From: Candidatus Marinacidobacterales bacterium
GTDB lineage: Bacteria; Acidobacteriota; Vicinamibacteria; Marinacidobacterales; DATDRI01
Assembly: GCA_965219415.1 (NCBI GenBank)
Contig: CBDCNP010000002.1
Span: 4,768,001 to 4,832,000 of the forward strand
Reading direction: 5' to 3'
DNA length: 64,000 nucleotides
The notes under the pieces are model-generated. The model saw only the letters and a program-made list of their open reading frames with translations. It was not told the DNA's origin and did not search any database. Shown here piece after piece: positions 1 through 64,000 of the stretch. A program made the position numbers and the translations under genes. The stretch's first letter is position 1, and every line of letters starts with the position of its first letter.

Positions 1-345
1 CGGTCGCGATGCCAACGGGCCACGGTGTCCGCGTGGACGATGAGCAGGCGGCTCGCCCACACGGGCCACGAACCTCGAAGGGCAACCCAGAAAGCCCGTT
101 CCGTGTCGTCGAGCGGTGGGCGTGGGCGCTCTTTCTTCAGCGCCGTCACTTGCTGCCGCAAAGCGACGTTCTCCAACACCAGGTCGGCGCGGCGCCGACA
201 CATCGCCCGAATGACACGGACGCCAAGTGAGACGAAGAAGACAACAACGTTGAGCATAGCGGCGGAGTTTCGCCGTCTTCGGCCCGGAATTCAAGCGGAG
301 CGTAAGTCCTTGATTTCGTGGGCGGAGCAGTATTGACGATGCACA
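1..345 (-). mobile_element. Left end and 5' part of an rve-integrase IS (349-aa family, IS3/IS481-like); continues beyond the window
   Basis: Near-identical to 20335-20679 and 59971-60315; terminus reads TGTGCATCGTCAA on the minus strand; ATG at 257. Confidence 0.85.
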
Positions 346-812
346 ATTTCACTTGGACTCCCCGTGGCGTAAATGTCGATCCGAGTGACCCGAGCAAACC
401 AACCCTTCTCGAAGTGTTGTTGCGGTCGCCCTCGCCCACTCACTGTGCGACCAACATAAATGCACCGTTGGTCGGCCCAGAATATGTATATGCAGCTGTT
501 ATAGCGAATGTTGTTACCGTACCAAATCTTGAAGTTCCTCTTTCGGGCGTCTATCCCCCATCCTTTGCCCCGTTTGGGGTGCCACTGCTTCTTTTGAACA
601 TCGCTAGATCGGAAGTGCTGCTTAAAGGCAGCCGGACTTTTTGCCCGTGAATATATTTCTTTGAGTAGCTCTCCGGCTTTGCGGCGTCTAGCCTGTGAAA
701 ACGAGAGCGAACGTCCCCGCGGTTTGCGAACGAGATGTCGCAGAACCGCCGTGCGAGACTTGTACAGTTGATCCAATTCCAGCTCGAACTGTTTCGCTGT
801 CCTTTCAATCAT
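346..812 (-). pseudogene. GIY-YIG nuclease-like protein, 3'-truncated by the IS end at 345
   Basis: Motif CIYIFW...CIYVGRT...GRPQQH; the ORF runs into IS sequence; lower GC than flanks. Confidence 0.6.
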
Positions 813-971
813 CTTGGAACAACCCTCCATACAGCCGCGTGCGTAGCCGCCGCCGAAAGGTTAACTTTCAGGTGCTTCTGCCATCAAGTGATGGAATGGA
901 CTCCTCCACTGACATAGACGGCATCGATGTGCCAAAGTCAGTCGAATACGCATCGAAAAGGAGGAGTCCGA

Positions 972-2003
972 ATGAAAGATACGACAATCGCTGTGGATCT
1001 TGCAAAGAACGTCTTCGAGATTGCCATCTCGGGAGAAGCGGGGAAGGTGTCCAAGCAACTCCGTGTGAGTCGACCCAAATTGGTGTCGTTCTTTGCCAAA
1101 CAGAGCGCTGCCACCGTGCTTCTCGAAGCCTGCGGCTCGGCTCACTTCTGGGCAAGGACGTTCCGAAGGTTGGGACACGACGTCGTCCTGCTCCCACCTC
1201 ACCTCGTGAGGCCGTATCGACGCGGGAGCAAGAACGACCGCGCCGACACGAAGGCGTTGCTCGAGGCCTACAGGAACGAGGAGCTTCTTCCCGTACCCAT
1301 CAAGTCCGTGCACCAGCACACCCTCGCTGCGCTCCATCGCCTGCGCTCAGGATGGCTCTCCACACGGACCGCACGCATCAATGCCGTACGCGGGCTCCTG
1401 CGCGAACTCGGATTCATCATCCCAAAGGGCGCTCACTTCGTCGTGCCCGCCCTCTTCGAACTCGTCGAAGACGCTGATTCTGATTTGCCCGACGTGCTCC
1501 GTTCGCATCTCCGTGATGCCTGCTCCGAGATTCGAGAACTCAAGGACAAGTGCGCTAGCATCGAGCACGAGCTCAAGGCGCTCACCAAGCAGCTTCCTGA
1601 AGTCCAACGACTTCTCGCCATTCCCGGCATCGGACTTCTGGCCGCGACCGCCATCGTGGGCTTCGTCGGCGATCTTCGCCGCTTCCCATCGGGGCGCCGC
1701 TTCTCGAGCTACCTCGGCCTAGTTCCCAAGGAAAACTCCAGTGGCGACATTCGCCGCCTCGGACGCATCACCAAGCGTGGCGACTCCTACCTCCGTATGC
1801 TCCTCACCCAGGGCGGGCGCGCCGTGCTCCGCGCGGCGAACGTCAGCAAGAGCCCGCCCGACAAGCTCCGCGCCTGGGCTCGGAAGGTCCACCGCTCGCG
1901 GGGACACAACAAGGCCGTGATTGCTGTCGCCAACAAACTCGCCCGGATCGTCTGGGCCGTCTCCACCCGCGAGAGTGAATTCCAGTCGCCGGTGGCCGCT
2001 TAG
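972..2003 (+). CDS. IS110-family DEDD transposase/recombinase
   Basis: IAVDLAKNVF, LEACG, KNDRADT, IPGIG, YLGLVPKENSSG, AVANKLARIVWA motifs; RBS GAGGAG at 961. Confidence 0.95.
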   Translation: MKDTTIAVDLAKNVFEIAISGEAGKVSKQLRVSRPKLVSFFAKQSAATVLLEACGSAHFWARTFRRLGHDVVLLPPHLVRPYRRGSKNDRADTKALLEAYRNEELLPVPIKSVHQHTLAALHRLRSGWLSTRTARINAVRGLLRELGFIIPKGAHFVVPALFELVEDADSDLPDVLRSHLRDACSEIRELKDKCASIEHELKALTKQLPEVQRLLAIPGIGLLAATAIVGFVGDLRRFPSGRRFSSYLGLVPKENSSGDIRRLGRITKRGDSYLRMLLTQGGRAVLRAANVSKSPPDKLRAWARKVHRSRGHNKAVIAVANKLARIVWAVSTRESEFQSPVAA

Positions 2004-2335
2004 ATTTAGAGGCTCCACTTTCGTGTTTTCCTTTTTCCCTTCCAAAAGAGGCTGCGACGATACCCATCCAACTGATGGCGTACCGGTCGGACCGGCGCGG
2101 GGTCAAGCCAATAGCAACACTGGCCCTAAGAGGTCGTTCAAAGTGATTGGCTCCTCGCGCGCGGATTTTCCATCATGGCCCGGAGCACCCAAGACGCTCC
2201 TCACTGAGGCCGAAGATACGTTTGCAGTCTGACCCACTCGTCACGACGCGATGGATGCGCAGCTTCGATGGAAGATTTATTAAGAAAGGGGCGTGACTAG
2301 AAAGAAAGGGGCTTGACTAGAGGAGTCCAGATATG
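2004..2335 (+). ncRNA. Predicted bridge RNA/seekRNA region of the IS1111-type element
   Basis: Stem AGCCAAT(2106)/ATTGGCT(2152) encloses TAGCAACACT (reverse complement of the target) and AAGTG; a second loop carries TTCCATCAT (reverse complement of the donor junction) and AGATACG; transcript ends unknown. Confidence 0.8.
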
Positions 2336-2501
2336 TTGCTAGGCCGCTAGAAGCATTTGAATGCGACCGCGTCCAATAAGAACATCGGCGCGCCTACAAA
2401 GCGTGATCTCTTCGGGCGTCTCGGTCTTATGAGCCGTGAGGTCAAGCACTTGCTCGCGCTCGGCCGGCGGATCCGAGAAGTCGGACGCTTCGCTCAGTGT
2501 T

Positions 2502-3182
2502 TCAAGAGCCCTTGAGATGTTTGCCGAAGAAAACCTGCACTCGGTTCCAGGCGTCACCTGCCGCGCTCGCGTCGTAGACGTCACGCTCGTCGTTGAAGAA
2601 CGCGTGGTCGACACCAGGGTAAATGTGAAAGTCGAGCGTGACCCCAGCGGTCTTCAGATTTCTCTCAAGCTCTCGCACCACGTCGGGGTTCACGAAGCTG
2701 TCGTTCTCGGCGAAAAGGCCGAGAACCGGAGCCTTTATAGCTTCTAGAACAGGCTTTACATTAGGATGAATGCCGTAGAAGTCAACGCAAGCCCCAACGT
2801 TCTCGTTCTTGCTCGCCGCGTACAATGCCAGCTGACCACCCATACAAAAGCCGATAATGCCGAGCCGACCTCCCGAAGAACGGCTCCCAAGATAGTCACA
2901 CGCACCGCGGAGATCCTTCTCCGCCCGATCGATGTTCAACGCCATCATGAGCTTCCCCGCGTCGTCGGGCGACGTAGTCTCTTTTCCGTGGTACAGGTCC
3001 GGTGCGAGCGCCACATAGCCGGCTGCGGCGAAACGGTCGGCCACGTTCTTGATGTGACCGACGAGACCCCACCATTCCTGGATGACGATCACCCCTGGAC
3101 CACCGCCTTCGGGCTCGCTCAGATAACCTTGAGACGAACTGCCGTTGGCCACAAACTCGACGATGGTGCCTTTCTCGGACAT
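2502..3182 (-). CDS. Dienelactone hydrolase family protein
   Basis: VIQEWWGL, APDLY, GFCMGG nucleophile motif, HAFFND. Confidence 0.93.
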   Translation of the reverse strand: MSEKGTIVEFVANGSSSQGYLSEPEGGGPGVIVIQEWWGLVGHIKNVADRFAAAGYVALAPDLYHGKETTSPDDAGKLMMALNIDRAEKDLRGACDYLGSRSSGGRLGIIGFCMGGQLALYAASKNENVGACVDFYGIHPNVKPVLEAIKAPVLGLFAENDSFVNPDVVRELERNLKTAGVTLDFHIYPGVDHAFFNDERDVYDASAAGDAWNRVQVFFGKHLKGS

Positions 3183-3472
3183 GGATGCCCTTTCTCTGGA
3201 TGCCAGCGTGCGAGCTGCGATCCTACCGCCAACGGAGGATATTGCAAGCCGAATGAAGATCGTGTATTGGCGGGCGGACAACCATGAGAGCGAAGTCCCG
3301 CGAACTCGTCTTCGACGCGGTGGAAATGTCGCCGCCGGGCCCACGTTCATAAGACGCCGGTGGTGTCGTCGGGTCGACCTGCACGAGGCAGCCGATCATG
3401 GAAGGTTTAAACGGCGCGAGTAACGCCGGACCGATCTTTTGCGGAGCACAGGCATCCCTTCGTTCAATAACC

Positions 3473-3607
3473 GGTGCTTCCGCAATTAAGTGTTGGCGGC
3501 CAGCCCCTAACCGGTCTGCGCGCTAGAGTTTGAACCAGAATTCCGAAGACACAGTTCTCTCATCGTCAGGGCCGAGCCAAAGTGAAGAATCGCAGATGTC
3601 TCAATCC
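3473..3607 (+). mobile_element. Isolated left end of the IS1-family element
   Basis: Matches the reverse complement of ~7518-7651; cut by a CGTCCTGTGCCAAAAC end at 3608. Confidence 0.85.
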
Positions 3608-3644
3608 CGTCCTGTGCCAAAACTCGACCCTTTTGAAATAGACC

Positions 3645-3863
3645 GGTGCTCCCGCCATCAAGTGTTGCTACGCCGTGTTTGAATGCTAATGTCAGCTGGC
3701 CTGCCTGTGTCGGCGTGCACACGAAGGTGCCCCTGAACGTCAGGCACCGTGTGGTCAGCCCAGCCCGCATCGCCGAAAGAACTGCGTCTCTCGAAATCAG
3801 GCTCGAACTCTAGCACACGAGCGGGTTACGCGGCAGCCACCAACACTTGATTGCGGAAGCACC
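3645..3863. mobile_element. ~220-bp internally deleted IS1-type element (MITE B)
   Basis: IRs GGTGCTCCCGCCATCAAGTGTTG / CAACACTTGATTGCGGAAGCACC; retains a transposase C-terminus-like frame MRAGLTTRCLTFR. Confidence 0.8.
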
Positions 3864-3912
3864 AGAAGGTCTTGCACAGTACGAGGACGGATCCGGCTGT
3901 GAAGCTGAGGAA

Positions 3913-6078
3913 CTAGCCAGGAGCCGGCTTGTCCCGCTTCTTCGTGGGCTCGAACCTTAAAGGGACGCGGCCAGTCCGAGCAGTGGTTTTCGGTTTTGTG
4001 GGTTGCCTGTTCTGGGGTCTTGCTCGTCGTTCGTGTAGCCGTCGGAGCACCGAGTAGAAGTCTTCCTGCATCCGGACCGACTTGTTGCCGGGGGTGCGTT
4101 GGTAGCGATTGTCAAGCGTCTGATCGAGGATGCGGACCTTGGTATTGTCCTCCCACTGAAGGTCTAGAAACGACTGCAGCTCGTTCTGAAGTGAGGTGTC
4201 GTAGATGGGGACACCCACCTCAACTCGCCCGTCCAAGTTTCGTGGCATCCAGTCCGCCGATGAAATGAAATACTTGGGTGCTCCGCCGTTACAGAAAACC
4301 ATGATACGGGAGTGCTCGAGGTATTTGTCTACGATACCCATTGCCTTGATCCCATCGGCTCGTTCCACCTCATCGGGTAGCATCGAGAACATTCCTCTTA
4401 CGTTCAGTCTCAGTTTCACCCCCGCATCGCACGCGTCGTAAAGAAGGCCGATGAGCTCGGGATCGGTAAGATTGTTGAGCTTCAAATCGATGAACGCTTG
4501 GCGACCTCGGCTGGCATTCTTGGCCTCATTTCGAATCAGCTTCGCCAACCGCGGGCGCACGTTGAAAGGAGAGACGATCAAATGCTTATAGGCATCAACC
4601 GGGTACTTGCTTTCGAAGAAATCGAAAATCGTACGAACCTCCCGCGTCAACCGGCTGTCAGCAGTCAGTAAGGCATGGTCGCTGTAGATCTTCGTCGTGT
4701 CCTCGTTGAAGTTTCCCGTTCCGACAACCGCACAGTAGAGCGTTTGGCGCTTCACTCTGCGCTCAATCAAGCATAGTTTCGAGTGGACCTTGAGCTCAGG
4801 GACGCCATGGATGACGCGAACGCCCTCGTCTTCGAGCCGGTTTGCTAGCTCGATGTTGGTCATTTCGTCGAAACGGGCCCTCAGCTCGATGACCGCCGTG
4901 ACATCCTTGCGGTTTTGCACCGCGTTGATGAGGGCGTTAACCACCGCAGAGTCTCTCGCGATCCGATAGAGGGTCGTCTTTATCGAGGTCACATACGGGT
5001 CGATGGCAGCTTCTCTGAGAAGCGCGACCACAGACTCGAAAGACTGATAGGGAAAGTGGAGAAGCACGTCTCGTTTGGCTACCGTAGTAAGGAAACTCCC
5101 CTGCGAACTCAAATGTCGGTTCGCGAGTGCAGAGCGAGGTTCGTCCCGTAACGAGCTCGACCCAACACGTGGGAACTTCATAAAGTCTTTGAAGTTGTGA
5201 TACTTCGCGCCCGGAATCAAAGTATCCTGCCTCGTCAAGCGGAGCTTGCTGGTCAGAAATTTCAGCAGCGGTGGCGATATGTCAGCATCATAGACGAAAC
5301 GGACCGGAGCGCCCTGCGTTCTTTGTTTCAAGCTCTTGGTGACTTTGCGGATGTAGCTCTCCGAGAGATCGCTTTCGATGTCAAGCTCCGCGTCTCGAGA
5401 GACTTTGATTGTGAATGCCTCCAACCGGTCGACGTTCAGGAGAGAAAAGATGTCGCCCAAACAGAATCGGATGACATCATCGACCAAAATGATGAAGTAA
5501 TCGCCGTTCGGAGACGGCAACTGCAAAAACCTTTCTGAACCGCTCTGGGGCACTTCGATGAGCGCATATTTGGCCTTGACCACGCGAGCTCTCTCGGGAA
5601 ACAAGATCGCCAAATAGATCGATTCGTCACGAAGCGTCGGGAACTTGTCCCGAGGGTGGAGCATAATGGGCATCAATTTGGAGCGTAGGTGGGTCTGGAA
5701 GTAGTCTCTGACGAACTCCCCTTGTTCGCTAGTCAATTGCTCGTTGTTGACAATAAAGATCCTCTCTTTGGCCAACTCCTTCAGAACCTGGTTATACGTC
5801 GCGTCGAAATCTCGATGCAGGGCCAGCGACGTCTCTTGGATCTCCTTCAGTACCTTCTTTGGGTCGTATCCCAAGATCCGTCTGGCTTTCTTCCTTAGCT
5901 GCGCGATACGTCTCAGAGTGGCCACCCGGACACGGAAGAACTCGTCAAGATTGGAGGAATAAATTCCCAAGAACTTGATGCGCTCCAGTACGGGAACGTT
6001 AGGGTCGGCGGCTTCTTGGAGGACCCGGGCATTGAAAGAGAGCCAACTCAGCTCCTTGGCCCGAAGATTCGTCTTCAT
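3913..6078 (-). CDS. ppk1: Polyphosphate kinase 1
   Basis: ELSWLSFNARVLQEA, SSNLDEFFRVRVA, LLHFPYQSF, ELRARFDE, KVHSK, GTGNFN, LEHSRI, SSADWMPRNLD. Confidence 0.97.
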   Translation of the reverse strand: MKTNLRAKELSWLSFNARVLQEAADPNVPVLERIKFLGIYSSNLDEFFRVRVATLRRIAQLRKKARRILGYDPKKVLKEIQETSLALHRDFDATYNQVLKELAKERIFIVNNEQLTSEQGEFVRDYFQTHLRSKLMPIMLHPRDKFPTLRDESIYLAILFPERARVVKAKYALIEVPQSGSERFLQLPSPNGDYFIILVDDVIRFCLGDIFSLLNVDRLEAFTIKVSRDAELDIESDLSESYIRKVTKSLKQRTQGAPVRFVYDADISPPLLKFLTSKLRLTRQDTLIPGAKYHNFKDFMKFPRVGSSSLRDEPRSALANRHLSSQGSFLTTVAKRDVLLHFPYQSFESVVALLREAAIDPYVTSIKTTLYRIARDSAVVNALINAVQNRKDVTAVIELRARFDEMTNIELANRLEDEGVRVIHGVPELKVHSKLCLIERRVKRQTLYCAVVGTGNFNEDTTKIYSDHALLTADSRLTREVRTIFDFFESKYPVDAYKHLIVSPFNVRPRLAKLIRNEAKNASRGRQAFIDLKLNNLTDPELIGLLYDACDAGVKLRLNVRGMFSMLPDEVERADGIKAMGIVDKYLEHSRIMVFCNGGAPKYFISSADWMPRNLDGRVEVGVPIYDTSLQNELQSFLDLQWEDNTKVRILDQTLDNRYQRTPGNKSVRMQEDFYSVLRRLHERRARPQNRQPTKPKTTARTGRVPLRFEPTKKRDKPAPG

Positions 6079-6110
6079 AAGAGAAAAGATCCTTTCAATG
6101 GCGAAAAGCC

Positions 6111-6421
6111 CGTCCTGTGCCAAAACTCGGCCCAGCCGGCATTGACGAAAGAACTGCGCCTCTCGAAATCAGGCAAAACTCTAGCACGCGAACAGGTTAC
6201 GCGGCGACCGCCAACACTTGACTGCGGAAGCACCCATCGGTGCATCGGTTGCGTGTCCTTCATCATCATTATTATCGGCACCCTGAGCATCAGCGGGGGA
6301 ACCGTCCGGCGCAGCGGGCTTCTGGTCAGGCTCCATCGTTGTCCTCCGCCGTGATTCGGCCACGGGTGCTCCGCGATAGGCGGGGCGGACACGAACTCTA
6401 TGCAGTCGGACGCGGATGCCC
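6111..6421. repeat. Recurrent chimeric module: rve-type end + IS1-type end (124 bp) plus a ~185-bp extension
   Basis: Core also at 10153-10276, 13358-13482 (inverted) and 55553-55670 (inverted); extension at 13253-13357 and 55366-55552. Confidence 0.85.
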
Positions 6422-6451
6422 CGCCGCCGATAGCGCCTTCTGAACTCTTCG

Positions 6452-7651
6452 GGCGCTTCCGCCATCAAGTGTTGCTACGCGGCTGCGGGCAGTGGTACAG
6501 GTGCGGAAGAGACCGAGTTGCGCGCCCCAGTGAGCAGGAAAACCTCGCTCCGCGACCACAAAGGAATCGTCGTCGCCAAGAAGATGTCTCGAAAGGTGAG
6601 CCGTCGCGTCGTCAGACCGGCCTGCATAGCCGGAGTTCGGATCTCACGTCCGAACTTCAGAGCTCCGTGCGGTCGGACGAAGTTGTAATAGCAACGGAAC
6701 AACTCCAGGTGCTCATCGAGCCTCTCCGTCGAGCGAGCGTGGGAAAGTGTTCGTCTCGAAAGGTATGCCGAGCTTTGCCGGATGGTCAGATTCAACCGCT
6801 CGATGAACGACGTGTTCAATGTCGAAGAGTCCTCGGAGTTATTGAGCGCGTCTTCGAATCGCCACGCGGCTCCGTGCAGCGCTCTGCGTTCGACCTTGAT
6901 GATACGATCGTTCCTGCGCGTCTTGAGGACCTGGCCGTAAAGACACGCTGGCTCGAAGAAGCGACGGATGATCTTCTGGTAGAATTCGAATCCATCCGTG
7001 ACGATCAAGGGAAGACGCTCGAAATTCATCCGCCTCGAAAGGTCGCGAAACAGAGCGTGAGTGTTCCGGTAGCTTCGCCTTCCCGTCACCGTCGATGGCC
7101 AGAGCCGAGACCAGACCTCGATCGTAACGAAGACCCAACTCGGTGTCTTCTTGTTGCCCGCGAACGTGCGAATCTCGTCGGCTTGAAGCTCTTCGGCAGC
7201 GAAGCCAGCGATCCTTCTGTGATTGAATCGACGACACACTTGGGCTGCCTTCTCGAGCCAGCGGGCGACGGTGTTCCAGGCAATCCCTTTGATCCGGGAA
7301 ATCGAGGAAATGCTGACACCCTCGACTCTGAGAGCGATGACCACATCGAAAGTAGCTCTTCGATGTTGGAGACGGTAGTAGGGCGTGCCTTTCGTCGAGG
7401 AGAACGTCTTTCCGCACTCGCCGCACCGGTATCGACGGCGTTTCCCGGACCTGGTTCGATAGAATCCGTGGCGAACGATGTTTCCGGAACTGACTTTGCC
7501 CCGCAACGGACATGCGAGATTGAGACATCTGCGATTCTTCACTTTGGCTCGGCTCTGACGATGAGAGAACTGTGTCTTCGGAATTCTGGTTCAAACTCTA
7601 GCACGCAGACCGGTTAGGGGCTGGCCGCCAACACTTAATTGCGGAAGCACC
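6452..7651 (-). mobile_element. IS1-family-like element, 1200 bp
   Basis: Imperfect IRs GGCGCTTCCGCCATCAAGTGTTG / GGTGCTTCCGCAATTAAGTGTTG around a single transposase ORF; no target duplication seen. Confidence 0.85.
6475..7542 (-). CDS. IS1-family DDE transposase (single ORF)
   Basis: N-terminal Zn-ribbon (CLNLAC...RYRCGECGKTF), HTH, QADEI, VTDG, NTSFIERLNLTIRQ, YNFVRPH, TPAMQAGL. Confidence 0.85.
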   Translation of the reverse strand: MKNRRCLNLACPLRGKVSSGNIVRHGFYRTRSGKRRRYRCGECGKTFSSTKGTPYYRLQHRRATFDVVIALRVEGVSISSISRIKGIAWNTVARWLEKAAQVCRRFNHRRIAGFAAEELQADEIRTFAGNKKTPSWVFVTIEVWSRLWPSTVTGRRSYRNTHALFRDLSRRMNFERLPLIVTDGFEFYQKIIRRFFEPACLYGQVLKTRRNDRIIKVERRALHGAAWRFEDALNNSEDSSTLNTSFIERLNLTIRQSSAYLSRRTLSHARSTERLDEHLELFRCYYNFVRPHGALKFGREIRTPAMQAGLTTRRLTFRDIFLATTIPLWSRSEVFLLTGARNSVSSAPVPLPAAA

Positions 7652-8207
7652 CAGCAACTGCGTGAGGCGTTTCCCTACGACACCGCTCCGAAATATCTCA
7701 TCTTCGATCGCGACTTCATCTTTAGCGCTGCGGTCATCGAGTTCATCAAAGCAACGGGCACAAAACCCGTTCGCACTTCGTTTCGCAGCCCATGGCAAAA
7801 CGGAACTGCGGAGCGGTGGGTCGGCAGCTGCCGTCGCGAGCTCCTTGAGCACGTCGTGGTTCTCGGCGCATGTCATCTCATCCGGCTCGTGCGAGCTTAC
7901 ATCAGCTACTATCACGAGGACCGTTGCCACTTGGGGCTGAACAAGGACACACCGAGCTTGAGAGCAGTCACGCACCGACCGTCTCCTACGGCGAAAGTCG
8001 TCGCACTGCCGCGAGTCGGTGGATTGCACCATCGTATACGAGTGGCGAGAGGCAGCCTGAGTCAGCTTGGTCGCTCGCGTTACTCGGCTGGTCGCCGAGA
8101 AGTTCGTCCTCAGCACCTTTCCTCGCGCGCTGACCACGCTCTCCAGCATGTGCTCGAGGGCAGTCCGGGCCTAGAGTCCAGTCCCGGACAAATAATGATG
8201 ATGGACA
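7652..8207 (+). pseudogene. 3' half and right end of a 349-aa-family rve IS
   Basis: Matches ~27384-27929; ends in AATAATGATGATGGACA; 5' part removed at the IS1 end. Confidence 0.85.
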
Positions 8208-8362
8208 AGGAATTGCACATGGTACGTCATGATGGATCCGAAGATAACACCCTCGGGCCAGACGATTGTAAAGCCCACAGCCCTTGGCACCATCGCAAAA
8301 CACAGACGCTAAGCTGCTGATTTATCGGCTATTTCAAGAGGGCCGAGTTTTGGCACAGGACG
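8208..8362 (-). mobile_element. Left-end fragment of the CGTCCTGTGCC-ended rve IS
   Basis: Reverse-complement match to ~11830-11985. Confidence 0.8.
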
Positions 8363-8481
8363 GGGTGCCGAGTGTGCAATTGTCGTCCGCCACAAATGTG
8401 CAATTTACAGCCGCCGCTAACAGCTCATTGCGAAGCTCGTCGATGCCTGGTCGTGAAGACATCCATCCTCCTGCGAACCTC

Positions 8482-9072
8482 TCACTGGGAACAATGGTCG
8501 AGAATCTGCTTCTTGAGCCCCGAACAGCAAGTTTCGGAACTGAAATAGGAAGCCCACAGGATGTCGGCAAACCCCTTGCCCGGCATCGTGGCTCCCTGCT
8601 GCTCTCGGTTCTGCATTAGCGCCGTACCCACGCCGGGAACGTAGGTCAACTCCATGCTGTTCCCCTTCTCCAGGTCCTTTTCAAAATAGCCTAGGAAGGT
8701 ATCGATCTGAGATCGGATACCGGGGGAGCCGCCGGGCGGCAAGTTCTTATCGAGAGCATCTTCGAGCGCGTCGGCCATATTCTTCGCGTCGACGTCGCGG
8801 AGCAGATCGATACGGAGGGATTTTGCCCCATCCATCGAGATCAGCATCTGCGGATCGCAGGTGCGGTTCTCGGCATACGCGCCCATCGTGTAGACGTCAA
8901 GCCACCACCGCTCACGAAGTCCGGCACCGATCAACATGAGAGTCCGGACACCTACCTCTGCCGTGTCCGCGTATGTGTTTCCCTTTACCGTCTGGGTTTT
9001 CGCCGATAGGGGCACTATCGACGACGCCATCAGCACGATGGCGCCCAGCTGCGTCACGGTTCGATTGCTCAT
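8482..9072 (-). CDS. Chalcone isomerase-like secreted protein
   Basis: Signal peptide; LIGAGLRERWWLDVYTMGAY, ELTYVPGVGT, GKGFADILWASYF pattern. Confidence 0.75.
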   Translation of the reverse strand: MSNRTVTQLGAIVLMASSIVPLSAKTQTVKGNTYADTAEVGVRTLMLIGAGLRERWWLDVYTMGAYAENRTCDPQMLISMDGAKSLRIDLLRDVDAKNMADALEDALDKNLPPGGSPGIRSQIDTFLGYFEKDLEKGNSMELTYVPGVGTALMQNREQQGATMPGKGFADILWASYFSSETCCSGLKKQILDHCSQ

Positions 9073-9149
9073 GGTCTTTTCCTCCGAGGCTTAGTCAACC
9101 TGTCACACCTCGCTCAAAACCACCAGTCGTCGTTGTCGGCGACTCCCCT

Positions 9150-10139
9150 CTAGGGTTCGTCGGTCGGCGCCGACGTGTTGATGTCTGGGTAGAGCCACGA
9201 GTGTTCGAGTCCGGCGTGTCGCTTCCCGTATCGTTCCGGTATGTTCTGTGTCCAGTTGCTGGGCAACGTCAGACAGCACACCAGTAAAACAACGAGTACG
9301 ATTCTCTGTAACACGAATGGCGCTTTTTCAGGCGGGGCTTCCACCTCCAGTGCCTCTCTGACACCACTTCGCAGCCGACCCAGACGCCGAATGCGCGATC
9401 GGATCAAAAAAACGACACCGATCGACACCATGATGAGGTTCAGGGTCTGCCCGGTCCCGAGAGCCAGACGGTGAGTCGGATAGTCGCGAAACAGATCAAT
9501 GAATACACGCAAGAACGCATACCAGAAGACGAAACGAGCTGCGGTTGCCCCCGGCGTTGGGTTCATCTTTCGAACACGGAGGAGGAAAGGCACCAGCAGA
9601 AGATTCTTGATGCCGTCATAGAGAACCACCGGATGCCGGATTCCAACTGCGTCGGGAAACCGCACGCCCCACGGCACATCGGTGAGAGCACCCACGATCT
9701 GGCCGTCGATGAAGTTCCCGATCCTTCCCATTCCCATCAGAAACGAACCGGGGATCACGACTGCATCGAACAGCGCGAGCAGGTCCTTTCGATAGAGCAA
9801 GGCGAAGGAGGTGACAGCTACAGTCGCTCCGAGAAGGACCCCGTGAGACGCCAGGCCCCCAAGCCAGTATGCCGGAATGAGGGTAGGGTGCGCGCTGTAG
9901 AAGGGCCACTCGTCGAATGCGACTTCGATGAGACGCGCCCCGACCAAAACGCCCACCACGATGAAAAGGGTGAGGGTGTATACGTCTCTGGAAGTGAGTC
10001 CGAGCCGAAGCCTGTGGCGGCGCAGAAACAGATGCAAATGCAGGAATCCCAGCGAATAGCTAAGCCCATACCACCAGAGATAGACGCCGCCCACTTCGGC
10101 AATGATCGGATCGACATTATGGACATACGGTCCGAACAT
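9150..10139 (-). CDS. lgt: Prolipoprotein diacylglyceryl transferase
   Basis: WYGLSY, GARL, GGLASHG, GRIGNFIDG, HPVVLYD, RVFIDLFR; multi-TM. Confidence 0.9.
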   Translation of the reverse strand: MFGPYVHNVDPIIAEVGGVYLWWYGLSYSLGFLHLHLFLRRHRLRLGLTSRDVYTLTLFIVVGVLVGARLIEVAFDEWPFYSAHPTLIPAYWLGGLASHGVLLGATVAVTSFALLYRKDLLALFDAVVIPGSFLMGMGRIGNFIDGQIVGALTDVPWGVRFPDAVGIRHPVVLYDGIKNLLLVPFLLRVRKMNPTPGATAARFVFWYAFLRVFIDLFRDYPTHRLALGTGQTLNLIMVSIGVVFLIRSRIRRLGRLRSGVREALEVEAPPEKAPFVLQRIVLVVLLVCCLTLPSNWTQNIPERYGKRHAGLEHSWLYPDINTSAPTDEP

Positions 10140-10853
10140 CTCTTAAGCTCCCCGTCCTGTGCCAAAACTCGGCCCAGCCGGCATCGACGAAAGAACTGCG
10201 CCTCTCGAAATCAGGCGAAACTCTAGCACACGAACAGGTTACGCGGCGGCCACCAACACGTGACTGCGGAAGCACCTCTTGTGGCTGGTGCCGGCTTCGG
10301 TCCTCGATCATGCGCTGTTGCAACGCGTCTCAGCGACACGGCCACGAGCGTGCGCGCCCTGCTTATTAGGGAAAATCGACCCAACCCCGTCCTGTCCAAA
10401 AACACAAACGAGCTCAATACCGGCGCGCCTAGCCGTTTCGAATGAGAGGTGTCAGTTCGAGGTTTGGCCAATTCGAATTCCCGCTTTTGGCCTTCTCCCC
10501 AGGCGCGGTCTAGGCGTAGGGCGTCCTTCTCATTGGCTGGGCGATTGGGTGGAAAAACGGCCCGATCAGCCCAGAAATGGCTGTCCCTTCCATAACCTCG
10601 AGCTGCATGAGATTGGCGAACTGCTCGCAACCAGGATGCTTTGGCCGTCTTCATGTAGGACGTTTTGAGGGCTGGCATCGGCTCTACTCAGGGCTAGAGG
10701 TGGAACCTGGTGCGAAGTCCCGCGGCCGTTCCGAGTGAATCGCACTCAAGCCACGCGTCGAGCGTAATTAATGATAGAGACCTGTGATCCGCAAAAAAGA
10801 AGATCGGCCAGAAGCAGCAGACCCTACGCCGTGGGTCCATCCCCGAAACCCGA

Positions 10854-11771
10854 TCAACTTACCTCGAACTTAAATTGAACTCGATAGATGCCTACGCCCT
10901 GTGGTATGCCTCCACCAATCCACACCTCATAGCGCCCGGATCGGTTGAGTTTCTTCTTCGTGCGCACGGTCCCTCTGCCCATGTCGCCTTCTATTTTTTT
11001 CCCGTCGGGAGCCACGACCGTTGTGTGGAGCAACGCGAGTCCGAGCTGTTTCTCGACGTTAATGGTTAATTCACCTGACTGCTCGATCTCAAGTAGATAG
11101 ACATCGTTGAAGGCACCGGCTGTGCTCTTGTCAAGCGTAGCGGGCATGAGCACATCACCTGCGCCCAAGCGCCCCGTCGTCGAGAAGCCGTGGCTTTCGA
11201 TCATCTGGTGTTCGTCACTCTCACGATGGTTCGCGGAACTTTCCCTTCGGAGAAACTGCGCATATTCCGTCCACTCACGGGCGCTCTCGATGTATTGGTT
11301 CCTGTCTCTCCACTGTTTTATCGTCGCTTGGTAGTCCTGGATCGCAAGAGCGAACGCCAGCTTCACATCTACCCATTCGTCGCCGGTCGATTTGATGTAG
11401 CTCCTTACTGTAGGCATCGTTTCGACGAGCTTCTCGTTAAACTGCTCCCGTAAGAGACCGATCTCAAGTGAAGCTTGAAACTCCTCGATTGCGGCGAAGG
11501 CGGATTCGAATTCTGTTGCCCCACTGTCAACATCGTCACTGCCTTCTAGTTTGCCCGCGAAAGAAATGTACTTGACGTTGTCAGTGGGAATGCTGATTTT
11601 CTGCCCCGCGATCACAACGGAAACAGAGGCGTTGGTCGCCCCGCGGAACGTACCCTCGACCAGGTCTCCATCTTTCGTTGCGACAGAAACTCTTCGTTCT
11701 TGTGCTATGGCAATCCCTACCGTTGCGCCTAGGACGGCGACGAAACACATAAGTGTTTGACTACAGTGCAT
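10854..11771 (-). CDS. Secreted hypothetical protein (possible PPC-like beta domain at the C-terminus)
   Basis: Signal peptide (VAVLGATVGIAIAQ); C-terminal DVYLLE...GRYEVWI...GIYRV pattern; RBS GAGAGAGG. Confidence 0.6.
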   Translation of the reverse strand: MHCSQTLMCFVAVLGATVGIAIAQERRVSVATKDGDLVEGTFRGATNASVSVVIAGQKISIPTDNVKYISFAGKLEGSDDVDSGATEFESAFAAIEEFQASLEIGLLREQFNEKLVETMPTVRSYIKSTGDEWVDVKLAFALAIQDYQATIKQWRDRNQYIESAREWTEYAQFLRRESSANHRESDEHQMIESHGFSTTGRLGAGDVLMPATLDKSTAGAFNDVYLLEIEQSGELTINVEKQLGLALLHTTVVAPDGKKIEGDMGRGTVRTKKKLNRSGRYEVWIGGGIPQGVGIYRVQFKFEVS

Positions 11772-11829
11772 TGTACTTTCCTCTCTCAGTGAGAGTGACA
11801 CAGGCCTAGTTGAGCTTCCAATGCTACCT

Positions 11830-13252
11830 CGTCCTGTGCCAAAACTCAGCCCTTTTGAAATAGGCCATAAATCAGCAGCTTAGTGTCTGTGTTTGCGACC
11901 GGGCCAAGGGCCGTGGGCTTTACAATCGTCTGTCCCGAGGGTGTTATCTTCAGCTCCATGATGACCTACCACGTGCAATTCCTACTGCTCGTTCTGGCTG
12001 GCTGGGTCAACCGCCAGCAGCAGGATGTGATCGACTACCTGCAAGAGGAGAACCGTGTGCTCCGAGCCGGGCTTCGGGGCAAGCGTCTCAGGCTCTCGGA
12101 CGACGACCGGCGCAGGCTCGCCGTCAAGGCCCAAGCTTTAGGCCGCGAGGCGCTGGCCCAGATTGCGTCGGTTGCCACACCCGCTACGCTCCTGCGCTGG
12201 TACCGCTGCCTCATCGCAGCCAAGTACGATGGCAGCAAGAACCGGAGCCCAGGCCGATCTCCGACGGCGAAGGACATCCGTGAGCTCATTGTGCGCGTGG
12301 CGCGGGAGAACCCGACGTGGGGATATACGTGCCTGCGGGGTGCACTCAAGAACCTCGGACATGAACTCGGACGCAACACCATCAAGAGGATCCTCGCCGA
12401 GCACGGTATCGCGCCGGCTCCGGAGCGGGGCAAGAGCATGTCGTGGAGCACTTTCCTCAAGGCTCATTGGGGCGCTATCGCTGCGACAGACCTGTTCACC
12501 GTCGAGGTGGTGAACCCGTTCGGGCTCGTCCGCTACCATCTCCTGTTTGTCATCGATATCGCCACTCGCTGCGTGTGCATCGGTGGGATGACCTCGGACC
12601 CAAACGGGGAGTGGATGAAGCAGGCGGCAAGAAACCTCACGGACATGTGGGATGGTTTCCTCCTTGGCAAGCGGTACCTTATCCACGACCGGGACCCGCT
12701 ATTCACCGAGGCGGTACGTGGGCTCTTGAGAGATTCAGGTGTGAAGCCCCTCCGCCTTCCAGCGAACAGTCCGAATCTGAACGCATACGCGGAAAGATTC
12801 GTTCTCTCCATACGTCGAGAGTGTCTCGACCGCTTCGTACCTCTCAGTGAGCGACACCTGCGCACAGCGGTAACCGAATACGTAGTGCACTATCACACAG
12901 AACGGAACCACCAAGGTCTCGGCAACGAGTTCCTCACACCTCTGCCGGCAAGCGTGAATAGCGCTGGCCCCATCGTGTCGCGAGAGCGACTTGGGGGCAT
13001 TCTCAACTACTACTGCCGTGCCGCGTAGATGGTCGCTGGCGACGGTAGCCCCTCGGTGGGCCCGCTCGGCGTAGCGTGAAAACAGCTTCAGGAACACGCT
13101 TGGATATTCGCTCTCGACTAGGTGGTCATCTGCATGGTGACGACCCGTCCAAAGGGTAGCTCTGCTCAATGGTTGTCGCGGGCCTCACCGCCCACGCCGC
13201 GTCAACTGTTCGTTTGTAACGTTGCAAGTGGATCAAATTTTGGCACAGGACG
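11830..13252 (+). mobile_element. Complete rve-integrase IS (second family) with 15-bp IR CGTCCTGTGCCAAAA
   Basis: Perfect terminal IRs at 11830 and 13252; single transposase ORF. Confidence 0.88.
11958..13028 (+). CDS. Integrase-core (rve) DDE transposase
   Basis: [46 protein letters not shown]. Confidence 0.92.
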
Positions 13253-13482
13253 ACGATGGAGCCTGACCAGAAGCCCGCTGCGCTGGACGGTTCCCCCGCT
13301 GATGCTCAGGGTGCCGACCATAATAATGATGAAGGTCACGCAACCGATGCACCGATGGGTGCTTCCGCAGTCAAGTGTTGGCGGCCGCCGCGTAACCTGT
13401 TCGCGTGCTAGAGTTTTAGCCTGATTTCGAGAGGCGCAGTTCTTTCGTCGATGCCGGCTGGGCCGAGTTTTGGCACAGGACG

Positions 13483-14378
13483 CGGAACGGGCTTTCTGGG
13501 TTGCCCTTCGAGGTTCGTGGCCCGTGTGGGCGAGCCGCCTGCTCATCGTCCACGCGGACACCGTAGCCCGTTGGCATCGCGACCGATTCCGACGGTACTG
13601 GGCAAATATCTCGCAGCGCCGCCATCCCGGTCGGCCTCGGATTGATGCCGAGATTCGTCGCCTCGTCCGCACGATGGCGCAAGACGGCTGGGGGGCGCCA
13701 CGCATCCATGCTGAGCTCACCAAGCTCGGTTTCATCATCTCCGAGAGCACGGTGTCGCGATACCTGCCGCGGCGTCCCGCGGAGCCCGACCAGCTGAAAC
13801 GATGGATGGCTTTCTTGCGCAACCATAAAGACGATATCGCCGCCATGGATCTGTTCACCGTGCCCACCGCGTCGCTCCGGCTGCTGTACGGCTTCTTCGT
13901 CATCGAGCACGGTCGCCGGCACATCGTTCACTTCAACGCCACGTTCCACCCGACGTCTGCTTGGGTTATTCAGCAACTCCGCGAGGCGTTTCCCTACGAC
14001 ACCGCTCCGAGATATCTCATCTTCGATCGCGACTTCATCTTTAACGCTGCGGTCATCGAGTTCATCAAGGCAACGGGCACAAAACCCGTTCGCACTTCGT
14101 TTCGCAGCCCATGGCAAAACGGAACCGCGGAGCGGTGGGTCGGCAGCTGCCGTCGCGAGCTCCTTGAGCACGTCGTGGTTCTCGGTGCATGTCATCTCAT
14201 CCGGCTCGTGCGAGCTTACATCAGCTACTATCATGAGGACCGTTGCCACTTGGGGCTGAACAAGGACACACCGAGCTTGAGAACGGTCACGCACCGACCG
14301 TCTCCTACGGCGAAAGTCGTCGCACTGCCGCGAGTCGGTGGACTGCACCATCGATGCGAGTGGCGAGAGCCAGCCTGA
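13483..14378 (+). pseudogene. 5'-truncated 349-aa-family rve transposase
   Basis: Matches the 349-aa ORF from ERAFWVAL onward; 5' part replaced by the chimeric module. Confidence 0.85.
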
Positions 14379-14445
14379 GTCAGCTTGGTCGCTCGCGTTA
14401 CTCGGCTGGTCGCCGAGAAGTTCGTCCTCAGCACCTTCCCTCGCG

Positions 14446-14611
14446 CACGGCGAGCTGTTGCCGAAGAGCGACATTCTCGAGAGCCAGCTCGCGACGAGCC
14501 TTGAAGACGGAGATGAGAGCGGGAACCAACGACGAACTCATGCCGGCATGGTGCTGGCAGACAGGAGATTATTCAAGTTTGGTGCGCGCGGATAAATAAA
14601 TAGAAGGCACA
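14446..14611 (-). mobile_element. Left end of a further related rve IS (terminus TGTGCCTTCTATTTATT)
   Basis: Minus frame MSSSLVPALISVFKARRELALENVALRQQLAV resembles the 349-aa N-terminus; same end recurs at ~44040-44181 and ~45370-45473. Confidence 0.7.
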
Positions 14612-14839
14612 CCATAAATCAGCAGCTTAGTGTCTGTGTTTCCGACTGGGCAGCGAGTTGCGATCTTCTTTATTGCGGACGACAGCCGGTCTGATCTCCA
14701 CCTTCGGCCAGCCCAGCGCGGATCGCCTATAATCCGGCCATGCGCTCGTTGCTGAAGATTGCCCTTGGCATTGCCGCACTAGTCGTGGCGTTCGGGGCCG
14801 GGTGGCTCGTCACGATCACCGGCACCGGTCAAGCCATCC

Positions 14840-14986
14840 CGTCCTGTGCCAAAACTCGGCCCTTTAGAAATAGACCACAAATCAGCAGCTTAGGCGCCCT
14901 TGGAATCCGCGCAGAATCCAGGGTATTTCGCGCCGCAGGGCTGACTTCCGACCCATGGGCTGGCGGATGAATAAATAGAAGGCACA
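14840..14986 (+). mobile_element. 147-bp MITE (copy 1) with ends from two rve families
   Basis: CGTCCTGTGCCAAAAC ... AATAGAAGGCACA; direct copy at 15986-16132. Confidence 0.85.
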
Positions 14987-15035
14987 GGGCAGGTCACCTG
15001 AGCAACGAGACGCTTTGTGCAGGAGGATAATCGCC

Positions 15036-15875
15036 ATGCAGTTCCCCGATTTTGGTTTCCGTAGTACGTCCCACGCTCGACTCACGCCAGATGATCGGCG
15101 TCACGTAGATGATGGACTCATCTCGACAGCTTGGAATGCCGGGACGCTACATGTCCAATATGTTGGACTTCAAGAGGTTTCTGAATCCGTAATCGAAACC
15201 ATTAGTAAGACGATGTGGCAGTTCGCCACTGAATGTCAACTCATGGTTGTCTTGTACGCTGGCGTGCTATTTAGTCGGGAGACAATACAATCGCAGCTTG
15301 GTGGGAACATCAACCGGGATACCCCTTTCGCTGTTTCCGATAAGGACAAAGATGGCAACATGCGGGCTGTCTGGGCATGGCTCCCACGGGGCAAAGTTTT
15401 TGATGCGTTCTCAGCAGGTGGAGAGTTTGAGAAAACATATGCTAAGGCATTTGTAGTCTTTACCTATCAACTGTGGGAAGAGTTTGCTAGGCCAAAGATC
15501 GCACAGGCATTGGGTACTACACATGACGATGTTCAATCCGATCTGATGGGTGAGTGGCGTCATCTGCGAAACTGGCTCGTACATCCAGATGAAAAGACCG
15601 AGAAAGCCTATTTCAAGAACGCCAAATTACTGGCGAAGATTCCAGGGAGCCTTCGGCCCGGAAAACATGAAGTCAAATCTGATATGGTGTTCCCTATGAT
15701 GGGCTGTCTGAATTCATTGCATGTAATTGTGAATCCAGACGGTCTGTCGCCCGCCTTCGAGATAACTGCGCTTGATCCAAAGCTGGAGGAACAGGCATCA
15801 GAACTATTGGAACCTGGTATGTCCCTACTACCCATCTGGCGAGGATTCAACCCGCCTGCCGATCAGCAGTCCTAA
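15036..15875 (+). CDS. Hypothetical protein with a HEPN-like RX4H motif
   Basis: RBS AGGAGG at 15021; YQLWEE...GEWRHLRNWLVH; lower GC. Confidence 0.6.
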   Translation: MQFPDFGFRSTSHARLTPDDRRHVDDGLISTAWNAGTLHVQYVGLQEVSESVIETISKTMWQFATECQLMVVLYAGVLFSRETIQSQLGGNINRDTPFAVSDKDKDGNMRAVWAWLPRGKVFDAFSAGGEFEKTYAKAFVVFTYQLWEEFARPKIAQALGTTHDDVQSDLMGEWRHLRNWLVHPDEKTEKAYFKNAKLLAKIPGSLRPGKHEVKSDMVFPMMGCLNSLHVIVNPDGLSPAFEITALDPKLEEQASELLEPGMSLLPIWRGFNPPADQQS

Positions 15876-15985
15876 CGAGGCTTCGCCTCAGACCGACGAG
15901 ACATGTAAGACTCTCCACTTTTTTGCGAGCGGCATTTTGGAGTTCGACCGAGGGCCCTCGTTTCGTTCGGAGCGCGTCGTGTCCC

Positions 15986-16132
15986 CGTCCTGTGCCAAAA
16001 CTCGGCCCTTTAGAAATAGACCACAAATCATCAGCATAGGCGCCCTTGGAATCCGCGCAGAATCCAGGGTATTTCGCGCCGCAGGGCTGATTTCCGACCC
16101 ATGGGCTAGCGGATGAATAAATAGAAGGCACA
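15986..16132 (+). mobile_element. 147-bp MITE (copy 2)
   Basis: Direct repeat of 14840-14986. Confidence 0.85.
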
Positions 16133-16149
16133 GGGTGGGCCCATCGTCA

Positions 16150-16410
16150 AGATCTGGGGCTTTGCGCCGAGCCGAGCGATGACGCCGGCGGTTCCGAAGA
16201 AGGAATAGGTGGTGGTGACGACTTCGTCGCCCGGGCCGATGCCGAGAGCCATGAGACTCATGAGAAGCGCGTCGGTCCCGGACGAGGCACCCACGCCAGC
16301 CCTCACGCCGCAAAGGCCCGCGCCGCTTCGTTCGATCCGCTCGACCTCCTCACCCAGGATATAGCTTCCGGTATCGAAGCACCGCGCCAGGACTTCGTCC
16401 CGGATCGCCC
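16150..16410 (-). pseudogene. DegT/DnrJ/EryC1/StrS aminotransferase N-terminal fragment
   Basis: YILGEEV...[33 protein letters not shown]; truncated near the MITE. Confidence 0.85.
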
Positions 16411-16549
16411 GTGCCGGGCTCCGAGATCGACGAGAGGGTTCTTCGACGTCATGGGTTCGTTTCCGGCACCATGATATCCGTTTGAAAGACGCCGGGGCCT
16501 GGAATAACATACGCGCCAGCAACGCTAACCTGAGGACCCCGTCGTGTGC

Positions 16550-16715
16550 GGTGCTTGCGCTGTTTGCTGTTGGTGATGTGTACGTATCCCATTTCAAAAG
16601 AAGCGCTTACGCTCCATTTAGCGCGCAGCGAAGGCCGCAGGCGCTATTTGCGACGTAATTTAATGCACTGTAAAGTTTTAGCGTCATCTCACCAACACTT
16701 AATGGCGGAAGCACC
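16550..16715. mobile_element. 166-bp IS1-type MITE C (copy 1)
   Basis: GGTGCTTGCGC...GGCGGAAGCACC ends; copies at ~21180-21344 (inverted), 43847-44013 and 55790-55955. Confidence 0.85.
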
Positions 16716-16892
16716 ACGCACGGATTTCCTCCGTTTTGCTGGATCCTTGTAAGGGCGCAATAATCTGTGATGCCGAGAGGCGTTAAGCAGATGACGTTCG
16801 TCGGCACACGCAATCCAACTGAAACCAGCATCAAACACCTCTAGCGGCGACCAACACTTAATGGCAGAAGCATCCGTTCCGACCATGGTCCT

Positions 16893-19412
16893 ATGAGGAG
16901 CAAGCTACCAAAGCTCGCGGCCCTCGTGGTGCTGGGCTTGCTTCCCTTCGTTTTCCACTGGAGGCTGTTCACGTTCGACGCCGACGAACGAAAGATTTTC
17001 CGCGGCGATTTTCTGAATCAGCACTATGTCTGGAAGAGTTATGCGCTCACCCGAGTGGCGAGCGGCGAGCTTCCACTCTGGAACCCGCATGTTCTAGGGG
17101 GCGTCGCGATTCACGCCAATCCTCAGGTCGGGATTTTTTACCCTCCTACTTATTTGCTTCTGCCGTTTCAAGTCGACGCTCAGGTGAACTACATCGCCCT
17201 GGAGGCTTACCAGCTTCTCCACCAGGTCTTCGCCGGTCTTGGGATGTGGCTTCTCATGCGCTCGTTCGGTGCTTCGAATCTCGGAGCGCTTTTTGCCGCG
17301 CTCGTTTTTATGTTCACGGGATTTTTCACCACGCCCGGACACCACGCGATCGTGCTCACGGCAAGCTGGATTCCGTGGACGCTGTACGCGGTAAAACGCG
17401 CGATGCTGGGTAAGGGGGCGGCACACCTCGGCGTTGTCACGCTCGGCCTCGCCGCTATGATCTTGGCTGGACACCCGCAAGTGGCGTACTATGGGATATT
17501 GCTGGCGCTGGCGTTCGCGGTGGCGATGGGAGGATTCAAGAGGACTTGCACACGCGTCGTACCCTCCGTGCTGTTGGCTCTTGGCTTGAGTGCCGTACAG
17601 CTTCTCCCGACGTACCAACTCGCCGAGGACTCCTCGCGTTCCAAACTCGGCTACGAGTACTCGACATCGTTCGCGTTCTCACCCTACTTGCTCTCATCAG
17701 CGTTTGTCCCCCGGGCACAAATCCGGCTACCGGGTCAAAACAGCGCCGCTCCTCTTCATCTATACGCCGGTATCGGTACGTTGCTACTCGCCGCTGTTGG
17801 TCTCATGCTCGCACCGGAGCGGTGGCGTTTGTTTTTTGCGGCGTCCGCTCTCGTGGCACTTCTGCTTTCGTTCGGTCGTGACTCGCCGCTATTCGATTTG
17901 TTTTACGCCGCAGTGCCTGGTTTCGAAAAGTTCCGCGTTCCCTATCGTCTTCTTGGCATCTACACGATGGGTGTGGCCGTGCTTGCCGGGCTTGGAGTGA
18001 ACGTGCTCGAAGATGCTGGTCGCAGGATCCGAACTCGCTTGCGAGGAATCGTCAAGGCGGCCTTCGTCGTATTGGCCCTGCTCGCCGCTTGGACTGCATA
18101 TCTTCACTCCAACGTCGTTCGTAACGGCATGCTCGAGCCAGAGCAAATGGAGCGACTGGTTGGTGGGGGCTACTGGGCAGTGCTTCTGGGCATGCTGAAC
18201 GTCATTCTGGTGGCTTACGTGGTTTGGCGACCGAAGGAGCGGTGGGTTGCTCCCGTTGTGCTCGCTATTGCTGTCATCGACTTGGGTGCCTTCGTCAAGG
18301 ATCGCGGCGAGCGGCCGTTTCAGACCCTGGCGCGCGCGAACGTGCGACCGGTTCAACTCATAACGCGCGCGCAAGGCTACCGCAGCCGCTACGTTTCTGA
18401 ATCGAACCTCGAGAACTACGCGACTCTTCACGGTGTCGACTTCGCCGGCGGCCACGAAGCACTCGTGGACGCCCGCTACTCCGAGCTCCTCGACCTGAGC
18501 GATTCGAGCGCGAACGCGTTAGCGCTTCTAAACGCCAAGTTCATCGCTCGCCGTGGGCCCACCACGAACTACCCTTGGTGCGGATCGCGCTTTGCTTCAC
18601 CACTTCCGCTGCTCGATATCCCTCCCCAAATCGCGCCAGTCTCGATTCGGCTGTTACCTCCGGTCACGGCGTCGAGCTTTCGCCTCGATTGGCAGGCGCT
18701 CGGCGACCCGACAAGTATCGTGATCGAACTGGGCGGAACCACCTACCGTCTCGGACCGGGAACTCCGCTCGACGTCCATTTCGAGAAGCCCGAGCTCATC
18801 GAAGAACTCACGGTCCGACTCGTTCGACCAAGCCACGGCGTCCGCATCGAATCCATCGAAATCGATCTTAATTCCATAGGGCTTAAAGCTGATTTTCTCG
18901 TTCTTGAGAAAATAAAAATCAACTTGCATACGTTGCCGCGTGCCTATTTCATGGTGCGGTCACCGGTGCCGAGTGAGCTTCAAACCCTCGAAAATTTGAA
19001 GTGTTGGAGCGTACATCAGGGAGTTCAAATTCAAGATCCAGAGACGGGCGAAGGGGTATCCGGTTTTTTTCGCAAAAATGCGGTACGGATCAACCGCTAT
19101 CAGCCGGAATGGATCGAACTCGAGACGAGCTCACCGCGCGATGGCTTCGTCGTGCTCGCGGACACGTTTCGCCCCGGTTGGATGGCCGAGGTAGACGGAG
19201 TGGAAACTCCAATTCTGAGAGCACAGTGGACGATGCGCGCGGTTTCGGTACCCGCGGGGGAGCACCGCGTGACATTTCGGTACCGACCAAGGTCTTTGCG
19301 CACAGGTGCCATCGCGAGTGCGGCCTCCTCGTTGATGGTGATCGGGTTGCTGGCCGCGGCGTGGCTCCCTGGCCGAAAGGCTAAGCTCGACGCTGTCCAT
19401 CATCATTATTAA
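16893..19412 (+). CDS. YfhO-family membrane protein (GT-C glycosyltransferase-like); last codons supplied by the IS end
   Basis: GELPLWNPHVLGG...FYPP, LAGHPQ, LSAVQLLPT, FRVPYR, VLADTFRPGWMAEVDG, VPAGEHRVTFRYRP. Confidence 0.88.
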   Translation: MRSKLPKLAALVVLGLLPFVFHWRLFTFDADERKIFRGDFLNQHYVWKSYALTRVASGELPLWNPHVLGGVAIHANPQVGIFYPPTYLLLPFQVDAQVNYIALEAYQLLHQVFAGLGMWLLMRSFGASNLGALFAALVFMFTGFFTTPGHHAIVLTASWIPWTLYAVKRAMLGKGAAHLGVVTLGLAAMILAGHPQVAYYGILLALAFAVAMGGFKRTCTRVVPSVLLALGLSAVQLLPTYQLAEDSSRSKLGYEYSTSFAFSPYLLSSAFVPRAQIRLPGQNSAAPLHLYAGIGTLLLAAVGLMLAPERWRLFFAASALVALLLSFGRDSPLFDLFYAAVPGFEKFRVPYRLLGIYTMGVAVLAGLGVNVLEDAGRRIRTRLRGIVKAAFVVLALLAAWTAYLHSNVVRNGMLEPEQMERLVGGGYWAVLLGMLNVILVAYVVWRPKERWVAPVVLAIAVIDLGAFVKDRGERPFQTLARANVRPVQLITRAQGYRSRYVSESNLENYATLHGVDFAGGHEALVDARYSELLDLSDSSANALALLNAKFIARRGPTTNYPWCGSRFASPLPLLDIPPQIAPVSIRLLPPVTASSFRLDWQALGDPTSIVIELGGTTYRLGPGTPLDVHFEKPELIEELTVRLVRPSHGVRIESIEIDLNSIGLKADFLVLEKIKINLHTLPRAYFMVRSPVPSELQTLENLKCWSVHQGVQIQDPETGEGVSGFFRKNAVRINRYQPEWIELETSSPRDGFVVLADTFRPGWMAEVDGVETPILRAQWTMRAVSVPAGEHRVTFRYRPRSLRTGAIASAASSLMVIGLLAAAWLPGRKAKLDAVHHHY

Positions 19413-20679
19413 TCTGGGACTGGACTCTAGGGCCCGGACCGCCCTCGAGCACATGCTGGAGAGCGTGGTCAGCGCGCGAGGGAAGGTGCTGAGGACGAAC
19501 TTCTCGGCGACCAGCCGAGTAACGCGAGCGACCAAGCTGACTCAGGCTGCCTCTCGCCACTCGTATCGATGGTGCAGTCCATCGACTCGCGGCAGTGCGA
19601 CTACTTTCGCCGTAGGAGACGGTCGGTGCGTGACCGTTCTCAAGCTCGGTGTGTCCTTGTTCAGCCCCAAGTGGCAACGGTCCTCATGATAGTAGCTGAT
19701 GTAAGTTCGCACGAGCCGGATGAGATGACATGCACCGAGAACCACGACGTGCTCAAGGAGCTCGCGACGGCAGCTGCCGACCCACCGCTCCGCGGTTCCG
19801 TTTTGCCATGGGCTGCGAAACGAAGTGCGAACGGGTTTTGTGCCCGTTGCCTTGATGAACTCGATGACCGCAGCGTTAAAGATGAAGTCGCGATCGAAGA
19901 TGAGATATCTCGGAGCGGTGTCGTAGGGAAACGCCTCGCGTAGTTGCTGAATAACCCAAGCAGACGTCGGGTGGAACGTGGCGTTGAAGTGAACGATGTG
20001 CCGGCGACCGTGCTCGATGACGAAGAAGCCGTACAGCAGCCGGAGCGACGCGGTGGGCACGGTGAACAGATCCATGGCGGCGATATCGTCTTTATGGTTG
20101 CGCAAGAAAGCCATCCATCGTTTCAGCTGGTCGGGCTCCGCGGGACGCCGTGGCAGGTATCGCGACACCGTGATCTCGGAGATGATGAAACCGAGCTTGG
20201 TGAGCTCAGCATGGATGCGTGGCGCCCCCCAGCCGTCTTGCGCCATCGTGCGGACGAGGCGACGAATCTCGGCATCAATCCGAGGCCGACCGGGATGGCG
20301 GCGCTGCGAGATCTTTGCCCAGTACCGTCGGAATCGGTCGCGATGCCAACGGGCTACGGTGTCCGCGTGGACGATGAGCAGGCGGCTCGCCCACACGGGC
20401 CACGAACCTCGAAGGGCAACCCAGAAAACCCGTTCCGTGTCGTCGAGCGGTGGGCGTGGGCGCTCTTTCTTCAGCGCCGTCACTTGCTGCCGCAAAGTGA
20501 CGTTCTCCAACACCAGGTCGGCGCGGCGCCGACACATCGCCCGAATGGCACGGACGCCAAGTGAGACGAAGAAGACAACAACGTTGAGCATAGCGGCGGA
20601 GTTTCGCCGTCTTCGGCCCGGAATTCAAGCGGAGCGTAAGTCCTTGATTTCGTGGGCGGAGCAGTTTTGACGATGCACA
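19394..20679 (-). mobile_element. Complete 349-aa-family rve IS (TGT...ACA ends)
   Basis: Imperfect IRs TGTGCATCGTCA / TGTCCATCATCA; no target duplication. Confidence 0.88.
19542..20591 (-). CDS. Integrase-core (rve) DDE transposase, 349 aa
   Basis: WGAPRIHAEL, AMDLFTV, IFDRD, SPWQNGTAERWVGS. Confidence 0.92.
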   Translation of the reverse strand: MLNVVVFFVSLGVRAIRAMCRRRADLVLENVTLRQQVTALKKERPRPPLDDTERVFWVALRGSWPVWASRLLIVHADTVARWHRDRFRRYWAKISQRRHPGRPRIDAEIRRLVRTMAQDGWGAPRIHAELTKLGFIISEITVSRYLPRRPAEPDQLKRWMAFLRNHKDDIAAMDLFTVPTASLRLLYGFFVIEHGRRHIVHFNATFHPTSAWVIQQLREAFPYDTAPRYLIFDRDFIFNAAVIEFIKATGTKPVRTSFRSPWQNGTAERWVGSCRRELLEHVVVLGACHLIRLVRTYISYYHEDRCHLGLNKDTPSLRTVTHRPSPTAKVVALPRVDGLHHRYEWREAA

Positions 20680-20819
20680 AGCCGACCATGGCGAGTCTAA
20701 AACGCGCAATCAACGCTGGATCGACTTTTTGCGGAGCACACCACTGACATTAGCATTCAAATGCCTCTAGCGGCGTAGCAGCCTTTGATGGCAGAAGCAC
20801 CACCTGCTAGCATCCGCCC

Positions 20820-21179
20820 ATGATCGCAAACCATATCAAGGCGCTCTTGTTTGTCACGATTTTGGTGGCCGCGTTTTGGGAGTTCTTGGCACTAAGCTCC
20901 CAAACGCCTCCGTCGTTCGATGTTGTCATCGCAGGAGGACGCATCGTTGACGGTACCGGTGCTCCCTGGTTCCTCGGAGACGTTGGGATTACCGATGGTC
21001 GTATCGTCGCTATGGGACGCCTTGATGAAGCAAACGCTGCCGAGCGCATCAACGCGCGGGGACTCGTCGTGGCGCCCGGCTTCATTGACATGTTGGGTCA
21101 GTCGGAATTCAACATTCTCGTGGATGGTCGGGCCGCGAGCAAGATTATGCAGGGCATCACAACCGAAATTACGGGAGAG
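20820..21179 (+). pseudogene. D-aminoacylase/amidohydrolase N-terminal fragment cut by MITE C
   Basis: DVVIAGGRIVDGTGAP...DVGI, VAPGFID, QGITTEITGEG. Confidence 0.85.
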
Positions 21180-21344
21180 GGGGCTTCCATCGCAAGTGTT
21201 GGTGAGATGGCGCTAAGACTTTACGCTGCATTAAATTACAGCCCAAATAGCGCTCACGACCTTCGCCGCGCGCTAAATGGAGCGTAAGCGCTTTTTTTGC
21301 AAAGGGATACATACACATCACCAACAGCAAACAGCGCAAGCACC
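21180..21344. mobile_element. MITE C (copy 2, inverted, one end degenerate)
   Basis: Reverse-complement match to 16550-16715. Confidence 0.8.
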
Positions 21345-21488
21345 GTTTGAGCCTGATTTCCGGAGACGCAGCTCTTTCGGCGATGCGGGCTGGGCTGACC
21401 ACACGGTGCCTGACGTTCAGGGGCACCTTCGTGTGCACGCCGACACAGGCAGGCCAGCTGACATTAGCATTCAAACACGGCGTAGCAA

Positions 21489-22953
21489 CATATCTGGACT
21501 CCTCTAGTCACGCCCCTTTCTTTCTAGTCACGCCCCTTTCTTTCTAGTCACGCCCCTTTCTTAATAAATCTTCCATCGAAGCTGCGCATCCATCGCGTCG
21601 TGACGAGTGGGTCAGACTGCAAACGTATCTTCGGCCTCAGTGAGGAGCGTCTTGGGTGCTCCGGGCCATGATGGAAAATCCGCGCGCGAGGAGCCAATCA
21701 CTTTGAACGACCTCTTAGGGCCAGTGTTGCTATTGGCTTGACCCCGCGCCGGTCCGACCGGTACGCCATCAGTTGGATGGGTATCGTCGCAGCCTCTTTT
21801 GGAAGGGAAAAAGGAAAACACGAAAGTGGAGCCTCTAAATCTAAGCGGCCACCGGCGACTGGAATTCACTCTCGCGGGTGGAGACGGCCCAGACGATCCG
21901 GGCGAGTTTGTTGGCGACAGCAATCACGGCCTTGTTGTGTCCCCGCGAGCGGTGGACCTTCCGAGCCCAGGCGCGGAGCTTGTCGGGTGGGCTCTTGCTG
22001 ACGTTCGCCGCGCGGAGCACGGCGCGCCCGCCCTGGGTGAGGAGCATACGGAGGTAGGAGTCGCCACGCTTGGTGATGCGTCCGAGGCGGCGAATGTCGC
22101 CACTGGAGTTTTCCTTGGGAACTAGGCCGAGGTAGCTCGAGAAGCGGCGCCCCGATGGGAAGCGGCGAAGATCGCCGACGAAGCCCACGATGGCGGTCGC
22201 GGCCAGAAGTCCGATGCCGGGAATGGCGAGAAGTCGTTGGACTTCAGGAAGCTGCTTGGTGAGCGCCTTGAGCTCGTGCTCGATGCTAGCGCACTTGTCC
22301 TTGAGTTCTCGAATCTCGGAGCAGGCATCACGGAGATGCGAACGGAGCACGTCGGGCAAATCAGAATCAGCGTCTTCGACGAGTTCGAAGAGGGCGGGCA
22401 CGACGAAGTGAGCGCCCTTTGGGATGATGAATCCGAGTTCGCGCAGGAGCCCGCGTACGGCATTGATGCGTGCGGTCCGTGTGGAGAGCCATCCTGAGCG
22501 CAGGCGATGGAGCGCGGCGAGGGTGTGCTGGTGCACGGACTTGATGGGTACGGGAAGAAGCTCCTCGTTCCTGTAGGCCTCGAGCAACGCCTTCGTGTCG
22601 GCGCGGTCGTTCTTGCTCCCGCGTCGATACGGCCTCACGAGGTGAGGTGGGAGCAGGACGACGTCGTGTCCCAATCTTCGGAACGTCCTTGCCCAGAAGT
22701 GAGCCGAGCCGCAGGCTTCGAGAAGCACGGTGGCAGCGCTCTGTTTGGCAAAGAACGACACCAATTTGGGTCGACTCACACGGAGTTGCTTGGACACCTT
22801 CCCCGCTTCTCCCGAGATGGCAATCTCGAAGACGTTCTTTGCAAGATCCACAGCGATTGTCGTATCTTTCATTCGGACTCCTCCTTTTCGATGCGTATTC
22901 GACTGACTTTGGCACATCGATGCCGTCTATGTCAGTGGAGGAGTCCATTCCAT
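21489..22953 (-). mobile_element. IS110-family (IS1111 subgroup) element, copy 2, in the IR of a MITE B
   Basis: Near-identical to 891-2335; flanks rejoin to GGTGCTTCCGCCATCAAGTGTTGCTACG. Confidence 0.92.
21841..22872 (-). CDS. IS110-family DEDD transposase/recombinase
   Basis: Same protein as 972-2003. Confidence 0.95.
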   Translation of the reverse strand: MKDTTIAVDLAKNVFEIAISGEAGKVSKQLRVSRPKLVSFFAKQSAATVLLEACGSAHFWARTFRRLGHDVVLLPPHLVRPYRRGSKNDRADTKALLEAYRNEELLPVPIKSVHQHTLAALHRLRSGWLSTRTARINAVRGLLRELGFIIPKGAHFVVPALFELVEDADSDLPDVLRSHLRDACSEIRELKDKCASIEHELKALTKQLPEVQRLLAIPGIGLLAATAIVGFVGDLRRFPSGRRFSSYLGLVPKENSSGDIRRLGRITKRGDSYLRMLLTQGGRAVLRAANVSKSPPDKLRAWARKVHRSRGHNKAVIAVANKLARIVWAVSTRESEFQSPVAA

Positions 22954-22973
22954 CACTTGATGGCGGAAGCACC

Positions 22974-23553
22974 GCTTCGCCTTCCCGTCACCGTCGATGG
23001 CCAGAGCCGAGACCAGACTTCGATTGTAACGAAGACCCAACTCGGTGTCTTCTTGTTGCTCGCGAACGTGCGAATCTCGTCGGCTTGAAGCTCTTCGGCA
23101 GCGAAGCCAGCGATCCTTCTGTGATTGAATCGACGACACACTTGGGCTGCCTTCTCGAGCCAGCGGGCGACGGTGTTCCAGGCAATCCCTTTGATCCGGG
23201 AAATCGCGGAAATGCTGACACCCTCGACTCTGAGAGCGATGACCCCATCGAAAGTAGCTCTTCGATGTTGGAGACGGTAGTAGGGCGTGCCTTTCGTCGA
23301 AGAGAACGTCTTTCCGCACTCGCCGCACCGGTATCGACGGCGTTTCCCGGACCTGGTTCGGTAGAATCCGTGGCGAACGATGTTTCCGGAACTGACTTTG
23401 CCCCGCAACGGACATGCGAGATTGAGACATCTGCGATTCTTCACTTTGGCTCGGCCCTGACGATGAGAGAACTGTGTCTTCGGAATTCTGGTTCAAACTC
23501 TAGCACGCAGACCGGTTAGGGGCTGGCCGCCAACACTTAATTGCGGAAGCACC
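22974..23553 (-). pseudogene. 5' half of the IS1-family element (truncated transposase)
   Basis: Matches ~7072-7651; cut by an IS1-type IR ending at 22973. Confidence 0.88.
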
Positions 23554-23870
23554 GTCCGGGCCCTAGAGTCCAGTCCCGGACCAATAATGATGATGGACAG
23601 GACGTCGGACCGCGCTGGACGGCAGTCGGACTCACGTGGGACGGTGCCGCCGTGATACGGTTGATCACCGTGCCGAGTTCATGCAGGCGGGGAGCGGGAC
23701 GCAAGCGCCGTGACGCGCGACGGCGCGGCTGAAGCAGTTCCGCCTGAACCCCGACGACTGGAAATAGCCCCATGACCATTCCGGACCCCTTGCCCTCGGA
23801 TCTGCTGCTTGACAACGCTCTGGAGCGAGCGCAGAAGGAGAAGCGGACGGTGTCGGAGTTGCTGTTCGAG

Positions 23871-24676
23871 GGTATTGTCAAGTTGACGTTGAGCGAGCGA
23901 ACCTATCGCGTCGAGCTGACTTCCTTTGCTCTCATCGGACGGCACAGGTTACCTCCTGCCAGACGATGAAAGCGCGGTCTCGTAGCTCCCGATGATGATG
24001 CGCTTGCAACAAATGCCGTCCGACGCGAAAGAGATTTTGCACGAGTCCATGCACGGTCAAGAATCGTTGCGCCTGCCCAGGAGCTTTAAACTTCCGCATC
24101 TGTCGTTCCCGTTGTCGCGTCGGTTCGTGCGAGACTTCGGCTAGGTTGTTTCTGTACTGGTCAGTGTCGTGGACGACGGACGGCATGACCTCGCGGTGAG
24201 CGGCGCTGTAGCTTCTCAGTTTGTCGGTGACCAGCTGCCAGGGCGGACGGCCTTGCCCCTTCAACAGCTTGCGGAAGAATCGTTTGGCGGCTTTCTGATC
24301 ACGGCGAGGCTGGACGAGGATATCGATTACATCACCATCTTGGTCTACCGCGCGCCAGAGGTATTGGCGTTCACCTTGTATCTTTATGAAGACCTCGTCC
24401 AGGTGCCATGTGTCACCGAGACGACCCTGCCGACGCTTCAGTCGCCGAGCGTATTCCGGCCCGAACTTAATGCACCACAGTCGGACCGCTTCGTAAGAAA
24501 CCGTGATGCCTCGCTGAGCGAGCAACTCTTCGACGTTTCGAAAGCTCACGCAGAATCGGTGGTAGAGCCAGACGGCGTGGCTGATGATTTCCGGTGGAAA
24601 TCGATAGCCGTGGTAGCTTGGCGCATCGGTCTTCATTGGACCATTCTGTCAGTCACCAGCTCAATTTGACAATACC
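23871..24676 (-). mobile_element. IS6-family element
   Basis: IRs GGTATTGTCAAGTTGA / GGTATTGTCAAATTGA. Confidence 0.9.
23932..24636 (-). CDS. IS6-family transposase
   Basis: YRFPPEIISHAVWLY, WHLDEVF, YLWRAVDQDG, VTDKLRSY, NNLAEVSH. Confidence 0.95.
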   Translation of the reverse strand: MKTDAPSYHGYRFPPEIISHAVWLYHRFCVSFRNVEELLAQRGITVSYEAVRLWCIKFGPEYARRLKRRQGRLGDTWHLDEVFIKIQGERQYLWRAVDQDGDVIDILVQPRRDQKAAKRFFRKLLKGQGRPPWQLVTDKLRSYSAAHREVMPSVVHDTDQYRNNLAEVSHEPTRQRERQMRKFKAPGQAQRFLTVHGLVQNLFRVGRHLLQAHHHRELRDRAFIVWQEVTCAVR

Positions 24677-24909
24677 CTCAAGTCCCTGAGCAAGCTCACG
24701 ATCCCAGGGAAGGCCACCCCCTGCTGTCCCATCTGGCCAAGCAAGCCGTCGACAGCTTTCGCAGTTTCGAAGAGGCACTCGTCACCGAAGACCAGGAGTA
24801 CGACGTCATCGCGCTCCCCGAGCAGCGTCGTTGGCAACCGGTACCGCGAGACTAGCGAGTTCCAAGGACTCGCGCAGTCAGACTTGTCTCATCTCATCGC
24901 CGCCGCGTC

Positions 24910-25161
24910 TTATTGCTTCGCTGTCTTCTTCGCCTTCTCTGCCGCTTTGGCTTCCCGCACCTTTGCCTTCTCCGCCGCTTTGGCCTTGGCTTCCCGCACC
25001 TTTAGCCACGCCCGGACCTCCCGCAGACGGAATTGAGACGCCACGCCGCGCCCTCTAGTGTGGACCGGCATCCCAGACCGCTCCCATTTTGTTACCATCT
25101 GTTTATCGACGCCCAAATGCTCGGCTAGTTCCGACCTCGTCAACACTCGCGCTTTGGCCAT
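24910..25161 (-). CDS. Small HTH protein, Nu1/terminase small subunit-like
   Basis: ELAEHLGVDKQMVTKWERSGMP...FRLREVRAWL; RBS GGAGGAGG; duplicated KVREAKA tail. Confidence 0.55.
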   Translation of the reverse strand: MAKARVLTRSELAEHLGVDKQMVTKWERSGMPVHTRGRGVASQFRLREVRAWLKVREAKAKAAEKAKVREAKAAEKAKKTAKQ

Positions 25162-25356
25162 AGTCCTCCTCCAAATGGCACTGTCCCCTTCTGCATTGAA
25201 AGACGCTCCTAGGGTACTACGGTTTCCCCTTGAACGAAGGATTCCAATTCCTTTACTTCATTTCCACTCCTTTTGAAGGTAGCTCGTGTCCCGTCAATTC
25301 ATGACACTGATGGTCTATTTCAAAAGGGCCGAGTTTTGGCACAGGACGGGGAACAC

Positions 25357-26652
25357 TTAGATCGCGATGCCTTTCAATTTACGATAGAGATCGAGTGCAA
25401 ATCGGTCTGTCATTCCCGAAATGAAGTCGGTTACTCGCAACCAAGATTCGTACCGGCTAGTTACGCCTAAGAACTGATTGGGGATAAGACGGGCCAGCAT
25501 TTGGTGCCGATCTGATAATTTCGAAAGGTTCCATCCCACATGTTCTATTTCGACGACAACGGGAAGGAATAAATCCAACAGGCCGCAAATTATTTTCGAG
25601 CCCGCTATCTCGATCGTTGCATTTCGTTCTGACCAATAAATTTGTTTTCTCGCAATTGATTTCGCCTCGTCGATATTCTCCTTGTACGGAGTATCGGCAA
25701 TTAGCTCCTTTGTGTATTGCCCTCTTAATAATGCCTCTTCATTTTCTAAAAATGCTACAGATGCTGAGTTGACGAGTTCGCCAATTGCGACAGCACGTAG
25801 CTTACCTATAATTTCCGAGTTAGCCATATCCGACGAAAAGCTTGCCACTTTCGCAATAGGACTCAACAAATCTCTTGCTTCATCAAAAGTGAGATACCCA
25901 AGCGCAAAACCATCTTCTATGTCGACAATCGCGTAGCAAATGTCGTCCGCCGCCTCCACGAGAAACGCGAGCGGATGACGGCACCAGTAGTGCAGTTGCA
26001 TGCTACGCTCTATTAGACCCACCCCGGAAGCAATTTGTTCGAAATAGCTTCGTTCGGATTCAAAGAAACCAAACTTCTTCCCGCCGATATATGAATCATT
26101 GGAGATCGGATGGGTCACAGACGAGCGAGGGTATTTCGCAAATGTGCCAAGTACGGCGTAGGTCAACTGCAGCCCACCAGACCAACGGTGATTTTCGAGC
26201 TGCGTCAGAATACGAAAGCCTTGAGCATTGCCTTCAAAATATTTTAAGTCATTCTTTTCACGTCTTTCATATCCCGCCCAAATATCGTCGACGATTGTCC
26301 TGAAGAATTAAACCATTCGCCTACTGTATCTTCCCCACTATGGCCGAATGGAGGGTTGCCGATGTCGTGGGCGAGACAGGCTGCTTGCACGATGTCCCCG
26401 AACGTATCGGGGGTTATCTGAGGATTGCCCAGTTTGACCGCGATCTTCGTTCCAATGATCGTACCCATAGACCTGCCAACCGATGCAACCTCGATACTAT
26501 GGGTCAGCCTCGTACGAACGTGATCGTTGTCGGATAGAGAGTGTACCTGTGTCTTGTGAGCAAGCCGTCTAAACGCAGCGGAGAAGACTACGCGGTCGAG
26601 ATCCTGTTGGAACGGGCTGCGCCCCGGTTGTGATTCGGCAGCTGGACGGCGT
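25357..26652 (-). pseudogene. dgt: dGTP triphosphohydrolase (HD family), frameshifted near 26250 and 5'-truncated by an IS
   Basis: FRRLAHKTQV, RTRLTHSIEV, LAHDIGNPPFGHSGE, then a different frame FEGNAQGFR, EAADDICY, DFISGMTD. Confidence 0.9.
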
Positions 26653-27929
26653 TGTGCATCGTCAAAACTGCTCCGCCCACGAAATCAAGGACTTACGCTC
26701 CGCTTGAATTCCGGGCCGAAGACGGCGAAACTCCGCCGCTATGCTCGACGTTGTTGTCTTCCTCGTCTCACTTGGCGTCCGTGTCATTCGGGCGATGTGT
26801 CGGCGCCGCGCCGACCTGGTGTTGGAGAACGTCGCTTTGCGGCAGCAAGTGACGGCGCTGAAGAAAGAGCGCCCACGCCCACCGCTCGAAGACACGGAAC
26901 GGGCTTTCTGGGTTGCTCTTCGAGGTTCGTGGCCCGTGTGGGCGAGCCGCCTGCTCATCGTCCACGCGGACACCGTGGCCCGTTGGCATCGCGACCGATT
27001 CCGACGGTACTGGGCAAAGATCTCGCAGCGCCGCCATCCCGGTCGGCCTCGGATTGATGCCGAGATTCGCCGCCTCGTCCGCACGATGGCGCAAGACGGC
27101 TGGGGGGCGCCACGCATCCATGCTGAGCTCACCAAACTCGGTTTCATCATCTCCGAGATTACGGTGTCGCGATACCTGCCGCGGCGTCCCGCGGAGCCCG
27201 ACCAGCTGAAGCGATGGATGGCTTTCTTGCGCAACCATAAAGACGATATCGCCGCCATGGATCTGTTCACCGTGCCCACCGCGTCGCTCCGGCTGCTGTA
27301 CGGCTTCTTCGTCATCGAGCACGGCCGTCGGCACATCGTTCACTTCAACGCCACCTTCCACCCGACGTCTGCTTGGGTTATTCAGCAACTGCGTGAGGCG
27401 TTTCCCTACGACACTGCTCCGAGATATCTCATCTTCGATCGCGACTTCATCTTTAACGCTGCGGTCATCGAGTTCATCAAGGCAACGGGCACAAAACCCG
27501 TTCGCACTTCGTTTCGCAGCCCATGGCAAAACGGAACCGCGGAGCGGTGGGTCGGCAGCTGCCGTCGCGAGCTCCTTGAGCACGTCGCGGTTCTCGGTGC
27601 ATGTCATCTCATCCGGCTCGTGCGAGCTTACATCAGCTACTATCATGAGGACCGTTGCCACTTGGGGCTGAACAAGGACACACCGAGCTTGAGAACGGTC
27701 ACGCACCGACCGTCTCCTACGGCGAAAGTAGTCGCACTGCCGCGAGTCGGTGGACTGCACCATCGATACGAATGGCGAGAGGCAGCCTGAGTCAGCTTGG
27801 TCGCTCGCGTTACTCGGCTGGTCGCCGAGAAGTTCGTCCTCAGCACCTTCCCTCGCGCGCTGACCAGCATGTGCTCGAGGGCGGTCTGGGCCCTAGAGTC
27901 CAGTCCCGGATTAATAATGATGATGGACA
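26653..27929 (+). mobile_element. Complete 349-aa-family rve IS joining dgt to the CRISPR trailer
   Basis: TGTGCATCGTCA ... TGATGATGGACA ends. Confidence 0.88.
26741..27790 (+). CDS. Integrase-core (rve) DDE transposase, 349 aa
   Basis: Near-identical to 19542-20591. Confidence 0.92.
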   Translation: MLDVVVFLVSLGVRVIRAMCRRRADLVLENVALRQQVTALKKERPRPPLEDTERAFWVALRGSWPVWASRLLIVHADTVARWHRDRFRRYWAKISQRRHPGRPRIDAEIRRLVRTMAQDGWGAPRIHAELTKLGFIISEITVSRYLPRRPAEPDQLKRWMAFLRNHKDDIAAMDLFTVPTASLRLLYGFFVIEHGRRHIVHFNATFHPTSAWVIQQLREAFPYDTAPRYLIFDRDFIFNAAVIEFIKATGTKPVRTSFRSPWQNGTAERWVGSCRRELLEHVAVLGACHLIRLVRAYISYYHEDRCHLGLNKDTPSLRTVTHRPSPTAKVVALPRVGGLHHRYEWREAA

Positions 27930-30900
27930 GGCCGCGTTCTCATGAACGCGGAAACGGTTCGTGAGCTCGCAATCGCTCGCGATCGGTACAGCTTCAATGG
28001 GGCCGCGTTCTCATGAACGCGGAAACCGCCGGGAAAACGGAAAGTTTTCGGTATTCAGTTTTTGTACGCTTCAATGGGGCCGCGTTCTCATGAACGCGGA
28101 AACACGTAGCCGACACTTGAAACGCATCCCCACACCGTCTGCGCTTCAATGGGGCCGCGTTCTCATGAACGCGGAAACAACGCGGGGCGTTCGACAACGC
28201 CGTTGCCTATAGTACGGGGCTTCAATGGGGCCGCGTTCTCATGAACGCGGAAACGGGGCCTTCTGGCTGCCGTACACAACGGCCTCGGGTGGCTTCAATG
28301 GGGCCGCGTTCTCATGAACGCGGAAACCCGACGCAGACGGTGCAGGACGAGACCCTGCAAGCCGGCTTCAATGGGGCCGCGTTCTCATGAACGCGGAAAC
28401 CCGGGTCCGTGCTCCTCGCAGTGCAATCCAGCACTAAAGGGCTTCAATGGGGCCGCGTTCTCATGAACGCGGAAACCTGATCAGAACGCCGAGGACAAGG
28501 AAAGTGTGGTGCGCTTCAATGGGGCCGCGTTCTCATGAACGCGGAAACAGCGTGACACCCTTCGTCACCGAGGCCGAGAAGCTGTTGGGCTTCAATGGGG
28601 CCGCGTTCTCATGAACGCGGAAACGCGAGGCCGCGACCTCGCCGGAAAGCCCAGCGCGGGTTCGCTTCAATGGGGCCGCGTTCTCATGAACGCGGAAACA
28701 AGTCTGCGCCCGTGCAGTGGCGCGAGGTCGATTTCCTCGCTTCAATGGGGCCGCGTTCTCATGAACGCGGAAACCGTTGAGGCCGAACCCACCGCCGAAG
28801 AGCAGGAAATGATGCTTCAATGGGGCCGCGTTCTCATGAACGCGGAAACTCAAACATTCAGCCGGGAGTTACTCCCATAGAGGTAGGCTTCAATGGGGCC
28901 GCGTTCTCATGAACGCGGAAACCCGTCCGAGTCTTCGACCGAACACACACTCTGGACCACGCGCTTCAATGGGGCCGCGTTCTCATGAACGCGGAAACGA
29001 GAGGTAGTCAAGCGTCATCCAGTGCTCGATCTTTTGCTTCAATGGGGCCGCGTTCTCATGAACGCGGAAACGCACTGGACAAAGACCTTCCGCGACATGG
29101 AGGAGATGACGCTTCAATGGGGCCGCGTTCTCATGAACGCGGAAACCAGACCGGCCAGACCCTGATCGATTCCCATTCCGAAGCTTCAATGGGGCCGCGT
29201 TCTCATGAACGCGGAAACAAGTCGGTGGCAGCGATGTTGTAGTCAGCGCGGATGTTGCTTCAATGGGGCCGCGTTCTCATGAACGCGGAAACCGGTCGCG
29301 GCCGTGGTCTCCGTGACGTTGGCATCGTGCGCGCTTCAATGGGGCCGCGTTCTCATGAACGCGGAAACAGAACGTCCAGGTATACACGACGGACTTTCCC
29401 GTGGTCGCTTCAATGGGGCCGCGTTCTCATGAACGCGGAAACATGGCTCCTTAACCGTGATGGCGAGTTCGTCGCCAACGCTTCAATGGGGCCGCGTTCT
29501 CATGAACGCGGAAACAAGCTCTTCAAGTCGCGCAACCCTCTGGAGTGGGAGATGGTGCTTCAATGGGGCCGCGTTCTCATGAACGCGGAAACAGGTCAAC
29601 AACGCTTATCGTACGGAGCGCGGGGCGTTCGAGCTTCAATGGGGCCGCGTTCTCATGAACGCGGAAACGAGATAGCGGGGCGCGAAGCTGCGGAAGAAAC
29701 CCGGCTTCAATGGGGCCGCGTTCTCATGAACGCGGAAACGGGAACATCATCGCCATAGGCGACCTACCTGCAAGTAAGTTGCTTCAATGGGGCCGCGTTC
29801 TCATGAACGCGGAAACGTAATGAAACCAATGTGGGCGTGGGCCATGCAAGCGTGCTTCAATGGGGCCGCGTTCTCATGAACGCGGAAACGCGCTCGTAAT
29901 CAACCTGAGCCTCAATCTGGCCGCGTGGCTTCAATGGGGCCGCGTTCTCATGAACGCGGAAACGTACATGCACGCTCTGATGGGCTTCTAGATGGGCGAC
30001 GAAGCTTCAATGGGGCCGCGTTCTCATGAACGCGGAAACTTGTCATGATGAGAGCATAATACAGCATAATTTCTATGCTGTGCTTCAATGGGGCCGCGTT
30101 CTCATGAACGCGGAAACTAGGACCGGTGCAGCGAGCGTATGAACCTGGGGCCATGATGCTTCAATGGGGCCGCGTTCTCATGAACGCGGAAACGCCGGAA
30201 GTGGTGAACGATGGCCCGGATAAGGAGCGAGCTTCAATGGGGCCGCGTTCTCATGAACGCGGAAACGTCTAATCTTCATGCTTCACCATGTCAGATTCAC
30301 GCGCTTCAATGGGGCCGCGTTCTCATGAACGCGGAAACAGGCGAGACGCCTTGCAACCGGCCCCCCGACCCCGAATCGCTTCAATGGGGCCGCGTTCTCA
30401 TGAACGCGGAAACAGGACTTCGAAAGCTCGTTACGGGTCGGTAAGGAAAGGCTTCAATGGGGCCGCGTTCTCATGAACGCGGAAACAGGAAGGGCGTTGC
30501 CTCCGGAGCCGTAGACTTGCACCACGCTTCAATGGGGCCGCGTTCTCATGAACGCGGAAACTACTCAAGAATTGTCACCGCCGAATTGTGGCTGCCTGGC
30601 TAGCTTCAATGGGGCCGCGTTCTCATGAACGCGGAAACCGAACTGAACATCTGGTGCGGCGGGACGCTGCACACCTAGCTTCAATGGGGCCGCGTTCTCA
30701 TGAACGCGGAAACCTCACGCCGCCCGGTTCCCGACGCGCTCTGATTGAACAGCTTCAATGGGGCCGCGTTCTCATGAACGCGGAAACCCGATTGAGCGCT
30801 CCGAGCCCGCCGTTGTAGGAGCTGAGCATGCTTCAATGGGGCCGCGTTCTCATGAACGCGGAAACCCTCAAAAGCAAGTGTGTGCTGTAGCCGGTTCGGG

Positions 30901-33008
30901 TCGCTTCAATGGGGCCGCGTTCTCATGAACGCGGAAACGTCAGTTTCCTTCGACATATTGCGGCGAATGCTCCGCTTCAATGGGGCCGCGTTCTCATGAA
31001 CGCGGAAACAAATTTAACTTTCTCCCCTTGAGTGGGTGGAGGGCTCGCTTCAATGGGGCCGCGTTCTCATGAACGCGGAAACGCTCACCCAGCTTGTCGA
31101 CGTCTCCGCCGGCTAGCTCGCTTCAATGGGGCCGCGTTCTCATGAACGCGGAAACCGGCACGGGAAGCACGACGGCGATTCGCGGAAGCTTTGCTTCAAT
31201 GGGGCCGCGTTCTCATGAACGCGGAAACCGGAAAAAAGAGTAGGTCTCATCATCCTCGCTATTCGGCTTTCGCTTCAATGGGGCCGCGTTCTCATGAACG
31301 CGGAAACAACTCGTGACCGTCATCTCCGGGTGGACGGATGCCACGCTTCAATGGGGCCGCGTTCTCATGAACGCGGAAACGCTTCGCGGGGCTTCGCTCG
31401 AGTTCATCCCTAAAAATGCTTCAATGGGGCCGCGTTCTCATGAACGCGGAAACGCTCGACCGCGTCCGCGTCCTGGGCCTGGAGGCCTCGGCTTCAATGG
31501 GGCCGCGTTCTCATGAACGCGGAAACACCGTCGGGCTGGTCGCTCAAAGGCTAGGTCGGAACGGCTTCAATGGGGCCGCGTTCTCATGAACGCGGAAACG
31601 CTGTCGCTGGGTTCTTCGGCATAAAGGCCATACTCAAGCTTCAATGGGGCCGCGTTCTCATGAACGCGGAAACACGCGGATCTTGGTGGTCTGCCCCGCG
31701 TCACTGACCAAACTTCAATGGGGCCGCGTTCTCATGAACGCGGAAACGCTTCTGCCGGTACGTTGTCAGCGGACATCGCGTCGCTTCAATGGGGCCGCGT
31801 TCTCATGAACGCGGAAACTTGAGGGACCATCCCTCAAACCTCTCTAAAGTGTTGAGCTTCAATGGGGCCGCGTTCTCATGAACGCGGAAACCCGGCGCTG
31901 AAGCTGCTTGATCCGTTCCTCGGCCGCCTCGCTTCAATGGGGCCGCGTTCTCATGAACGCGGAAACCCGATTACGAAGCCGAAGAACGAAGGCAAAGGGA
32001 AGCGGAAGCTTCAATGGGGCCGCGTTCTCATGAACGCGGAAACGATTTCCTGTTCGACGTGATACCGACGAGCAATAACTTGCTTCAATGGGGCCGCGTT
32101 CTCATGAACGCGGAAACAACTTGAACAGGCGTTTGCTGGCATGAGCGACGAAACGCTGCTTCAATGGGGCCGCGTTCTCATGAACGCGGAAACGAGATTC
32201 ATCAAGGTAACGGTAACAGCAGCTTGCCGCGTCGCTTCAATGGGGCCGCGTTCTCATGAACGCGGAAACGGCATGACCTCGAACTCGTCAAGTCGACGAT
32301 CGTCGCGCTTCAATGGGGCCGCGTTCTCATGAACGCGGAAACGTGTCACATAGTTCGTACTTCCCATACCCGGTTGCAGCGCTTCAATGGGGCCGCGTTC
32401 TCATGAACGCGGAAACCCCGAAATCCTCGTCGTCTCGAAGGTATGGCCGGCGCGGCTTCAATGGGGCCGCGTTCTCATGAACGCGGAAACGTCAAATTTC
32501 GCTCTTGACAAGCTATGAGGTTTTGTCGCTTCAATGGGGCCGCGTTCTCATGAACGCGGAAACGAAATCGAGACATTCCCGAGGTCCTCGAGACCCTGCA
32601 CGCTTCAATGGGGCCGCGTTCTCATGAACGCGGAAACCGAGTTATACCCGAAGCAGATGGAACACTTCTGGGCGGGGCTTCAATGGGGCCGCGTTCTCAT
32701 GAACGCGGAAACGACATGATGCCGCAGTGGAGGACGGATAGCGTCGAGTGGCTTCAATGGGGCCGCGTTCTCATGAACGCGGAAACCCAGCGAATCTTGC
32801 CGAGCACTAAACCGTCTGAGCTACGCTTCAATGGGGCCGCGTTCTCATGAACGCGGAAACGACGCCAAAATGTTGGAGTTCACTGGAACCGGCCTGCTTC
32901 AATGGGGCCGCGTTCTCATGAACGCGGAAACTCGATTAACTGTGCCATCGTCATCGTCGCGCTGGTCGGGTCGCTTCAATGGGGCCGCGTTCTCATGAAC
33001 GCGGAAAC
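27930..33008 (-). CRISPR. CRISPR array: ~68 full 36-bp repeats (hand count) plus one truncated repeat; repeat GTTTCCGCGTTCATGAGAACGCGGCCCCATTGAAGC
   Basis: Near-invariant repeat with CCGCGTT/AACGCGG hairpin; unique ~35-43-bp spacers; orientation inferred from the ATTGAAGC 3' end and adjacent cas2; one variant repeat near 31712. Confidence 0.98.
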
Positions 33009-33178
33009 AGACCGCTCGACAACTCTTTGCGAAATAAAGGCTTTTTCGCTTGTTATCGAGAGGTCGTTGTATGCACGCGCTCGCACTGGCTCGTGGGCCG
33101 CGTCGTCATGGCTTAAACCTCTAGTTGTCAAAGAGCACGAGCGGCGGCGGGCACTCGGGCACCACCCCGCCGCTCGAA
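33009..33178 (-). promoter_or_regulatory. Probable CRISPR leader
   Basis: Non-coding segment between the cas2 stop and the first repeat. Confidence 0.7.
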
Positions 33179-33472
33179 TCATACAACGAATACCGTTGTT
33201 GCCGGTCGATAGGGTTTTCCAAGACATTGGAGATCTGTTTCTAGCGGTTGTGTGGCCGCACCCAGCTTCAGTATCATGACCTGATCCTCACTGTCATGGA
33301 TGGTCCGGTGAAGCTTGCCGCGGAGCTCCGCCAGCTCGCGGGGATTCACCTCGCAGAAAAAGACGCTGTATTGTGCGCGGTCCCCATAGCCAGACAACGT
33401 TCTGAAGACCTGGTTGCGCCGCTTATCATCTGCGACGTCGTAAGCGACCAAGTACCGTTTTCGGCTCGTCAT
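33179..33472 (-). CDS. cas2: CRISPR-associated Cas2
   Basis: YLVAYDVADDKR...GDRAQYSVFFC...EDQV. Confidence 0.95.
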   Translation of the reverse strand: MTSRKRYLVAYDVADDKRRNQVFRTLSGYGDRAQYSVFFCEVNPRELAELRGKLHRTIHDSEDQVMILKLGAATQPLETDLQCLGKPYRPATTVFVV

Positions 33473-35193
33473 CAGCGGGTGACGATGCTTTGATAGCTGG
33501 GCACGTCTCCCCGCAACCAACGTGCCAGCAATCTGGCGTGAACTCGAATCATGCTCCGCCACGAGCAGCGATAGCCGAACACCGGATGAGTAACCACCTG
33601 GTCGAGCCGGGATTCATAGGCTTGGATCATGGCCTTGCGCGCGATTGGATTGAGCATGCATCCGGCCCTGCTCGTCGTGAAATCCTTGGCCTTTAACATT
33701 CCGGTGTTCACGGCACTCACGACGGCGGAGTCCGCGATCAAAGGGCGCAGTGGCTCCATCAAATCCAATGCGAGGGCTGGGCGTCCATGTCGAGGTCGGT
33801 GATAGAAGCCCCACCACGGGTCCAAACCTTCAGCCAAGAGGGCCACCGTGCACTCCTTGGTCAGTAGGGCGTAGCCAAAGGAAAGCAGCGCATTGACGGG
33901 GTCCTTCGGCGGGCGCCGATTTCGGCTCGCGAAGTCCCACACCGCATCGAAGTCCCGTGGTCGGAGCATGCCATCGAAGTGCCGAAAATAGTGTGCTGCG
34001 AGGCTGCCTTCGAGACCAAGCAATTGTTCCACACTCTGAACCCGAGCCGTGCTCTTGATCAATTCCTGCATTTCACGAAGCGTACGATCGGTGACGGTTC
34101 CGTTACGTCTCAGCATCGTGCGTTGATTCGACCCTTTCGCGGCAACGACCGCTTTGGCGAAGCTCAGACACCTGTTCGGTTGGGCCGCAGCCGCAAATTG
34201 CGCAGCGCGATCGTAGGCATTGCGAAGCCCGATACCATATGTGATTGCATGGAACCAGTGCCCCGAAGATAGGTGAACGATAGGAACGCCCGCTTCAGAG
34301 AGAAGATGAATGGTTTGGGCGCTGACGCCTACGTTCCCGCACAATACGAGCTGGCTCACGTCTTTGAGGCGGGCGGAGGCCAGGTTGTCCTTGCCCTTGC
34401 GGATGATCAAGTTCTCCGCGGTTTTTCCGACCTTCGCTCCCTGCTCCTGTACATACAGTGGAACGGCGTCATCGCGGGCCGGATACAGTCGGCGTACGGC
34501 CGGTGCTATGGGATCCGCAGGGACTTGCTGAAGTGCGAGCGTCTCATCCGGCAGGCAGATTCCATTGAGGGAACATCCAATGCACTTAGGACTATCTTCG
34601 AGAGGGGGAGGCAGTTTCTCTCGATATGCGGACTGGCGCGCCTCCTCGATTAACGACAGCGTCAGCGCTTCAAGCTCGGTGGTGAACGGCACGTCGACGC
34701 GTGTTCTGGAGCCTGAGAAATAGAGCAATCCGTGGTCGCACTGGTAGCCGTGTTCGCGCAAGAGCAGTCCCTGTGCCATCAGCTGTACGCGCTCCGGCTC
34801 CCACGAACGGTGATCGTTGTTGGGCACGCGCCCGCGCTTCGTTTCGACGGGCACGGCCTCACGCCCATCGCTGGAAACCAAGTCGAGCTTGGCTGTGATA
34901 CGAAGACGATCCGAGGAGAGCGGTACCGAACGAGTCACGGTGGGTGGTTCGTCGTCATCAAATCTAGCGGTAACAGAAGAAACGTCGGGCTGATTAGAGA
35001 GGCTAGCTTCTGGATCGGGTAAGACGTGGTCGAGTTTGTCCACTCGCCGGTGAGCTTGTTTCCCCTCGACGGTATAGACGTTGTCGGCCCAACGGCCTTC
35101 CACGTGCATCAGGTGAAAAAGCCGGGGACAGTAGGCGAACTCGTTGAGCATGCGCACGGGGAGGAAATCTTCCGCGCGTGACCCGTCATCCAC
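33472..35193 (-). CDS. cas1: Cas4/Cas1 fusion
   Basis: Cas4: YCPRLF, KLDLV, PVETKRG, PKCIGCSLNGIC; Cas1: GLEG, RNRRPPKDPVNALLSFGY, ALDLMEPLRPLIAD. Confidence 0.95.
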   Translation of the reverse strand: MDDGSRAEDFLPVRMLNEFAYCPRLFHLMHVEGRWADNVYTVEGKQAHRRVDKLDHVLPDPEASLSNQPDVSSVTARFDDDEPPTVTRSVPLSSDRLRITAKLDLVSSDGREAVPVETKRGRVPNNDHRSWEPERVQLMAQGLLLREHGYQCDHGLLYFSGSRTRVDVPFTTELEALTLSLIEEARQSAYREKLPPPLEDSPKCIGCSLNGICLPDETLALQQVPADPIAPAVRRLYPARDDAVPLYVQEQGAKVGKTAENLIIRKGKDNLASARLKDVSQLVLCGNVGVSAQTIHLLSEAGVPIVHLSSGHWFHAITYGIGLRNAYDRAAQFAAAAQPNRCLSFAKAVVAAKGSNQRTMLRRNGTVTDRTLREMQELIKSTARVQSVEQLLGLEGSLAAHYFRHFDGMLRPRDFDAVWDFASRNRRPPKDPVNALLSFGYALLTKECTVALLAEGLDPWWGFYHRPRHGRPALALDLMEPLRPLIADSAVVSAVNTGMLKAKDFTTSRAGCMLNPIARKAMIQAYESRLDQVVTHPVFGYRCSWRSMIRVHARLLARWLRGDVPSYQSIVTR

Positions 35194-35204
35194 AATAGCC
35201 CCGT

Positions 35205-36845
35205 TTAGCGTACGCGGTTGGAACCCGCGCCACCGTGTTCGGCCGCGAACAGGCCGAGTCCGTAGTGGCTGGCGTAGCCGAGAGTGATCGGCCCAGAAAT
35301 GGATTCGTCGAAGACTAGCCGAATACCGAACGCTCGGTGCGCGGGGGGCTGGGGTTTCTCGCCGCGGCGCGTACGGACAAAGCTCAACAGCTTCTTCTCA
35401 ATCAGCTCCTTCCTGCTGAACGTGTCAATGAGCTGCGGCTGTGGCAGACTTCTGCTTTCGAGCTCTGCGCGAATCTGATCTTCTAGACTGTGGTTCCGTT
35501 TTTTGAGATGTCGCGGTGGAACGAAGGGCGTGATGCTGCTCCAGCGGTGGGATGTCGACAACTCCGAAAGAGATCTGCCTGAACGCCGGCGCAACTGCGC
35601 GGCGACTTGCGACAGGTCCGCCATTCCAACGCATGTAACGAAGATATCCTTGTCGCCACCCTTAGTCCAGGTTCGCCGCAAGCGTCCGATCGCTGCTTGA
35701 GCACGCTCGTCAAGCCCCATGGGCGCGTGAACGATGACGTGGTCGAGGCGACCGTCCTCGTCCAGATCCAAAGGCAGATAGTGAGCGTGTTGGTGACCAG
35801 TTAGACGGCGGCCCTCGGTTGGATCTCGGCCGGAAAGGACGGAGCACATCGAGGCCTCGTCGCCGAGCAGGCTGACCAGCGACTGGTGAAGCAGCTCAGC
35901 CTGCGGCAGGCAGCGCGTGAACAATGGAAGGACATCACCGCGTTTCGTATCCGAAGTGAGGGCCAGCAACGCGGCCTGAACGGAAGGCTTGGAGCGTGGA
36001 TGAAAGGCTTGATGTCGCGGCCGGCGCTCGAGTGTTCCTGCCGGCCGGCGATACAGGATCTGCTGAGAACCGGGTGGCTGACTCCAACCTTGCTGCTGCA
36101 AGTCGACGGTCTCCTGGAGCAGGCAGCCGAGTAGATCGTCTGGGTACAGTGCCATGATTTTCGCTTCTGCCTGGGCAAGCTGTGTCTTGGTGGCCTGCTT
36201 GTGCTTTGCCGCAGCGGCAGCCCGAACCCTTGCGAACGCCGCTCTCTTAGCTTGTTCGCTCGCCGCGCTTCGCCAGCAATCATATTCCGATGCCGAAACC
36301 GGAGCGAGGAGAGCTACGTCGTCGCCGCCTAGGTCAGGCAACGATGATGAGCCATTCTGGCGAGCGACGCACCACGTTGCATCGGGAATCACGTCGTCAG
36401 CCAAGCGTCCTTCAACCCAGCTCTCGGCTCGGCCGAAGTATCCGAGGCTTGAGACTAGGCTCTCGAGAAGTTCCAGCTCGTCGGACGGCAACTCGCTAGG
36501 AAAATGGATGAGAAGCTCCTCACCTGCGTCTAACCGCACAAAGGTATCGATGACCTTGGTCGTGGTCTGCTTCCGGCCTTCGATCACGGGCATGTAATGG
36601 CGCGTGTGGGAGACCTCGCCTGCGGGAAGTCGAAAACTCGGAGGCTCGGTAGCGAGGTGCGTAATCAGGGAGCACGCATCATCGGGCACCGCTTGCCAAA
36701 CAAGCTTCGAGAAGCCCGTTGCCACCAGGGCGCGAAGCACTCGCCAGGGGCTTGGTGGCCACTCGATGGCGCCTTCGTTGACATGCCGACCCCACGGGGT
36801 CGCGTGATAGCGTCCTCCTGGAAATCGTAGCGCGATCATCGTCAT
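35205..36845 (-). CDS. csb2: Type I-G Csb2 (Cas5/Cas6 fusion)
   Basis: GRYHATPW...EWPPSPWRVLRAL, YFGRAESW, C-terminal GPITLGYASHYGLGLF. Confidence 0.92.
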   Translation of the reverse strand: MTMIALRFPGGRYHATPWGRHVNEGAIEWPPSPWRVLRALVATGFSKLVWQAVPDDACSLITHLATEPPSFRLPAGEVSHTRHYMPVIEGRKQTTTKVIDTFVRLDAGEELLIHFPSELPSDELELLESLVSSLGYFGRAESWVEGRLADDVIPDATWCVARQNGSSSLPDLGGDDVALLAPVSASEYDCWRSAASEQAKRAAFARVRAAAAAKHKQATKTQLAQAEAKIMALYPDDLLGCLLQETVDLQQQGWSQPPGSQQILYRRPAGTLERRPRHQAFHPRSKPSVQAALLALTSDTKRGDVLPLFTRCLPQAELLHQSLVSLLGDEASMCSVLSGRDPTEGRRLTGHQHAHYLPLDLDEDGRLDHVIVHAPMGLDERAQAAIGRLRRTWTKGGDKDIFVTCVGMADLSQVAAQLRRRSGRSLSELSTSHRWSSITPFVPPRHLKKRNHSLEDQIRAELESRSLPQPQLIDTFSRKELIEKKLLSFVRTRRGEKPQPPAHRAFGIRLVFDESISGPITLGYASHYGLGLFAAEHGGAGSNRVR

Positions 36846-36856
36846 GTGACGTTACC

Positions 36857-37807
36857 CTATTGCTTGAACTGGACAGTCGTGACACCGGCCATCTTGTCCT
36901 TGCACGCGGCGATGGCAGCCGGAAGAGACGTTTCCAATTCGGCCAGAGGTGGAAGCTCGAACCCATCGGGTGCGTCAGCGGCAATAGCGCCGTCGCCGTC
37001 TGCAAGGGTGAAGTCACAGGCGGTGCGCAAGCGTAGGTCACCGTCGAGTAGAGCGCGGATTTTGTACAAAGCCAGCAGAATCAGTAACCGCTCCGACTCC
37101 GACCCAAGTCCGTACCCACGGATCTGACCGAGGTCAAGATTGAAGTAGGCCGTGATCGTCTGAGCCGTGTATTCCTCGCGATGAAAAGGGACATTGCCGA
37201 AGCCGCGGGCTGTATCCCCGCTCGGATTGACAGTGTCGTTCTTGACTCCGCCGGACGCGGCGACTTGTGCCTCGCTAGCTTCGATGAAGGCTGACAACGA
37301 ACGGGCAACGCGGAGACGGCCACCTGCCATCTCCTTCTTCGCGAGGAATACACCATGAAGCAGACTGTTGCAGTCGAACTCGAAAAGTGTCTCAGCAAGA
37401 ACGTGGCGATCGATCGGCCCTTCCTTCAGCGGCGCCACCGCATGCTTCAGCCGGTCAAAAAAGCTCCGATCCTTGCTCTCGAGAATATAGGGGCTATTGA
37501 TGCGGTGGGCTTCGGTAATCGAGCTCGTCAGATACGTACCATCCCGTTCGACACGGATGTAGCTTAGACCTGTCAGCGGCTCTCGCAGGTCCTGCGTCGT
37601 CTCGTCCCAACACACCGCTTCCAGGCGGTTGGCCATCGATTGGGCGCTTTCTACGAGCAGGCACGGCGCGTCACCGGCCTGGTAGGATGCGGCTCCGAGA
37701 TCAGGAAATCCCGTGGGCTGGAAGCGCGTGCCCTGAACGGGTTTGAGCTCAACGCTCATCAGAAGCTTACGGGCGTCGTTGAAAGGGGTCAGCTCGATAC
37801 TCATCAC
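36857..37807 (-). CDS. csb1: Type I-G Csb1 (Cas7)
   Basis: FQPTGFPDLGAA, LLVESAQSMANRLE, EAHRINSPY, SLLHGVF, LRLRTACD. Confidence 0.92.
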   Translation of the reverse strand: MMSIELTPFNDARKLLMSVELKPVQGTRFQPTGFPDLGAASYQAGDAPCLLVESAQSMANRLEAVCWDETTQDLREPLTGLSYIRVERDGTYLTSSITEAHRINSPYILESKDRSFFDRLKHAVAPLKEGPIDRHVLAETLFEFDCNSLLHGVFLAKKEMAGGRLRVARSLSAFIEASEAQVAASGGVKNDTVNPSGDTARGFGNVPFHREEYTAQTITAYFNLDLGQIRGYGLGSESERLLILLALYKIRALLDGDLRLRTACDFTLADGDGAIAADAPDGFELPPLAELETSLPAAIAACKDKMAGVTTVQFKQ

Positions 37808-40023
37808 GTAACGGTCTCCTTACGTTCGTTCGTCAATTTAGAGTCGTGTTCCTTGAGCGCGTCAGCAGGTCGCGTCAACCGACGGGCCAGTGCGGTCGCG
37901 TCTTTTTCTCTGATCGGAAACGAGAGCGCTACGGCGAGGCGCCGCGCTTGTTCCGGGTTGCCGACGGCCAGACGTACGCGTGGGCGAAGTCCGGAAGCGA
38001 TGAGCCTTCGGATCGCCAACGCTGCCGCGCCAGACAGGTCACCAGCATCCAGTCGCGAGAAAATAGCTGGATCCAGGCGGACCAACACTGCCTCGGCTCC
38101 AGGTGCAAGCTGCAGTGCTCGTGGCCAGTACGCGATTCGCATGAGACCGTACACACTCAGCGACCCGAGCGCATCGGTCGTAGTATGCTGTGAATGCCGC
38201 GTGTGGAGTTCACGCCAATTCAATGCCATCAGTGGTCGGGCTAGGTCGAGGATCGCCGTCTCGTTCAGCCTGCCCGCGAGGAACTTGGCAATGTCATCCG
38301 TCCCTGCCTCAGCGCCGCGCACGGCCACAAGCGGAAGCTGAGGCGATACCCTCCGCGCGGCCTCGACCATACGGCGCCGCATTAACGCGATTGCGACGCC
38401 GTCTAGGGTGTTCCCAACGCACACAACCTCAGGAGAAAGAGCAAGTGCTTCGCTTCTGACGTGGAATCGCGCCTTTCGGGTGAGCGATCCCTGCTCGAGT
38501 GGCAGAAAGTGACGACGGATCGGATCTTGCCAGTCGATCGTCTGCTTCTCGCTGGTGCCATGCTGTGAAGCGAGGGCTAGAGCGAGTCGCATCTCAGGGC
38601 TGCCGTCATCGGCAGCGTCGAGCCAAGCGACACTCAACGTGGGGACAGGTCGCAGGCCCTTGGAGCCCGCGAAGCGCGGGCTTCGAGGAAGCTGTGCTTC
38701 AGCCGCACCGACCGCGATCAGCAGCGCCTGCCACTGTGACGGGTTACGTCCGTCGCGACAACAGGCGAGAATAGCTTCCTCGCACGCACGCGCGCTACGG
38801 GATATCGAGTTCGGCGCGTAGTTATCCGAGCCAGCGCGACGCAGCCCCTCCACCCATCCTGCGACTTCGTCGATCAGATCCTGATGTGGCTGTGCTTGGA
38901 CTCTCCAGCGGCCGAGCGGGACTGCAAGGTTCGCCTGGCCGTTCCGCTCGATATAGCCATACCGCTCGAAGGCGGTGATACCACGAGTAACGCCAAGGCG
39001 AGCGATGGCCCGTCCGAAGTCGATAGGTCGAGCCGCGAGGCGTGTCCCAATCTGGCTGCGGCCCTCCGCTATGAGGGAAGTGAGCTCACCAAGAGTAGCG
39101 GGCCGCTCCCATAGCGGCATCCATTGTTCATCTCGATTCTTGTCCGCCGCCGAGGCACTTGCAAAACCTGCAGCGGACGAGCGGACTGCGAAAGGCGCGG
39201 CTGCCTGCCGTGACGCGTGGGCTATCGTGCGCCGCGCCAAGGAAGCGACGAAAAGAAGAGTGCCTTCCAACATCAGGACAAAATCCCACGGGTTGACGAG
39301 ACTGTCGCCGCCGAAGCCCGTGCTGCTGTTCGCGCCACCTGCACTGCCTGGGTGGAACTGTCCCACGGCGCTCCTCTGCAGACCGGCCTCCGGATGCCGG
39401 AACAGCGCCGCGTCCAGCAATCGCAAGGAGGCGGGCTGTGAGGGCGCTTGCGGGTGCTCGCATTCGACCAGCTCCGCCAGACGTTGCATGAAATTGTTCG
39501 TGAAGTCGAGCCGGCCGTCGTTGCCACCCGTTCCCAGGAGCGCTGGATAAACAGGCTCTCCATCACCGTCAAGCACAACGGCGGCCTCCAGCCACTCCAA
39601 CAGCGGACCTGACCACCGTTGGCGACATTCGCGCAGTAAAACACTCTTCGCCTCGTTCTTGGGGCTGGCCTTTATTAGGCTCGTTGCGGATCGCCCCATT
39701 TCGATCGCTTTGCGATAGCCTGCGAAGCGGTCTGAGCAATTCTTCGCGATCGCCGCGATCCCGTCCTTGTTGTCGTTCGAGTAGAAGCCGCTTCCGCCAT
39801 TCCAAGGCGCCACCAGCGGCGTGGGTTCGTAGTCCTCGAGGAAAAACTCCAGCAAAACGTTGCCATCAAGCGTCGTCGCGAGATGGAATGACTCTTCCTT
39901 CCACCAGCCGCGAGCGGCGGAATCTTTCTGGTTCGAGACGAGACGAAGGATGCCGAGTGCCTTGAGATAGTGCGCGAGAGGCGTCGGGCTACATCCGGTG
40001 AGATGGTGAACGTGTACTGTCAT
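37804..40023 (-). CDS. csx17: Type I-G large subunit Csx17 (Cas8u2)
   Basis: PLAHYLKALGILRL, PWNGGSGF, LLGTGGNDGRLDF, NPWDFVLMLEG; start overlaps the cas3 stop. Confidence 0.92.
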   Translation of the reverse strand: MTVHVHHLTGCSPTPLAHYLKALGILRLVSNQKDSAARGWWKEESFHLATTLDGNVLLEFFLEDYEPTPLVAPWNGGSGFYSNDNKDGIAAIAKNCSDRFAGYRKAIEMGRSATSLIKASPKNEAKSVLLRECRQRWSGPLLEWLEAAVVLDGDGEPVYPALLGTGGNDGRLDFTNNFMQRLAELVECEHPQAPSQPASLRLLDAALFRHPEAGLQRSAVGQFHPGSAGGANSSTGFGGDSLVNPWDFVLMLEGTLLFVASLARRTIAHASRQAAAPFAVRSSAAGFASASAADKNRDEQWMPLWERPATLGELTSLIAEGRSQIGTRLAARPIDFGRAIARLGVTRGITAFERYGYIERNGQANLAVPLGRWRVQAQPHQDLIDEVAGWVEGLRRAGSDNYAPNSISRSARACEEAILACCRDGRNPSQWQALLIAVGAAEAQLPRSPRFAGSKGLRPVPTLSVAWLDAADDGSPEMRLALALASQHGTSEKQTIDWQDPIRRHFLPLEQGSLTRKARFHVRSEALALSPEVVCVGNTLDGVAIALMRRRMVEAARRVSPQLPLVAVRGAEAGTDDIAKFLAGRLNETAILDLARPLMALNWRELHTRHSQHTTTDALGSLSVYGLMRIAYWPRALQLAPGAEAVLVRLDPAIFSRLDAGDLSGAAALAIRRLIASGLRPRVRLAVGNPEQARRLAVALSFPIREKDATALARRLTRPADALKEHDSKLTNERKETVT

Positions 40024-42737
40024 GCCGACACACCCTCCGTCATCAGTAGAGGATCGCCAGTGTCGAGTCGCGAAGCCCGAACGTCGGCCACACGCAGTAT
40101 GGCCTCGAGATAAGCCAGGGTGAATGGACCATGGGACGCAAAGAGCTGCTGGACACGCTCGGTCCAACTGGACCCGTAACGCCCGGACAAACCCAAGGTT
40201 GCGGGATCGAGGTGAAGAGTGAGAGCTGGCAATTCTACAACGTTCCCGTTGGGCACGATCATGAGTGTTGCCGGCACGACATCGCCGTGTCGCACACCGT
40301 GCAGGGGCTGACCTCGGCCGGCGTATTTGGAGTCGAGGCTCGGAAACTCCTGGTCTCGGGAGGTGCTCTGCCACGTGCCGCGCACTTTCCCGTGATGGCA
40401 GCACACAAGATAGGCGAGCAAGTTGAAGGCACCGGCGTCGAGCGCCAAAAGCAGCGTGGCGAGCGGTCCATCGGCTGAACGTGGCTCGTCGAGCTCCGGC
40501 TTCAGCACACCGGCCTCGATGAGCTCCCGCTGCTCTCCAAGCAGGGCTTGGTGGTGGGGATCGATCCGCCGCAACAACTCGAAAAGCGCCAGCGTACTGG
40601 CGAGCTCGTGGCGGAATCCACGGCGTCTGCCGATTGTTGCATCCTTGCTGTAGAGTTCCTTCAGCGGGACCCACGCCTCGCGCGGCGCCTTTGCAAGGTC
40701 CCGCCGCTCGGGGCGCGCCTCGGTCCCGGACTCGATGATGGAGGACTGAAACGCAGGATGGGCTTTCCCCCAGTCGTGGAGTCGGCCGGCTAGATCGAGC
40801 AGCGGAACCAGTTCGGCGCGGATGTCGAGTACCTCGGCCAGCTCGCGCGCTTTTTGAGCCACTTCGTCGCCATGGGTCGCGATCGTCTTCCAACTAGCCT
40901 GCTCGCTGAGGTCATCCCGTGCTTGAGCGCGATCCGCAACGGCGTCTTGCGCTGAAATCGCGAGCGTACCCTCGGTAGGTACGGGGTTCTCTTGTTTCCC
41001 TCGAGCTGCACCCGTGAAGCCGGTCTTCGTGTCATAACCACCCCAGGTCGCGTCGACAATTATCGTCTGACCGGGGTAGCAGTCATCCGCCCTCAACCGC
41101 CGCCACCGGCCGTCCACATAGTCCCAGATCCACGCTCGGCAACCCTCCTTGAGTTGTCTGCTCTTGAACAACCACTTGCGCGCTGTAGGCACCGGGACCG
41201 GACACAATCCCTCGCGGCGAGGTTGAAACTCGACGGCAGGATGATTTGCGTCCCCATCTACGTTCAACCAGGAGACGAACAGATCCCGGTCATCCCCGCT
41301 ACGGATGAAGCGGCTGACATCCAGATCAGCACCGCTCAAATCCGCGCTCGTGTCGAACAGCTCGTCACATTCGCGTCGCGTGAGAACATGCAGCGGAGCG
41401 TACGGGTATAAACGCTTCAAAGAATCAGGATCCTCATCTCGCAACGCGTATTCGAGATTCTCCAGAGTCGCGAGACCGACGTCAGCAAGCCGCGAGAGGG
41501 CACTACTCGCAGCCACCAATTCGGTCTCGTCGTACGGCAGGCAGTCCTTGCCTTTCAGGTCACGCTCGATCACGTGCACTGTAGCCTCGCCGCCGTATCG
41601 TGCGGCGCGTCCGAATCGCTGCACCAGACTCGGCCAGGGCGCGAGCTCTGTTACGAGAGCCGTGGCCGACACATCCACACCGGCTTCGACCACTTGAGTC
41701 GAGACGATGATCCGGTCCGTGGCGGCATCGGTGAAATGACGTCTGGACAGAAATTCCTCCGGCCAATGGGACCGCTCTATTCCTCGAAATCGACTGTGAA
41801 TCAGACGGAGATCGGGCTGCACCGGCTCGGCCCCCAACAGCTTCTTGAGTGTTCCGTAGAGCCGAGTCGCCGTTTCCACCCTGTTGACGATAGCTAGAGT
41901 GAATCGACCCGAACCGGCCGGCTCGGCCTTCCAATGAGCTTCCCACACGACTTCGGCCAACCGCTCCGCGTGCTTGTCCTCCTCCGCCGGAATTCTGTGC
42001 ACGGTCAAGGGCTTTGGCGCCTGCCACAGATCTCCATGTCGCTCCTCCGCTCCTACCCGGACCATACGTTCGCGAAGTTCCGGTAGCCACGGTCGCGAGT
42101 CCAACGTCTCGAACCAGTCGGGCTGAAGAGTTGCGCTCATCCACCACGTGCGGCAAGGCCGCAGCGACTTGGCAGCATCCCCGCGACGAAACGCCTGAAG
42201 CTGTACGCTCGTGGTCAACCCGACGTCCATGAGCTGGATCTCATCCATGATCCAAAGGCAATCGTGGTTGAGAAGGCCGTATTCCATCGGCCATCGTGCG
42301 CGTCCGGTGGCGTAGCCACGGTTCAGCGCGCGCGACAGGAGCATATCTTGCGTGCCGATCAGAACCGCCGGTTGCTCGGGGTGAAGATGCCAGTCTTCGA
42401 CATCGGCGCCCCCCATTAACGGGCATACTTGGACTTTCTCTGGCCCCGTGTTGCGTACGGGCATGGATTCGAGGAACTTCTGTGCGACAGCCAGACTCTG
42501 TTGTACGAGCACACGCATCGGAAGGCACCAGACGAGGCGTCGAGGCCAAGTCGAGTCACGCCGAATCAGCCGGTTCCAGGCCCATGCACCGAGAACTGCC
42601 TCCGTTTTGCCCAACCCTGTGGGGATGCGGATCAATCGATCCGTGCACGTTCTAGATTCGGCGAGAGTCTGCTGCCAGAGCCGCGGCTCCGCGTGTTCGG
42701 TCGCTCTGCTGAACCAAGACGAGTATTCGCGTGTCAC
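40020..42737 (-). CDS. cas3: Type I-G Cas3 (helicase with C-terminal HD nuclease)
   Basis: PTGLGKT, GTQDMLLSRALNRGY, DEIQ, MSAT, TQVVEAGVD, QRFGR; C-terminal LHDWGK, RHELAS, HHGK. Confidence 0.95.
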   Translation of the reverse strand: MTREYSSWFSRATEHAEPRLWQQTLAESRTCTDRLIRIPTGLGKTEAVLGAWAWNRLIRRDSTWPRRLVWCLPMRVLVQQSLAVAQKFLESMPVRNTGPEKVQVCPLMGGADVEDWHLHPEQPAVLIGTQDMLLSRALNRGYATGRARWPMEYGLLNHDCLWIMDEIQLMDVGLTTSVQLQAFRRGDAAKSLRPCRTWWMSATLQPDWFETLDSRPWLPELRERMVRVGAEERHGDLWQAPKPLTVHRIPAEEDKHAERLAEVVWEAHWKAEPAGSGRFTLAIVNRVETATRLYGTLKKLLGAEPVQPDLRLIHSRFRGIERSHWPEEFLSRRHFTDAATDRIIVSTQVVEAGVDVSATALVTELAPWPSLVQRFGRAARYGGEATVHVIERDLKGKDCLPYDETELVAASSALSRLADVGLATLENLEYALRDEDPDSLKRLYPYAPLHVLTRRECDELFDTSADLSGADLDVSRFIRSGDDRDLFVSWLNVDGDANHPAVEFQPRREGLCPVPVPTARKWLFKSRQLKEGCRAWIWDYVDGRWRRLRADDCYPGQTIIVDATWGGYDTKTGFTGAARGKQENPVPTEGTLAISAQDAVADRAQARDDLSEQASWKTIATHGDEVAQKARELAEVLDIRAELVPLLDLAGRLHDWGKAHPAFQSSIIESGTEARPERRDLAKAPREAWVPLKELYSKDATIGRRRGFRHELASTLALFELLRRIDPHHQALLGEQRELIEAGVLKPELDEPRSADGPLATLLLALDAGAFNLLAYLVCCHHGKVRGTWQSTSRDQEFPSLDSKYAGRGQPLHGVRHGDVVPATLMIVPNGNVVELPALTLHLDPATLGLSGRYGSSWTERVQQLFASHGPFTLAYLEAILRVADVRASRLDTGDPLLMTEGVSA

Positions 42738-42802
42738 CGATCCTCCAGTTTCATCTCCGAGCGGTCAATAACAATAATAGCGTGGGAGCGTGACATCCGG
42801 GG

Positions 42803-43783
42803 TCACGCTTCGCGGAGAATTTTTCGCGCTTCTTCATGGACACGATCTCGTAGTGAACGCGGGGAGAGGACTCGGACATTGCTTCCGAAGCTCAGAATCC
42901 ATCCGACCAGCTCTGCAGTCTCGGCGACTCGCAGCGCCATAATAACCGCCCCTCCTTTGACGCTTTTGATTTTCTGACTCGAGTGCCAGTTTCGGTCACA
43001 CACCCAAGGTGCAACAGTCCGATGGAAACTCAGCTGCACGTCGATCGGGGCTCCTCTCATGATGAGCAAGGCGTCCGCCACGTATTCTTGGACATCGAAG
43101 CCCAGGGGCATTTGGCACGGCTTGTTCGTCGTTGTTATCGACCGAATACGGTCGACGGCGAACATTCGAACGTCTCGGCGTAGATGGCAAAACCCAATCA
43201 GGTAGAGGGCACCCTGCGCGTACCAAAGGCGGTACGGATCGACGCTTCGCCGAGTCGTCACGTTCCGCGATGCGGCAAAGTACCGGATCTGAACGCTCCG
43301 CGACTGGGAGATTGCACGCGTGAGACATTCAATCGTGTTGCGATGTTCTTTGTATCTTTTGTGTGGCCCAAGCCCCACGGAGAAGAAATCTCTGAGGTGA
43401 GCGATGAAACCGGTTCCATCGGAAGGCAACACGGCAACCATCTTGTTGAATGCCGAATCCAGCGAGGATTTGAGCTCGGTACCGTCGAGCGGCCTTAGAA
43501 GATCCTTCGAGAATACAAGCGCCATAAGTTCTGTCTGGGAGAACGCGAGGCGGATTGTTCGGTCGAAGCCGTCCATGAGGCGCCATATGGTCTTGCCCCG
43601 TCTTCGTTCTGTGATGAGCGGAAACCGGGCTTCGAGCGCCTCGAGATCGCGCCGAACCGTGCGCGCGTGGCACGGATGGTCGGACGGTAAGCTGTCCACG
43701 AGCTCGTCCAGGGTCGCTCCCTTCGAGCGTTCGAGTCTCTCCAGTAAGAGCCACTGTCGAACAACCTGCGCGTTTCTGGGCAT
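42803..43783 (-). CDS. HTH-WYL domain transcriptional regulator
   Basis: N-terminal HTH (RTVRRDLEAL), RSVDPYRL..LYLIGFC..RMFAVDRI, WILSFG..V.VLSP. Confidence 0.92.
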   Translation of the reverse strand: MPRNAQVVRQWLLLERLERSKGATLDELVDSLPSDHPCHARTVRRDLEALEARFPLITERRRGKTIWRLMDGFDRTIRLAFSQTELMALVFSKDLLRPLDGTELKSSLDSAFNKMVAVLPSDGTGFIAHLRDFFSVGLGPHKRYKEHRNTIECLTRAISQSRSVQIRYFAASRNVTTRRSVDPYRLWYAQGALYLIGFCHLRRDVRMFAVDRIRSITTTNKPCQMPLGFDVQEYVADALLIMRGAPIDVQLSFHRTVAPWVCDRNWHSSQKIKSVKGGAVIMALRVAETAELVGWILSFGSNVRVLSPRSLRDRVHEEARKILREA

Positions 43784-43846
43784 GCAAAACCAGGATGAAA
43801 ATAAGAATGCTAGTCGAAGTGCAGAGGCTCGGCAACCGACAGAAGT

Positions 43847-44013
43847 GGTGCTTGCGCTGTCTACTGTTGGTGATGTGTACGCATCTCTTTGCAAAAGAGG
43901 CGCTTACGCTCCATTTAGCGCGCAGCGAAGGTCACGAGCGCTATTTTGGCTGTAATTTAATGCAGCGTAAAGTCTTAGCGTTATCTCACCAACACTTTAA
44001 TGGCGGAAGCACC
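43847..44013. mobile_element. MITE C (copy 3)
   Basis: Matches 16550-16715. Confidence 0.85.
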
Positions 44014-44181
44014 CGCAACAGCACCCAAAACTCGCGGTCGACATTCTCGAGAGCCAGCTCGCGACGAGCCTTGAAGGCAGAGATGAGAGCGCGAACAAAC
44101 GACGAAATCATGTTGGCATGGTCCCGGCAGACCGGAGACTAACCAAGTTCCGTGCGCGCGGATGAATAAATAGAAGGCACA

Positions 44182-44606
44182 GGCTCGCAACGTGACCATG
44201 GCAGATGTCGGCTTGCTGTCCTCGAGCCGATACCTCATTCACGACCGGGACTCGAAGTTCTGCGAGTCGTTCCACCGGACCATCGAGGCGGTTGGCGTCG
44301 CGCCCGTCAAGCTGCCCGCACGGAGCCCGGATTTGAACTCGTTCGCGGAGCGCTGGGTGAAGTCCGTCAAAGAGGAATGTCTCTCGAAGCTCATCCTGTT
44401 CGGCGAGAAGTCGCTCCGTCATGCGCTTAGGGAGTACGTCGTCTACTATCACCACGAGAGGAATCATCAAGGCAAGGAGAATCTGCTGCTGTTCCCAGCC
44501 AGCGACCCGTTACCTCAGTCCGAGCGCAAGGTGCGCTCCCGTGAACGGCTTGGCGGGTTGCTACGTTTCTACCATCGGGAAGCCGCACGAGTATTTTGAC
44601 CTCACG
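44182..44606 (+). pseudogene. 3' fragment and right end of another rve IS
   Basis: LIHDRDSKF, SPDLNSFAERWV, YHHERNHQG; same end inverted at 55671-55789. Confidence 0.85.
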
Positions 44607-44643
44607 GCATCGGTAATCGCCGATCTAAGCGCCGGCGGGGCTC

Positions 44644-45249
44644 TTAGAAAACCTCGGCGACGGACCAGCGGCCGGTATCTTTGGGATAGCTGTTCGCCTC
44701 TGCTTCCACGATGCGGCCGACGCCCACGACGTGGCGTTCTTGCCCGACGTCGCAACGGGCCGCGAGCTCCGCGAGCGCCGTCGCCTCCGTCCGTCGCATG
44801 TCGAGGCTCACGAACATCGGCTCGACGCTCATGCCCGATAGGAATCTCGCACCGAGCGCGACGGGACCCTCACGCCCGGACGCCTTGTCCATCGTCAAGA
44901 GGTAGCCGCCGTAAGGCATGCCGGAGCGCGGCGGCCCGGCACGGTGGCAAAGACGATAGGGGGAAGTCTCGATCTCGAAGTCCTCGTCGCTTCCGAGCGG
45001 AAAGCTCAGGATGGGCGCGCCCGCAACGAGAAAATCGGCCTGGCCTCGACTGCCCGTGTACGCGAAGAAGGCCGTCGCGGCGCGCTCTTCCGTACCGATG
45101 GGCTCGGTCTCCCAGAGAAGACGCCCCTCGTTGTTGGCCAGGGAAATGAGCCGGATGCGGTGGACGCTCTCTCGGTCGGATCGGGTGCCCGCGCTTCGAA
45201 GCGGAAGGCGCACCGGTAGCCGGTAGTCGCCATCGTACTCGAGCTTCAC
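44644..45249 (-). CDS. Hypothetical protein, probably a fragment
   Basis: 201-aa ORF between IS remnants; no motif recognised. Confidence 0.35.
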   Translation of the reverse strand: MKLEYDGDYRLPVRLPLRSAGTRSDRESVHRIRLISLANNEGRLLWETEPIGTEERAATAFFAYTGSRGQADFLVAGAPILSFPLGSDEDFEIETSPYRLCHRAGPPRSGMPYGGYLLTMDKASGREGPVALGARFLSGMSVEPMFVSLDMRRTEATALAELAARCDVGQERHVVGVGRIVEAEANSYPKDTGRWSVAEVF

Positions 45250-45473
45250 CTGCGCGAGGTGCGGCCAGTCGCCGAAGGACGGGCCTTGGGTCTAGGCCCG
45301 GGCCGCGCCTGGACCAGAACGTGTCAGCCCGCTGCGTCGCGGTAGCCCCGGCCTCGATTCTAGGCCCTCTAGAGACGAGAGCGCGAACAAACGACCAAAT
45401 CATGCCGGCATGGTCCCGGCAGACCGGAGACTAATCAAGTTCGGTGCGCGCGGATGAATAAATAGAAGGCACA

Positions 45474-45943
45474 GCTGTATCTGTTCAAACGAAGCTCTTC
45501 TGTTCATCCGTTAGATACCGTAGCCGCCTCTTTGCTTGACGCTCGAAATCCGATTCGCTGTCGGCAACGACGAATTGCGGTAACCGTTCGTTCAACTCCC
45601 GCTCATTCAACACGGATAGTTCAAAGATCATGTAGTCCAGGGCGGTACGTAGGTTCTCCACGATTTGCGTAACCAAGACCCTTGGCTTACCTCTCACATT
45701 GCTTTCCTTCGGACGCCTCAGTTGGAGCACGAAGTTCCCAGTCTTGCGGTCTAACCCCTTCACCATACCCTTCACGTAGTTGTACAAGAACTCGTCCATC
45801 TCGCGTGCCAGGGAAATATAGTTCTCCTTGGCTTGGTCTATCCGGGCCAAGGCATCCGCCAGTTCTGGTGGTGCTTCGTGCATATCCGGGCATGCGTTCA
45901 TCTTCTGATGGTACCCTTCTGTACAGATCTGACTAGCGATCAC
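45474..45943 (-). pseudogene. Hypothetical protein coupled to hsdR, 3'-truncated by an IS end
   Basis: Start overlaps the hsdR stop; IVENLRTALDYMIFEL...QFVV; ends 11 bp before the TGTGCCTTC end. Confidence 0.55.
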
Positions 45944-48900
45944 GCTGCCCAGCCAGCCGACAGCACCTCCGCTTGTTCGAGCACCGTCCGCGTAGCCTTC
46001 TCCTGCTTGTCGGGTGGGTAACCGTGCTTGCGCAGAATGCGCTTCACCAGCCTACGGAGATTGGCGCGAACGTTCTCGCGAAGTGTCCAGTCGATCGTGA
46101 CGTTGCCGCGTACAGTCGCGACCAACTCACGAGCAATGTCTCGCAGGGTCTCGTCACCGAGCACCTGCACCGCGCTGTCGTTGGTCTCAAGCGCATCGTA
46201 AAAGGCGAGTTCATCGTCCGACAGCCTGAGCTTTTCGCCGCGCGCGTTCGCTTCGCGCATGTGGCGGGCAAGTTGGATCAATTCCTCAATGACCTGCGCA
46301 GCCTCAACGGCCCGGTTCTGGTAACGGCGGATGGTCTGCTCCAGCATTTCGGCGAAGGACCGCGCCTGGACGACATTCTTTTGCCGGCGGACGGCCAACT
46401 CACCTTTCAACAACTTCTGCAACAGTTCCACAGCGAGGTTGCGCTGTTTCATGCCTCGTACCTCGGCCAGGAACTCCTCAGACAGAATCGAAATATCGGG
46501 TTTCTCTAGACCGGCAGCAGCGAAGATGTCGACGACCCCTTCCGAGGCCACCGCCCATGACACGATCTGCCGAACGGCGTAGTCCAGCTCTTCCTCAGGA
46601 CGCACCTCTCCTTCGGCGCGCTTGGCCAGTACCGACCGGACGGCCTGGAAGAACGCCACGTCGTCGCGAATGCGAATCGCATCCTCGTGCGGCACGGCAA
46701 GGGCGAATGCCTGGGAGAGTTCACGCACGGCCTGCAGGCAACGCTCCTTGCCGTTCTCCTGCGCCAGAATGTGTTCCTGCGCTGCCGGCAGCAGGCCGAC
46801 ACGTTCTGCCGGTGTCCCGTCGATCCAACCGGAATAGTCGAAGCCGTAGAACAGGCCGCGGCAGACCTCGTACTTTTCCAACATCACCGCCACAGCTTCC
46901 GCTTGATCGAGAGCGGTCTTCCCGGTGCCGCCGCTCTCGGTGTAGGTCGCAAGCGCACGTTTGAGTTCATGCGCCAGCCCGAGATAGTCGACCACCAAGC
47001 CGCCCGGCTTGTCCCGGAAGACGCGATTCACCCGCGCGATCGCCTGCATCAGTCCGTGGCCGCGCATCGGCTTGTCAACATACATGGTGTGCAGGCTCGG
47101 CGCATCGAATCCGGTCAGCCACATGTCGCGTACGAGCACGATCTGAAACGGATCTCCGGTGTCGCGGAACCGGTTCGCGAGCGCCTCGCGGCGAGGCTTG
47201 TTGCGGATATGGGGCTGCCAGTCGGGCGGGTCAGAAGCGCCGCCGGTCATCACAACCTTGATGCTCCCCTTGTCATCCTTCTCGTGATGCCAACTCGGGC
47301 GTAAACGAATCAGCTCGCGGTAGAGGTCAATACAGATGCGACGGCTCATGCACACAACCATCGCCTTGCCCTCCATGGCCTCGATACGTCTCTCGAAATG
47401 AGAAACGAAATCCTGGGCGACCAGTGCGAGGCGGTGCCCGGAGCCGATGATTGCCTCTAGCTGTGCCCATTTGGTCTTGAGCTTCTCCTTGTGGTCGACC
47501 TCCTCGCCCTCAGTCGCCTCCTCGAAGTCGGGATCAATGTTCAGCTTCTCGCTTTCGTCCAGCGCCAGCTTGGCAAGCCGGCTCTCGTAGTAGATCGGCA
47601 CGGTCGCTCGGTCCTCGACCGCACGCTGGATGTCATAGACGCTGATGTAGTCGCCAAACACCGCGCGCGTGTTGGCGTCCTCCAGCTCAATCGGCGTGCC
47701 GGTGAAACCGATGAACGACGCGTTGGGGAGTGCATCCCGCATGTGACGGGCGAAGCCGTCAATGAAGTCGTACTGGCTCCGGTGCGCCTCGTCGGCAATC
47801 ACAACGATGTTGCGCCGGTCAGACAGCAGCGGGTGCCGGTCTCCCTTCTCTTCGTGGAAAAACTTCTGGATGGTCGTGAACACCACGCCGCCCGATTCAA
47901 CCGTAAGCTTGGCGCGCAGATCGGCCCGGCTCTCGGCCTGAACCGGTGGTTGCCGCAACAGGTCCTGGCAGCGCGCGAAAGTCCCAAAGAGCTGGTCGTC
48001 AAGGTCGTTGCGGTCGGTCAACACGACGATGGTGGGGTTTTCCATCGCCGGTTCGCGAATGATCCGCCCGGCATAGAAGGCCATGGTCAGACTCTTGCCC
48101 GAACCTTGGGTGTGCCATACGACGCCGATGCGATGGTCGCCGGGATCGCCACCCGGCCTGCGGCCGGACTCGTGGCCGCCGGGTTCCTTGCCGAAGACCG
48201 CAGCCCGTTGCAGTTCGGCCGCCCGCAACGTCTCGTCAATGGCTGTGCCGACGGCGTGGAACTGGTGGTAGCCGGCCATTTTCTTCGTCAGAACCCCGCT
48301 GCCGTCATCCTCGAACACGATGAAGTCCCGAACCAGCGTCAAGAACCGGTGCTGGTCACACACACCCGCGAGCATCACCTGCAACTGGGGCAGGTGTGGA
48401 TCGGCAAGGGTCTCGCCCGTAGTCGTGCGCCAGGGCTTGAACCACTCCCGGCCTGCGGTGAGCGTCCCGATTCGCGCCTCGACCCCGTCCGAAACGATCA
48501 GCGCTGCGTTGAAAGCAAAGAGCGCCGGTAGCTCGGCCTTATAGGTCTGGAGCTGCTGCCAGGCCGTCCAGACCGTGGCGTCCTCGTCCGCCGGATTCTT
48601 GAGTTCGATCAGTCCGAGCGGGAGGCCGTTGACGAACAACACGATGTCAGGCCGACGCTCGTGCCTGTCCTCGACGACGGTGAACTGGTTGACCGCAAGC
48701 CAGTCGTTGTTGACGGGGTCGTCGAAATCGATCACCTGGGCCTGTGCGCCTCGGATCGCGCCGTTATCTCTGCGGTATTCGACCGTCACGCCATCCACGA
48801 GCATGCGGTGGAAGGCGCGGTTGCGCGCTTCCAGTGTTGCGCTTTCCGGGCGGGTCAGTCTGCGGAAGGCATCCTCCAGCGCATCCGTAGAGAGACTGGG

Positions 48901-49083
48901 GTTGAGCCGGGCGAGCGCATCACGCAGACGCCCCTCCAGCACGACCTCGCGGTATTCGGCGCGCTCAGCGCCCGGCGTATCGGGGGCGATGCCGGGACCG
49001 TTTGCAACTGTCCAGCCGGAACTTTCGAGCCAGGCGAGGGTGGCTTGCTCGACGACGGATTCCGTAACGCCACGGTCGCTCAT
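45940..49083 (-). CDS. hsdR: Type I restriction endonuclease subunit R
   Basis: [55 protein letters not shown]. Confidence 0.97.
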
Positions 49084-49770
49084 GGCGGTGCGCCTTCTTT
49101 GTCGTCTGCGACCGTCGTTTCAGAATCGTTGTCGTCGAACTCGGCGAGGTAAATGCGGTATGATTCCGGCTCCATCTTGAATAACACCTCACTCGGCCGG
49201 AACGACACGCCAAAGACTGTGAATGGCCCGAAGGACTCATCCACGTGATCGTTAAAGGCGACATTGTCGTCGAAGGTTGGTCCGGTTGGGGGTGCCGGTG
49301 TGCGGCCCCGACGGTGCACGCGGTGGAGGAAGCCGACGATGGCGTCTGTGGCCTCAGCTACGAGCAGGGCCTGAACCGCTTCCATTACCGGGCGCGGTTC
49401 GTCCGAGCCGTGCGAGGCGAAGCCGCACTGGTTGCGCAGTTCGCATATGCCCTGAATGGCAGTGCTCAGCCCGCCGAGGGTCTGCTTTAGGCTCTTACGT
49501 ACCTCGCCCGCGTCGCTCGTAGTCGCGGGCAGGAACGGCAGATTCTGGGAGGCTAACTTGAAAAGCTTGGGTAGATCATCTGTGGCGGCATAGGGGACAG
49601 AACGTTCGCTGAGGACGGTGCGGCACGTGCTCTCAATGAGCGTCTTGGGCCGGGATTTCCGACGCAGGACTGTTCGATGCCCTTCACTTGTTCCTTGATA
49701 TGCGCGAAGCCGCTGGCCATTGCGTCGCGTGCACCATGCATGACGAATGGGGCGATTACGGCATCGGTCA

Positions 49771-49771
<1 letters not shown>
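49080..49771 (-). pseudogene. Abortive-infection C-terminal (Abi_C)-like protein, frameshifted near 49650
   Basis: N-terminal frame MTDAV...IKEQVKGIEQ shifts to KTLIESTCRTVL...ICELRNQCGFASHG; both ends overlap neighbouring genes. Confidence 0.7.
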
Positions 49772-51475
<1,704 letters not shown>

Positions 51476-51483
<8 letters not shown>

Positions 51484-51898
51484 CGTCTGTCTCTTCGATC
51501 ACGCCGGCAAGCGCCTTGGCATCTACAATAAAGTCCGGCAACAACTTCAGCGTGGTTTCGGCGAAGCCTTCGCCGTAGTCGTGCGCGGTGTCGTTGCGAT
51601 TGTCGCGATATTGAAGCCACCGCTCGCAGGCGTCCGGGTCGATCAGGCCGTGCTTGGCGGCATACCGGAAGAGATCCTTGAAGGCCAGACGATCCGCCTG
51701 GCGGTTGCTGGCAAAAAAGGCAGCGAGACGCTTCTTTAGCAGCTTACCGCTCTGCTCCAGGACGATTTCGAACTCCTTGACGCAGGCCGCACGGTAGATA
51801 TCATAGGCAATGTCGCTTGGATCGCTGCGCGTCAGTTCGTCCAAGGCGCGTTCCAGCGTATCGAGGCAGCGTCGGAGGAACGTCGTGTCGATGCTCAT
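51476..51898 (-). CDS. HEPN-domain protein (HI0074 / nucleotidyltransferase substrate-binding family), putative RNase toxin
   Basis: [32 protein letters not shown] (RX4HXY). Confidence 0.88.
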
Positions 51899-53484
51899 GA
51901 TCTAGAGCCTCCAAACCCCAACGTCTTCAGGGTTTCCGAGATCGTAGCGTCGAGCCGTGCCGCCTTGGCCTGCTGCTCCCGCAGTCGGTCGACCAACCGT
52001 TTCATCTTGTCTTCGAAAGGCTCGCCGTCGTCCTCCTGCGGCTCCGCACCGACATAGCGGCCCGGAGTCAGCACATGGCCGTGCCCGCGGACTTCATCCA
52101 GCGAAGCGCTCTTGCAAAAGCCGGGGATGTCGGCATAGCCGTTGTCATCCTCTCCGGTGCGCCAGGCATGGTAGGTGTCGGCGATGCGGGTAATATCCTC
52201 GTCGGTCAGCTCACGATGCGTCCGGTCCACCATCCGGCCGAGCTTCCGCGCATCAATGAAAAGGATCTCACCGCCACGCTTGCGTCGGCGCGCCAGAAAC
52301 CACAGACAAGCGGGAATCTGGGTCGAATAGAAAAGCTGGCCCGGCAACGCGACCATGCAATCGACCAGATCGACCTCGATCAGGTTCTTCCGAATCTCCC
52401 CCTCGCCCGACTGATTCGATGACATCGAACCGTTGGCAAGCACGAATCCGGCAACGCCGGCGGGGGCTAGATGGTGAACCATGTGCTGCACCCAGGCGAA
52501 GTTGGCGTTGCCCTTGGGCGGGACACCGTATTGCCAGCGCTTGTCCTCAGCCAATCGTTCGCCTCCCCAGTCAGAGACGTTAAACGGTGGATTTGCGAGA
52601 ATGAAGTCGGCTTTCAGGTCCGGATGGCGGTCGTTATGGAAGCTGTTGCCGTGGGCAATCTGTCCCTCGATCCCCCGAATGGCCAAGTTCATCTTCGCGA
52701 GCCGCCACGTCGTGTAGTTCGATTCCTGACCGTAGATCGAGATGTCGCCACGCGCCTTGCCACCGTTTCCATTTCCACTGGCGTGGGCGCGAATGAATTC
52801 GATCGACTGCACGAACATGCCCGAGGAGCCGCAGCACGGATCGTACACCCGGCCCTTATACGGCTTCAGCATCTCGACCAGGAGCTTCACGACGCAGCGT
52901 GGGGTGTAGAACTCACCGCCCTTCTTGCCCTCGGCACCCGCAAACTGTGAGAGGAAGTACTCGTAAACGCGGCCAAGCACATCACGGGAACGGGCTTCGG
53001 CATCGCCGACGCGAATATTGCCGATCATGTCGATCAACTGGCCGAGACGTTGCTTATCGAGCGCAGGGCGGGCGTAGTCCTTAGGCAGCACGTCCTTGAG
53101 CGCTGGGTTGTCCCGCTCAATGCCGGCCATCGCGCCGTCGACGAGCTGACCGATGGTGGGTTGTCGTGCCTGAGACTTGATTTGGCTCCAGCGGGCCTCA
53201 AGAGGTACCCAGAAGATGTTTTGTGCGCGGTACTCGTCCGGGTCCTCCGGATCGGCGCCCTGAGCTACCTCGCCTTCGAGGCGCACATGCATCTCCTCGA
53301 AGGCGTCCGAGATGTACTTCAAGAAGATGAGGCCGAGGACGACGTGCTTATATTCCGCCGCGTCCATCGAGCCGCGTAGGGCATCGGCCATTCCCCACAG
53401 CGCGGCTTCATGGCCGGTCGTTGCGCCGCTGTCAGAATGGGTGCTCTCAGTCTTTCCCGCTTTCTTCTGTCTCCCACGCGCCAT
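51895..53484 (-). CDS. hsdM: Type I DNA methyltransferase subunit M
   Basis: [33 protein letters not shown]. Confidence 0.97.
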
Positions 53485-53505
53485 ATTGCGATGCTCCCTA
53501 TATCG

Positions 53506-53670
53506 TTACGCTACCGGCACCGGCCGCTCGACCTGGATCCGGTGGGCGTTCTTCATCGCTAGAGCCAGTTCCCAAGCCGATTGTAGTCTAACCACGTTTC
53601 CTTTTCGCCGTACGCCTCGTCGAGGCGGATCGTCATCTCCTGGGAGATTCCAGAGTCGGCAATCGACGAT
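53506..53670 (-). pseudogene. higA: HigA-like antitoxin remnant
   Basis: Manual translation SGISQEMTIRLDEAYGEKETW / RLQSAWELALAM with a frameshift; 5' end missing. Confidence 0.65.
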
Positions 53671-54618
53671 ATCCGGAAACTAATTGCGGCAGACCCGCCA
53701 CCCTCCCGAGCGAAGATCTGGATTCGAGACATAGAGGTAACTTGAGGTCAGCCCAACGGGCCGGCGGCTGTCGACAATGGCACGGACGAGGTCGAGCTGA
53801 GAGGCCCGGATTGCACGCTGCCCTTCCCCGGGCAGGAGTTCATCACGCCGTCCGTTCCGCTGATCAGGCTATCAGGCAGTTGTGTCGATGGAACCGGCAA
53901 AGAGCCAGGGAGCAGGAAGTGACGATGAACAAAATCGTCTCAAGCCATGCCGGACCCTGGTTGAGGCCAAATCCTAGACAAGTAAAGATATTAAGGATGT
54001 CCAGGCAGACATGGACCAGAACGTGCTAGCCCGCTACGCCACGGTAGCCCTGGCCTCGATTCTGGACCCCTCGGGTGGCCTCTTTTCCGACGCTGCACGG
54101 CCCGGTCAGCGGCCCGCTCCCCCCTTTGGCGCAAACGTGGCACTCGAAAATCGAGATTAGAGACGAAATCCGAAGATGAGGCCAGTTCAGCCCTTCTAGC
54201 GCGTCTCTGGTGACACCTACCTCTGCAAAACCCCGCCAACCGCGCGGAAAATCTCACCCGTCTCTGCAGTGCCGCAATTGGCCAGACTGGGTGGCGGATG
54301 GTGAAGTCTGGAGCTATCCGGTCTCACTGGAATCCGTAAAAACAGGGCATTAAGAGTCCAGAAATCCGAAAAAGTGGCCCCAGTCCCCGACAGTTCCTTC
54401 CAGAATGAAGACACTCGACAATGAGCCGCGCGGGGTAAGAAGGGCCGCTCAGGGTCCATTTTTTTAATTTTTTGGGTATAACATGGGGCCAATCTAATGG
54501 AATCACAGGAAGCCCCGGAAAAATCTCCCTCTGACAGCATTCCTGATATCCTGTATTCGTTTTTTGTTCTTTTTAGTGGAGGTTGACTTTCAGGCGGTAT
54601 CGCCGTAGCTTATAGGAC

Positions 54619-55211
54619 ATGGCCGGCAGGAAAACGAAGCTTACGCCTGAACGTAAGGAGAAGATTCTCGAATGTGTTCGGGCCGGGATGAGCAACAGGG
54701 CTACCGCAAAGATGGTAGGAATAACGGAGCAGACCCTCTCCAATTGGCTCACACGGGGCGAGAAGGCCAAGAGTGGTTCATTTCTTGATTTTTTTTTCAG
54801 TCTTTCCGGTCGGCCGAGGGAGACTTCGAGCTGTCGAACCTCGAGATCATTCGGCGGAGTTCCAGGGAAGAGACGAAGATCCTTCGCCAAAAGGTCAGAT
54901 ACAAGGGTGGCCAAGTGGTGCAAGGGAAGCTAGTGAATGGAGAGGTCGACGTCGCGGAGACAATAACAGAGACTCGTTCACCGTCGGCAAAGGGTGCTAT
55001 GTGGCTGCTCGCGCGGCGGTTTCCGAAGGAGTGGGGGCAACCGCAACTAGAGCAAGAAGAAGCTCGCGAAGGAGAAGCTCACGATGAAAAACCCCGGGTC
55101 GTATACTACTTACCGGAAAATGGGCGTAGGCGGAAAATGCCGGGGGACGAGATCGTGCAATTGCCAGAAGAAAAGCGAAATGGCTCAACGCGGTTAGAAG
55201 GAGATGAATGA
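54619..55211 (+). pseudogene. Phage-like HTH protein (terminase small subunit-like), split into two frames
   Basis: MAGRKTKLTPE...HTH...WLTRGEK; T9 run at 54789-54797; second frame AMWLLARRFPKEWG. Confidence 0.5.
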
Positions 55212-55789
55212 CGAATGAGCCAACCGGCAAAATCCCCCTTTGGTGCCCAGAATCCGCGCCAATCCTCACTATTGTCCAAAAAGTAGCAAAATGCTGAAGG
55301 CACCCGATGTGCTGCGGAGTATTCAGAAGGCGCCATTCGCGGCGAGTCATCCAGTAGACGAGTTCGGGCATCCGCGTCCGACTGCATAGAGTCCGTGTCC
55401 GCCCCGCCTATCGCGGAGCACCCGTGGCCAAATCACGGCGGAGGACAACGATGGAGGCTGATCAGAAGCCCGCTGCGCCGGACGGTTCCCCCGCTGCTGC
55501 CCAGGGTGCCGACTATAATAATGATGAAGGACACGCAACCGATGCACCGATGGGTGCTTCCGCAGTCAAGTGTTGGCGGCCGCCGCGTAACCTGTTCGCG
55601 TACTTAGAGTTTTAGCCTGATTTCGATAGACGCAGTTCTTTCGTCGATGCCGGCTGGGCCGAGTTTTGGCCGTGAGGTCAAAATACTCATGCGGCTTCCC
55701 GATGGTAGAAACGTAGCAGCCTGCCAAGCCGTTCACGGGAGCGCACCTTGCACTCGAACTGAGGTAACTGGTTGCTAGCTGAGAACAGC

Positions 55790-55955
55790 GGTGCTTGCGC
55801 CGTTTACTGTTGGTGATGTGTACGCATCCCTTTGCAAAAAAAGCGCTTACGATCCATTTAGCGCGCGGCGAAGGTCGTGAGCGCTATTTTGGCTGTAATT
55901 TAACGCAGCGTAAAGTCTTAGCGTCATCTCACCAACACTTAATGGCGGAAGCACC
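55790..55955. mobile_element. MITE C (copy 4)
   Basis: Matches 16550-16715. Confidence 0.85.
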
Positions 55956-56163
55956 CCCTCGGCGGGCTCGACCGGCGTAGCGTGGAAACCGCTTCAGGAA
56001 CACGCTTCGATATTCGCTCTCGACTAGGAGGTCATCTGCATGGTGACGACCCGCCCGCCCAAGACGATTGTAAAGCCCACGGCCCTTGGCCCGGTCGCAA
56101 ACACAGACACTAAGTTGCTGATTTATGGCCTATTTCAAAAGGGCCGAGTTTTGGCACAGGACG
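55956..56163. mobile_element. Rearranged remnant of the CGTCC-ended rve IS (3' piece joined to an inverted left end)
   Basis: Matches ~13050-13150 forward, then 11830-11930 inverted. Confidence 0.75.
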
Positions 56164-57095
56164 GGGGAGTGCGCTACAAATAGCTAAGGAAATCGTGCTG
56201 GAGCAGACGGCGCCGTTGAGACTCGTCCGGACGCCGCCGCTCAGCACGATGGACCAACGATCATCTCATTGCTGGAGCGTCGATATCGGCAGTGAGACGC
56301 GTCCGGAAGGGCGGGTGAGGGCCCTACAACAAAGTAAAGTCGACGGTAATCACCGCCAGCACATCTACCGCGTACTGTGCCAAAACTCGGCCCTTTTGAA
56401 ATAGGCCATAAATCAGCAACTTAGTGTCTGTGTTTGCGACCGGGCCAAGGGCCGTAGGCTTTACAATCGTCTGTCCCGAGGGTGTTATCTTCAGATCCAT
56501 GATGACGTACCAGGCGCAATTCCTACTGCTCGTTCTAGCTGGCTGGGTCAACCGCCAGCAGCAGGATGTGATCGACTACCTGCAAGAGGAGAACCGTGTG
56601 CTCCGAGCCGGGCTTCGGGGCAAGCGTCTCAAGCTCTCTGACGACGACCGTCGCAGGCTCGTCGTCAAGGCCCAGGCTTTGGGCCGCGAGGCGCTGGCTC
56701 AGATTGCGTCCGTTGCCACACCCGCTACGCTTCTGCGTTGGTACCGCCACCTCATCGCAGCCAAGTACGATGGCAGCAAGAACCGGAGCCCAGGCCGACC
56801 TCCGACGGTGAAGGACATCGGTGAGCTCATTGTGCGCGTGGCGCAGGAGAACCCGACGTGGGGATATACGCGCCTGCGGGGTGCACTCAAGAACCTCGGA
56901 CATGAACTCGGACGCAACACCAATCAAGAGGCTCCTCGCCGAGCACGGTATCGCGCCAGCCCCGGAGCGGGGCAAGAGCATGTCGTGGAGCACTTTCCTC
57001 AAGGCTCATTGGGGCGCTATCGCTGCGACAGACCTGTTCACCGTCGAGGTGGTGAACCCGTTCGGGCTCGTCCGCTACCATGTCCTGTTTGTCAT

Positions 57096-58173
57096 CGCGA
57101 ATTCATAAAGTAAGTGCAACACAGCTCCCGGATGAGGTGACCTGGGATGTGCCACGATTCCTCAAACAACCAAGAATGGGGACTCGCTAATGACTTATTA
57201 CCAGATCACCTCGGAAGAACGATACACCATCGCGGCGCTGCGACGGGAGGGATTTTGCTCGGCCGAGATTGCGCGGCGCCTGGGGCACCACCGGAGCACA
57301 ATCTCGAGAGAGGTCAGGAGGAACAGCTCACGTAGTGATGGATGCTACCGGCCGAGCAAGGCCATCGAGAAAACGAACGGACGACGATCGCGGTCTCGCC
57401 GGAACCAGTACTTCACAAAGGCCGACTTTGCCCTGGTGGAGAAGAAGCTTAAGGCTGACTGGAGCCCAGAGCAGATCTCCGGCCACCTGCGCCTTCACGG
57501 CGAGCTCTCGATCAGCCACGAGACGATCTACACCCACGTCTGGCGGGACAAGGAGGCCGGAGGACATCTATACCGCCACCTTCGATGCTCGCCCAAACTT
57601 AGACGCAAGCGCCACAACAGCTATGACAGCCGAGGCCACCTGGCCGGGAAGCGTCATATCTCCGAGCGGCCGCCTTGTGTCGACAAGCGCAGTGCCGTTG
57701 GCCACTGGGAGATCGACACCGTGGTAGGAAAAGGCGCGCCGGACTGCGTAACCACGCTCGTGGAACGAAAGACGGGCTATGCGCTGATCGGCAAGCTGTC
57801 CGACCGCACCATGTTCAGCACTAGTCAGCGAACGAAGATGTTGCTCCGGCGGGTGCCGGAGCAGGTCAAGACGATCACCGCGGACAATGGTACGGAGTTC
57901 CACGACTACGAATCCGTCGAGGAAGCGACCGGCGTCAAGTTCTACTTCGCAACTCCCTATCACTCATGGGAGAGAGGCAGCAACGAGAACTTCAATGGCC
58001 TGCTACGACAATACCTGCCGAAGCGCACCAGCCAAGCAGCGTTCACGCAACGCGACTGCGATCGTATCGCAAACAAGCTCAACTCACGGCCCCGCAAGAG
58101 ACTCGGCTACCGCACACCGGAGGAACGTTTCCATGGGCTCTAACGAATGGTGCGCTTCAAACTTGAAGTCACA
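57096..58173 (+). mobile_element. IS30-family element with a 3-bp target duplication CAT
   Basis: Imperfect 26-bp IRs; comparison with the empty site GTCATCGATATC at ~12549. Confidence 0.88.
57190..58143 (+). CDS. IS30-family transposase
   Basis: [53 protein letters not shown]. Confidence 0.95.
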
Positions 58174-58543
58174 CATCGATATCGCCACTCGCTGCGTGTG
58201 CATCGGTGGGGTGACCTCGGACCCCAACGGGGAGTGGATGAAGCAGGTGGCAAGAAACCTCACGGACATGTGGGATGGTTTCCTCCTTGGCAAACGATAC
58301 CTCATCCACGACCGGGACCCGCTATTCACCGAGGCGGTACGTGGGCTGTTGAGAGATTCAGGCGTGAAGCCCCTCCGCCTTCCCGCCAATAGTCCGAATC
58401 TGAACGCATACGCGGAAAGATTCGTTCTCTCCATACGTCGAGAGTGTCTCGACCGCTTCGTACCTCTCAATGAGCGACACCTGCGGACAGCGATAACCGA
58501 ATACGTAGTGCACTAGAATGACGTTTCATACTGCCTCATCATG

Positions 58544-59029
58544 TCATGTTGTTGTTTCAAAAAGGGTTCGTTGTTCGAGTGATTGCGATGCGGGGTTCCG
58601 ATTCTGACGGATCCTCTCGATAACCTTGCGAACACCCGGTTGATCAAGTTGTTGCCTATTAAGAACCCAAGGTCCATCAGGCAGCGGATGCATGGCTTTC
58701 AGCTCACCTCGTTCGACCCTGTGCCGGAGGGCGTTGCCAGAGACGCCAAGATAGGCGGCCGCTTGAGTTAGGTTCATCCAGCCTTCTGCCTCTTGCCGTT
58801 GGGGTGAATACTTAGCGATCCCGCGCTTATTTCGAAGGGAAACAACTCTCTCTCGGATCCAGCGGTTTCCACGACCGGTGAGTAGGCTGTTACGGTTCAG
58901 GTAAGCTGCTACGACATCATCAGTACAAACCAGCGTCAGAGTTCGTACCGCATCGACGATGTCCTTTGACGTATGGAGACTGTTTTGCCCGCGGCGACGA
59001 ATCGGTACGCGCAATTCAGTGTGCGTGCC
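58544..59029 (-). pseudogene. C-terminal fragment of a recombinase-family protein with HTH
   Basis: AYLNRNSLLTGRGNRW...WMNLTQAAAYLGVS...PLPDGPW; cut by an IS end at 59030. Confidence 0.6.
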
Positions 59030-60315
59030 TGTCGATCATCATTATTGGTCCGTGACTGAATTTGCAGGCCCGCCCCGCGCTCGAGCACATGCTGGAGAGC
59101 GTAGTCAGCGCGCGAGGGAAGGTGCTGAGGACGAACTTCTCGGCGACCAGCCGAGTAACGCGAGCGACCAAGCTGACTCAGGCTGCCTCTCGCCACTCGT
59201 ATCGATGGTGCAGTCCACCGACTCGCGGCAGTGCGACGACTTTCGCCGTAGGAGACGGTCGGTGCGTGACCGCTCTCAAGCTCGGTGTGTCCTTGTTCAG
59301 CCCCAAGTGGCAACGGTCCTCATGATAGTAGCTGATGTAAGCTCGCACGAGCCGGATGAGATGACATGCGCCGAGAACCACGACGTGCTCAAGGAGCTCG
59401 CGACGGCAGCTGCCGATCCACCGCTCCGCGGTTCCGTTTTGCCATGGGCTGCGAAACGAAGTGCGAACGGGTTTTGTGCCGGTTGCTTTGATGAACTCGA
59501 TGACCGCAGCGCTAAAGATGAAGTCGCGATCGAAGATGAGATATTTCGGAGCGGTGTCGTAGGGAAACGCCTCACGCAGTTGCTGAATAACCCAAGCAGA
59601 CGTCGGGTGGAACGTGGCGTTGAAGTGAACGATGTGCCGACGACCGTGCTCGATGATGAAGAAGCCGTACAGCAGCTGGAGCGACGCGGTGGGCACGGTG
59701 AACAGATCCATGGCGGCGATATCGTCTTTATGGCTGCGCAAGAAAGCCATCCATCGCTTCAGCTGGTCGGGCTCCGCGGGACGCCGCGGCAGGTATCGCG
59801 ACACCGTGCTCTCGGAGAGGATGAAACCGAGCTTGGTGAGCTCAGTATGGATTCTTGGCGCCCCCCAGCCGTCTTGCGCCATCGTGCGGACGAGGCGACG
59901 AATCTCGGCATCAATCCGAGGTCGACCGGGATGGCGGCGCTGCGAGATCTTTGCCCAGTACCGCCGGAATCGGTCGCGATACCAACGGGCCACGGTGTCC
60001 GCGTGGACGATGAGCAGGCGGCTCGCCCACACGGGCCACGAACCTCGAAGGGCAACCCAGAAAGCCCGTTCCGTGTCGTCGAGCGGTGGGCGTGGGCGCT
60101 CTTTCTTCAGCGCCGTCACTTGCTGCCGCAAAGCGACGTTCTCCAACACCAGGTCGGCGCGGCGCCGACACATCGCCCGAATGACACGGACGCCAAGTGA
60201 GACGAGGAAGACAACAACGTCGAGCATAGCGGCGGAGTTTCGCCGTCTTCGGCCCGGAATTCAAGCGGAGCGTAAGTCCTTGATTTCGTGGGCGGAGCAG
60301 TTTTGACGATGCACA
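59030..60315 (-). mobile_element. Complete 349-aa-family rve IS
   Basis: TGT...ACA ends; near-identical to the other copies. Confidence 0.88.
59178..60227 (-). CDS. Integrase-core (rve) DDE transposase, 349 aa
   Basis: Same motifs as 19542-20591. Confidence 0.92.
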   Translation of the reverse strand: MLDVVVFLVSLGVRVIRAMCRRRADLVLENVALRQQVTALKKERPRPPLDDTERAFWVALRGSWPVWASRLLIVHADTVARWYRDRFRRYWAKISQRRHPGRPRIDAEIRRLVRTMAQDGWGAPRIHTELTKLGFILSESTVSRYLPRRPAEPDQLKRWMAFLRSHKDDIAAMDLFTVPTASLQLLYGFFIIEHGRRHIVHFNATFHPTSAWVIQQLREAFPYDTAPKYLIFDRDFIFSAAVIEFIKATGTKPVRTSFRSPWQNGTAERWIGSCRRELLEHVVVLGACHLIRLVRAYISYYHEDRCHLGLNKDTPSLRAVTHRPSPTAKVVALPRVGGLHHRYEWREAA

Positions 60316-60388
60316 GGGGCTGTCAAGCGAGACTTGATTAATTCAAAATGGGTGTTGTAGACTGGCCACGCCAACGGAGGTAAGCGAC

Positions 60389-60586
60389 ATGGTTAAGCCG
60401 TTAGACAAGAAGCAATTCGAGCATGAGGCATCGAGGCGCAAGGATCGGGACGATGTGACACTAGACGATCTGTCCGACGCAATGAACGTGATCATGTCCG
60501 GCCCTCAGCACAAATCTCCAGAGAAGCGAGAGCCGACGAAGAAGGAGCGAAAAATGCGGTTCAGGCTAATTCGGGAGAAGGGGTAA
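60389..60586 (+). CDS. Small charged hypothetical protein
   Basis: Strong RBS GGAGGT; 65-aa ORF. Confidence 0.5.
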   Translation: MVKPLDKKQFEHEASRRKDRDDVTLDDLSDAMNVIMSGPQHKSPEKREPTKKERKMRFRLIREKG

Positions 60587-60758
60587 GTTCACCCCGAGCG
60601 CGAAGCGCCCGTGTGCCTTTGCGCATTTTGCTACATAATTCCCATCGCATTACGGATGGACCGACAAGGACTGCGAGAAGATAGCGCGCAACGTCATGAG
60701 CGAGAACGCGAAACGAATTTACAAGATCAGTACGTAAAGACGCGACGGAGATAAGACC

Positions 60759-62246
60759 ATGAAGAAGCTACCGGGTGTGGCCATTGGCCTCACAGTATTG
60801 GTTCCCGTCCTATGGGCGGCCCAAGCCCCGACGATTTGGGGACCACAGGAACCCCCGTTCCGTCCAGATCATCCGATCGTTATTCAGGGAGGCACGCTCA
60901 TCGATGCCACCGGTGCTCCTCCTAAGCTCGATCACGCGGTGGTCGTTGAGGGCAAGAACATTACGTGGGTGGGCTCGATGAAGGACGTATCGATCCCCGA
61001 CGGGGCACAGGTCATCGACGCCAGCGGCATGACCATCATGCCGGGGCTGATCAATTCGAATCAACACAGCCAGCTCAACCCGCTCTACCACTCCCCCGCC
61101 GGGGATCTACCGCTTGAGCAGCTCAAAGCACAATGGGAGGAGAGCTGGTCGAGGATCCCGAGACGAGCTTTCGTGTACCTTATGCAGGGTGTAACCAGCA
61201 TGCGGAACACCAGCGGGCCCGCGAAGCAATTGATTCCCTACAGGAACGCCATCGACAACGGAGAGATTCCCGGCCCTCGTATTTTCCTGGGAGGGGCGCT
61301 GCTCTGGAGTCGTCAGAGCTTCGAGGAGCGCTACGGGGATTCTCCGCCCGACACCAAGGAGTGGATGAGGACCGAGTTTGCCTATGTGGTCGTCGACGAC
61401 CCCGATAAAGACACCGATCACCTCCTCGGCCCGGACTTCAACTTCTGGAAGTTCATCATGTCGAGCTCGCGGTACGACGGAAAAAACGACTTCTCGGATG
61501 AAGACATCCGTTTCATCATTGACAAGGCACGGAAGAACGGTAAGTTCGTCGATGTCCACTGCGGCGGCCATAACGACGGCCTAAGGAGAATGCTGGCCTT
61601 CGATTTCGACACGCTCGAGCATCCCTTCTACGGCAACGAACTCATCGAAGAGGAAATCATCGAGGCCTATGCAAAAAAGGGCGTAGTCGTCGATACACTC
61701 TTGGAGCAAATGATCGCGCGCGCCAACCGCTCTGCCGACCCGCACCGTTTCGACGAGACGCTTTACATCATGTCGATGACGCCCAAGGACTACCGCAGCC
61801 TCATGCGTTATCGGGACAAGATGGTCTACAACCAACGCCATCCCGACGAGAAGGAGCTGGTCATCCACGGAGAGGGCCGTTTGGGAATGACCTACAACGA
61901 GCGGCAGAAACGACGGGAGACTTCTCGAGCGAATATGCGCCGGTTCATTCGCGCCGGTGCCAAATTCTCGATGGGAACCGACACGCCGGCGTTCATGAAC
62001 CTGCCGCAAGAAGATCCCAACGCCAACGAGATGCGCTACATGGTGGAGATGGGAATGACGCCGATGCAGGTTATCCAGGCCTCGACCAGGAACGGAGCCG
62101 AGATCCTGGGCCTCAAGGACAAGCTCGGTACCATCGAGGCCGGTAAGTGGGCAGATGTCATCGTGGTGGCTGGAAATCCGCTCGACGATATAAGAGCGAT
62201 GAAGAGGGTCGCAGTCGTTATTAAAGGTGGCGTTCGCTTTAAATAG
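60759..62246 (+). CDS. Secreted amidohydrolase-family protein
   Basis: Signal peptide; IDASGMTIMPGLI, GPRIF, VDVHC, LEH, MGTD, LGTIEAGKWAD..V.GNPL. Confidence 0.9.
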   Translation: MKKLPGVAIGLTVLVPVLWAAQAPTIWGPQEPPFRPDHPIVIQGGTLIDATGAPPKLDHAVVVEGKNITWVGSMKDVSIPDGAQVIDASGMTIMPGLINSNQHSQLNPLYHSPAGDLPLEQLKAQWEESWSRIPRRAFVYLMQGVTSMRNTSGPAKQLIPYRNAIDNGEIPGPRIFLGGALLWSRQSFEERYGDSPPDTKEWMRTEFAYVVVDDPDKDTDHLLGPDFNFWKFIMSSSRYDGKNDFSDEDIRFIIDKARKNGKFVDVHCGGHNDGLRRMLAFDFDTLEHPFYGNELIEEEIIEAYAKKGVVVDTLLEQMIARANRSADPHRFDETLYIMSMTPKDYRSLMRYRDKMVYNQRHPDEKELVIHGEGRLGMTYNERQKRRETSRANMRRFIRAGAKFSMGTDTPAFMNLPQEDPNANEMRYMVEMGMTPMQVIQASTRNGAEILGLKDKLGTIEAGKWADVIVVAGNPLDDIRAMKRVAVVIKGGVRFK

Positions 62247-62248
62247 CG

Positions 62249-62516
62249 CGTCGTGTCCAAAAACACGAACGGAGCGGAAAGCTCGAATCCTAGAGGCGTT
62301 CTCGAAATTCGCGGAGACCAGCCGACGCGGCACTGGGTCTGCGATAGGAGATCCCGAGCAGAGCTCTCCCCCAGAGCATCCGTTCCGTCCAGCTTGCGCG
62401 CCCGAACTCCTATGACCGAGGATTTTAGCCCCCATTGGCGACCAAGCCTAGATACCTCTAATTCGAAACGTCCCGGCGCGCCGGTCTTGAGTTCGTTTGT
62501 ATTTTTGGACACGACG
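62249..62516. mobile_element. 268-bp MITE with IRs CGTCGTGTCCAAAAA(C/T)AC(G/A)AACG
   Basis: Terminal IRs; related end at ~10388-10460. Confidence 0.8.
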
Positions 62517-62584
62517 GGCAAGGCCCGGCGACCAATTTCGGTCGTGAGGGATTCCCGAGGAGAAAAGTGAATGTTCAAGTGGAT

Positions 62585-62720
62585 TGAACCGCCCCGGGTT
62601 TCCCGGAAACTCCAACTCTTGAGAGGATGGAGTCATGTCACCAACGGTGCGAGCTCTCGTTCGAAAACCCTTCTCATGGCTTACAAGCTGCTCGACATGG
62701 CGAACCATCGGTGGCTATGC
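62585..62720 (+). mobile_element. IS3-type left end fused to an IS256-like transposase C-terminal scrap
   Basis: TGAACCGCCCCGGGTTTCCCGG terminus; peptide VTNGASSRSKTLLMAYKLLDMANHRW. Confidence 0.55.
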
Positions 62721-63048
62721 CGACGGCGAGTTTTTCCATCAGAGGCAGGCATTTACGCACGACGTCCTCGCGGATAACAAGGCGCTGCCCGACCCGATAG
62801 GCTGTGTCGCTGACGCGAGTGTTCAGTAGTACTAGAATTTCAGGAACCTGCATTGCGCGTTCGAACACCTCTGTATTCTCAGCTACAATAACTGACGATG
62901 GTGGAGGTGGTTGCATTGAAAAGCGATGAGGGGGCCATGAGCGCACCTTCCCCTTGCTGAACAATGCTTCGGAACGGCCTGCGGCCGAGTATGTGCTCCT
63001 CACGAAAGATGGAAGGGTGTGTTTGCGATGAGGTCATCCCCCTGAACA

Positions 63049-63687
63049 ATGAAGGTCTCAGAAAAGTCTCTAGAACTGAACGTAGGAGCGGAGCTGCTCT
63101 TCATCCTCCGTAACGGCTGGGGCATGCCCAAAGCATATCTCCGCGGTTTAACCCAGCGAGAAGAAAGTCAAGAAGGAGTCGATTTCTTCGCCCAACTGAA
63201 CCCTACAGCACGCCTCTTTGCCTTCCAGTTCAAGGCGCCAAAGGGAAAGTCTGACACGCTCCCGTATCGGTATACCCTAATGCAGGAACAGCATGACCTT
63301 CTCTACAACCTCGCGCAGAATGCGCCAGCCAGCGTGTTTTATGTCCTTCCGTTTTACGTGACCGAACCGAAGCTACAGCGAGACGTTCCAATCCTCCTCC
63401 GAGATACGTGGTTTCTGAAAATCGACCAGATGGATACGGCGGCGGTCTTCGGGACCACACAGAAAAGGACCATGCGTTGCAGCCCAGGACTCGCATCCGT
63501 AAACCCTGAATATAGGACTGAGCGTTTCGTCGAAAATCAGTTTCCCCTTCATCGCGAAGGGCGCGGCGTCTCCGCAGAGGCGTTTGCACTGTGGTATCGC
63601 CGTTATCAGAAGCGGGGGTTGGAGAATCGTGTGAGGCGGAACCCGTGGCTGTCGCGTGGCCTGCGGGTCGCTGTTGTGAGCCCGTAA
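63049..63687 (+). CDS. Hypothetical protein, PD-(D/E)XK nuclease-like
   Basis: SE...E, EESQEGVDFF...AFQFKAP, Q...L, FYVLP pattern. Confidence 0.55.
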   Translation: MKVSEKSLELNVGAELLFILRNGWGMPKAYLRGLTQREESQEGVDFFAQLNPTARLFAFQFKAPKGKSDTLPYRYTLMQEQHDLLYNLAQNAPASVFYVLPFYVTEPKLQRDVPILLRDTWFLKIDQMDTAAVFGTTQKRTMRCSPGLASVNPEYRTERFVENQFPLHREGRGVSAEAFALWYRRYQKRGLENRVRRNPWLSRGLRVAVVSP

Positions 63688-64000
63688 ACCGGCGCGGACC
63701 CGAAGCAGGCAGCGGAATTCGAGGATCGCACGAAGGAACACGCCCACTGGCGGAAGCTAGATGAAGCGATAGGGGCGTTTCTCGACGGGGGGAACTTCGC
63801 GATTTCACCAGCGGGTATCGTTCGCTGTTCCGGCATGGATGGAACATCCAGCTACATTTATAAGACGCCGATGGCATCGTCGGGTCGACCGGTACGGAGA
63901 AACCGATCGTGGCAGGTCTAAACCGCGCAATCAACGCTGGATCGACTTTTTGCGGAGCACACCTGTCTCCCAAAGGATTAGGTGTCCACGAAAGCGGGTC

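Follow-up and report, generated by a model that had tools for sequence, protein, structure and literature searches.

How does the insertion sequence at positions 891-2335 of the window (the whole 64,000-nucleotide stretch of DNA that was analysed; coordinates are window positions, on the + strand unless stated otherwise) choose its insertion site, and does an RNA encoded 3' of its recombinase gene make that choice? The element is an IS1111-type insertion sequence of the RNA-guided kind and a further example of an already known mechanism. It looks active, and we consider it very probable that an RNA from the 3' non-coding region directs its DEDD recombinase to the site.

The element, its ends and its recombinase

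The insertion sequence is 1,445 bp long including the right-hand TG, with its ends set against empty sites. Its transposase (recombinase) gene at 972-2003 encodes 343 aa, which carry the Pfam domains PF01548 (DEDD, RuvC-like, N-terminal; E = 6.9e-12) and PF02371 (C-terminal; E = 3.2e-24) and score 302.9 bits against the NCBIfam model NF033542, 'IS110 family RNA-guided transposase' (cut-off 140). The best matches among solved structures were the IS621 and ISCro4 transposases (IS621, 8wt6, E = 9.1e-8 over the C-terminal domain). In addition, residues 249-258 of the transposase, GLVPKENSSG, fit the motif GL-P----S(t)G and align with the SG of IS621; according to Siddiquee 2024, IS1111-group transposases have 330-350 aa and this motif.

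The left subterminal inverted repeat, TGGACTCCTC (897-906), is 10 nt long and 100% complementary to the right one, GAGGAGTCCA (2320-2329); the terminal extension ATGGAA (891-896) lies outside the former and the extension GATA (2330-2333) follows the latter. Subterminal inverted repeats of 7-17 bp (10 bp here) with short terminal extensions mark the IS1111 group, as do one specific insertion site and orientation, both of which were found. The junction letters are ..ATCAAG-TG(889-890)-ATGGAA on the left and ..CAGATA-TG(2334-2335)-TTGCTA on the right. Every sequence-level trait listed for the group in sections 6 and 9 of Siddiquee 2024 appears in the element at 891-2335, which supports its assignment.

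Upstream of the gene there are 81 nt of non-coding DNA (891-971), against 332 nt downstream (2004-2335). The motif GGAGGAGTCC ahead of the start codon (960-969), which overlaps the ribosome-binding site, is complementary to 898-907 and is also found upstream of the ATG in relatives. Two tandem 20-nt units, AAGAAAGGGGC[GT]TGACTAGA, lie just inside the right end (2282-2321); there are three such units in the second element of the window and one in a 98% relative. When other IS110-family elements were sought in the genome as an internal control, only two distant fragments were found, with 27% and 31% identity.

A predicted structured RNA 3' of the gene

The predicted bridge RNA or long seekRNA has a conserved structured core of eight covarying helices at about 2050-2229. 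The fold is shared by 17 relatives with 46-94% protein identity. Across its 41 pairs, 89.4% of the cells were paired, compared to 32-45% when the partners were slid; 22 of the 41 pairs had changed on both sides, and five measures were reached by none of 500 shuffles. The sequence-only reading had called this region a bridge RNA or seekRNA, and on comparison of homologues its core fold does covary. Within the genome, the RNA core is identical in 27 of 31 copies, and the substitution T2134C in three genomic copies turns a G-U pair into a G-C pair.

Folding of the single sequence gave z = -3.3 for 2004-2335 and z = -2.3 for 2048-2232. In the minimum-energy fold, 2073-2078 pairs locally and without 2170-2175, so the helix formed by these two segments (Px, below) comes from the comparison of relatives only. 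A search of 700-2600 against Rfam (E up to 10) returned no fitting family, and its four weak matches were antisense inside the gene. A promoter scan of 800-2450 gave no sigma-70-like sites, and inspection of the junction by eye gave no convincing promoter, as only 13 nt separate TTGACT (2311-2316) from TATGAT on the far side of the junction.

Two contigs touch this region, both from RNA libraries of a kind in which DNA can be present. One, a sponge metatranscriptome contig of 152 nt (X20), runs through the stop codon and is identical to 1907-2058. A contig from a marine-sediment RNA library (X18) matches 2082-2102 and 2206-2232 with 99 other letters between them, and reads as a relative with other loops. 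The contigs give no RNA start, end, strand or level.

Target guides follow the flanks among relatives

The target-binding domain (2106-2152) consists of helices 5 and 6, which are 90.3% and 93.3% paired. It has a stem (2106-2109/2149-2152), an internal loop and an inner hairpin (2121-2125/2132-2136); in this copy the stem extends to 7 pairs (AGCCAAT/ATTGGCT, 2106-2112/2146-2152). The right target guide, UAGCAACACU (TAGCAACACT as DNA; 2112-2121), is complementary to the top strand AG-TG-TTGCTA. Of 20,000 first-order Markov shuffles of 2004-2300, 34 attained an antisense match of this length (10 nt) spanning the target junction. The left target guide, UCAAAGUG (TCAAAGTG as DNA; 2138-2145), corresponds in sense to TCAAG-TG apart from an additional (bulged) A. 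It carries the sense of the left flank and core and can therefore pair with the bottom strand. Its contiguous match is AAGUG only, and AAGTG was reached in 7,584 of the 20,000 shuffles, which is the chance level. The top-strand match lies 5' of the bottom-strand match, the order given for IS1111 elements in Siddiquee 2024.

Guides and flanks were then compared by permutation among 11-14 distinct relatives, whose kinship makes the resulting figures overstate independence. The mean longest match of the right target guide was 7.0 with its own flank and 3.46 with those of others (0 of 100,000 permutations), and that of the left target guide was 3.75 and 2.78, respectively (48 of 100,000). For instance, a 61% relative carries GCAACUGCG and GUCCGGACG for the flanks GTCCAGA-YG-CAGTTGC. 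In three relatives (L121, L124 and L129), agreement between the left target guide and the left flank is limited to 2-3 nt plus CG. The right-flank set excluded L124 and L129, as both have their target in common with L121, and the left-flank set excluded L122, whose contig stops at that point. The single copies L039 and L089, for which the right flank could not be placed with certainty, did not enter the flank tests. The permutation sets also excluded L136, with a 5'-truncated gene and a guide that has no match to its flank, and L142, a sister of L128 with an exact left guide and a right guide that matches poorly.

Covariation of the target-loop guides with the flanks across relatives supports a guide role for both segments. 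The sequence-only reading had placed the stem and both guide strings of this loop at the positions given above, and they are there. Its antisense guide holds in the single sequence, whereas its sense-strand guide is recovered through the relatives only.

The donor side and helix Px

For the donor junction, the right guide candidate is UUCCAUCAU (TTCCATCAT as DNA; 2168-2176), which is complementary to A-TG-ATGGAA. An antisense match of 9 nt across the donor junction was reached by 82 of 20,000 shuffles, and antisense matches of at least 9 nt to both the target and the donor junction by 3 of 20,000. Among relatives, UUCCAUCAU and its counterparts matched their own left ends at 5.71 and those of others at 4.87 (387 of 100,000 permutations). 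However, bases 2170-2175 of this segment form helix Px (helix 2) with UGAUGG at 2073-2078, the 5' strand of the helix, whose letters are the same as those of the donor top strand TG-ATGG. Px is 92.6% paired with 3 pairs changed on both sides, and its covariation was reached in 1 of 100,000 permutations, compared to the 387 for UUCCAUCAU with the left end. UGAUGG/CCAUCA is replaced by AAAUGG/CCAUUU in the 61% relative and by AGAUGG/CCAUCU in L123, and in both of these and in ISPa25 the two core-facing bases of 2168-2176 follow Px and not the DNA core. UUCCAUCAU matches the left end here and pairs with 2073-2078 family-wide; we treat it as a candidate guide.

The left donor guide, AGAUACG (2214-2220), corresponds in sense to the right end AGATA and the core, with CG where the element has TG. 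As DNA, AGATACG has no exact donor match and is not above chance in this one sequence. Among relatives, the segment matched its own right end at 6.38 and those of others at 5.29 (27 of 100,000 permutations). It reads ATATA/TATA in all 4 relatives with the right end CCATATA and AGATATG in the 94% relatives, and in L133 both the guide and the junction have GG. The C in AGATACG, which the sequence-only reading had counted as one mismatch, belongs to the ancestral CG of the family and is no error; relatives insert at CG targets. On the other side of the donor junction, L131 has CC in the 5' donor segment opposite a GG left junction, and the 61% relative has UCCCAU for ATGGGA where the window element has UUCCAU for ATGGAA.

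The second loop had been drawn around a stem of GCGGAT (2161-2166) and GTTTGC (2220-2225). These strings and both donor segments lie where they were reported, and the stem forms 6 pairs here, 3 of them G-U. In relatives, however, pairing over its last three pairs is 45.5% and none of its pairs has changed on both sides: the stem is present here but not conserved. Similarly, of the two donor guides proposed, AGAUACG does track the right end, and UUCCAUCAU does have its antisense match but lies in a conserved helix. Compared to a two-loop arrangement of the IS621 type, the left donor guide covaries but mismatches the core (C for U), and the right one lies within Px. The 28-mer of the expected circle junction has no occurrence in the assembly.

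It is conceivable, although we hold it to be unlikely, that the target loop is the only true guide, that 2168-2176 is a structural strand of Px, and that the protein reads the ends through the subterminal inverted repeats. The compensatory changes that keep Px in the 61% relative and L123, the mismatch of the core-facing bases to the donor core in these two and ISPa25, and the lack of conservation of the loop-2 stem all accord with such an arrangement; furthermore, an 82-nt seekRNA was sufficient for movement of ISEc11 in Siddiquee 2024, and the donor part of the RNA may therefore be dispensable. It is harder to reconcile with the way AGAUACG tracks the right end (in the CCATATA relatives, L133 with GG and the 94% relatives with UG) or with the left-junction changes in L131 and the 61% relative, and the legend of Extended Data Fig. 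10c in Durrant 2024 has donor loops coloured in IS1111 members.

Occupied and empty sites in the genome

About 30 near-full copies of the element are present in the genome: 27 of 36 matches cover 1,459 or more of the 1,461 query bases, and another 3 cover 1,422-1,442. One of these copies is the second in the window (21489-22953, - strand; contig positions 4790953 and 4789490 at its ends), which has 1,465 bp, three 20-nt units and the same target. The common site ATCAAG-TG-TTGCTA adjoins every one of the 32 left ends, and 30 of the 32 right ends. Its left half forms the beginning of the inverted-repeat end belonging to an IS1-like repeat family, GGTGCTTC[CT]GCCATCAAG (871-888); all 32 left ends carry these letters, and the sequences farther upstream diverge. 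The right half is TTGCTA with the continuation of the repeat (2336-2348), and G-TTGCTA follows 30 of the 32 right ends. In agreement with these limits, BLAST similarity between copies begins at 871 and stops near 2348. The core TG is seen at both junctions (889-890 and 2334-2335), in the junction letters and in the genome copies, as the sequence-only reading had it for this element. A left-junction TG also occurs in relatives with CG targets, and by analogy the TG at 889-890 would be the element's own copy.

The target ATCAAG-TG-TTGCTA, previously reconstructed from the flanks, exists uninterrupted. Exact empty targets, ATCAAGTGTTGCTA, occur twice in the window, at 3657-3670 and 6464-6477, where none is expected by chance (100 shuffles). 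In the genome there are 105 ATCAAG-TG-TTGCTA sites, 28 occupied and 77 empty. The site is hosted by a 1.2-kb IS1-like element and by miniature derivatives of it, 20 nt inside their inverted-repeat end; this repeat has ~485-525 ends in the genome together with an IS1-like transposase. Sites with the left half ATCAAG-TG and TTGGTG on the right were never occupied (0 of 48), and all TTGG.. right-half variants combined were occupied once in 61 (Fisher p = 1e-5 against the TTGCTA sites). In addition, a 94% relative has insertions outside the repeat, at TTCAAG-TG-TTGCTT (L069) and ATCAAG-TG-TTGCTG (L070), where only the guide-matched letters are kept.

Since nearly all copies lie in the end of one repeat family, which has many ends and a transposase of its own in this genome, the constant flanks could in principle arise without targeting, through carriage by the transposase of the miniature repeat or recognition of the repeat end by the protein alone. 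This is very improbable: by our reading of the flank alignment the copies lie in at least 3 repeat bodies and their right flanks belong to at least 3 repeat families, many sites are empty, occupancy tracks six guide-matched letters, insertions outside repeats keep only the guide-matched 13-14 nt, and the guides of relatives change with their targets. Least probable of all is that the complementarities arose by chance or are relics, with the 3' region no more than an untranslated tail or terminator, for which the chance-level sense-strand matches in the single sequence and the empty promoter scan may be cited, against joint antisense matches in 3 of 20,000 shuffles, a covarying fold, significant guide-flank permutation tests and homology of the 3' region to the non-coding region of ISPa25.

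Comparison with known RNA-guided elements

ISPa25 is the nearest named protein match in the plasmid collection (45.9% identity over 99% of the protein). Its ends, TG-ATGGAATGGACTCCTCC ... GGAGGAGTCCATATA, are the same as those of the window element, and so is the RNA layout of its 3' region, with 56% identity, 30 of 41 pairs and the same guide order. A seekRNA that co-purified and was tested is described for ISKpn4 and ISPst6, of the IS1111-attC group, in Siddiquee 2024. According to Table 1 of PMC13604230, ISPa25, ISKpn4 and ISPst6 insert at one end of integron attC sites, e.g. GACCTTGAG*CGACTTGTTAG. In contrast, the site of the window element is the inverted-repeat end of an IS1-like element; insertion at an attC end, which defines the IS1111-attC group, was not found for it. 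Its target core is TG and not CG, and both target guides have changed to match. The relatives L121, L124 and L129 have targets like the one printed for ISPa25. We would class the window element as kin of the IS1111-attC group and not as a member by target. Literature on IS1111-attC and ISPa25 gave no mention of Marinacidobacterales among the matches listed.

ISEc11, which has been reprogrammed experimentally, likewise has a downstream non-coding region with short and long RNA forms and two overlapping target matches, the top-strand match being 5'; it differs in having a linear, non-repeat target. The bridge RNA of IS621 (Durrant 2024, Hiraizumi 2024) serves an enzyme of the same family (8wt6, E = 9.1e-8 over the C-terminal domain), and there too the two sides of an internal loop act as guides to opposite strands, with a 2-nt core as their overlap. 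IS621 differs in that its RNA lies 5' of the gene, the guide order is reversed and the subterminal repeats are of 2-3 bp, not 10 bp; in the window element, moreover, the donor side lacks a clean internal loop. An earlier IS1111-type element at the inverted-repeat end of another transposon, judged by the title of the report only, concerned a different family of host transposon.

A model for targeting and the question of strand exchange

In the preferred reading, an RNA-guided recombinase, the target guides UAGCAACACU (top strand, core and right flank) and UCAAAGUG (bottom strand) together define ATCAAG-TG-TTGCTA. On the donor side, AGAUACG reads the right end on the bottom strand, and UUCCAUCAU can read the core and left end on the top strand of the abutted junction. 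By analogy with the families described in Siddiquee 2024 and Durrant 2024, the element would be excised as a circle with abutted ends, the RNA would come from the transposase transcript or a junction promoter, and a recombinase tetramer would exchange strands at TG. The expected circle junction is ..CCAGATA-TG-ATGGAATGG.., also written ..GGAGTCCAGATA-TG-ATGGAATGGACTCC.. The fold covariation, the guide-flank covariation and the within-genome site occupancy support the RNA-programmed recombinase of the sequence-only reading. To call it a candidate orthologue for reprogramming, with a TG core, seems fair, though the kind is already known.

The junctions of relatives add an asymmetry. In one family with a CG target, all 9 copies have TG at the left junction, and 6 of 8 have CG at the right one; the same TG-left/CG-right pattern is found in other relatives with CG empty targets, ISPa25 included. 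On the RNA side, such relatives have a 5' donor segment that reads TG (top strand) and a 3' donor guide that reads CG (bottom strand). The asymmetry does not fit a symmetric two-strand exchange with random segregation. It does fit a mismatched circle junction or insertion by the top strand alone, which Sun et al. propose for an IS110 element. We suggest, tentatively, that the clade may record its own rule of strand exchange, in which either the top strand alone decides the insertion or the circle junction is mismatched; the window lineage would then have moved to a TG target and removed the mismatch, and Px could possibly act as a gate, keeping the donor guide hidden before RNA loading.

The TG/CG asymmetry of the relatives is relevant to whether these enzymes exchange a single strand or both. 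In addition, this genome forms a natural data set, with 31 guide RNAs that are nearly identical, ~400 near-miss sites and 105 perfect ones, from which specificity can be read directly. The element comes from a little-studied order of marine Acidobacteriota, in which relatives are named Candidatus Marinacidobacterales, and its relatives document retargeting from attC-like sites to a transposon end.

Ends and gene content of the element

Re-reading of positions 1-3000 reproduced all the strings and coordinates of the sequence-only reading. Read directly from the window, the junctions are ..GCCATCAAG-TG-ATGGAATGGACTCC.. on the left (TG at 889-890) and ..GGAGTCCAGATA-TG-TTGCTAGG.. on the right (TG at 2334-2335). 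[quoted passage not shown] The circle junction was found nowhere in the whole assembly. Between the junctions, an ORF at 972-2003 encodes a 343-aa transposase with the domains PF01548 (DEDD_Tnp_IS110) and PF02371; it scored 302.9 bits (cut-off 140) with NCBIfam NF033542, 'IS110 family RNA-guided transposase', and its nearest solved structures are the ISCro4 and IS621 transposases. Residues 249-258 form the motif GLVPKENSSG, a perfect 10-bp inverted repeat (897-906/2320-2329) lies 6 bases inside the left end and 4 inside the right, and the non-coding sequence measures 332 nt 3' of the gene versus 81 nt 5'. Subterminal repeats, the motif and a longer 3' non-coding stretch are among the criteria given by Siddiquee et al. 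(2024, PMC11187229) for dividing the IS1111 group from IS110.

Two further features were observed near the ends. Positions 898-907, which overlap the left subterminal repeat, are complementary to GGAGGAGTCC (960-969) at the ribosome-binding site, a motif retained among relatives; in transcripts that read through from outside, the predicted hairpin could mask this site. Next to the right end, on its inner side, a 20-nt unit occurs twice in the first element (2282-2321), three times in the second (21503-21562, minus strand) and once in the relative of 98% identity; it includes TTGACT/GTGACT, which might be the -35 box of a putative junction promoter.

A conserved RNA fold 3' of the gene

Matches at E <=1e-70 were found in 19 of 401 genomes sampled from the phylum, the window's own counted. 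No copy turned up in the seven same-family genomes searched; another family of the same order carries the element at 93-98% identity, and remoter kin show 54-61%, these genomes being named Candidatus Marinacidobacterales, class Vicinamibacteria. A single RNA layout is common to every relative whose 3' region could be read. We scored an eight-helix model on an 18-row alignment of these regions (A1), comprising an outer helix (2050-2055/2224-2229), Px (2073-2078/2170-2175), P0 (2083-2086/2092-2095), P1 (2096-2101/2154-2159), P2 (2106-2109/2149-2152), P3 (2121-2125/2132-2136), P5 (2176-2180/2208-2212) and P6 (2182-2186/2196-2200). In this fold 89.4% of cells were paired versus 32-45% with partners slid, 22 of 41 pairs had changes on both sides, and none of five measures was equalled in 500 shuffles. 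The loop-1 stem proposed earlier is P2, lengthened to 7 pairs in the window copy. The proposed loop-2 stem (GCGGAT 2161-2166/GTTTGC 2220-2225) stood up less well: the first three pairs, 96.2% paired, never changed on both sides and are in competition with the outer helix, and the other three were 45.5% paired. Among 31 copies of the RNA region in the genome, 27 are identical, and T2134C in three converts a P3 G-U pair to G-C.

Separately, record 14 of run X18, from a marine-sediment RNA library, is a 187-nt contig matching 2082-2102 and 2206-2232, with 99 differing letters between the matches versus 103 in the window. It represents a relative that combines this scaffold with different loops.

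Guides follow the flanks of each element

Using the names of Durrant (PMC11208160), the left and right target guides lie at 2138-2145 and 2112-2121, and the left and right donor guides at 2214-2220 and 2168-2176. The guide order inside each loop is opposite to that of IS621, a reversal that Siddiquee 2024 (PMC11187229) describes as an IS1111 trait. Region 2004-2300 was shuffled 20,000 times by a Markov model: 34 shuffles equalled the 10 nt of antisense matching at the target junction, 82 equalled the 9 nt at the donor junction, and 3 matched both junctions at once over at least 9 nt. The sense-strand segments alone reached no significance in these shuffles (AAGTG was equalled in 7,584).

We then compared the A1 loop columns with the junctions of each element, scoring the mean longest exact match and counting how many of 100,000 permutations reached it (in brackets). 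The 5' target segment matched its own core and right flank at 7.0 versus 3.46 for others' (0 permutations), the 3' target segment its left flank at 3.75 versus 2.78 (48), the 3' donor segment the right end and core at 6.38 versus 5.29 (27), and the 5' donor segment the core and left end at 5.71 versus 4.87 (387), figures that exaggerate independence since the rows are kin. For example, the 61% relative pairs guides GCAACUGCG and GUCCGGACG with flanks GTCCAGA-YG-CAGTTGC; the L125 family has UAGCAGCC and UCACCA-CG with TTCACCA-YG-GGCTGCTA; and the locus L130 has the reverse complement of ACGCTCCTAG and CUCGGA-CG with ACTCGGA-TG .. CA-CGCTCCTAG. In four relatives with the right end CCATATA, the donor segment is ATATA or TATA, not AGATA. 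Loci L121, L124 and L129 are counter-examples, their 3' target segment matching just 2-3 nt plus CG.

Site choice within the genome was also consistent with the target guides. Allowing up to 3 mismatches to the 16-nt left flank gave 525 sites. Of these, ATCAAG-TG-TTGCTA was occupied 28 times and empty 77 times. The corresponding counts were 0 and 48 for ATCAAG-TG-TTGGTG, 1 and 1 for ATCAAG-TG-TTGGCG, 0 and 8 for ATCAAG-TG-TTGGTA, and 0 and 3 for ATCAAG-TG-TTGGCA; three more of the occupied sites are truncated, and another is a rearranged copy. Occupancy was thus 28/105 for TTGCTA versus 1/61 for the TTGG variants (Fisher p = 1e-5), and the six deciding letters are those complementary to 2113-2118. 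Furthermore, insertions of the 94% relative outside the repeat retain the guide-matched letters only (L069, TTCAAG-TG-TTGCTT; L070, ATCAAG-TG-TTGCTG).

The donor side and helix Px

These results collectively confirm the original observation and support its RNA-guided reading; its donor side required correction. The right donor guide (2168-2176) overlaps one strand of Px, and the covariation of Px is no weaker than that between this guide and the left end (1 versus 387 of 100,000 permutations). In the 61% relative (AAAUGG/CCAUUU), L123 (AGAUGG/CCAUCU) and likewise ISPa25 (UCAUGG/CCAUGA), the two core-facing bases track Px, not the DNA. Either donor binding opens Px, or the guide is only the bases 5' of Px, or recognition of the left end falls to the protein. 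The last of these, with 2168-2176 simply a strand of Px, is the main rival; it is favoured by the covariation of Px and by the report that an 82-nt RNA was enough for ISEc11 movement (PMC11187229).

The target is the end of an IS1-like transposon

In the 8.05-Mb assembly (3 contigs), 27 of 36 matches to the element extend over 1,459 or more of the 1,461 query bases and three others over 1,422-1,442; the window itself holds a second copy at 21489-22953 (minus strand). Every one of the 32 left ends has GGTGCTTC[CT]GC[CT]ATCAAGTG before it, with unrelated sequences farther out, and G-TTGCTA comes next at 30 of 32 right ends. The target (871-890 and 2336-2348 in the window) forms the opening 20-26 nt of a repeat, of which the genome has ~485-525 ends. 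Inverted pairs of these ends are most often spaced by ~1,200 bp (a 10-bp bin holding 25 pairs), with a second group at ~240 bp. The 355-aa product of the 1.2-kb unit (L161, G000:C3:2998401-2999800) matches the model NF033558 for IS1 transposases at E 2.6e-23 and 83 bits, short of the cut-off of 100. Since the target is the end of this IS1-like unit, the window element is parasitic on the end of another transposon and its miniature derivatives. Of 41 related genomes, 13 contain the unbroken 23-mer (<=1 mismatch), a few of them without having the element; none remains for the 94% relative and two for the 98% relative, and it looks as if their targets have been consumed.

Several observations adjoin these. 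In genomes G016 and G034, matches to the transposase number 16 for the 94% relative, which has several insertions at degenerate sites, and 22 for the 98% relative. The target is also the end of miniature derivatives of ~240 bp and ~79 bp, and nearly all the repeat ends lie on contig 3 at 1.8-5.7 Mb. A further repeat, ..TGCCAAAACT[CT][GA]GCCC[CT]TTT[GA]AA[AT]AG[AG]CC, adjoins the target start in 4 of 32 copies (contig-3 left flanks 4353104, 5075522, 5113834 and 5599450) and follows TTGCTACGCC at some empty sites; it may be another element exploiting the same repeat end. Some copies carry a second RNA module (L049/L066, a 94% relative, and G000:C3:3315113-3315411): L049 has a tandem duplication beginning at GATGGCG, and in the window's genome a right end runs on into an additional non-coding region, entered at position 2050, with its own right end.

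Origin of the junction cores

Copies of the L125 family carry TG at the left junction (9 of 9) and mostly CG at the right (6 of 8); the empty sites read T[CT]CACCA-CG-G[AG]CTGCTAG in 2 of 3 genomes. ISPa25 (L160) shows the same pattern relative to its printed target. A left TG and right CG at CG targets place the origin of the left core in the element and of the right core in the target, a conclusion resting on few families and uninformative on the window element, both of whose cores are TG. The asymmetry suggests top-strand-determined junctions or a mismatched circle; top-strand-determined insertion, proposed for an IS110 element in a preprint, would predict it. Across L125-L147, L121-L129 and L160, with left TG, mostly right CG and CG empty targets, TG stands in the 5' donor segment and CG in the 3' donor guide.

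Relationship to ISPa25

The top named match to the transposase in the plasmid collection was ISPa25 (45.9% identity), with junctions GACCTTGAG-TG-ATGGAATGGACTCC and GTCCATATA-CG-ACTTGTTAG on NZ_CP137509.1. Its 3' region is 56% identical to the window RNA, with standard pairs at 30 of 41 positions. ISPa25, ISKpn4 and ISPst6 target attC sites, and RNA co-purified with its own transposase for ISKpn4 and ISPst6 (Siddiquee 2024). The targets of L121, L124 and L129 resemble the printed ISPa25 target. Both target guides of the window lineage have changed from ..CG to ..CA/..UG, fitting the TG site. By these comparisons, the window lineage looks like a branch of the ISPa25 clade retargeted to a transposon end. 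What is new is a further RNA-guided IS1111-type element, the mechanism itself being already known; it offers a natural specificity data set and a possible TG-core orthologue.
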